NCBI GenBank assembly: GCA_963847045.1
Contig: CAWJYQ010000014.1
Span: 371,573-403,572, forward strand
Origin: an uncultured Alphaproteobacteria bacterium
GTDB lineage: Bacteria > Pseudomonadota > Alphaproteobacteria > Rhizobiales > Xanthobacteraceae
DNA: 32,000 nucleotides
Reading direction: 5' to 3'
Part shown: positions 1-32,000 of the stretch, one piece after another
Layout of the letters: each line of letters starts with the position of its first letter
How positions within the stretch are numbered: the first letter of the stretch is position 1
The notes under the pieces: generated by a model
Told to the model about the DNA's origin: nothing
What the model saw: only the letters and a program-made list of their open reading frames with translations
Databases searched by the model: none
Made by a program: the position numbers and the translations under genes

Positions 1-1422
1 GTCCGGCGTGAACAGCGACGACATGTTGGGCGGCGTCGCCATCAGCGCTTCCATCGCCTCGCGATGCTTCACCAGATGCATGAAGGCGCGCACCGCATCG
101 TCTTCGGTCGGGAAATGCGGGATCGCGGCCTTGTCGAAGATCGGCGCGACGGACTGGTCGGTGCCGACCCAGGCGGCCAGCACCGGCTTCGTCGATGAAT
201 ACCTTTTCGCACGATCCGCATTGACACGTTCGGCAACCGCTTCGGCAATGCCGGAGGCCGAGGCAACCGCCGTCTCGACATTCATGACCAGCACCGCGTC
301 GCTTGCGGGATCGGCGAGCAGGACATCGAGGGCCGCGGTATAACGAGCAGGGTTGGCGTCACCTCCGATGTCGACCGGGTCTGCTTTCGACCAGGCCGGC
401 GGCAGCACGGCATCGAGCTTCGCCGAGGTTTCGCTCGAGAGCGGAGCCACCGCCCCGCCGAGCTCGACAAGTCGATCGACGGCAAGGATGCCGAGCCCGC
501 CGCCATTGGTCAGGATGGCGAGGTTCTTGCCGGTGGGCGCGCGAACGTGGCGGCCGAGCAGCTCGGCACAATCAAACAGCTCGCGAAGGTCCAGCACGCG
601 AAGCAGTCCGGCACGCCGGAACGCCGCGTCATAGACGGCGTCCGAGCCCGCGAGCGCGCCGGTGTGGGTCGCTGCCGCCTTCGCGCCCTGCGCCATGCGT
701 CCCGACTTGACAACCACCACCGGCTTGAGCCGCGCGGCCGCCCGCGCCGCCGACATGAATTTGCGCGCATCCGCGATCGCTTCGATGTAGAGCAGGATCG
801 CGCGCGTCTTGTCGTCGAGGGCGAAATAGTCGAGGAGATCGGCGACGTCGACGTCGGCCTGATCGCCGATGGACACGACGCCTGAAAAGCCGACGGACTT
901 CTCCGCGCCCCAATCGACCATGGCGGCGGCGATCGCGCCCGACTGCGAGATCAGCGCGAGCGAGCCGATCGCAGGGTGACGCGCCGCAAAGCTGGCGTTG
1001 AGACCTGCCGACGGAAACATGATGCCAAGGCAGTTCGGACCGATGATGCGCAGCTTGTGGGCGCGCGCAGCCAGCGTCACGGCTTCCGTCAGGGAGCCCT
1101 GACCATGGCCGAGCCCGGAAGAGATGATCACCGCGCCCGCCACGCCGCGCTGCCCCGCCTGCTCGACGATGCCGGGCACGGCCGGCGCCGGCGCGGTGAC
1201 GACGATCAGATCGGGGACGAACGGTAGCGATGCGAGATCCGGACTGTTGGTCTGACCGTCGATCGCGCGATATTCGGGATTCACCACGGCGATCTTGCCG
1301 GCAAAGCCGCCGCTCGTCAGGTTGTGCAGGACGATCCCTCCAATCGAAGAAGGCCGCGGACTGCCTCCCACGATGGCAACGCTTCGTGGCGCGAAGACGC
1401 GCTCGAGGCCGAAGGTGGACAT
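1..1422 (-). CDS. ADP-forming acetate--CoA ligase family protein (CoA-binding + ATP-grasp), N-terminal 474 codons; C-terminus lies beyond the window edge (could be a Pat-like synthetase/GNAT fusion)
   Basis: Absent from the ORF track because it has no stop in the window. My minus-strand translation from ATG 1422 (in-frame TAG immediately upstream, GAGGGGG SD-like just before) reads MSTFGLERVFAPRSVAIVGGSPRPSSIGG...KLRIIGPNCLGIM...SQSGAIAAAMVDW...VVVKSGR...ILTNGGGLGILAVD and stays open to position 1. These are typical CoA-binding / succinyl-CoA-ligase-like / ATP-grasp motifs. Confidence 0.8.
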   Translation of the reverse strand, partial: MSTFGLERVFAPRSVAIVGGSPRPSSIGGIVLHNLTSGGFAGKIAVVNPEYRAIDGQTNSPDLASLPFVPDLIVVTAPAPAVPGIVEQAGQRGVAGAVIISSGLGHGQGSLTEAVTLAARAHKLRIIGPNCLGIMFPSAGLNASFAARHPAIGSLALISQSGAIAAAMVDWGAEKSVGFSGVVSIGDQADVDVADLLDYFALDDKTRAILLYIEAIADARKFMSAARAAARLKPVVVVKSGRMAQGAKAAATHTGALAGSDAVYDAAFRRAGLLRVLDLRELFDCAELLGRHVRAPTGKNLAILTNGGGLGILAVDRLVELGGAVAPLSSETSAKLDAVLPPAWSKADPVDIGGDANPARYTAALDVLLADPASDAVLVMNVETAVASASGIAEAVAERVNADRAKRYSSTKPVLAAWVGTDQSVAPIFDKAAIPHFPTEDDAVRAFMHLVKHREAMEALMATPPNMSSLFTPD

Positions 1423-1540
1423 CTATGCCCCCTCGCATTCGATGACGGCAGCATGTTGCGATACTACTGTGGTCATATCCGGCCTCGTACATGTGCCCAA
1501 CTGGCGCGGCCATTCCTTAAAGCGACGGCGCTGTTCAGCG

Positions 1541-1554
1541 TTGAGCGAGATCAA
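1541..1554. promoter_or_regulatory. FixK/FNR-type box TTGAGCGAGATCAA
   Basis: Perfect TTGA-N6-TCAA palindrome in the intergenic region, centred about 125 bp upstream of the ATG at 1422 (minus strand). The leader is longer than for the other boxes. Confidence 0.45.
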
Positions 1555-1708
1555 ATTGCCGCAAATCGACGCGGGTCATCTGGACTATTGAACTTGGACC
1601 ATGGTGAACTTGGCCGATGTCACAGGATAATTGTAACATAGATACGATGATGCACGTGGCGCGCGGTTAGAGTTCGGTGAGCGGCCCGCTGCATGCCCCG
1701 GAACGGCG

Positions 1709-1722
1709 TTGACGTGCATCAA
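1709..1722. promoter_or_regulatory. FixK/FNR-type box TTGACGTGCATCAA
   Basis: Perfect TTGA-N6-TCAA, centred about 71 bp upstream of the USP gene ATG at 1787. Confidence 0.65.
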
Positions 1723-1786
1723 ACCAGGAAGCGGCGCGGCGTGCTCCCGTGGCTTCGCCTTGCGATGAATCGATGGGAAAGCGACG

Positions 1787-2620
1787 ATGTACAGGAATCT
1801 GCTGGTGCATATCCCGACGGAGCGTTCGCCCCGTGCCGCCGTCGATGGATCGGTATCGCTCGCCATGATTTGCGGCGCACATCTGGACGCGATCGCCACG
1901 GGCTATGAGCCGGCCAGCGCTCCCTATGTCGCGGAAGGCGGCGCTGCCCTCGCGCCGGCGTTCGAGGCCGAGCGCGAGCGCGCGCTGGAGCGAGCCGAGG
2001 CCGCGCTGCGCATCTTCGAGGTCGAAGCCAAGACTGCGGAGGTCAGCTTTGGCGGCCGCGCCGTGAGCGGCTCGTTCGGCGAAGTCATGGCCAGGGTTGG
2101 CGCGGCCGCGCGACTCCATGATCTCACGGTCGTGTCGCAAGCGGAGGCGGATCACGGGACGTTCGACAACCGGCTTCCGCAGGAGTTGCTGCTGCAGACC
2201 GGCGGACCGCTGCTGTTCTTTCCCTCGAGCTTTCGCGGCCCCCTCAAGGCAGCGCGCATCGGCATCTGCTGGGATGGAAGCCGGCTTGCCGCACGCGCGC
2301 TGCACGATGCCATGCCGCTCCTTGCCCAAGCCGATACGCTGACGGCCATCACCCTGAACGAACAGGCGGTGCCCGCCGAGGCCTCGCCGGTGCAGTTCGC
2401 AAAATACATGGCGCGCATCGGAATGCCGGTGATGAGTGTTTGCCTCGAAGCCGAACACGGCAAATTTGCCGCGACCATCCTGTCGCTGGCGGCCGACGAG
2501 CATCTCGATCTACTGGTCATGGGCGGCTACGGCCATTCCCGCCTGCAGGAGACCGTGTTTGGCGGCGTCACCCGCGAGATGTTCCGCACCATGACCGTCC
2601 CGGTCCTGATGTCGCACTGA
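1787..2620 (+). CDS. Universal stress protein, tandem UspA domains (277 aa)
   Basis: ORF track 1787..2620. The C-terminal LLVMGGYGHSRLQETVFGGVTREMFRTMTVPVLMSH is the classic UspA ATP-binding G-x2-G-x9-G(S/T) end. The length fits two USP domains, and GGGAAAG precedes the ATG. Confidence 0.85.
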   Translation: MYRNLLVHIPTERSPRAAVDGSVSLAMICGAHLDAIATGYEPASAPYVAEGGAALAPAFEAERERALERAEAALRIFEVEAKTAEVSFGGRAVSGSFGEVMARVGAAARLHDLTVVSQAEADHGTFDNRLPQELLLQTGGPLLFFPSSFRGPLKAARIGICWDGSRLAARALHDAMPLLAQADTLTAITLNEQAVPAEASPVQFAKYMARIGMPVMSVCLEAEHGKFAATILSLAADEHLDLLVMGGYGHSRLQETVFGGVTREMFRTMTVPVLMSH

Positions 2621-2627
2621 TGGCGGT

Positions 2628-2641
2628 TTGAGCCAAGTCAA
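2628..2641. promoter_or_regulatory. FixK/FNR-type box TTGAGCCAAGTCAA
   Basis: Perfect TTGA-N6-TCAA, centred about 66 bp upstream of the ATG at 2701. Confidence 0.65.
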
Positions 2642-2700
2642 AGCGCGGCTGGCCGAAGGGCCTACCTTGGCATTAACGTCGAACCCAGCGGAGACTTTTC

Positions 2701-3423
2701 ATGCGCGCCCACCACGTCATGACCAAGGACGTCATTACCGTGACGCCTCACACCAGCATCGAGGATGCCGCCAAAATCATGCTGCGCACCCATATCAGCG
2801 GCCTGCCGGTCGTGGATGATGCGGGCCAGCTCGTCGGCATCGTCTCGGAGAGCGACTTCCTCCGTCGCAGCGAGATCGGCACCGGCCACAAGCGCCCGAA
2901 ATGGCTGCAATTCTTCATGGGGCCCGGATGGGCGGCCTCGGACTTCGTTCACGAGCGCGGCCGCAAGGTCGAAGACGTGATGACGCAGGATCCGGTCACC
3001 GTCAGCGAAGAGACGCCGCTGGAAGACCTGGTTCGCCTGATGGAAAAGAACGACATCAAGCGGCTGCCGGTGATGAACGGCAAGCAGCTCGTTGGGATCG
3101 TCACCCGCTCCAATTTGCTGCAGGCCGTAGCCTCTATGGCACATGAGATTCCGGACCCGACCGCCGACGACGACCACATCCGCGAACGCATCACCCGCGC
3201 GGTCAATGCCACCGACTGGCGCCCGATCGGCTTCGAAGTTTCGGTCCGCAACGGCGTAGTGCATCTGCACGGCATCATCACCACCGACCAGGCGCGGCAG
3301 GCCACCATCGTCGCCTGCGAGAACACTGCCGGCGTCAAGGAAGTGCACGACCATCTCTGCTTCGTCGACAGCTATTCCGGTTTCTATGTGGAATTGCCGG
3401 AAGACATTAAGCGCGCCGGCTAG
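2701..3423 (+). CDS. CBS-pair domain protein with C-terminal BON domain (240 aa)
   Basis: MRAHHVMTKDVITVTP...GLPVVDDAGQLVGIVSESDFLRR and MTQDPVTVSEETPLEDLVRLMEKNDIKRLPVMNGKQLVGIVTRSNLL form two CBS motifs. VRNGVVHLHGIITTDQARQATIVACENTAGVKEV is BON-like. A GGAGA SD is present. Confidence 0.85.
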   Translation: MRAHHVMTKDVITVTPHTSIEDAAKIMLRTHISGLPVVDDAGQLVGIVSESDFLRRSEIGTGHKRPKWLQFFMGPGWAASDFVHERGRKVEDVMTQDPVTVSEETPLEDLVRLMEKNDIKRLPVMNGKQLVGIVTRSNLLQAVASMAHEIPDPTADDDHIRERITRAVNATDWRPIGFEVSVRNGVVHLHGIITTDQARQATIVACENTAGVKEVHDHLCFVDSYSGFYVELPEDIKRAG

Positions 3424-3433
3424 CCAGCAAAAA

Positions 3434-3466
3434 CGACCCCGCCGCACTGAGAACACGGCGGGGTCG
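3434..3466 (+). terminator. Stem-loop downstream of the CBS/BON gene (candidate intrinsic terminator, no clear U-tract)
   Basis: CGACCCCGCCG (3434-3444) pairs perfectly with CGGCGGGGTCG (3456-3466), 11 bp with an 11-nt loop, starting 11 nt after the stop. Confidence 0.5.
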
Positions 3467-3751
3467 CCGTGCCCGGAAGTCGTCAATCGACCAACCGAAG
3501 CGCGCGAGCCTAGTGCAAAAATCCCTAGCAAATCCTGTCGCGGCAACGCGTGTTTCTAGCGGAAATAGTGCGCTGTAAGCTGCATGTAAGCTTCACATCG
3601 GCATCTGTTCGCATTCGCGAAATCCGGCGCCGACATCTTTTGATCGAGAGCTTTCCGCCGAAACAATCCTTGCGCGATTCTTAGCGGGTCTGCGTTCGTC
3701 GACACCGCCTCGGCGCACTGCGCGCGGCGATTTCTCCACTCAGTCCAAAAA

Positions 3752-3765
3752 TTGATCTGCGTCAA
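3752..3765. promoter_or_regulatory. FixK/FNR-type box TTGATCTGCGTCAA
   Basis: Perfect TTGA-N6-TCAA, centred about 58 bp upstream of the ATG at 3817. Confidence 0.65.
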
Positions 3766-3816
3766 AAAACGATCTTTCGATTCGGCAGATACTGTCTCTC
3801 AAAGGAGGATCCAGAA

Positions 3817-3981
3817 ATGCCGACAGATTCGCTTCTTCTCTCAATCGCCGTGTGCGGCGTGTTCTTGGCCTTCGCCATCGTGGTCGCCGTGATCGATCAC
3901 CGCACCACCAGCTGGCAGCGCAGCAAATCGGCGGACAAGAAGACGGCCGCGGCCGAACCGCCCCGCAAGAAGGCTGCTTGA
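3817..3981 (+). CDS. Small single-pass membrane protein (54 aa), hypothetical
   Basis: Not in the ORF track (<60 aa). AAAGGAGGAT SD lies 6 nt before the ATG. My translation is MPTDSLLLSIAVCGVFLAFAIVVAVIDHRTTSWQRSKSADKKTAAAEPPRKKAA, one hydrophobic helix plus a basic tail. A FixK box lies upstream. Confidence 0.6.
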   Translation: MPTDSLLLSIAVCGVFLAFAIVVAVIDHRTTSWQRSKSADKKTAAAEPPRKKAA

Positions 3982-4037
3982 GCCGGTGAATGCCGAAGGT
4001 TTTGCGTGCGCGCGGTCGGTAGGATGGGAGCAAGTTG

Positions 4038-4241
4038 ATGGCTGATCGGCAAAGCTGGCGACCCATCCTGTTCGAGTGCCCTCAAACCGGCCACAAGGTA
4101 CAGGGTCTGGTGGCCGAGGAGGCATTCGGGGCGAGCGAGCCGCGCTACGAAAGCGTGACCTGCCTCGCCTGTGCCGGAGTTCATTTCTTCGATCCGGCGC
4201 GCGGCACGATAATTGGCGCGCCGCGCAACACCACACGATGA
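4038..4241 (+). CDS. Small zinc-ribbon-like hypothetical protein (67 aa)
   Basis: ORF track 4035..4241 (TTG); the ATG at 4038 is preceded by GGGAG. The sequence contains CPQTG...CLAC, a possible Cys4-type ribbon. Confidence 0.5.
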   Translation: MADRQSWRPILFECPQTGHKVQGLVAEEAFGASEPRYESVTCLACAGVHFFDPARGTIIGAPRNTTR

Positions 4242-4265
4242 TCTCTTGAATGCTTCCCCCGAGGC

Positions 4266-4937
4266 TCAGGCATCCAGCCGGCTGAGCGTGGCGCGGTTGC
4301 AGAAGCGGATCCGCCGCGAGGTCTCCAGCGCGATCGTTCCGGATTGCACGAAGTGCGTGAAGGTGCGCGACACCGTCTCGATGGTCAGTCCCAGATAGTC
4401 GGCGATGTCCTGACGGGACATCGGCAGCTCGACCGCCGTCTGGCTGGCATTGCGGCCGGCCATCTCGAGCAGGAAGCCTGCGACCCGTTCCTCGGCGTTC
4501 TTGATCAGCACCAGCGAATGCTGCTGCACGCGCTGCAGCTCGCGCACCGTCAGCATCCAGAGCTGCTTGGCGAGGCTCTTTTCGTGCTCGGCGCGGGCCA
4601 GCACGCTGGAGCGCTTGACGACCAGGATCTGGACCTCGCTGATCGCTTCCGCCGTCGACTGATGCACGTCGCCGGCCTCGAAGCCGAAGACATCGCCGGG
4701 CAGATAGAACGCACTGATCTGGCGCCTTCCGTCATCGAGCATGCGATAAGTTCGCACGGCGCCTGATATCACTTGGTAAAGATATTCGGCCGGTTCTTCT
4801 TCGCCGTAAATCTCGGCGTTGCGCGCAAAGCGCATCGGGGCGCCGATCATTCCAAGCGGGCCCTCGCATGGGGCACCGGCACGAAGGGGAGCGGCAGGAC
4901 GGGCGAAGATCGGGGAGTTGGGGGCGGGGGCGAGCAT
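4266..4937 (-). CDS. fixK: FixK2-like CRP/FNR-family transcriptional activator (223 aa from ATG 4937)
   Basis: YLYQVISGAVRTYRMLDDGRRQISAFYLPGDVFGFE is a cNMP-like beta-roll. LPMSRQDIADYLGLTIETVSRTF is a CRP/FNR helix-turn-helix. There is no N-terminal FNR Cys cluster, and from memory the sequence closely resembles B. japonicum FixK2. GGAGA lies 7 nt before ATG 4937; the track start at 4955 is a TTG. Confidence 0.9.
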   Translation of the reverse strand: MLAPAPNSPIFARPAAPLRAGAPCEGPLGMIGAPMRFARNAEIYGEEEPAEYLYQVISGAVRTYRMLDDGRRQISAFYLPGDVFGFEAGDVHQSTAEAISEVQILVVKRSSVLARAEHEKSLAKQLWMLTVRELQRVQQHSLVLIKNAEERVAGFLLEMAGRNASQTAVELPMSRQDIADYLGLTIETVSRTFTHFVQSGTIALETSRRIRFCNRATLSRLDA

Positions 4938-5044
4938 GGCAGGTCTCCGGTTCAAATGATCGTTCGTAGCCGGAAGTGTGCCCGTTTATTAAAATTCCGA
5001 AATTTGGAGATTTCCCCTAAGTATAAACCCGTAGGTCCGTAATT

Positions 5045-5284
5045 TCACGGGGTCGGATGCCGGCCCTCGCGTCCCGCAGACACAGTTGGCGCACGGAATT
5101 CCACCGTATCTGCAAAAATCGTCCAGTCGTGGACGTGTTTTTGCCGGCAGAAATCGTCCTCCGCGCGTTGCACCGCTTCGGTGAGCGACGCCGCATCGAT
5201 GGTAAACGCCGCCTGACACGCCCGGTGCTCGTGCCCGGTGTCGTCGCAAACGGTCTTGAGGAAGCGCACCTCGAAGGAAGGCAT
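5045..5284 (-). CDS. Small hypothetical protein (79 aa)
   Basis: The ATG at 5284 is preceded by AGGAGA (AAGCAGGAGATCGTCATG on the minus strand). Sequence: MPSFEVRFLKTVCDDTGHEHRACQAAFTIDAASLTEAVQRAEDDFCRQKH... A FixK box lies 60 bp upstream. Confidence 0.6.
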   Translation of the reverse strand: MPSFEVRFLKTVCDDTGHEHRACQAAFTIDAASLTEAVQRAEDDFCRQKHVHDWTIFADTVEFRAPTVSAGREGRHPTP

Positions 5285-5337
5285 GACGATCTCCTGCTTT
5301 TCGGGACACACCGTCCCGCAAGCCGGAAAAATGCGCC

Positions 5338-5351
5338 TTGAGCAAAATCAA
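5338..5351. promoter_or_regulatory. FixK/FNR-type box TTGAGCAAAATCAA
   Basis: Perfect TTGA-N6-TCAA, centred about 60 bp upstream of the minus-strand ATG at 5284. Confidence 0.65.
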
Positions 5352-5416
5352 CCGGGCGCCGTGCGCAACCGTGTATGGGCTTGTCCCCAATGCTCCGGTG
5401 TTTTGCGGACAAATTG

Positions 5417-5430
5417 TTGATCCGGCGCAA
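5417..5430. promoter_or_regulatory. FixK2-type box variant TTGATCCGGCGCAA
   Basis: Matches TTG(A/C)-N6-(T/G)CAA, centred about 63 bp upstream of the ATG at 5487 and 79 bp from the neighbouring box. Confidence 0.45.
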
Positions 5431-5486
5431 GACACGGGTAAGGCAAATCTGCAAAGATGATTTTCATCTTGCGAAGGAGATGGTCC

Positions 5487-5633
5487 ATGACCGCGTCCAC
5501 CATGCTCATTCTCGCCGCCGTGGTTGCGCTGTTCGCCGGCTTTGCCGCCGCGCTGGCGTGGGCCCAGCCGCATGCGCGCCAGCTCACCGCCGCGCCCGCC
5601 GATATGCCCCGCCCGAAGCGGCGCCCCTTCTAA
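5487..5633 (+). CDS. Small membrane/signal-anchored protein (48 aa), hypothetical
   Basis: Not in the ORF track. AAGGAGA SD lies 6 nt before the ATG. Sequence: MTASTMLILAAVVALFAGFAAALAWAQPHARQLTAAPADMPRPKRRPF. Its stop overlaps the stop of the convergent channel gene (CTAA). Confidence 0.5.
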   Translation: MTASTMLILAAVVALFAGFAAALAWAQPHARQLTAAPADMPRPKRRPF

Positions 5634-6859
5634 CCCGGCTCGATCTCGGCTTTCGCCACCTCGGCGGCCGCAAGGTCGCCTGGCTCGGTGTCGAGCTCGC
5701 CGCCCAATCGGGTCCGCGCCGCGTCCCAGATACGGGCGGCAATTTGCGGCTCGCGGTCCATCAGGCTGCGCAAATCCGAAGCATCCAGCGCCAGCAGGCG
5801 CGTCGTTCGCAATGCAACAACGGTCGCGGAGCGCCGCGATTGCCGCAACGCAGCGATCTCGCCGAAGAAATCGCCGGCGCCGAGATGAATGTGCTGGTGG
5901 CGCAGCTTGATCTCGACCTCGCCGTCCACGATCAGATACATCGAATGCGCCGGCTCGCCGCGTCGCGCGATGGTCGCGCCTTTTTCCGCCTTCTGCGCGC
6001 GCAGGATTTTCATGACATCGGCGATCTGGGCGGCGGTGAGCTCGCTGAACAGTGGAATGCGGGCCACCAGCCCCCAGGTCACGACAAAGTCGCGGCGGTG
6101 CACTTCATTGGCGAACGCGGTGGCGACAATGCCGACCGGCAAGGCCACCATCAACAGGCCAACGAAGATGGTGAGCCCCGCCACCAGGCGTCCGGCCGCC
6201 GTGACCGGCACCGCGTCGCCATAGCCGATGGTGCCGAGCGTCACGATCGCCCACCACATCGCATCGGGGAGGGTGCCGAATTTCTCCGGCTGCGTTGCAC
6301 CCTCGACGAGATGCATCAGCGCCGCCGCCATCAAGGTCGCGCCGCACAGGATCACGAAGCAGCCGACCAGCGCGCGGCGCTCGGCGTAAAGCGCCTCCAG
6401 CAGCGAGCGCATCGCCGGCGAATAGCGGGTCAGCTTGAAGAAGCGGATCAGGCGCAGGACCAGGAACGCCTTGAAATCCGCGGCCACGACAAAGGACAGC
6501 CAGAACGGCAGCACCGCGGCGAGGTCGATCAGGCCAGCCGGGCTTGCGATGAAATGCAGGCGCGAGCGGATGGCGCCAAGGCGCCGCCACGGCGGATGTT
6601 CCGCTGCCACCCACAGCCGCGCCGCATATTCGATCGAGAACACCCCCAAGGCGATGGTCTCGATCGCTTCGAAGATTCCGCCATGGGCGGCGGCAAGTCT
6701 CGGCACGGATTCCAGCACCGTCGCCACCAGCGTCACTAGGATCAACGTGATCAGGAACCAGTTGACCAGCACGCTGAGCCCGTCAGCCCCGGAGCCCAAC
6801 TCGAGCACACTATAAAGCCGTTGACGGTATCTCATGACGCGGTGAAGGCGTGTCACCAT
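5630..6859 (-). CDS. Cyclic-nucleotide-regulated K+ channel (MloK1-like: 6-TM ion-transport domain + C-terminal cNMP-binding domain)
   Basis: K+ selectivity filter TLGTIGYGD and an S4-like LVLRLIRFFKLTR are present. The cNMP domain reads GDFFGEIAALRQSRRSATVVA. The start is ambiguous (TTG 6862, ATG 6859, GTG 6856) just after GGTGGAGG. Confidence 0.85.
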   Translation of the reverse strand: MVTRLHRVMRYRQRLYSVLELGSGADGLSVLVNWFLITLILVTLVATVLESVPRLAAAHGGIFEAIETIALGVFSIEYAARLWVAAEHPPWRRLGAIRSRLHFIASPAGLIDLAAVLPFWLSFVVAADFKAFLVLRLIRFFKLTRYSPAMRSLLEALYAERRALVGCFVILCGATLMAAALMHLVEGATQPEKFGTLPDAMWWAIVTLGTIGYGDAVPVTAAGRLVAGLTIFVGLLMVALPVGIVATAFANEVHRRDFVVTWGLVARIPLFSELTAAQIADVMKILRAQKAEKGATIARRGEPAHSMYLIVDGEVEIKLRHQHIHLGAGDFFGEIAALRQSRRSATVVALRTTRLLALDASDLRSLMDREPQIAARIWDAARTRLGGELDTEPGDLAAAEVAKAEIEPG

Positions 6860-6883
6860 CAACCTCCACCTTGTCGGGTGGGT

Positions 6884-7099
6884 TCAGGCCGAGCGGTCGA
6901 GCCGACCATAGGTGGACAAACCGAGCGCTCCATAGAGCGAACAATACAGGAAGAGAGCGGTCGCCAGCAAATAGGCGCCGGCGAAGCCGACCAGGCCCAG
7001 ACCGTCCATGAAGCCGCTGCCCCTCACAAACCAGGCGATGAAGGCAAGGCCGAGCACGGCGCGTATCACCTGATCGACAATGCCGATATTGCGGGGCAT
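6884..7099 (-). CDS. DUF2892 (YgaP-like) small membrane protein (71 aa)
   Basis: MPRNIGIVDQVIRAVLGLAFIAWF...LFLYCSLYGALGLST matches my memory of the DUF2892 pattern (N-x-G-x-x-D-R/Q-x-I-R ... C-P/S-L-Y-x-x-L-G). The ATG at 7099 follows GGGAGA. It is probably co-transcribed with the channel gene. Confidence 0.65.
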   Translation of the reverse strand: MPRNIGIVDQVIRAVLGLAFIAWFVRGSGFMDGLGLVGFAGAYLLATALFLYCSLYGALGLSTYGRLDRSA

Positions 7100-7157
7100 A
7101 TCTGGTCTCCCGATGGAATCGCAAGAAACCAGTCTAGCCGTGCATGATTTTCCGGCT

Positions 7158-7171
7158 TTGATCCCGATCAA
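7158..7171. promoter_or_regulatory. FixK/FNR-type box TTGATCCCGATCAA (full TTGAT-N4-ATCAA consensus)
   Basis: Perfect palindrome centred about 65 bp upstream of the minus-strand ATG at 7099, lying between the fixJ stop and the DUF2892 gene. Confidence 0.7.
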
Positions 7172-7187
7172 CCGGGCCGCTTTGCGC

Positions 7188-7808
7188 CTACAGCCCCGCT
7201 GCGAGCGCGAGGCGCATCAGCTCGGACATGCTGCGCGCGCCGGTCTTGGCCATCAGATTGGCGCGGTAGACCTCGACCGTGCGGGGACTGATGGAAAGAT
7301 CATGCGCGATGACCTTGTTGATCTTGCCGGCCACCAGGCCCTGCAGCACGTCGCGCTCGCGCGGCGACAGCTCCTTGAGCCGCGCTTCGGCTTCCTTCCT
7401 TGCCGCGTTGTCACCCTTGGGTGCCGTATGCGGCTCCAGCGCCCCGCGGATCGCGTCAAGCAGCGCGGCATCGTCAAAGGGCTTTTCGATGAAGTCGACG
7501 GCGCCCGCCTTCATCGCCTCAACCGCGAGCGCGACATCGCCATGACCGGTGATCAGGATCACCGGGCAGGAGGAGCCCCCGCCCTTGAGCTTGCGCACCA
7601 GCTCGATGCCGTTCATACCGGGCATGCGGATGTCCGAGACCACGCAAGCGAGAGCAGCGAGGTCGACACCGCCCAGGAACGCATCGGCGGATTCGTAGAC
7701 CTTGGGCGCAAATCCATTGACATCGAGCAGGAACGCCAGCGAGTCCCGCATCGCCGCGTCATCGTCGATGACATGAATGATGGTCTCGTCCCTGGTCTTA
7801 TCGTTCAT
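7188..7808 (-). CDS. fixJ: FixJ response regulator (receiver + LuxR-type HTH), 206 aa
   Basis: [24 protein letters not shown]...[12 protein letters not shown] is a receiver domain. [42 protein letters not shown] is a LuxR/FixJ HTH. The ATG at 7808 overlaps the fixL stop by 11 nt. Confidence 0.9.
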
Positions 7809-9240
7809 GGCCCGCCTCCGGTTCGGCGAAAGGCACCGTGAATTCGAATACGGTACCGCCGCCGTCGTTGGCGCGGGCGTTGATGCGGCCGCCATGCGCC
7901 TCGATGATGGTTCGACAGATTGAAAGCCCCACTCCCATGCCGCTCGCCTTGCTGGTTACAAAGGGTTGAAACAGATGCTTCGTGATTTCCGGTGCGATCC
8001 CGGTCCCGGTATCGGCCACCGAGAAAAATGCGAAGCCGTTCTGCCGCGCCACGCCGATGGTCAGCTCGCGGCGGCCAGTGGTTTCCATCGCCTCCACCGC
8101 GTTCCGGATCAGATTGAGCGCGACCTGCTGGATCTGGATCTTGTCGGCGATGATGTCGGGCAGCTCATGATCGCAGCGCAGCGAAACGCGCACGCCGAGC
8201 TCCCGCGCGCCGACCAGGGCGAGCGCAGCAGCCTCTTCGAGCAGCACCGCCGGATTTTCCAGGCTGTGATCGGTCTCCCCCTTGGCGACGAATTCGCGCA
8301 AGCGCTTGATGATGTCGCCGGCCCGCAGCGCCTGCTCGGAGCTTCGATCCAGCGCCTCGATCACCCGTTTCCTGTCGGGCTGTTCGGACTTCAGCAGCGT
8401 CGCCGCCCCGCGAAGATAGCTGGTAATGGCCGAGAGTGGCTGGTTCAGCTCATGCGCCAGCGAGGAAGCCATCTCCCCCATCGCGGTCAGGCGCGACACA
8501 TGGACCAGTTCGGACTGCAGCTCCTGCATGCGTCGCTCCTGCGTCCGGCGCTCCGTCAGGTCGCGAACGAAGCCGGTGAAGAACTGCTCGTTGCCGATTT
8601 TGGCCTCGCCCACCGCCAGCTCCATGGGGAAGGTCGACCCGTCCTTTCGCTCGCCAACCACGATGCGCCCGATCCCGATGATGCGGCGCTCGCCCGTGCT
8701 GCGGTAGCGATGCAGATAGCCGTCGTGCTCCTGCCGGTAGGGCGTAGGCATCAGCATCGAGACATTCTTGCCGATGACCTCGGTGGCCTGCCAGCCGAAC
8801 AGGCGCTCGGCCGTAGCGCTGAAGGAGCGCATGATGCCGTGATCGTCGATCACGATCATCGCTTCCGGCACGGTGTCGAGGATCGACTGGAGCTGGGCCT
8901 GCCGGTACCTCGCATCCTCCGTCTCCTGCAGCAGCCGGCCGCCGATCACGCCGAGGATCGGCCCCATTACCGCGAAAAATGACACGTCGATCAGGTTCGC
9001 CGGATGGGTGTATACGCTGTCCCCGAGGAAATATGCGCTGATGCCGAGACACAGCACCGTCGCAAGGATGGCCGGGCCGCGACCGCCGACGAACGCAGCG
9101 AACACCACGACCGGGACATAAATCACCGTAAAGGTGCGGTCTTCGAAGTAGCTCCGAAGGGTGAGGCTGATGACGAATACGACCAGCGCCGCGGCAGCCG
9201 CCGACCCATATCGAAGCCAGAAACGACGCCTTGTAGTCAT
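7798..9240 (-). CDS. fixL: FixL oxygen-sensor histidine kinase (N-terminal multi-TM region, haem-PAS, HisKA, HATPase), 480 aa
   Basis: Haem-PAS signature [46 protein letters not shown]-box [14 protein letters not shown]-box [10 protein letters not shown]-boxes DTGTGI and GMGVGLSI. About four hydrophobic helices occupy the first ~105 aa. Confidence 0.9.
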
Positions 9241-9420
9241 CGGGCGGCCCGCTCCATCACCGCTGTGAAAATCAGCCTTCTTTTCACCAAATCTAACCCA
9301 AAAGTGAATACTCCGGCGTCTGGGAAGCCGGCGGGATCGCCGATAGCGTCACTTCTACCTGCAACGGGCGATGTCGAACAGGGTGAGGCGAGGCTGACCG
9401 TAGACCGGACGGTAGCAGAC

Positions 9421-9558
9421 TTGAACATCGAGCATTTCAGGAAGCTGTTGGCGGCCGAAGAGGATCCCGTCAAGCGGCAAACGATCGCGTGCCTGCTCGC
9501 CGAGGAAGAGGCCAAGCTTGCCGATCAGACCCGAAACCGCGAGGAAAGCAAGGGCTAG
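9421..9558 (+). CDS. Possible very small protein (45 aa from TTG), hypothetical
   Basis: The helical-looking tail of track ORF 9004..9558 reads (M)NIEHFRKLLAAEEDPVKRQTIACLLAEEEAKLADQTRNREESKG. There is no in-frame ATG, the TTG at 9421 has only a weak SD, and the upstream part of the ORF is antisense to fixL. The start and the existence of this gene are both uncertain. Confidence 0.3.
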   Translation: MNIEHFRKLLAAEEDPVKRQTIACLLAEEEAKLADQTRNREESKG

Positions 9559-9755
9559 CCCTTCCCTTGCCACAGGCGCCAATGCGTCGGGCTGACGAGG
9601 ACACGTTCCTTGGTCATGGCCTTGACCCAGCCGGCCGGGGTCCGGCGGCAAGCGAACACCAGCTGATGCACGTGGTCGCCCTCGATCACCGCAAGTTCAA
9701 GCTCGCGGTCGAAGGGAGCCGTTCCAATCCTTTCCCATATTTGTCCGTCGTTCAT
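9555..9755 (-). CDS. Small hypothetical protein (66 aa)
   Basis: Track ORF 9555..9836 starts at a GTG with an Arg-rich extension. The ATG at 9755 gives MNDGQIWERIGTAPFDRELELAVIEGDHVHQLVFACRRTPAGWVKAMTKERVLVSPTHWRLWQGKG, which has a protein-like composition. Confidence 0.55.
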   Translation of the reverse strand: MNDGQIWERIGTAPFDRELELAVIEGDHVHQLVFACRRTPAGWVKAMTKERVLVSPTHWRLWQGKG

Positions 9756-9881
9756 CGCGTCTGGTCTCGCACTGCGTCTCTTCTGGGCCCATGCCGAGCC
9801 GCGGATGCCACGAAGCGCGCCCGCCCTGCGCCTCACGGCGGTCCCGAAAGATGAAGCATAAACGCGGATCGCTTATCGCGG

Positions 9882-9895
9882 TTGACCTAGGTCAA
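9882..9895. promoter_or_regulatory. FixK/FNR-type box TTGACCTAGGTCAA (perfect 14-bp palindrome)
   Basis: Lies between the 3' end of the DUF5107-like gene and the small minus-strand gene. It is centred 133 bp from ATG 9755, or 52 bp from the alternative GTG at 9836. Confidence 0.45.
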
Positions 9896-9924
9896 CATGC
9901 GGTGTGCCCCGGAAAGACACGGAG

Positions 9925-11373
9925 TCATTGTTCCAACGCGTGCGCCGCGATCAGTTCCTTGCCGTCCGCGGCCCTGATCGTCAACCGCACCTGTTCGCCT
10001 TTGTGACCTGCGGGAATGGCGGCAGAAATGCGATTGCCGACCTTCGGGTCGGCTATCACGGTATCGTCGAACAAAACAGCCTCGCCGCGCTTCACCGTAA
10101 CGCGGAGCGGTGTGGCCGGCTCGAGGCTGAAGAACTGAAGGTTCACAGCGGACGCCTCGGCCGAAAGATTGACCAGGATGTTTTCGTTCGCCTGCGTCAC
10201 GCTGCTTAGACCGACACTCGGGCTGTAGGTTTCGGGGATCGAGACTTCGCCCAGCGCGGGAAAGCTGGCGGCATGGAAGAACTGGTCGGACACGCCGGCC
10301 CACAATTCGACGTAGGGCTGCGCGGGGTTCGGCTCCTTGCGCGGGTCGGTTTCGTTCGCAAACGTCGGGAAGCCCCAGGTCCACATTTTGAGGCCTGGCG
10401 TGATCCCGTTGTCGGCGATGCGGATGATGCCCTCTTCGTTGTCGTGGTTGATCACGCCCCAGAAATTCGCGCCTCCCATGTCGGGCGCCGCGTAGGCGAT
10501 ACCCATCGTCGGCCAGTTCCTGAAATTGCGCAGCTTTTCGAAACGGCTCCGACCCGGACCCGCGCTCTCGTCGCCCTCGGCAATATTGGCTGACCAGCGC
10601 GGCGTGCTGTAGGCCGCGATCGGCGCGATGATCTCGGCGCCGCCGGTGGTTTTGGGATTGCCCGGGTCTGATCCCGGCGCCAGCGTCGTGCAGGTCCAGT
10701 ATTCGTAGTCGACCGCCGCGTTGTTGGGATTTCTCAGCACCAGCCGCGCATCCAGCGCGGCGCGGCCGGCTTTCAGCGTGACGATGTAGGTCGCCTGCAG
10801 GCCCGTCGCGCCCTTCCTGAACTTCGCCGGCGGCGCCGAATACGCGAAATCATCTGTGATCGACATGGACACCGTCACCTCGCCGGCCGTCTCCTTCACT
10901 ACTTTGAAATCCCACGGCTTCAGCCAGGTCTTGCCATGCTCGGGATCCGGGAAGGTCGGGAAGATGCCGCCATACACCATCATCCAGTCGTAATAGAAAT
11001 TGCCGTCCTTTATCCCATAGGGCGTGCCGACCTGGCTGCGATAAAGCTCTTCGTGGCCGGTCGGCTTGTAGATGATGGAAAGGATGCGTCCGCCGAATTC
11101 GGGCAGCAGCGTCACCCTCAGATAGCGATTCTCGAGCACATAGGTCTTGAAGGAGCGCTCGACGATGGTCTTGGTGTCGAGCGAGCCGTCGACAAATCCG
11201 TTCTCCGCGTCCGTCGAATATTTGACGGCGCTCCAGACCATCGTCGACTCGCTGAGCGACACACGGTCGGGCTCCGGCGATGCCGCGTGCGCGGCAGATC
11301 GAAGCATGCAAACCGCCGCAAGCACGGCAGCCGCGAAACGGATGGAACTGCGCAAGGGAGTTCGAATGGCCAT
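9925..11373 (-). CDS. Secreted DUF5107-like / aldose-epimerase-fold protein (482 aa)
   Basis: Signal peptide MAIRTPLRSSIRFAAAVLAAVCMLRSAAHA. YVLENRYLRVTLLPEFGGRILSIIY and NFWGVINHDNEEGIIRIAD resemble the DUF5107/mutarotase-like pattern as I remember it. The CDS call is firm; the family name is tentative. Confidence 0.75.
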   Translation of the reverse strand: MAIRTPLRSSIRFAAAVLAAVCMLRSAAHAASPEPDRVSLSESTMVWSAVKYSTDAENGFVDGSLDTKTIVERSFKTYVLENRYLRVTLLPEFGGRILSIIYKPTGHEELYRSQVGTPYGIKDGNFYYDWMMVYGGIFPTFPDPEHGKTWLKPWDFKVVKETAGEVTVSMSITDDFAYSAPPAKFRKGATGLQATYIVTLKAGRAALDARLVLRNPNNAAVDYEYWTCTTLAPGSDPGNPKTTGGAEIIAPIAAYSTPRWSANIAEGDESAGPGRSRFEKLRNFRNWPTMGIAYAAPDMGGANFWGVINHDNEEGIIRIADNGITPGLKMWTWGFPTFANETDPRKEPNPAQPYVELWAGVSDQFFHAASFPALGEVSIPETYSPSVGLSSVTQANENILVNLSAEASAVNLQFFSLEPATPLRVTVKRGEAVLFDDTVIADPKVGNRISAAIPAGHKGEQVRLTIRAADGKELIAAHALEQ

Positions 11374-11739
11374 TACTGCGCCTCGTAAACGGCAGAAGCG
11401 ACAATTCTAGGACATTGATGCCGGCGGCGGTATCCGGGCACGTGACCCCGTTTACACCGAATTTCGTGAGCCGGCGTTGTGATGTCAAACACGTCGAAGC
11501 TTTAGCGAAGGCGGCAAGCCGGGCGATGACATCAAACCAGCCATTTGACCTTCGAATTCGAAAACAGGCCCGTCAGCGAAGCAGGCTTGCCATGCGAAGC
11601 ATCACCGCAACACGGATCGTAGCTCAGTGAGCGGTAACGACGACCCGATCGATCACGCGACTACAATTAACTTTCGGTAAAATCGAATTCTCCGGCGTCC
11701 TTCCTATCTGCATAGAGGGCGCCAAATTCGGAGAAGACC

Positions 11740-12030
11740 ATGAAACCAGTTCAGAAGAGTATGATGATGGCTGCGCTGATCGCATCCTCTGCATTCGCAT
11801 TCGTTGTCATGTCATCGCCTGCTGCCGAGGCGGGACCGATCGTGCCTTCCGGTCACGCTTGCCTGGAATATGACGAGGGCGGGACGGATTGCGGCTTTAC
11901 CAGCTATAGCCAATGCCTTGCAACGGCATCGGGCATCGGCGCGGAATGCTATGGCACCACGGCCCGCGATGATGCGGACGATTGGCGTGGCTTTGATGCC
12001 TGGAACGGGTACCGGGCCGGACGATCCTGA
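11740..12030 (+). CDS. DUF3551-like small secreted Cys-rich protein (96 aa)
   Basis: GGAGAAG SD and a signal peptide are present. CLEYDEGGTDCGFTSYSQCLATASGIGAEC matches the four-Cys DUF3551 pattern common in Bradyrhizobium (from memory). Confidence 0.7.
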   Translation: MKPVQKSMMMAALIASSAFAFVVMSSPAAEAGPIVPSGHACLEYDEGGTDCGFTSYSQCLATASGIGAECYGTTARDDADDWRGFDAWNGYRAGRS

Positions 12031-12312
12031 CACGCTTGCGGCAGCGGCGCTACGCGCGAGCGCGGAGCATGTCGCCGATGCGTCTGCTCGTTTGAACTAA
12101 CACGACGACTCCCGAGACTGCGCGTTCGTTCAGGCAAACTGCGTGCGGATCAGAAATACCAACCCGACGCCAGAGGTCTAATCTGAAAAAGCCGTGCTTG
12201 AAATGAGCTGCAAGTGCAGAACGGATGAGGTAATGCTTTCCGCGGGGCGGTGTTGTTGTTGAATTCACCGTGTTTGGATCATTTGCTCGGCTCAAGAGCA
12301 AAGGCATATCGG

Positions 12313-13620
12313 ATGCGCACCACGGCGTTCGCGGCCCCGCTGCTCCTGTCGCTTGTCCTGTCCGTGGCCGCGGCATCTGCAGTCAGCGGAGATACCGGCG
12401 TCGGTCCACCGCCCGCGCTGGAGCCAGGGAAGGCACCGCCACTGCCCGAGCAAGGACCGCTGGCCGAGCCGCGCTCGTCAGATCAGATCGGCTTTCCTGC
12501 GGCGCTGACGGCATCAGCGATCCCTCCGGCCAGCCCGATTACGCCTGCCGCGGTTGCATTGGGTGAGAAGCTGTTCTTCGACGGCCGGCTCTCGGATGAC
12601 GGTACCGTCGCGTGCGCCACATGTCACGATCCGGCGCGCGCCTTCACCGATGGGAGGCCGGTGTCGATCGGGGTCCATGGCCGCGCCGGTCAACGCAATG
12701 CTCCAACCATACTGAATGCACTCTACAACAAGACGCAGTTCTGGGATGGCCGCGTCGATACGCTGGAGCAGCAGGCGGCACTTCCGATCACTAACCCCTT
12801 CGAGATGGGTTCATCCAGTCTCGCCGATACCGTGTCCAGGATCACCGGCGACAAGAGCTATCAAGCGCAATTCATGCAGGCCTTCGGTCGTGGCGTGAAC
12901 GAACAGGATATGTTGCGCGCGATCGCGACCTATGAACGGACTTTGGCCTCCTTCGATTCTCCCTTTGACCATTTCATCGCCGGAGACGCCGACGCCATCA
13001 GCGACTCGGCCAAGCATGGCTGGGAGTTGTTCAATACCAAGGCTCGCTGCAACCTCTGCCACGCCTTGGCGGACAACAAGCGCGATGTAACTGTTTTCAC
13101 CGACAATGACTTTCATAACATCGGCGTCGGAATCCTCCGGCACAATGTCGGTCCCCTGGCACAGCAGGCGGAACGAGAGCTTGCGCAAGGACGTCTGCCG
13201 GATGTCGATACCGCGGCGATCACAAGCGAGATGTCGGTGCTGGGGCGCGTTCTCATCACCAAACGGCAGACCGACATTGCAGCATTCAAGACGCCTGGCC
13301 TGCGAAATGTCCTCGTGACGGGGCCCTACTTCCATGACGGCTCGATGCAAACCTTGTGGGATGTCGTGGATCACTACAACCATGGTGACGGTCTCACCGA
13401 CCCATGGCTTGACGAGGATATCCAGCCGTTGGCTCTGACCGAGCCCGAGATCGATGACCTGGTGGCGTTTCTTGCCTCGCTGACAAGCTCTCCCTACAAA
13501 CAGGCCGGCGATCGGGAGTACGCGCGCCAGCTCGCGTTATCCAGAGTTGATCGTCCACAACGGGACACCGCGCGCGCCTTCGGCCCGAAGCCGCCGCAGC
13601 CAAAGCCGCCGCCATTTTGA
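12313..13620 (+). CDS. Di-haem cytochrome c peroxidase (CcpA/MauG family), 435 aa
   Basis: Two CxxCH motifs (CATCHD, CNLCHA), plus QRNAPTILNA, FWDGR and PYFHDGS. The ATG at 12313 gives a signal peptide, MRTTAFAAPLLLSLVLSVAAASA. Confidence 0.9.
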   Translation: MRTTAFAAPLLLSLVLSVAAASAVSGDTGVGPPPALEPGKAPPLPEQGPLAEPRSSDQIGFPAALTASAIPPASPITPAAVALGEKLFFDGRLSDDGTVACATCHDPARAFTDGRPVSIGVHGRAGQRNAPTILNALYNKTQFWDGRVDTLEQQAALPITNPFEMGSSSLADTVSRITGDKSYQAQFMQAFGRGVNEQDMLRAIATYERTLASFDSPFDHFIAGDADAISDSAKHGWELFNTKARCNLCHALADNKRDVTVFTDNDFHNIGVGILRHNVGPLAQQAERELAQGRLPDVDTAAITSEMSVLGRVLITKRQTDIAAFKTPGLRNVLVTGPYFHDGSMQTLWDVVDHYNHGDGLTDPWLDEDIQPLALTEPEIDDLVAFLASLTSSPYKQAGDREYARQLALSRVDRPQRDTARAFGPKPPQPKPPPF

Positions 13621-13775
13621 TTGATCGCCGAACCGGCATGCCCCCAAAATTCACGAGCGTGTGTGTCGAGAGAGACCCCGTGACGAATACTGCCGCATTG
13701 AACGATCCCGGCGAGGCGGCAGCGTTGGCGGGTTCAGCCGCCGAGGGCGAGAACTGCCCACGGCAGGCGATCGTG

Positions 13776-14444
13776 ATGCTGGAAACCAGGCATCTGTCCA
13801 GGCGTGTCGGACAACGGCTGCTCGTCCAGGACGTCAGTGTCCAGGTCTCGGCGGGTGAGATTCTCGCCGTCGTCGGGCCGAGCGGAGCCGGGAAGTCGTC
13901 GTTCCTCCGGCTGCTCAACCGGCTGGACGAGCCCACGTCCGGCACCGTTCTGCTCCATTCAAGGGACTACCGGTCAATCGCTCCGCAGGAATTACGGCGG
14001 CGCATTGGCATGGTCATGCAGACAGCCTTTCTGTTTCCGGGCACGGCTTCCGCGAACATCGCGTTCGGACCGCGCCAGCGCGGCGAAGCCATGGCGCCCA
14101 CGCAGATCGCTACGCTGCTCGAGCGGGTCGGCCTGTCCGGATTTGCCGACCGTGACATCGGCAACCTTTCCGGCGGCGAGGCCCAACGCGTCGCGCTGGC
14201 TCGAACGCTGGCAAATGCCCCTGAGGTTCTGCTGCTCGACGAGCCGACCTCCGCACTCGATGAGGTGTCCGTGCACGGTGTCGAGGAGCTCCTCCTCGGC
14301 ATCGTTCGAGAACGGCGAATGGCCTGCGTGATCGTCACACACAATCGCGAGCAGGCAATCCGTCTCGCGGACAGGACGGTGATCATGGAAGCAGGCCGAA
14401 TTGTCGCGATCGGCGCAACCAGAGAGGTGCTGCATGATGGCTGA
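13776..14444 (+). CDS. fetA: ABC transporter ATP-binding protein, FetA/YbbL-like
   Basis: Walker A GPSGAGKSS, signature LSGGEAQR, Walker B LLLDEPTSALD. It is paired with a FetB-like permease with overlapping stop/start. Start chosen at ATG 13776 (MLETRHLSRRV); the longer track ORF begins at 13617. Confidence 0.75.
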   Translation: MLETRHLSRRVGQRLLVQDVSVQVSAGEILAVVGPSGAGKSSFLRLLNRLDEPTSGTVLLHSRDYRSIAPQELRRRIGMVMQTAFLFPGTASANIAFGPRQRGEAMAPTQIATLLERVGLSGFADRDIGNLSGGEAQRVALARTLANAPEVLLLDEPTSALDEVSVHGVEELLLGIVRERRMACVIVTHNREQAIRLADRTVIMEAGRIVAIGATREVLHDG

Positions 14445-15267
14445 ACTGCAGAGCAGCATAGGCAGCGACGTATTGATGGGTCTCGCTCAGGCCGTCGGTG
14501 CCATCGCGCTGTGCGCGGCCGTGGTCGCGCTTTGCCGGTGGCACGATGTCCGAGTGGAGCGCGAGACGGCCGTATCGATGGCACGTGGCCTCGTGCAGAT
14601 GGTATTTGTCGGAATGATTCTGGCCTTGCTGCTGCACGGCAGCCTGCTAATCGGATCTCTCATCTTATTGATGATGACAGTCGCCGCGGCATTCACGGCT
14701 GCGCGCCGCCTGCAGGGAATGGATGGCGCACTGCTGCTGTGCTTCCGGGCCATTGCCGCCGGCGCGGGAACCGTGATCGCGGCGATGCTCGCGACCCGAA
14801 GCCTTCAGGCTGACATCTCGATACTCGTGCCTGTCGGCAGCATGATCATCGCCAACGCGATGAATGCATGCGCACAGGCCGCGGAGCGATTCCGGGCCGA
14901 AGTCCTCGCCCACGTCGGTCAGATCGAAGCAGGCCTCTCGCTGGGCGCGGAGCCTGCGGTCACGGTCGCGCCCTATCTTCAGAGCGCCGTCTATGCGAGC
15001 CTTCTGCCCCGGCTCGACATGCTGAAGTCTCTGGGGCTGGTGTGGATCCCGGGAGTCATGGCCGGCATGATGGTGTCCGGCGCAAGTCCGGTCTATGCCG
15101 CCATCTACCAGTTCGTCGTCGTGGCCATGATCCTGGCTGCCTCAGGTATTGCCGGCCTCGTCGCCACCGTTCTCATGCGGTCCCGTGTGTTTTCCTCAGG
15201 GGCGCAGTTGGCGCTTCGGCCCGCAGCGTCAACGTCGAGCCCTGCGAGGTTGTCACCCATGTCTTAG
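14434..15267 (+). CDS. fetB: FetB/YbbM-like (UPF0014) ABC exporter permease
   Basis: ARGLVQMVFVGMIL...VPVGSMIIANAMNA...SLGAEP...LKSLGLVWIPGVMAGMMVSGASPVYAAIYQ is collinear with E. coli FetB as I recall it. The start ATGATGG overlaps the fetA stop. Confidence 0.75.
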   Translation: MMAELQSSIGSDVLMGLAQAVGAIALCAAVVALCRWHDVRVERETAVSMARGLVQMVFVGMILALLLHGSLLIGSLILLMMTVAAAFTAARRLQGMDGALLLCFRAIAAGAGTVIAAMLATRSLQADISILVPVGSMIIANAMNACAQAAERFRAEVLAHVGQIEAGLSLGAEPAVTVAPYLQSAVYASLLPRLDMLKSLGLVWIPGVMAGMMVSGASPVYAAIYQFVVVAMILAASGIAGLVATVLMRSRVFSSGAQLALRPAASTSSPARLSPMS

Positions 15268-15319
15268 GTACGACCTGTTACCCCATGTCTCCGGGCTGGA
15301 CATTGGACAAGAAGGTGGA

Positions 15320-15336
15320 TGGCGGAGAGGGAGGAA
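15320..15336 (-). other. Possible tRNA-Ser 3'-end remnant (candidate att core)
   Basis: The plus-strand TGGCGGAGAGGGAGGAA is the reverse complement of ..TTCCTCCCTCTCCGCCA. That reads as a Ser-type acceptor 3' strand CCTCTCC, discriminator G, CCA and part of a T-stem. No cloverleaf can be folded from the flanking DNA. Confidence 0.3.
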
Positions 15337-15454
15337 GCTCAACTAAAGTCCGTGATAGGCCGACGCGGTCCGGCTTAGGTAATCGAACCAACCCCTTATC
15401 CTGGCAGATGGTCCTCGACCGTCCTGGCTGAACCTGTCAAATCCAAACTTTTTT

Positions 15455-16639
15455 GTGGTATGGATTGTGGTCATGGTTCGACCACATCCGAATCAAGCTC
15501 TGTCCTCGCTCCGTGTCAAAAACCTATCGGCTCCCGGCCGTTACGCCGACGGAAACGGACTATACCTCGTTGTCGACCCGTCCGGCGCGAAGCGTTGGGT
15601 GCTCCGCACCGTCGTCCAGGGGAAACGTCGCGACATCGGCCTAGGCGGCCTCCGTCTCGTCACTCTGGCCGAGGCGAGAGCGAAAGCCCTCGAATATCGC
15701 AAGCTCGCGCGAGACGGTGGCAACCCGATCGAGCTTCGCCGCAAGGAGAGGATTTAAGTCCCGACGTTCGCTGAGGCGGCGCTCGCCACTCTCGAACAAC
15801 ACCAAGCCGGCTGGCGGAACGAGAAGCACGCGGCGCAATGGATGGCGAGTTTTCGGCTACACATATTCCCCGTGCTGGGCGACAAGCGTGTAGACCAGAT
15901 CGAGACGGCAGACGTTCTCAGGGCTTTGTCCCCCATCTGGCACGCCAAGCCGGAAACCGCTCGCCGCATCCGACAGCGGATATCGACGATCCTGAATTGG
16001 GCAAAGGCCGCCGGTCACCGGACCGGGGACAACCCCGTTGACGGCGTAACCAAGGGGCTGCCGCGCCAGAACGAGAGGCGGACCCACTTCAGCGCCATCC
16101 CCTACGAAGACGTCCCCAAGTTCGTCCGCGACCTGCAGGGCGTCAACACCAACCAGTTTGCGCGACTCGCGTTCGAGTTCCTGATCCTCACGGCCGCGCG
16201 CACCAATGAAGTTTTGAAGGCTCGATGGGACGAGGTGGACTTCATTGGACAAACCTGGACTGTCCCGGCCCACAGAATGAAAGCCGGTCGCGAGCATCGG
16301 GTCCCGTTGTCGCCACGAGCGATGGCATTGCTACAATCGGCTCGGGGGCTGAGGGACGGCTCCTCATTCATCTTTCCGGGCCGGAGCCTTGATGCACCGA
16401 TGTCGAATATGGTCTTCTTGATGTTGTTACGCCGAATGGGGGCGAGTTTCACCGCGCACGGCTTTCGATCGGCGTTTCGCGATTGGGCTTCCGAATGCAC
16501 TAATTTCCCAAGGGAGGTTTGTGAGAAGGCGCTGGCGCATTCGATCAAAGACAAAACCGAAGCCGCTTACCGCCGCGGCGACCTTTTCGCCAAACGTGCA
16601 GAATTGATGACGGCTTGGGCCGACTACGTGGTGGAATAG
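15455..16639 (+). pseudogene. P4-type tyrosine integrase (DUF4102 N-domain + catalytic domain) interrupted by one in-frame TAA at 15755-15757
   Basis: Track ORFs 15455..15757 and 15842..16639 are in the same frame. The 84 nt between them translate in that frame to VPTFAEAALATLEQHQAGWRNEKHAAQW, which is typical P4-integrase sequence. Catalytic residues are present downstream (LTAARTNEV, HGFRSAFRDW, EAAYRRGD). The likely ATG is at 15473. Confidence 0.8.
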
Positions 16640-16783
16640 GTCACCCTTCGGGTGGGACGCGCGTGTCCACGATACAAGAAAACAGAAGTATAGACTGCAC
16701 TGCAACGTAAGGTATCCCTCGATACTCGCCCTTTTTCGCTGACGCCGTCTGCGTAGCCGCCGCTAATTGCTCAAAGGTCCGGT

Positions 16784-17731
16784 ATGTTTCACACTGAACT
16801 TCAGGACATGGTACAGTTGTTGACAGATCAACGTCCGGAGCAATTTCCATACGAGCGAGCGATTAGGTTGTTTCAGTTTCAAGTATGGATGCTTTATCCG
16901 GACCAAAAATTCACTGCGTTAGCCGGCCTTACAGCGGCCACGAAGGTCCTCGACTACATCGCGGATAAAGGTTTTGGAGAGGAACAGGAGCTCAAACAAC
17001 GCTCAACGTATTCATGGCGCGCACCTTTTATTAATCTTTCCGATCGGCCGGCCCAAACCCTAGATATCGTGAGCTCTCACCGAAAGATACGTGGCTATGA
17101 AGCGGTCTATGATACTTTCATAGCCGACCTGGGCGGCTTACCGGCCCTGCTAAACGCACTACCACCATCAGGCCTTGATAAAGAAATCCGCAACAGAATT
17201 GAAAGCTGCTCAGTCGTATCGGACTTAATGCATTATCGCTTGAGATATGCTCTTACGATGGGGCCCAGCGGCAAGGCATCGACCCATCGTCATGCAAAAT
17301 TCTTTGTGTGGTGGCCAACGCGTCAAATGACTGGCCGGAGAGGCGTGAGGATACCGGAAAAGGCTCCCTCGCCAAAAACGATGGATAAATGGTGGAAGGA
17401 ATGGGAACGCACAGCGGTGTTTCTTTTCTTGAACGACCGCTGTGATTTCAAACTATTTCCTGCCGCAGCCGATGACGAACTTTTCGTAGAAAAATTGCTA
17501 ACGGCCGCAAATGACATCGACAAGCTCAAGAGATTTTTCGGGGCTTACGCATTTGTGCGAGAGGCTATTTTCCCTGGCCAGGTTTCGCAGCTCCAAATGA
17601 CTGTACCGGAATCAATTGGCCGCATTCCTCTCCAAGTAGAGCCTTTCACGCCCGATGAATTGGAGATCATCGCCGCGTATAAAGAAAATGGCTTTTTGTT
17701 AGGAAATTATCAGCCTGGAGATGACGACTAG
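16784..17731 (+). CDS. Hypothetical protein (315 aa), no recognisable domain
   Basis: Long ORF in the clearly AT-richer block just downstream of the integrase. Its acidic C-terminus ends ...NYQPGDDD. I recognise no motif. Confidence 0.7.
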   Translation: MFHTELQDMVQLLTDQRPEQFPYERAIRLFQFQVWMLYPDQKFTALAGLTAATKVLDYIADKGFGEEQELKQRSTYSWRAPFINLSDRPAQTLDIVSSHRKIRGYEAVYDTFIADLGGLPALLNALPPSGLDKEIRNRIESCSVVSDLMHYRLRYALTMGPSGKASTHRHAKFFVWWPTRQMTGRRGVRIPEKAPSPKTMDKWWKEWERTAVFLFLNDRCDFKLFPAAADDELFVEKLLTAANDIDKLKRFFGAYAFVREAIFPGQVSQLQMTVPESIGRIPLQVEPFTPDELEIIAAYKENGFLLGNYQPGDDD

Positions 17732-17911
17732 CTCTTCCGTCGCAAACGGCGCGGCGTCTAGAAAGTACCGCTTTCCAGAATGGCCAGCTGGGAAACTCTG
17801 GCTTCACTTTGTCTTCTGAAAGCTCGGAACATACGATCCAACCGTGTCGGGCTTCGTAAAGCGAAGCTCACGTCGCGGGGCGACCCGTACGCAAGCCGAA
17901 AAGTTTGAGGA

Positions 17912-18196
17912 ATGACAATGATAGACACTTTGCCGAGTGTCGGCGACCCGGGCGTTAGGTCCACCAGTGAAAATTCGAGTAACGGCCTTAGGCGACTGAC
18001 CTCTATCATCCAGCCCAACGGTCCCCTCCCCATAGGGAAATCCACCTGGTGGGCTGGTGTGAGATCTGGCCGTTTTCCTGCCCCGGTGAAGCTGGGTCCG
18101 CGCATCACCGCATGGCGTGAGGAGGATATCCGCAGGCTTATTGAAAACGGCATTCCGAGAAGTGACCCGGTAACCCGGGGCGGAGGCCGGTCATGA
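17912..18196 (+). CDS. alpA: AlpA-family phage/island transcriptional regulator (excisionase-like HTH), 94 aa
   Basis: LPIGKSTWWAGVRSGRFPAPVKLGPRITAWREEDIRRLIE is the AlpA/MerR-like HTH signature. A GAGGA SD is present. Confidence 0.8.
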   Translation: MTMIDTLPSVGDPGVRSTSENSSNGLRRLTSIIQPNGPLPIGKSTWWAGVRSGRFPAPVKLGPRITAWREEDIRRLIENGIPRSDPVTRGGGRS

Positions 18197-18630
18197 ACCG
18201 CGAAGACCCTGAGGCGATCGAGCCGAATTTCCCCGGCGGGGAAATTTCGAGCCAGGACGTGGGCAACCCGGCCACAATCGAGCCGGAGGCATGCGCCGAA
18301 CAGTTCTTGAAGCACCGCGCGGCCAGCCTCACCGAGGAAGTGATGAGTGGCCTTACGTTTTACGAAGGATACAGAGCCTTCAAAGACGACGACGCCAAGT
18401 TGGAACGGCTCCTCGCTCGTTTGGTGGGCGCCAAAGTTCTCAGCCAAGCCGAGGCCGACGCCGGGCGGCGTGCCAACGACTTGACGGTATCCAAACTGAA
18501 CAAAATAGCGGCGCGCGCGGACGTCATCCTGCACCCGAAAATCCTACCGCTCCTGCAGCCCGGCTACACCGTCCTCTACGAGGTGGCGAAGCTCTACGAT
18601 TTCCTGGAGGAGCACTATGGCCGCGATTGA
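18193..18630 (+). CDS. Hypothetical protein (145 aa)
   Basis: ATGA overlap with the alpA stop and co-oriented in the operon. No recognised domain. Confidence 0.6.
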   Translation: MNREDPEAIEPNFPGGEISSQDVGNPATIEPEACAEQFLKHRAASLTEEVMSGLTFYEGYRAFKDDDAKLERLLARLVGAKVLSQAEADAGRRANDLTVSKLNKIAARADVILHPKILPLLQPGYTVLYEVAKLYDFLEEHYGRD

Positions 18631-19369
18631 TCGCCTTCGGGACATTTTGGAGCAGCTCGATGGACCGGCGACGCGAGAACGCCTGCGCAACGAACGCTCC
18701 AAGATCGAGGGATCGTTGCGGGCAGAGCAAGCGCCGCAGCCGACGCAGGGCGACACCCACGATCCAGCGCCCCCCGAGGAGAAGGAAACTGACCAAGCGG
18801 CGCAAGCCGCCGCGGTTTCAGGTTCCGCGACCGTTGCTGATTCGATCACTGCGGCCGCGGGAAGCGTCGCGGGCGGGCCGATCACGGCTCTTCTGCTTAC
18901 CCCGAGCCGCAAGCATGCCGTCCAACTCGATAAGAACTACGAGAGCGAACCCGAATGCCTGCGCTTGGGCCATGAGGTTGCCGACGAAGCCATCTTGATC
19001 GCGGTAGCGACGACCCGCGACCTTCTCGCCGTGGCTCGCACCGCAGAATGGTGGAAGTTCAAGCGCTTCCACGGCTTGTATCTGCTCTCTTGCCCGGAAG
19101 CTCCCGATGTGACGGTCGCGCAGGCCATGATGATCTATACGCGGGGTGAGCTGAAGCCCAATGCGCCGATGACGGCGTGGCCTGACGACAAAAACCCGGT
19201 GCGGCTCGCCGACCACATCCTGCGGGCCGTGAAAGGCAGGCGCGTTCACCTCTTCGCCGAGAAACGCTGTCCGGGCTGGGAAGCGATTGTCGGAGACGAA
19301 AACTGGGTCACGCAGGATTCGACAAATGATCAAAGACGTTGTCCGCTTACTGACCGACGCTCTTCGTGA
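18617..19369 (+). CDS. MT-A70-like (N6-adenine methyltransferase fold) protein with non-canonical catalytic motif, 250 aa
   Basis: The C-terminal half is collinear with my recollection of MT-A70 enzymes: ADEAILIAVATTRDLLAVARTAEWWKFKRF, MMIYTRGE, VHLFAEKRCPGWEAIVGDE. Where DPPW is expected the sequence reads LLLTPS. Confidence 0.45.
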   Translation: MAAIDRLRDILEQLDGPATRERLRNERSKIEGSLRAEQAPQPTQGDTHDPAPPEEKETDQAAQAAAVSGSATVADSITAAAGSVAGGPITALLLTPSRKHAVQLDKNYESEPECLRLGHEVADEAILIAVATTRDLLAVARTAEWWKFKRFHGLYLLSCPEAPDVTVAQAMMIYTRGELKPNAPMTAWPDDKNPVRLADHILRAVKGRRVHLFAEKRCPGWEAIVGDENWVTQDSTNDQRRCPLTDRRSS

Positions 19370-19850
19370 TCAGTCTCAATCGGCCGATCCGCCCGCCGTG
19401 GCTATTATCGATGACGAAGCCGGCGCCAGCGTCGTCTCAGCAGCACGGGCGGCAGACTTTAAGGTTCGACCTTATCTGGTGACCTTCGGCGAGCGACCGC
19501 GCTATCAGATTCAGCAAATTGCGGGGAAGATCGATGACGAACTTCGCGTGGTCGAACTTCCCACGAAGCGGTTCCCTGCCGACTTCATCAGGCTCGCGGT
19601 CCAGCACCGCTGCTTTGGCAGCGGAGACTTTGAGATCGGACTCGTGGCGATGCACTTGTGTGAAGTCTTGACGGAGCGAGTGATCTGGTTGCCGGTCAGA
19701 GCTCGCCAACCCGGCTGGTCAGCCGCCGTACGCATCGCCAGCGCCTTCGGCAAGACCCTGATCAACCCGTTCATACTGCTGCCGCCCTACATCGTCCTTG
19801 ACGAGCGGGAGCTTGAGAGCGCCCGGCGACGCGACAGACTAGCCAAATGA
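19326..19850 (+). CDS. Hypothetical protein (174 aa)
   Basis: The ATG at 19326 follows CAGGA; the track start at 19287 is a TTG. It overlaps the preceding ORF by 44 nt and has an ATGA overlap with the next gene. Confidence 0.55.
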   Translation: MIKDVVRLLTDALRDQSQSADPPAVAIIDDEAGASVVSAARAADFKVRPYLVTFGERPRYQIQQIAGKIDDELRVVELPTKRFPADFIRLAVQHRCFGSGDFEIGLVAMHLCEVLTERVIWLPVRARQPGWSAAVRIASAFGKTLINPFILLPPYIVLDERELESARRRDRLAK

Positions 19851-20473
19851 CCTATGATGTATTGGTAAAGATCAGACAGCGCTTCCGCGCTCTGTTGATC
19901 GATCCAAAAGTCAACAGTCGGCGTCCCAAGTGTCGTTCGGTCGCCGAACTCTGCGCCTTCTGGGCGAGGAAAGCGCGCGGGACCGACGAGGTTGTGCCAA
20001 TCTTTACACGTGAGCGTGCACTCGTCAGATCGGCCATCGAGGTGTACCGACCCTACACAATGGCAGACGTCCGTCAGCGAGCCGCGCGGAAGGCCTTCGT
20101 GGTCTGCTCGCTCTTCTCCGGCGCGGGCGGGTCATGTCTCGGCTATCAACTCGCCGGTGGCGACGTACGCCTCGTCGTCGAGTTCAGCCCTAGCGCGGCC
20201 GGCTCTTATCGACGTAACAACCGGTACACCGTCGTCGAGCGGCGAGACATCAGGAGCATCCTAGCGACGGAGGACGGTGTCGAGACCGCGCTCTGGAGAG
20301 TAGGCTTGCGACCGGGCGACCTCGATCTGTTGGATGCCTCGCCGCCGTGCACCGAGTTCAGCCTGGGTGGCGCCGGCATCGGCGACCAGTCGAAGCCGAA
20401 GGTGTCAATCGGCGTTGGAGTGGGACCCCCTATCGGCATCCAAAAGGGTCACCCGCCGGAGCTCATCCTGTAG
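19847..20473 (+). pseudogene. C5-cytosine DNA methyltransferase, N-terminal half only (motifs I-IV), truncated near 20400
   Basis: Motif I LFSGAGG, motif II-like VVEFSPSAAGSY, DIRSI, motif IV ASPPCTEFS. Motifs VI (ENV), VIII and X, and the target-recognition domain, are absent. The last ~70 nt of the ORF are antisense to a convergent gene. Confidence 0.7.
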
Positions 20474-20728
20474 TCGTTCCAAAGTCTTGGAGACCCAGGC
20501 GATCTCCGCACTGACCTCCTCGGGAGCGCGGTCATAGCAGACAATCGGACCGTACAGTTGCCTGCTTAGCGAGGGGTACAAATCGATCGTCTTGTCGATC
20601 AATTTATAAGCCAGCCCACAGGCCGTCGCGTCCGGCACTTGGATTGCCGAAATGGCTACATGCAATAGTTGACCGATGATATCGCGGACCCTCTGGTCGG
20701 GGGTGTGGATACCAAACGTGTTGGCCAT
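20405..20728 (-). CDS. Hypothetical protein (107 aa from ATG 20728)
   Basis: MANTFGIHTPDQRVRDIIGQLLHVAISAIQ... Third-position G+C is about 70% by my hand count, supporting this frame. The longer track ORF (to 20878) has an implausible N-terminus. Confidence 0.45.
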   Translation of the reverse strand: MANTFGIHTPDQRVRDIIGQLLHVAISAIQVPDATACGLAYKLIDKTIDLYPSLSRQLYGPIVCYDRAPEEVSAEIAWVSKTLERLQDELRRVTLLDADRGSHSNAD

Positions 20729-20771
20729 CGCGTCTTCATAACGCGAACAGAGAACAAGCTGGTTGAGTGAG

Positions 20772-21008
20772 ATGGAGTTCGATACCCTCCACTTTTGGAT
20801 TCTCGACCGGCAAAGAACGATCGGACGGGTGCGGGTCTTGATGGAAAAGTTCGACCGGCAGTCGCTCCCCTGGTTCATAGTGGATTTTCAGCTCGGCACT
20901 AGCGGGAGGTGGTTGGTCCATTGGGTGGTGCCTTTCATGTCTAGGAAGAGCACAAGGCTCACCACTCGATTACTACCTGGCATTTTCAGCATCAGGGCGT
21001 CGAGGTAG
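20772..21008 (+). CDS. Hypothetical protein (78 aa)
   Basis: MEFDTLHFWILDRQRTIGRVRVLMEKFDRQSLPWFIVDF... Third-position G+C (about 70% by hand) is higher than for the competing minus-strand Pro-rich ORF 20736..20921 (about 50%). Confidence 0.35.
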   Translation: MEFDTLHFWILDRQRTIGRVRVLMEKFDRQSLPWFIVDFQLGTSGRWLVHWVVPFMSRKSTRLTTRLLPGIFSIRASR

Positions 21009-21254
21009 CGGCCATTTGGCGGTCATCCAAGTTTTTCTGTCGCAGTGAATTTGCCGACTTGCGCTAGCCGACGGCGCTATTCCAGCAGCGCATCCGCACG
21101 GATTATTTCCGCGATGAAGCTCCCTGTGGCGAGTTCTGACCACGTGGGCTCGCATCGCACTGTCGCACGGTCCAGCGAACGAAGATCGACGAGATTTGAG
21201 CCCCGAGATCTCGACAAAGGTTGGTCAGCAAGCGCGGCGACTGCTTGTTTGGCT

Positions 21255-21836
21255 CTAGACCAACTCCACGACCCGGAGCTGCGCCTCCGGATTCGCGTCG
21301 ATGTACGCCTGCGTAGTGCGGATGGAGGAGTGGCCGGCCAGCTGCTGCACGTCCCGGAGCGATCCGCCGACAGTCGATATCTTTCGTGCAGCGTTGGTTA
21401 TAAAAGTTCTTCGGCCACTGTGGCTGGAGCAGCCATAGAACCCCAGGTGCCGGTACCAACGATGAAACATGTTGACGATCACTTGGGGCGAGGTCCGCAG
21501 GCCACGCTCGGTGCCGATGACGTGCGGACCGGCGTGGGGCCCCGTATCTCGATACTCGACCAGGGCGCTCCTGACCTCGTCGGTCAACGGGATCGTTCGA
21601 CCGGACTTACCCTTGCTGGCGGAGTCGAAGACGTTGAGGGCGCGTGCGATGTTGCCCTCGGAGTTGTTTGTCATACGCCACGTCAGGCCGGCGATCTCCT
21701 TGGCCCGGAGGCCGGCCTTGACCGACAGCAGGAAGATCAACCTGTTTCTCTTGGCGTGTCTGGTGCTGGCCAAGTAGCCCAACACGGCCTCGATCTGTCC
21801 CTTGGTGAGGGTCTTCGCTTGCTTACCCAGCGGCAT
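21255..21836 (-). CDS. Short tyrosine recombinase, catalytic domain only (193 aa)
   Basis: The R...HxxR...H...Y set is present: GLRAKEIAGL, SSHSGRRTFIT, LAGHSSIRTTQAYI. There is no N-terminal SAM-like/arm-binding domain. A GAGGAGGA SD is present. Confidence 0.85.
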   Translation of the reverse strand: MPLGKQAKTLTKGQIEAVLGYLASTRHAKRNRLIFLLSVKAGLRAKEIAGLTWRMTNNSEGNIARALNVFDSASKGKSGRTIPLTDEVRSALVEYRDTGPHAGPHVIGTERGLRTSPQVIVNMFHRWYRHLGFYGCSSHSGRRTFITNAARKISTVGGSLRDVQQLAGHSSIRTTQAYIDANPEAQLRVVELV

Positions 21837-21839
21837 CTT

Positions 21840-21877
21840 CGTCCTCCTCGACCCGATACTTATCGGGCGGCAGGACG
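21840..21877 (-). promoter_or_regulatory. Compound hairpin/palindrome in the recombinase leader that overlaps its SD
   Basis: The minus-strand mRNA reads CGUCCUgccgCCCGAUAagUAUCGGGucgaGGAGGACGaagAUG. The inner stem is a perfect 7-bp palindrome (21852-21867). The outer 6-bp arms are CGTCCT/AGGACG, and the 3' arm lies inside the SD. Confidence 0.5.
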
Positions 21878-21961
21878 CTGGATTGTAACTGGTTATGGAG
21901 GGACGTACACAGTGACGCAGGCATGTTATCAGTTACGGCCGGCCGCTGCAGGAGATGAGTT

Positions 21962-22414
21962 GTGACTGAGTTGAAGAAGGTAGCGAGAGAACGGGAACGG
22001 GTCGCTAACCTCTATGCCGATCTGATCGCTTCGCCGCTTATAAAATTCCCGTCCAAGGGTCTCGTCGCTCCGATGCAGCAGGGCGTTTACGTCATCTATG
22101 GACCAAACGGAAAGGCCCTGCATGTTGGCTCAACGCCGAGCGGGCTTCAGGGAATTTGGCAGCGACTCAGAAACCACCTGCACAAGGCGTCATCATTCAC
22201 CCTTATACACCTAAAGGGCGACGGTGCATGGTTGCGGAAGGGGTGCGGGTTTCGGTGCTTGGTCGTCACAAATCACAGGCTGCGCGCGTTGTTAGAACAT
22301 TACGCCATCGGCCATCTGTGTCCCGCGCATCTCGGGATACATAACAAGGGTAATAGGTCGTCGCTTTCGGTAGCGACGGAACGGCGTATCGTCCGTATGA
22401 GGGCCGGCATTTGA
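21962..22414 (+). CDS. GIY-YIG-superfamily nuclease-like protein (150 aa)
   Basis: GVYVIYGPNGKALHVGSTPSGLQGIWQRLRNHL fits GIY-x(8-10)-YIG...R...H. A later RALLEHYAIGHLCP could supply the conserved Glu. The GTG start lies 6 nt after GGAGA. Confidence 0.6.
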   Translation: MTELKKVARERERVANLYADLIASPLIKFPSKGLVAPMQQGVYVIYGPNGKALHVGSTPSGLQGIWQRLRNHLHKASSFTLIHLKGDGAWLRKGCGFRCLVVTNHRLRALLEHYAIGHLCPAHLGIHNKGNRSSLSVATERRIVRMRAGI

Positions 22415-22773
22415 GCGTACCGGGACTGAACGAGCTGATGGACGTACTCTCAGAATGGGCATCCGGCGCACCTGTCACGGTGTACCTATATGGAAGTCGA
22501 GTGCGTGGTGATCACAAGCCTAACAGCGACGTCGACTTGTATATTCAATATGTGAAGGGCCAAGAAGCTTCTGGTGACGAATGGTACGATAGGCAAACGG
22601 CCGACAATTACTCGGAGCTGAGGCCAAAGTTACCCGGACCTCTAGTAAAGGTGATGCCGCCGTTCGGCGCCCCCCACCCATTCATTTTCCATCCCCATGA
22701 AGTCGCCCGAAGGGGAAATGTGGTGGCGCTTTATACGCCGCCAAAACTGGGGCGGAAGGGCGCGCCGAACTAG
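22411..22773 (+). CDS. Minimal nucleotidyltransferase (MNT, Pol-beta superfamily), 120 aa
   Basis: VYLYGSRVRGDHKPNSDVDLYI is the G-S-x(9-10)-D-x-D NTase signature. The TTG start overlaps the upstream stop (TTGA); an alternative ATG is at 22438. Confidence 0.7.
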   Translation: MSVPGLNELMDVLSEWASGAPVTVYLYGSRVRGDHKPNSDVDLYIQYVKGQEASGDEWYDRQTADNYSELRPKLPGPLVKVMPPFGAPHPFIFHPHEVARRGNVVALYTPPKLGRKGAPN

Positions 22774-22906
22774 TCGATTATATTGACGCCGCGAGCCGCT
22801 TTAAGCCGTGTGCAATAGCGGCGCTCGACTCACTCGACCGGCCATGTACAGATTCATCCGTCCAGTTATGATGGCGCGGGTTTGTCCCAACCACGGAGAA
22901 CCCCGC

Positions 22907-23335
22907 ATGCCAGTCCTCAAGTCACTGTCCTTCACCGCGCTTCCAAAGCCCAACAACGACATCGTCCAGATTCGGCGGACCAACTTCGTCGCCAAGCTGG
23001 AGGAGCAGAAACAGCTCCTGAAAGACCCAAACCACATCCGGACCACCCAGCGGTGGACCAAGGTCAACGGCGAGCGGCAGGCCACCACCAAGCAGCAGGC
23101 CGTTCGCCCATGGTGGAAGACCGACCCGTCCGGTCAGGTCGTGATGTCGATGAAGTTCGGCTCCAAACCCATCGAGTTCGAGAAGGGCAAGGCTGGCATC
23201 GTCGTCGGCACGAAGGAAAAGCTTCCGGCGGTCATCGACGCCCTGATCGCCGCGGTCCGGTCCGGCGAACTGGACGAGCTTTTCAGCCAGGCCGCCAAGG
23301 CCGCCGCGGTCGGCAAGTCCCGGAAGGCCGCTTGA
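22907..23335 (+). CDS. Conserved island-associated hypothetical protein (142 aa; possibly DUF6641-like)
   Basis: The ATG at 22907 follows GGAGA. MPVLKSLSFTALPKPNNDIVQIRRTNFVAKLEEQKQLL...RPWWKTDPSGQVVMSMKFGSKPIEFEKGKAGIVV resembles a family I recall from integrative elements. The family name is from memory only. Confidence 0.6.
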   Translation: MPVLKSLSFTALPKPNNDIVQIRRTNFVAKLEEQKQLLKDPNHIRTTQRWTKVNGERQATTKQQAVRPWWKTDPSGQVVMSMKFGSKPIEFEKGKAGIVVGTKEKLPAVIDALIAAVRSGELDELFSQAAKAAAVGKSRKAA

Positions 23336-23459
23336 TCATCAGTCGGGCCGGGTGGCGAACATGGGCATCCGGCCCACCCCCTATCCGGTCTCGTCTGGAC
23401 GACTACAGACAACCCTGCCGACGGATAGGATGAACATAAGGGCCGCCGCTTGAGAAGGG

Positions 23460-23699
23460 TCAGTCGGCCTTCCTTCTCGATCCTGACCGAGTTGGGCGAC
23501 GGAAGAAGTCGACAGGGTCCACCTCCAGGACTTCGGCCAACTTCCCCACGATCTCCAACCCCACGTAGGTCACCGCCCGCTCGACCCGGCTCAGGTAGGC
23601 CCGGTCCACCCCCGCGTCGTGAGCCAGCCCCTCCTGGGACACCCCCCGCTGGTGCCGGATGCGTCTGAGGTTGGTCGCGAATCGCTGGCGTAGGTCCAT
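23460..23699 (-). CDS. XRE-family (Cro/C1-type HTH) transcriptional regulator, 79 aa
   Basis: MDLRQRFATNLRRIRHQRGVSQEGLAHDAGVDRAYLSRVERAVTYVGLEIVGKLAEVLEVDPVDFF is a canonical HTH_3 pattern. Confidence 0.85.
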   Translation of the reverse strand: MDLRQRFATNLRRIRHQRGVSQEGLAHDAGVDRAYLSRVERAVTYVGLEIVGKLAEVLEVDPVDFFRRPTRSGSRRKAD

Positions 23700-23731
23700 G
23701 TACGCAACCAACCTGCCTGTGGTTTAATGGC

Positions 23732-23757
23732 CCACGGCTTTAAAGCCTCAACCGTGG
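23732..23757. promoter_or_regulatory. Nested palindrome in the divergent XRE / membrane-protein promoter region (candidate operator)
   Basis: CCACGG-CTTTAAAGCCTCAA-CCGTGG contains the perfect 12-bp palindrome GGCTTTAAAGCC (23736-23747). It lies 33 bp from the XRE ATG and 11 bp from the membrane-gene ATG. Confidence 0.5.
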
Positions 23758-23767
23758 GGAAACTAAG

Positions 23768-24196
23768 ATGCTGAACTATTTCTCGGGCAGTTTGGACAAC
23801 TGGATGGCGCTCAAGGTCGTCGCGGTATTGGTCCCGGTGCTGACGTTCGTTTGGATCATCGTGACTGTAATGGCCCTTCACAGGCGGGACGTCTATTTCT
23901 GGAGCCTCGGATCGACCTGGACCAGCGTCATTACCTGTCCCATTGCCTCGGTCATCATGTCGCTGAGCACTACCAGCCAACTGCACGACTCGAACGCGCC
24001 GGTCTTCGAGGTGCCCATCATGGCGGGAGCCGTTCTTTACGTCGCTGCGTTCGCCTTCGCGATCGTCTATAACTTCAAGGCAACTAACTCGGCGATCTTA
24101 GCCATCAGCACGGGCATGCTGCAGCAGCTCGCGGTCCTGGGGGTGATATTCCTCTTCCTCAGATGGAGGGGCAACGAGGTGAACCGCGGCCGGTAA
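23768..24196 (+). CDS. Four-TM membrane protein (142 aa), hypothetical
   Basis: Four hydrophobic stretches: ALKVVAVLVPVLTFVWIIVTVMAL, WTSVITCPIASVIMSL, IMAGAVLYVAAFAFAIVY, AILAISTGMLQQLAVLGVIFLFL. It sits in a lower-G+C block and has a GGGGA SD. Confidence 0.7.
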   Translation: MLNYFSGSLDNWMALKVVAVLVPVLTFVWIIVTVMALHRRDVYFWSLGSTWTSVITCPIASVIMSLSTTSQLHDSNAPVFEVPIMAGAVLYVAAFAFAIVYNFKATNSAILAISTGMLQQLAVLGVIFLFLRWRGNEVNRGR

Positions 24197-24235
24197 GAAT
24201 TTGGCCGCGCTCCAAGGTGCAAGCGAGGAAAGCAC

Positions 24236-24406
24236 ATGGCTTCGGATACCGAGATCAAGTGTGAATCATGCAATGGCACCGGGTTTCCGAAGGTTGCACA
24301 GCCTGCCGCCTCCGGAAAAAGGATTTACCCTGCACCATGCAAGAAATGCGGGGGCAAAGGCCGAATAAAGATTACTCCAAAGACATCGTCTCTGGACGAC
24401 AACTAA
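24236..24406 (+). CDS. DnaJ-type CxxCxGxG mini zinc-finger protein (56 aa)
   Basis: Not in the ORF track. A GAGGA SD lies 6 nt before the ATG. My translation is MASDTEIKCESCNGTGFPKVAQPAASGKRIYPAPCKKCGGKGRIKITPKTSSLDDN, with two CxxCxGxG repeats. Confidence 0.6.
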   Translation: MASDTEIKCESCNGTGFPKVAQPAASGKRIYPAPCKKCGGKGRIKITPKTSSLDDN

Positions 24407-24712
24407 GAATGTGCTGCTCCCAATGGGGGCGCAACATCCTAGAACGGCAAGGCCGGCCGCGGACGTCGCGATCGGTAGCGCAGTGCGGTCGCGCGGCTTC
24501 AGCGCCTGGTCGCTCCAGACGCACCTCATGCGAAGGCAGTGAGCAGCTCCTGCGCATCGCCAAACCTTCGTCATAGGTTGCTTGGTCCGTCGATGCCTGC
24601 CCTATCTTCGTTGAATGCGTGAGCGAGGAGCCTAGCCAGAAATTACGCAAGGCCCTATCATCAAGGCTACCGCCCGGAAAGACAATCGGCGGACGACCAG
24701 GAGGAGTCAATC

Positions 24713-25327
24713 ATGCCAAAGACGTTAATGCGTTCGTTGCAATTCGCTCTTGCACTCGTCGCCTCGGGTTTCACCGTGAGTCAGGCGCTGCCGCAGGCTA
24801 AAGCTCAGGAAGCCGGCTGGATCACGCTCTTCGACGGCAAAGACCTCGAACAATGGGATCAGGTCGGGAAATCCAACTGGCATCTGGCGGACGGCACGGT
24901 GATTGCCGACAAGATGGAAGACAAAGAGGCCGGTTATCTGGTCAGCAAGAAGCCGTACAAGGACTTCGCGCTGCGCGTCGAATTCTGGCCGAGCGATGAT
25001 GCAAACAGCGGCATTTATTTCCGTTGCCTCGATGCCAAGAAGATCACCGACCGTACCTGCTACGAAGCAAATATCTTTGATCAGCGCCCCGACCCGAGTT
25101 ACGGCACTGGCTCGATCACACGTTACGTCGAGATCAATCCGATGCCGAAAGCCGGCGGCAAATGGAATACGTTCGAGATCACGGCGAAGGGGCGCGCCAT
25201 CACGGTCATGCTCAACGGACAGAAAACGGCCGAACTGCAGAACGGGATGTTCGATGAAGGCTCGATCGCCCTGCAACACGGCGCGGGAACGATCAAATTC
25301 CGTAAGGTGCAGATCAAGCCTTTGTAA
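24713..25327 (+). CDS. DUF1080 (3-keto-disaccharide hydrolase-like) secreted protein, 204 aa
   Basis: AGGAGG SD and a signal peptide are present. GWITLFDGKDLEQWDQVGKSNW...DFALRVEFW...NSGIYFR...GSIALQHGAGTIKFRKVQIKPL is the typical DUF1080 layout. Confidence 0.8.
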   Translation: MPKTLMRSLQFALALVASGFTVSQALPQAKAQEAGWITLFDGKDLEQWDQVGKSNWHLADGTVIADKMEDKEAGYLVSKKPYKDFALRVEFWPSDDANSGIYFRCLDAKKITDRTCYEANIFDQRPDPSYGTGSITRYVEINPMPKAGGKWNTFEITAKGRAITVMLNGQKTAELQNGMFDEGSIALQHGAGTIKFRKVQIKPL

Positions 25328-25500
25328 GGCGGGTTCAGCGTTCAATGTATTGCGACATTTAAAGGCTACTCCCGATCTACCCCGACAAGCCGACAATGCG
25401 GAGCCCGGTCCAGACTTCGCATTTGGGTCAAACGCGACGGTTTTGACAGGGGGCCGATCACTCCGGTCTACCCCTGTCAGCAGACATTCTCGGATGCCGA

Positions 25501-25562
25501 CGGCATGTCTCAAAGGTGCCACGAACGGACATGGCCCCTTATTCGATCAGCTCGTCGGCGCG
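25501..25562. repeat. Repeat copy A: conserved 3' end of the ABC substrate-binding gene plus a downstream element (contains CGGCATGTCTCAAAGGTGCCAC)
   Basis: A 22-nt block (25501-25522) is identical to 26687-26708. A second 22-nt block (25541-25562) matches 26734-26755 at 20 of 22 positions. Confidence 0.7.
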
Positions 25563-26525
25563 CTGTTGGAGTTGCAACGGCACGTCAAGACGTAGCGCCT
25601 GCGCAGCCTTGAGGTTAATCACCAGCTGGTACTTGGTCGGCGCCTGCACGGGCAAGTCGGTTGGTTTCTCACCCTTCAAAACACGATCGACATAGGTAGC
25701 AACACCTTGCTGTTGTTCAATCGTATCGAACCCGTAGGACATCAGACCTCCGTTGACGACAAACGCGCGGAACGGATAGATCGCCGGCAAACGCAACCGC
25801 CCGGCCAAGTTGGCGAGCAATTCGGGACTCTTTGTGTTGAGCGGGTTAGGCGCAATGATAAGGCCGCCATTAGGTTCTTGAGCGAATGCCGTGAGGGTGT
25901 CCTCCATGATGGCGGCCTCATGCAGATCGATTGCTATAATTTTGATGTCCAACGAGCCCGAAGCAGCCTCGGCCGCGTGCAGGAACGCAACGTTGGCGGC
26001 GATGTTCTGGTTGTAGACGACAGCCACACGCCGCACCCCGGGGGCGATTTCCTTCAACAGCTGCAACCATTTCCCGCCGATCGCAACCTCAAAATTCTGA
26101 AAGCCGGTGATATTCCCGCCTGGGCGCGCTAGACTGTCCACCACGCGTTCCCCGACAGGATCTGACACCTGCGCGAAGATGACTGGGATTGTCCGTGTCG
26201 CCTGCTTCAACGCCGCCGCAGCCGGATTAGACCAGACAAGAATCAAATCCGGCGCACTCGCGGCAAGTTGGACGGCGCCGGAGTTGATGCGTCCTTTATC
26301 TTGTCCTGTAAAATGTAAGTCGAACTGGATGTTGCGACCTTCGACCCAACCAAGGTCACGAAGGCGTTGCGTGAACACCGGCCAGAGTTGCCGCACTTGA
26401 GGATCGCTTTCGTTATCGAAGGGAAGCAATACTCCTATCCGCCGCACACCTTTTTGCGCCCGCGCCTCCAGCGGACACCCTGACACCGCAGCGCCGAGAA
26501 GGGTAATGAACTCCCGCCGTTTCAT
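25539..26525 (-). CDS. ABC transporter substrate-binding protein (ABC_sub_bind/PF04392-like), 328 aa
   Basis: MKRREFITLLGAAVSGCPLEARAQKGVRRIGVLL... and the end ...PTKYQLVINLKAAQALRLDVPLQLQQRADELIE are hallmarks of this expanded Bradyrhizobiaceae family (from memory). Confidence 0.8.
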   Translation of the reverse strand: MKRREFITLLGAAVSGCPLEARAQKGVRRIGVLLPFDNESDPQVRQLWPVFTQRLRDLGWVEGRNIQFDLHFTGQDKGRINSGAVQLAASAPDLILVWSNPAAAALKQATRTIPVIFAQVSDPVGERVVDSLARPGGNITGFQNFEVAIGGKWLQLLKEIAPGVRRVAVVYNQNIAANVAFLHAAEAASGSLDIKIIAIDLHEAAIMEDTLTAFAQEPNGGLIIAPNPLNTKSPELLANLAGRLRLPAIYPFRAFVVNGGLMSYGFDTIEQQQGVATYVDRVLKGEKPTDLPVQAPTKYQLVINLKAAQALRLDVPLQLQQRADELIE

Positions 26526-26686
26526 GGAGCCACCTGAGATCGGGTCAAGGCGTCGCACCGCTCAAACTAGCACCTGGAACGGGCTTGCGTTAGGGCATCG
26601 ATGTCGGAAATGGGTCAAAAGCGCCGTTTGACGCTGCGCCGCTCACTGCCGGTCCGCCCCCAACTCCGGACATCCTCAGCACCCGT

Positions 26687-26775
26687 CGGCATGTCTCAAA
26701 GGTGCCACATCCGAACTCATGCAACGCAGCATCATTCGATCACCTCGTCGGCGCTGACGAGTAGTGATTGCGGGG
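26687..26775 (-). pseudogene. Repeat copy B: orphan 3'-terminal fragment of a paralogous ABC substrate-binding gene (...APQSLLVSADEVIE*) with the same downstream element
   Basis: The minus-strand reading ends GCC GAC GAG GTG ATC GAA TGA (stop at 26732-26734). No upstream gene body is present. Confidence 0.55.
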
Positions 26776-26788
26776 CGCGCCTCTTTGA

Positions 26789-27049
26789 TCAGCTTTTCCG
26801 TCGCCACAACCAGGCAAACCGCGACCGATCTCCCCGGCTTGCGTCTTTGCTTGGCTCGTTCTCGAACCCGTGCTTCAAATCTGAAACGATGGATGGCGAC
26901 TCGCCCTCCAACTCACGGAGGCGCTCGACCTGCTTTCTGATGCTGGCCGGTAGTTCAGGTTCTGCTCTCAGATACTGCTGCACGCCTTCGCCGATTTCTC
27001 GACAGATTGCGCGGCTGTGCGTGTGGTCGATATCAATGGCGTTGCGCAT
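26789..27049 (-). CDS. Small hypothetical protein (86 aa)
   Basis: The ATG at 27049 follows GGGAG. MRNAIDIDHTHSRAICREIGEGVQQYLRAEPELPASIRKQVERLRELEG... has a helical, protein-like composition. Confidence 0.55.
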   Translation of the reverse strand: MRNAIDIDHTHSRAICREIGEGVQQYLRAEPELPASIRKQVERLRELEGESPSIVSDLKHGFENEPSKDASRGDRSRFAWLWRRKS

Positions 27050-27449
27050 GGCGGAACTCCCGTTCCGGTGAACCCCGCCCAAAGCAGCTTCGAAGGGCTT
27101 CCAAGCCCCGTACCGCTACTTCGACCTGTCCCTGTGGAAGTTCGAGACCGCCGCCTTTGGCTATCGGCGCGAGCGCTTGTATGGAACAGCGGGTCCTACG
27201 AAATCGACCTTTGGCTATCCCGCGACCTGCGCCGTCGTTGAGACGGCGAGCGACGGTCTCACGAACACAATGCCGCTCCCCGGATAAACGTTCAAAAAAA
27301 ACTTTGGGAACACGATTCCGGACCATGGAACCAAACGGACTGTTGTGTCTTGTACACGCGCTGGAACAACAGAGGCGACTCGCCGGACCAATCAAGGTCG
27401 GTGAAACGCGTGTTAGTGGCATGCATCAACCAAGTTCGCGAGGGTTACC

Positions 27450-27674
27450 ATGATTGAAGGTGGCTTCGATGCTCGAACGCTTGCCTACATGAATGTTGCG
27501 CTGGACCGGGTTTGCGAACACACCCCGCTCGGAGAACAACACGAGGTTCGCGAGCGCGTCGCGCAGGGCATTATTCGATGCGCAAAAAGCGGTAGGACCA
27601 CGCTAGGAGCTCTCATAGAGGCTGGGGAACGCGCCTTGGCACGTATCCCGGAGAAACAAAAACAATTCGCGTGA
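27450..27674 (+). CDS. Small hypothetical protein (74 aa)
   Basis: GAGGG SD. MIEGGFDARTLAYMNVALDRVCEHTPLGEQHEVRERVAQGIIRCAKSGRTTLGALIEAGERAL. Confidence 0.5.
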   Translation: MIEGGFDARTLAYMNVALDRVCEHTPLGEQHEVRERVAQGIIRCAKSGRTTLGALIEAGERALARIPEKQKQFA

Positions 27675-27690
27675 GTAGGCCGTGCGGGCT

Positions 27691-27927
27691 TTAGACCGAC
27701 GGCGGTTCGCCGACGCCAAGCTGCTCGACGGCGAGCTTGGAAATCTCTGCCGGATCGCGAACGCCCGTCGCGCCGATCTCGATTATTTTCTTCGCGACGA
27801 TTTCGGCGATAGGGTCGTTGCGATCAACCAAGCAAAGCGAATGCAGGGCCTGTCCGTAGGCCGAGTTCAGACGCTCGATTTCTTCCAGTCCTAGTTTGCT
27901 GTCCTTGAGCAATCGACTGATTGGCAT
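27691..27927 (-). CDS. Small hypothetical protein (78 aa)
   Basis: MPISRLLKDSKLGLEEIERLNSAYGQALHSLCLVDRNDPIAEIVAKKIIEIGATGVRDPAEISKLAVEQL. It is convergent with the previous gene and has a similar helical character. Confidence 0.5.
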   Translation of the reverse strand: MPISRLLKDSKLGLEEIERLNSAYGQALHSLCLVDRNDPIAEIVAKKIIEIGATGVRDPAEISKLAVEQLGVGEPPSV

Positions 27928-28371
27928 TGATTCACCGCCCTATCCCCCGGTGACAACCCAACTTTACCACTAACGTAAACGCGGTTCCAGAACAGCGATT
28001 GAGCAAGGAGAAACTCAGCCGACGGTCTCGCAGCGCAAGCGCCATTTTTGGCGGTGCAGCATGCACTCGTGCCATCATCACCAAAGTCGCCGGCGGACTC
28101 TGCTCAACTTTATGGGAGGCCTGTTGGCATAGCAGCAACCTCTTGCCGCGCGACGACCGCTGTGGGTCAGTCGCGTCGGTTTGACGCCCAGGCTGCTACT
28201 TCCGGTCTTAGCCCATTGAACGAACCCGCTTCGCAGGAGCGCGCTGCGCGCGGAGGCGGTGGCGCCGATCGAGTGACGGGGTGAGGTAAGCGGGCGGCGG
28301 TGACAAGCCGGGCGTCCTGTCTTGAGAATTGAGGGGTTCAACAAACTCCACCTCAAGACAGGAGCACCCCG

Positions 28372-29247
28372 ATGAGTGATAAGCCCATCAGCCCGCTGCG
28401 CCAGCGCATGATCGAAGACATGACGGTGCGCAACTTCGTCGAGAAGACGCGCAACGATTATATACGGCACGTCAGGACGTTCACAGCCTTTCTTGGCCGC
28501 GCGCCGGATACGGCCACGCCTGAAGATCTTCGCCTTTTCCAGCTGCATCAGACGCAGATCGGGGTGCGTGCGCCGAGCATCAATGGCTCGGTTGCAGCGC
28601 TGCGCTTCTTTTTCAACGTGACGCTCGACCGCCCAGAGATGGCGCGGCACCTCACCTTCGTGCGGGAACCGCGCAGGATCCCGGTGATCTTGAGCCTGGA
28701 GGAGATCGCACGGCTGCTGGAAGCGGCGCCCGGGCCGAAGTACAAGGCCGCGCTGAGCGCCGCCTATGGCGCCGGACTGCGGGTCTCCGAAGTGGTGGCG
28801 CTGAAGGTGTCGGACATCGATTCCGAGCGCATGCTGCTGCGCATCGAGCAGGGCAAGGGGCGCAAGGATCGCTTTGCAATGCTTTCCCCGTTGCTCTTGG
28901 GGTTGCTGCGCGATTGGTATCGCATCGCCCGGCCCGCGGTCTGGCTGTTCCCAGGCCGTGATCCGCTGCTGCCGCTGACGACGCGGCAATTCAATCGCGT
29001 CGTTCATGCCGCTGCCGATAGGGCGGCGATCAAAAAGCGAGTGTCGCCTCACACATTGCGCCACAGCTTTGCCACTCACCTGCTCGAAGAGAAAACCGAT
29101 GTGCGTTTGATCCAGGTTTTGCTCGGACATGCCAGGGTCGATACGACCGCGCTCTACGCGCAGGTAGCCACCAACGTGATCCGCGCGGTCATGAGCCCGT
29201 TGGATCGGCTCACGCCGCTGACACCGGAGAACAAGCCGCCGGCATAA
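28372..29247 (+). CDS. Tyrosine recombinase (XerC/D-like) associated with the IS91-family element, 291 aa
   Basis: GLRVSEVVAL, HTLRHSFATHLLEEKTDVRLIQVLLGHARVDTTALY, and an N-terminal SAM-like domain (RNDYIRHVRTFTAFLGRAPDTATPEDLRLFQ). Confidence 0.85.
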   Translation: MSDKPISPLRQRMIEDMTVRNFVEKTRNDYIRHVRTFTAFLGRAPDTATPEDLRLFQLHQTQIGVRAPSINGSVAALRFFFNVTLDRPEMARHLTFVREPRRIPVILSLEEIARLLEAAPGPKYKAALSAAYGAGLRVSEVVALKVSDIDSERMLLRIEQGKGRKDRFAMLSPLLLGLLRDWYRIARPAVWLFPGRDPLLPLTTRQFNRVVHAAADRAAIKKRVSPHTLRHSFATHLLEEKTDVRLIQVLLGHARVDTTALYAQVATNVIRAVMSPLDRLTPLTPENKPPA

Positions 29248-29259
29248 GCCACGGCGATC

Positions 29260-30480
29260 ATGGCTCGCCCCGCCCTGGAGATCGCGGATATCTTCCGCGA
29301 CCACGGGCCCGCTTGGCGTAAAGCCAATGCAGGTCACGTCAGCCTCGGCCAGTTGAAGGTGATGTCGGCGATCGAGAGCTGCCGCACCGTGGCTCTCGGC
29401 GGCCATGTCATGCGCTGCGAGGACTGCTCGTACACGCAGATCGCCTATAACAGCTGCCGTAATAGGCATTGCCCCAAGTGCCAGGGCTCGCAGGCGCTGG
29501 CATGGATGAAGCAGCGCAAGTCAGAACTGCTGGACGTCCCTTACTTCCACGTCGTGTTCACGCTGCCGGGGCGGATTGCCGCCATCGCCTACCAGAATAA
29601 GGCCGTCGTCTACGATCTCTTGTTCAAGGCTTCCTCGCAGACAATGCGCACGATTGCGGCCGATCCCAAGCACCTCGGCGTCAAGATCGGCTTCACCTCG
29701 GTACTCCACACCTGGGGCTCCGCGATGACCCATCATCCACACGTCCACATGATCGTGCCGGGGGGTGGGATATCGCTCGACGGCACGCGCTGGATCGGCT
29801 GCCGTCCAAACTATCTCCTGCCGGTGAAGGTGCTGTCGCGGCTGTTCCGCCGCCTGATGCTGGAGATGCTGCTCGCCGCGCACGAGGCCGGCCGCCTGCA
29901 GTTCTTCGGCGACCACGCCCACCTCGTCGGCAACGCCGCGTTCAAGGCCTATCTCGCGCCGATGCATCGCACCAAGTGGTTCGTCTATAGCAAGCGGCCG
30001 TTCGCCGGGCCGGAGCAGGTGCTGGCCTATCTGTCCCGCTATACCCACCGCGTCGCGATCTCCAACAGCCGCCTCATCGCCGCCGACGCGACCGGCGTAA
30101 CGTTCAGCTACAAAGACTACCGGATCGAGGGACCCGGCCGCTACAAGACCATGACGCTCAAGCCGGACGAGTTCATCAGGCGGTTCCTGATCCACGTCCT
30201 GCCATGCGGATTCCACCGCATCAGGCACTGCGGTCTGCTAGCCAGCGGCACCAAGACCCAGACCATCGCGCGGGCGCGTCAGCTGATTGCTGCGGTGGCA
30301 CCTGTGCAAACCGTGCACCAGCAGCAGCTTCCCGATGGTGCCGCGGCAACCGACCAGGCGACCCACCCGTGCCCGTGTTGCGGCGGGCGCATGAACATCA
30401 TCGAGACCTTCAAGCGCGGCTCGACACCGCATCACCGCCCGACCGGTCCAACCATCGCCGTCAGGATCGATACGTCTTGA
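29260..30480 (+). CDS. IS91-family (HUH, Y2) transposase, 406 aa
   Basis: N-terminal zinc motif CEDC...CRNRHCPKC; HUH region HTWGSAMTHHPHVHMIVPGGG; tyrosine motif YLSRYTHRVAISNSRL. Confidence 0.9.
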   Translation: MARPALEIADIFRDHGPAWRKANAGHVSLGQLKVMSAIESCRTVALGGHVMRCEDCSYTQIAYNSCRNRHCPKCQGSQALAWMKQRKSELLDVPYFHVVFTLPGRIAAIAYQNKAVVYDLLFKASSQTMRTIAADPKHLGVKIGFTSVLHTWGSAMTHHPHVHMIVPGGGISLDGTRWIGCRPNYLLPVKVLSRLFRRLMLEMLLAAHEAGRLQFFGDHAHLVGNAAFKAYLAPMHRTKWFVYSKRPFAGPEQVLAYLSRYTHRVAISNSRLIAADATGVTFSYKDYRIEGPGRYKTMTLKPDEFIRRFLIHVLPCGFHRIRHCGLLASGTKTQTIARARQLIAAVAPVQTVHQQQLPDGAAATDQATHPCPCCGGRMNIIETFKRGSTPHHRPTGPTIAVRIDTS

Positions 30481-31044
30481 TCACACTGAAACGACGCACT
30501 CACAACCTTGCCCAGCGTCGGTTGCTGACCGGCGCCGACCACGCTCGCGCAAATGCGCCGTCCCGACAGCTACGCATCCCTGCAACCGACACACTCAACA
30601 ATAGTCTCAATCATAAACCCGAGCTATCGCTGCCTGCCAGCCGCCTCGAAGCACACGGCACTCCCGCGCTCGCACCTTCCGCATCAGCCAAATCCCCATA
30701 GCGGAGTGCGCGGCATTCTCCGCGCCCCATCCCCCGCGGGTTCTTTCCTTGGCGGCTTTCGGACGCCGGCCACTGCTGTATGTCGCGCCGCTGTCGCTGG
30801 CCGGCATCCGAAACCCTCAACATCAACGGACATCGCGAGACCAGACCGACTGGTCCGTTCAGTGCCAGAAGCGTTCTTTCGAATGTCCCTTCCTCGTCAC
30901 GTTCCATCGCCGCCGAACCTGTAATTCAGCGGCAGGTGGCTGCGGGGCTCACTCGGGCATCCCCGCTCTCCTGAGGATATCCGCATGCAATTCGTCACGC
31001 ACGCAGCCGCGCTCGAATCGGGATGGTCACCAATTCAGTTTTTA

Positions 31045-31329
31045 TTATGCGTTAACGTGGATGTGATTAGCGAAAAAAGGTACATCAAAGCTGTTGTTGT
31101 TTGTTAGTGTGAATATCAGCATCGGTTGACGACGTCCGTTAGGGGCGATGGTGGTAATTTGCCTCCGTGCTTCTATCAAAGGAATCATGTCAAGACCCCG
31201 TGCGTTTGGCTCTATCGACACGTTAAAATAAGCAGCCGGCAGATAGTCGTCTCCCCACCAGAAAGTAAAGTCTTGGGTCGTCAGAGCAGGAATTGTATAA
31301 CCACCCATTTTGACCTTGACATCAGCCAT
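31045..31329 (-). CDS. Orphan small protein (94 aa) in a sharply AT-rich patch
   Basis: Strong GAGGAGA SD (GTTAGAGGAGAATTGTCATG). Sequence: MADVKVKMGGYTIPALTTQDFTFWWGDDYLPAAYFNVSIEPNARGLDMIPLIEARRQITTIAPNGRRQPMLIFTLTNNNSFDVPFFANHIHVNA. I recognise no family. Confidence 0.6.
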   Translation of the reverse strand: MADVKVKMGGYTIPALTTQDFTFWWGDDYLPAAYFNVSIEPNARGLDMIPLIEARRQITTIAPNGRRQPMLIFTLTNNNSFDVPFFANHIHVNA

Positions 31330-31563
31330 GACAATTCTCCTCTAACTAGGATTGGCTACATGGACACGTGAACGATACTGCAACCGGTAACCATCTAAAA
31401 AATTAATACCAAAATGTCGTCTTGCGTAGTGTGATCCATGTCACCCCCCAAAGATTCCTTTTGCCAGCAAATGCCTCATGGACTCGCGCTGACCTGATTG
31501 CGGGGAAACGCCGACTCAGCCTTTTGCCATCAATGTGCTGATCGCTTCTGGCTGGCGCTGGTC

Positions 31564-31700
31564 GGCGCCCTTGTCCGCGTTGCCGACCCCATTGACGCCG
31601 CCGATCAGATTCGAACCGGTGATCAACTTGAAGGCCGCTAAGGCGCTGAGGCTCGCACCCGTTGCAGATCGGATGTTGCGATGTGCATCGCGGCAAATTT
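31564..31700 (+). pseudogene. Third decayed 3'-terminal fragment of an ABC substrate-binding paralogue
   Basis: The plus-frame GAPLSALPTPLTPPIRFEPVINLKAAKALRL parallels ...PTKYQLVINLKAAQALRL of the intact gene at 25539-26525. The reading then degenerates, and there is no gene body upstream. Confidence 0.4.
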
Positions 31701-31854
31701 ATCCATCATGTGACGCTATGGGTCAGACTCAGAAGAACTCGGTTTGAGCAGATGACTTTCGTAAAGGTGCCAAGGGACAATTTGCCGCCAAAACGAGTAT
31801 GGCACCACCTTCCAACCCTTCGTACAGTGCCCTGCCGGTTGGATTTTCAGTACC

Positions 31855-32000
31855 ATGGTGCAAGAGCGGCCAGTCCGGGTCCAGCGCAGGTTGTCGGCGA
31901 TTATGGCCGCGGACGTGGTCGGCTATTCGCGCCTTATGCACCACGACGAAGAGGCTACACATGCCAAACTGACGGCGCTCCTAGTGGAGACTGTCCACCC
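31855..32000 (+). CDS. Class III adenylate/guanylate cyclase domain protein, N-terminal 48 codons (continues beyond the window)
   Basis: My translation from ATG 31855 is MVQERPVRVQRRLSAIMAADVVGYSRLMHHDEEATHAKLTALLVETVH. RRLxAIxxADVVGYSRLM is the characteristic start of these cyclase domains. Confidence 0.6.
   Translation, partial: MVQERPVRVQRRLSAIMAADVVGYSRLMHHDEEATHAKLTALLVETVH

Follow-up and report, generated by a model that had tools for sequence, protein, structure and literature searches.

Genes and genomic setting of the cassette

In the window (the whole 32,000 nt stretch of DNA that was analysed), two overlapping genes, here called A and B, lie on the forward strand (Table 1). The G+C content is 0.56–0.59 at this cassette, against about 0.62–0.67 in much of the window, and a fragment of a C-5 methylase gene lies 1.5 kb upstream of A, beyond the opposite-strand recombinase. 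The earlier note had placed the pair between a recombinase and an XRE gene, in a lower-G+C part of an integrase-borne island. These elements are all present, but the XRE gene is not next to B, as the DUF6641 gene intervenes.

Table 1. Coordinates of the cassette and of its neighbouring features in the window
Feature	Coordinates	Strand	Description
Integrase (context)	15842–16636		
Tyrosine recombinase (context)	21255–21836	−	193 aa, catalytic domain only, divergent from A; Pfam Phage_integrase E=3.9e-22
AGGAG string	21950–21954	+	Shine–Dalgarno-like, 7 nt before the GTG of A
Gene A	21962–22414	+	GTG start, 150 aa; predicted divergent stand-alone GIY-YIG nuclease; N-terminal helix (residues 2–23), GIY-YIG core (~40–125), C-terminal tail (127–150)
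Tail of A, codons 127–150	22340–22411	+	Subclade-specific; last ~45 nt double as the upstream region of B
GAGGG string	22399–22403	+	Shine–Dalgarno-like, inside the A tail region, 7 nt before the TTG of B
TTGA overlap	22411–22414	+	Start TTG of B over stop TGA of A; translational coupling point
Gene B	22411–22773	+	TTG start, 120 aa; predicted minimal Pol-beta-type nucleotidyltransferase (MNT)
DUF6641/phrog_31551 protein (context)	22808–23335	+	Between B and the XRE gene
XRE-family HTH regulator (context)	23460–23711	−	Pfam HTH_31 E=4e-12

The neighbouring genes differ from locus to locus. The recombinase accompanies the cassette in locus L040 only and is absent from the remaining cassette loci, whilst the DUF6641 gene adjoins the cassette in L040, lies at most 5 kb away in L001 and is absent in L002 and the other loci. 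An XRE homologue is found near the cassette (about 1.4 kb away) in L001 only; this, together with the intervening DUF6641 gene and the opposite strand, speaks against the XRE regulator as an antitoxin-like partner (cf. Xress–MNTss, PMC8406773). The cassette or its remnants are flanked by the recombinase in the window, a SEC-C protein in L002, an HWE kinase in L132 and a RelE/HTH pair in L136, and homology with other copies of the cassette runs from the start codon of A to the stop codon of B. The sequence comparisons indicate that the cassette moves as a unit among unrelated flanking genes, probably as cargo of mobile elements in soil Alphaproteobacteria. Any repeats bordering it were short and weak, a scan for promoters and terminators gave counts not above those of shuffled sequence, and a search of a plasmid collection with positions 20500–24500 returned no match.

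Gene A is predicted to encode a divergent GIY-YIG nuclease

Gene A has 83 relatives, and its family comprises 518 clusters at 50% identity. The equivalent start codon in L002 is ATG. The A core is under strong purifying selection (pairwise dN/dS 0.04–0.12), and pairwise values for B are mostly 0.06–0.15, rising to 0.23 against L042. Judged from sequence conservation, both A and B are real genes and not chance ORFs.

The Pfam GIY-YIG profile (PF01541) scored A of the window at 15.9 bits, under the gathering cut-off of 22.6, and matched 25 of 40 A relatives at E values up to 0.1, the best being 2e-5. A direct sequence search of the PDB returned noise only, and the family profile reached UvrC at E=0.11, a suggestive value only. 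The AlphaFold2 model of A (pLDDT 87) is of the mixed alpha/beta type, in which helices flank an antiparallel sheet of three strands. When this model was compared with the PDB by Foldseek, GIY-YIG nucleases made up all of the 14 best and 23 of the 24 best matches, with a probability of 1.0 for UvrC and Eco29kI; R.Eco29kI aligned over 144–149 columns of the model, and PD-T4-3 was also among the fold matches.

The catalytic signature is consistent with the predicted fold. G41-V42-Y43 is invariant in an alignment of 40 family members and aligns with the GVY of UvrC. The second motif reads H54-V55-G56 and not YIG, such that the tyrosine is replaced by histidine while the glycine and the strand are retained; G56 is invariant in the family, and at least 90% of members keep H54 and V55. 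The position of the YIG tyrosine varies in other members of the GIY-YIG superfamily too, and the HVG motif is a variant, not a ground for exclusion. R68 is likewise invariant, H72 and E112 recur in at least 90% of the family, and the R-x3-Y element of UvrC falls on R68 and H72 when the sequences are aligned. The structural model points to a divergent GIY-YIG nuclease fold for A and not to a HEPN fold.

The GIY-YIG likeness proposed in the earlier note is borne out by the agreement of model and fold search and by the conservation of Y43, R68-x3-H72 and E112. The note had also cautioned that the string RLRNHLH loosely fits the HEPN motif Rx4-6H, in which case A would be a divergent HEPN RNase in an ordinary HEPN–MNT pair of unusual gene order. 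That string is the only feature in favour of such an arrangement, and its RLRNH portion corresponds to the R-x3-H element of GIY-YIG proteins. No HEPN protein was found among the 50 matches listed, and a three-stranded sheet is not what an all-alpha bundle would give. With structure prediction and fold search in agreement, we consider a disguised HEPN domain effectively refuted.

Compared with the UvrC N-terminal domain, the I-TevI catalytic domain, R.Eco29kI and T4 EndoII, A has in common the predicted fold, the tyrosine (Y43), the arginine (R68), the residue at R+4 (H72, a histidine as in I-TevI and Eco29kI) and the glutamate (E112). It differs from stand-alone GIY-YIG nucleases in its HVG motif, in the N-terminal helix and C-terminal LCPAHLG signature peculiar to its family, in having no DNA-binding or partner domains and in its Pfam score below the cut-off. 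The single-gene defence systems Uzume, PD-T4-3 and PD-lambda-1 resemble A in being small GIY-YIG proteins in variable neighbourhoods of the mobile-element or defence type, but they have no nucleotidyltransferase partner. PADLOC and PHROGs gave no significant match to A, and the only hit was a sub-threshold, motif-level one to UzuA (13.9 bits, E=0.007) limited to 35 residues around the GIY motif. To our knowledge, no defence activity has been described for the A family, which occurs in variable contexts including three viral contigs.

Gene B is predicted to encode a minimal nucleotidyltransferase

The active-site motif of B, Y-G28-S29-R-V-R-G-D-H-K-P-N-S-D40-V-D42-L, fits the pattern hG[GS]-x9-13-Dh[DE]h, and G28, S29, D40 and D42 are invariant in an alignment of 13 B sequences. 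B has 12 close relatives and more than 140 metagenomic ones. It passes the gathering thresholds of both MNT families of Pfam (PF01909/PF18765), scoring 32.4 bits for NTP_transf_2 (cut-off 21) and 31.4 bits for Polbeta (cut-off 26.9). The NCBIfam MntA model (NF047752), in contrast, gave 27.3 bits against a cut-off of 60 and covered the motif region alone, which indicates that B is not an MntA equivalog. With PADLOC and PHROGs, the only match to B was a sub-threshold, motif-level one to PDC-S09.

In profile searches of the PDB, the minimal nucleotidyltransferases 2rff and 1wot matched best (E about 1e-5). The AlphaFold2 model of B (pLDDT 83) gave weak nucleotidyltransferase matches in Foldseek (best E=0.036, TM at most 0.43), CdnE and terminal uridylyltransferases among them. 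E97, conserved in at least 90% of the sequences and situated on strand 96–101, is a candidate third catalytic carboxylate, the structural matches being weak. B is closest in sequence and fold to the HI0073/HI0074-type and archaeal minimal nucleotidyltransferases (1no5, 2rff, 1wot), which are likewise minimal and need a separate partner. Their partners are helical proteins of the HEPN or substrate-binding kind, unlike A, and the C-terminal half of B, a proline-rich loop and a beta-hairpin with R100-x2-N103-V104, is divergent. On this evidence B is a genuine member of the Pol-beta minimal nucleotidyltransferases, as had been suggested from its letters; it scores above the Pfam cut-offs with its active-site motif intact.

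The overlap and the tail of A

The sequence TTTGA at the junction is invariant in eight lineages, including those in which one of the genes has decayed. Between the window and L002, dS exceeds 1.6, so that synonymous sites are near saturation, yet the overlap is kept. This pattern supports the translational coupling of A and B. The earlier note had proposed such coupling through a TTGA overlap, and both ORFs and the four shared bases are as it described. Its signature motifs are also present, with corrected spacings: GVYVIY-x5-ALHVGST rather than x7, and GSRVRGD-x5-DVDL rather than x6.

The 24-residue C-terminal tail is confined to the A subclade that has, or once had, B. It is modelled at a pLDDT of 52–73 and shows a dN/dS of 0.10–0.20 among intact pairs, a small sample of 24 codons. 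The 3′ part of the tail stays with B where A has been deleted (L136 and L042). Conservation of the 3′ half may be at the nucleotide level, reflecting the initiation region of B rather than a protein segment.

A single origin followed by reciprocal decay

The pairing of A with B is confined to the tailed A subclade, one of about 500 clusters of the A family. With profile HMMs included, an MNT-like ORF was found in none of 42 other A-family loci and an A-like ORF in none of about 75 other MNT loci, and a profile HMM scan of all ORFs in 137 loci revealed no union of GIY-YIG and MNT genes outside the one subclade. These surveys indicate a narrow, single evolutionary origin of the pairing, and the genes could therefore have stayed adjacent by inertia. 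When neighbouring ORFs were clustered all against all, no conserved neighbour of the A relatives emerged, no third gene or methylase, and no conserved neighbour around the B relatives; both families are otherwise solitary. The recurrent neighbourhood that the earlier note had looked to as a test is thus absent at family level and reduces to one origin in one small subclade. In the literature searched we found no GIY-YIG/MNT pair, in line with the earlier note, which knew of no described system of this kind.

Decay has struck both genes. B has been lost three times beside a conserved and catalytically intact A, by frameshift in L001, by deletion in L006 and by truncation to 42 codons in L132–134 (three samples), loss being scored at the locus, such that a further B copy elsewhere in those genomes is possible. 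A has been lost three times beside an intact B (L042, L135 and L136/137), and in one locus both genes have decayed. Lone A and lone B each keep their catalytic residues. From the three losses of B beside an intact A, it appears that A does not need B for cell viability, and the reciprocal decay argues against an addictive toxin–antitoxin pair. The toxin–antitoxin logic with which the pair had first been read is contradicted by this pattern, and the wider A family has no conserved partner.

Other partners of the MNT clade

Some other loci of the wider MNT clade also have the MNT as second gene, overlapping by 4 nt an upstream partner of a different fold. SNase nucleases pair with MNTs in L090–92, and in L091 (positions 1279–2096) the SNase gene lies upstream of the MNT with an ATGA overlap. 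In L055, the ORF upstream of the MNT is weakly HEPN-like (Pfam HEPN 14.8 bits against a cut-off of 22) and had no sequence match in the PDB. We tentatively speculate, as a rather unlikely extension, that the MNTs of this clade regulate their partners covalently and are interchangeable, having been re-paired with unrelated nuclease folds (GIY-YIG here, SNase in L090–92, HEPN-like in L055). B would then nucleotidylylate a DNA endonuclease, for example on Tyr43 or the tail, and type VII-style control would extend from HEPN RNases to a DNA nuclease.

A proposed model of facultative control and its alternatives

Taking as established the reality of the genes, their folds and catalytic motifs, the coupling, the single origin, the purifying selection and the reciprocal decay, we read the pair, with a probability of roughly 0.35, as a conflict cassette of mobile elements that is not addictive and whose nuclease, A, is modified or tuned by the nucleotidyltransferase, B. 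A looser reading as a defence or conflict pair may also hold. In our model, an MNT gene would have been welded once onto the 3′ end of a small GIY-YIG gene that normally stands alone, an event that would have given A its tail and created the start/stop overlap. A would be the effector, presumably a Mg-dependent DNA endonuclease, and translational coupling would set B in fixed proportion. Using an NTP, B may nucleotidylylate A by transfer of NMP, perhaps on the catalytic Tyr43 or on a serine or threonine of the tail. By analogy with MntA, which AMPylates HepT in type VII systems (PMC7641770, PMC11586414), the modification would tune or restrain A. The module may serve defence or inter-element conflict, and control would be facultative and not addictive, so that each protein can persist and stay conserved without the other. 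The points that speak for a modifier role of B are the folds and active sites, the coupling, the joint mobility, the tail, the other coupled partners, the MntA precedent and the island setting. Those that speak against it are the single origin, the solitary families, the tolerated loss of B, a tail that may be a by-product and the distance of B from MntA equivalogs.

The main rival, which we regard as a distinct possibility, is that A and B are accessory genes of independent function that a single accidental insertion brought together. An MNT gene with its leader would have inserted where the nuclease gene ends, read-through into the leader would have made the tail and the overlap, and the genes, having no intergenic space, would have been kept and moved together. 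The single origin of the association, the otherwise solitary families, the catalytic residues retained by each gene alone and the role of the 3′ part of the tail as the upstream region of B are all consistent with such an accident, and decay has hit the two genes evenly (B was lost three times, A three times and both in one locus), as expected of independent dispensable genes. Less readily explained are the retention of the overlap and of both frames under strong purifying selection past synonymous saturation, the recurrence of the cassette with different flanks, the repeated appearance of MNTs of the clade as 4 nt-coupled second genes after other nuclease-type partners and, in the small sample of intact pairs, the low dN/dS of the tail.

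A classical addictive system of the type VII kind, with A as a growth-arresting toxin and B as its indispensable AMPylating antitoxin, appears unlikely. Like HepT/MntA, the precedent for such a system (PMC7641770), A–B is an overlapping two-gene mobile cassette, here in an island, that joins a minimal Pol-beta nucleotidyltransferase (GS...DxD), with MNT chemistry predicted by motif and profile, to a small nuclease-fold protein. However, the partner has a predicted GIY-YIG fold, that of a DNA nuclease, in place of a HEPN RNase, the MNT gene is downstream, opposite to the typical MntA–HepT order, and B falls short of the MntA equivalog score. Type VII pairing is widespread, whereas the A–B union is a narrow one. 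B has been destroyed in three independent lineages that keep A intact and conserved, and no partner at all is conserved across the roughly 500 clusters of the A family. It is also conceivable, although quite unlikely in our view, that B acts not on A but on other substrates, adding nucleotides to nucleic-acid 3′-OH ends such as the nicks made by A, or making a CBASS-like nucleotide signal that switches A on. GIY-YIG cleavage leaves 3′-OH ends, and the CdnE and terminal uridylyltransferase matches of B are in line with such activities, but those fold matches are weak. A preprint reports that phage nucleotidyltransferases close to MNTs make cyclic dinucleotides and suggests that bacterial MNTs may do likewise (10.1101/2022.06.09.495361). 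Against this, A has just a helix and a short tail beyond its GIY-YIG core, with no recognisable nucleotide-sensor domain, and B has no nucleic-acid-binding extension. We consider it very unlikely that A functions as a restriction enzyme or as a free-standing homing endonuclease, with B as irrelevant cargo. The long alignment with R.Eco29kI, the C-5 methylase fragment and the variable, in part viral, contexts of the A family would suit this role. Eco29kI-like type II restriction–modification systems, however, have an adjacent cognate methyltransferase, whereas neither a methylase nor any other neighbour is conserved in the 42 A-family loci. The methylase of the window is fragmentary and split from A by the recombinase, and A has no DNA-binding domain of the homing-endonuclease kind.

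Implications

If A and B prove to be independent, the cassette would be a cautionary case, showing that one fusion event can yield a conserved 4 nt overlap, joint mobility and purifying selection, and its reciprocal decay would offer a practical test against toxin–antitoxin claims. If, on the other hand, B truly controls A, it would be the first minimal nucleotidyltransferase found to regulate a nuclease outside the HEPN fold and, together with the coupled SNase–MNT pair, would point to a modular role for MNTs, as regulators that can be exchanged from one effector to another. Such control would also provide the first functional handle on an uncharacterized family of small stand-alone GIY-YIG proteins that comprises about 500 clusters at 50% identity.

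Genomic context of the A-B cassette

The earlier note described two ORFs overlapping by TTGA, and both were found as it gave them, with TTGA common to the end of gene A and the start of gene B in the window sequence. Its quoted motifs were present, with both spacers corrected from x7 and x6 to x5. The context it proposed (recombinase, XRE gene, integrase and lower G+C) was broadly right, except that a DUF6641 gene intervenes between B and the XRE gene. Homologues of the DUF6641 protein adjoin the cassette in locus L040 and lie <=5 kb away in L001; the remaining cassette loci have none. The recombinase, which also accompanies the cassette in L040, has the size of Fim-type invertases, yet its score against the corresponding NCBIfam model is just 22 bits. 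G+C around the cassette is modestly lower (0.56-0.59), and housekeeping-type genes start again near 24.7 kb. The C-5 methylase fragment is probably what is left in the island of a restriction-modification system that has decayed.

Features of the cassette, its surroundings and related loci
Locus	Feature	Position	Strand	Remarks
Window	Integrase	15842-16636
Window	Low-G+C segment after integrase	16500-18500		G+C markedly low (0.51); ORFs of 315 and 258 aa without Pfam match
Window	C-5 methylase fragment	19847-20470		Profile positions 3-84 of 324 (N-terminal quarter only)
Window	Tyrosine recombinase	21255-21836	-	193 aa, catalytic domain only; upstream of A, divergent from A
Window	Weak 21-nt inverted repeat	21710-21944		76% complementary; spans recombinase 5' end and A promoter region
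Window	AGGAG, Shine-Dalgarno-like	21950-21954		7 nt upstream of A start
Window	A	21962-22414	+	GTG start, 150 aa
Window	16-nt direct repeat	21979-21994 and 22369-22384		14/16 identical; near A 5' end (VARERE) and in tail directly before B (VATERR)
Window	GAGGG, Shine-Dalgarno-like	22399-22403		7 nt upstream of B start
Window	B	22411-22773	+	TTG start, 120 aa
Window	DUF6641 / phrog_31551 protein	22808-23335		Immediately after B
Window	XRE gene	23460-23711	-	After DUF6641 gene
L006	Repeated element	5452-5664, 5775-6008, 6450-6644		Flanks intact A on both sides
L054	Two inverted cassette copies	2729-3369 and 3726-4364		~360 bp apart
L055	HEPN-like ORF and MNT	914-1737
L061	Acb2/Tad1 ORF	4359-4625		88 aa
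L071	HEPN-like ORF and MNT	951-1594
L091	SNase-family ORF and MNT	1279-2096
L124	Neighbours of solitary A relative	183-2072 and 5996-6835		Putative, assigned by eye from translations
L136	B-only copy	2000-3148		~100 nt after RelE + HTH_3 pair

Protein A has a GIY-YIG fold

The GIY-YIG signature previously noticed in A is borne out by alignment, structure prediction and fold comparison. Alone, A scores 15.9 bits against the Pfam GIY-YIG model, below the cut-off of 22.6, and matches no NCBIfam model. A word-indexed search returned 83 relatives and an exhaustive profile search 518 clusters at 50% identity (319 at E <= 1e-10); the best 150 family matches are all small (about 90-240 aa) with one domain copy each, and 25 of 40 members individually match PF01541. 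G41, V42, Y43, G56 and R68 are invariant in the family alignment, and at least 90% of members share H54, V55, H72 and E112. By alignment, A keeps the predicted GIY-YIG catalytic set, with His replacing the second Tyr (H54-V55-G56). The best matches of the family profile among PDB sequences are UvrC N-terminal domains, pairing GVY with GVY, HVG with YIG and RLRNH with RLRSY.

The AlphaFold2 model of A is confident (pLDDT 87, pTM 0.78). In Foldseek searches of the PDB, GIY-YIG nucleases made up the best 14 matches and 23 of the best 24, including UvrC-N, R.Eco29kI (144-149 columns), I-TevI, T4 EndoII, Hpy188I and PD-T4-3; the exception, at rank 15, is a plant glutaredoxin N-terminal domain. The earlier caveat that RLRNHLH might be a HEPN Rx4-6H motif is rejected, because nearly all of the best fold matches are to GIY-YIG proteins and no HEPN protein is among the 50 PDB matches listed; the chance that A is a HEPN in disguise is negligible. 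RLRNH is the GIY-YIG Arg-x3-His element, which also occurs in I-TevI (R27/H31) and Eco29kI (R104/H108).

Protein B is a minimal nucleotidyltransferase

B proved to be the minimal nucleotidyltransferase (MNT) first supposed: it scores above the Pfam thresholds for NTP_transf_2 (32.4 bits; cut-off 21) and Polbeta (31.4 bits; cut-off 26.9), and its active-site residues G28, S29, D40 and D42 are invariant among relatives. B does not reach MntA equivalog status (27.3 bits against 60), and its ANT, HalB and PDC-S09 matches cover the motif region only. Among solved structures, the B-family profile best matches 2rff and 1wot, both archetypal minimal NTases. The predicted model (pLDDT 83) gives weak fold matches to HI0073, MNT antitoxins, AadA, CdnE and TUTases, and the C-terminal half of B is divergent.

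The same MNT clade has other partners. On three contigs (L090-L092), an SNase-family ORF (27 bits to Pfam SNase; cut-off 21) overlaps by ATGA the beginning of an MNT with 35% identity to B. SNase is the second nuclease fold that lies upstream of, and in translational coupling with, an MNT of this clade. In L055, a weakly HEPN-like ORF of about 125-150 aa (14.8 bits, cut-off 22; '...KQHDL...' string) has a 4-nt overlap with the start of the MNT that follows it; L071 and L077 have a similar ORF ~12 nt before their MNT. In L061, an MNT 45% identical to B is followed, 17 nt on, by the start of an ORF whose Acb2/Tad1 hairpin domain scores 35.6 bits; these are families of anti-CBASS and anti-Thoeris sponges.

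The cassette is conserved, mobile and narrowly distributed

B lies directly 3' of A, with the same overlap, in L040 (A 91%, B 94% identical to the window proteins) and on contigs from several different samples encoding the A relative P0003 (82%); in at least two more cases, an A and a B protein come from contigs of equal length. The TTTGA junction is invariant in eight lineages. Purifying selection on both genes is strong: dN/dS is 0.04-0.12 over the A core and mostly 0.06-0.15 for B, with synonymous divergence between lineages near saturation (dS >1.6 for the window versus L002). The gene upstream of the cassette is a tyrosine recombinase in the window and L040, and elsewhere encodes a SEC-C protein (L002), an HWE kinase (L132) or a RelE/HTH pair (L136). 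Because flanks differ by locus and nucleotide homology between the window and other copies is limited to the stretch from A start to B stop, A and B behave as a unit. The surroundings of the L136 copy, with Fic and DUF4238 genes nearby, look like a toxin-antitoxin or defence-type island.

Profile HMMs run on every ORF of 137 loci confined A/B co-occurrence to a subclade in which A carries a 24-residue C-terminal tail, or to its remnants; the recurrent adjacency that the earlier reading called for was not found beyond it. The tailed subclade is one representative (P0002) of ~500 A-family clusters. At 33 genome loci, tail-less relatives of A (about 125-135 aa, 37-61% identity) have neither B nor any conserved neighbour gene beside them; the ~75 metagenomic and viral loci of B relatives (31-48% identity) likewise contained neither A nor a conserved neighbour. 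It is a narrow pairing with a single origin. Where solitary A genes have annotated surroundings, these consist of mobile-element or variable cargo; one such gene (L130) lies at the edge of a prophage-like block. On viral contig L124, a solitary A relative sits between a large, putatively caspase-like/FGE-type protein and a putatively HEPN-like ORF (C-terminal 'RLRNNIVH').

The tail occurs only with B, now or formerly, and was modelled by AlphaFold2 as a low-confidence helix. Its last ~45 nt always stay with B where A is deleted, and thus appear to double as the B initiation region. Tail dN/dS among intact pairs is 0.1-0.2, a value from 24 codons only in which protein and nucleotide constraint are inseparable. 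The 16-nt direct repeat may have arisen by chance or may reflect the tail's origin.

Reciprocal loss and interpretation

B is lost with A intact in L001 (frameshifted), L006 (deleted after four codons, repeat in place) and L132-134 (42 codons left, three samples), genomes that may carry a second B copy elsewhere. Conversely, A is lost with B intact in L042 (internal deletions), L135 (frameshifted) and L136/137 (only the last 17 codons left). The surviving partner keeps its catalytic residues. In L054, A and B are frameshifted in both copies. Across all these losses, a lone frameshift in a metagenomic assembly can be an artefact. The L006 element replaces B past its fourth codon (translation '..SVARMSEAISGS.YFHGP..') and resembles dispersed repeats of the REP or MITE type.

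Our tentative reading, with a probability of about 0.35, is that A and B may form a non-addictive effector-plus-modifier conflict cassette. Beyond the folds, motifs, coupling, selection, distribution and decay observed, the enzymology that we infer is that A would be the effector, a GIY-YIG DNA nuclease, and that B, translationally coupled to A, would nucleotidylylate or otherwise tune it. The model is MntA acting on HepT (PMC7641770, PMC11586414), an analogy that gains a little from the coupled SNase and HEPN-like partners. Alternatively, and with nearly the same probability, a single insertion could have welded together two cargo genes that function independently; this would explain equally well why the association has one origin, why both families are otherwise solitary and why decay is symmetrical.

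The toxin-antitoxin pair proposed in the earlier note is improbable in its classical form: an addictive pair should not tolerate antitoxin loss with the toxin intact, and the three independent losses of B beside an intact A, together with an A family that is solitary as a whole, argue against it. There is a slim chance that B modifies the ends of nucleic acids or synthesises a signalling nucleotide (preprint 10.1101/2022.06.09.495361), and a slimmer one that A is a restriction or homing endonuclease.

In line with the earlier note, full-text literature searches turned up no description of a GIY-YIG/MNT pair. The GIY-YIG defence genes known from the literature each form a system of one gene. 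If functional, the A-B pair would be a new variation on the MNT-partner theme; if non-functional, it would be an ordinary gene adjacency.
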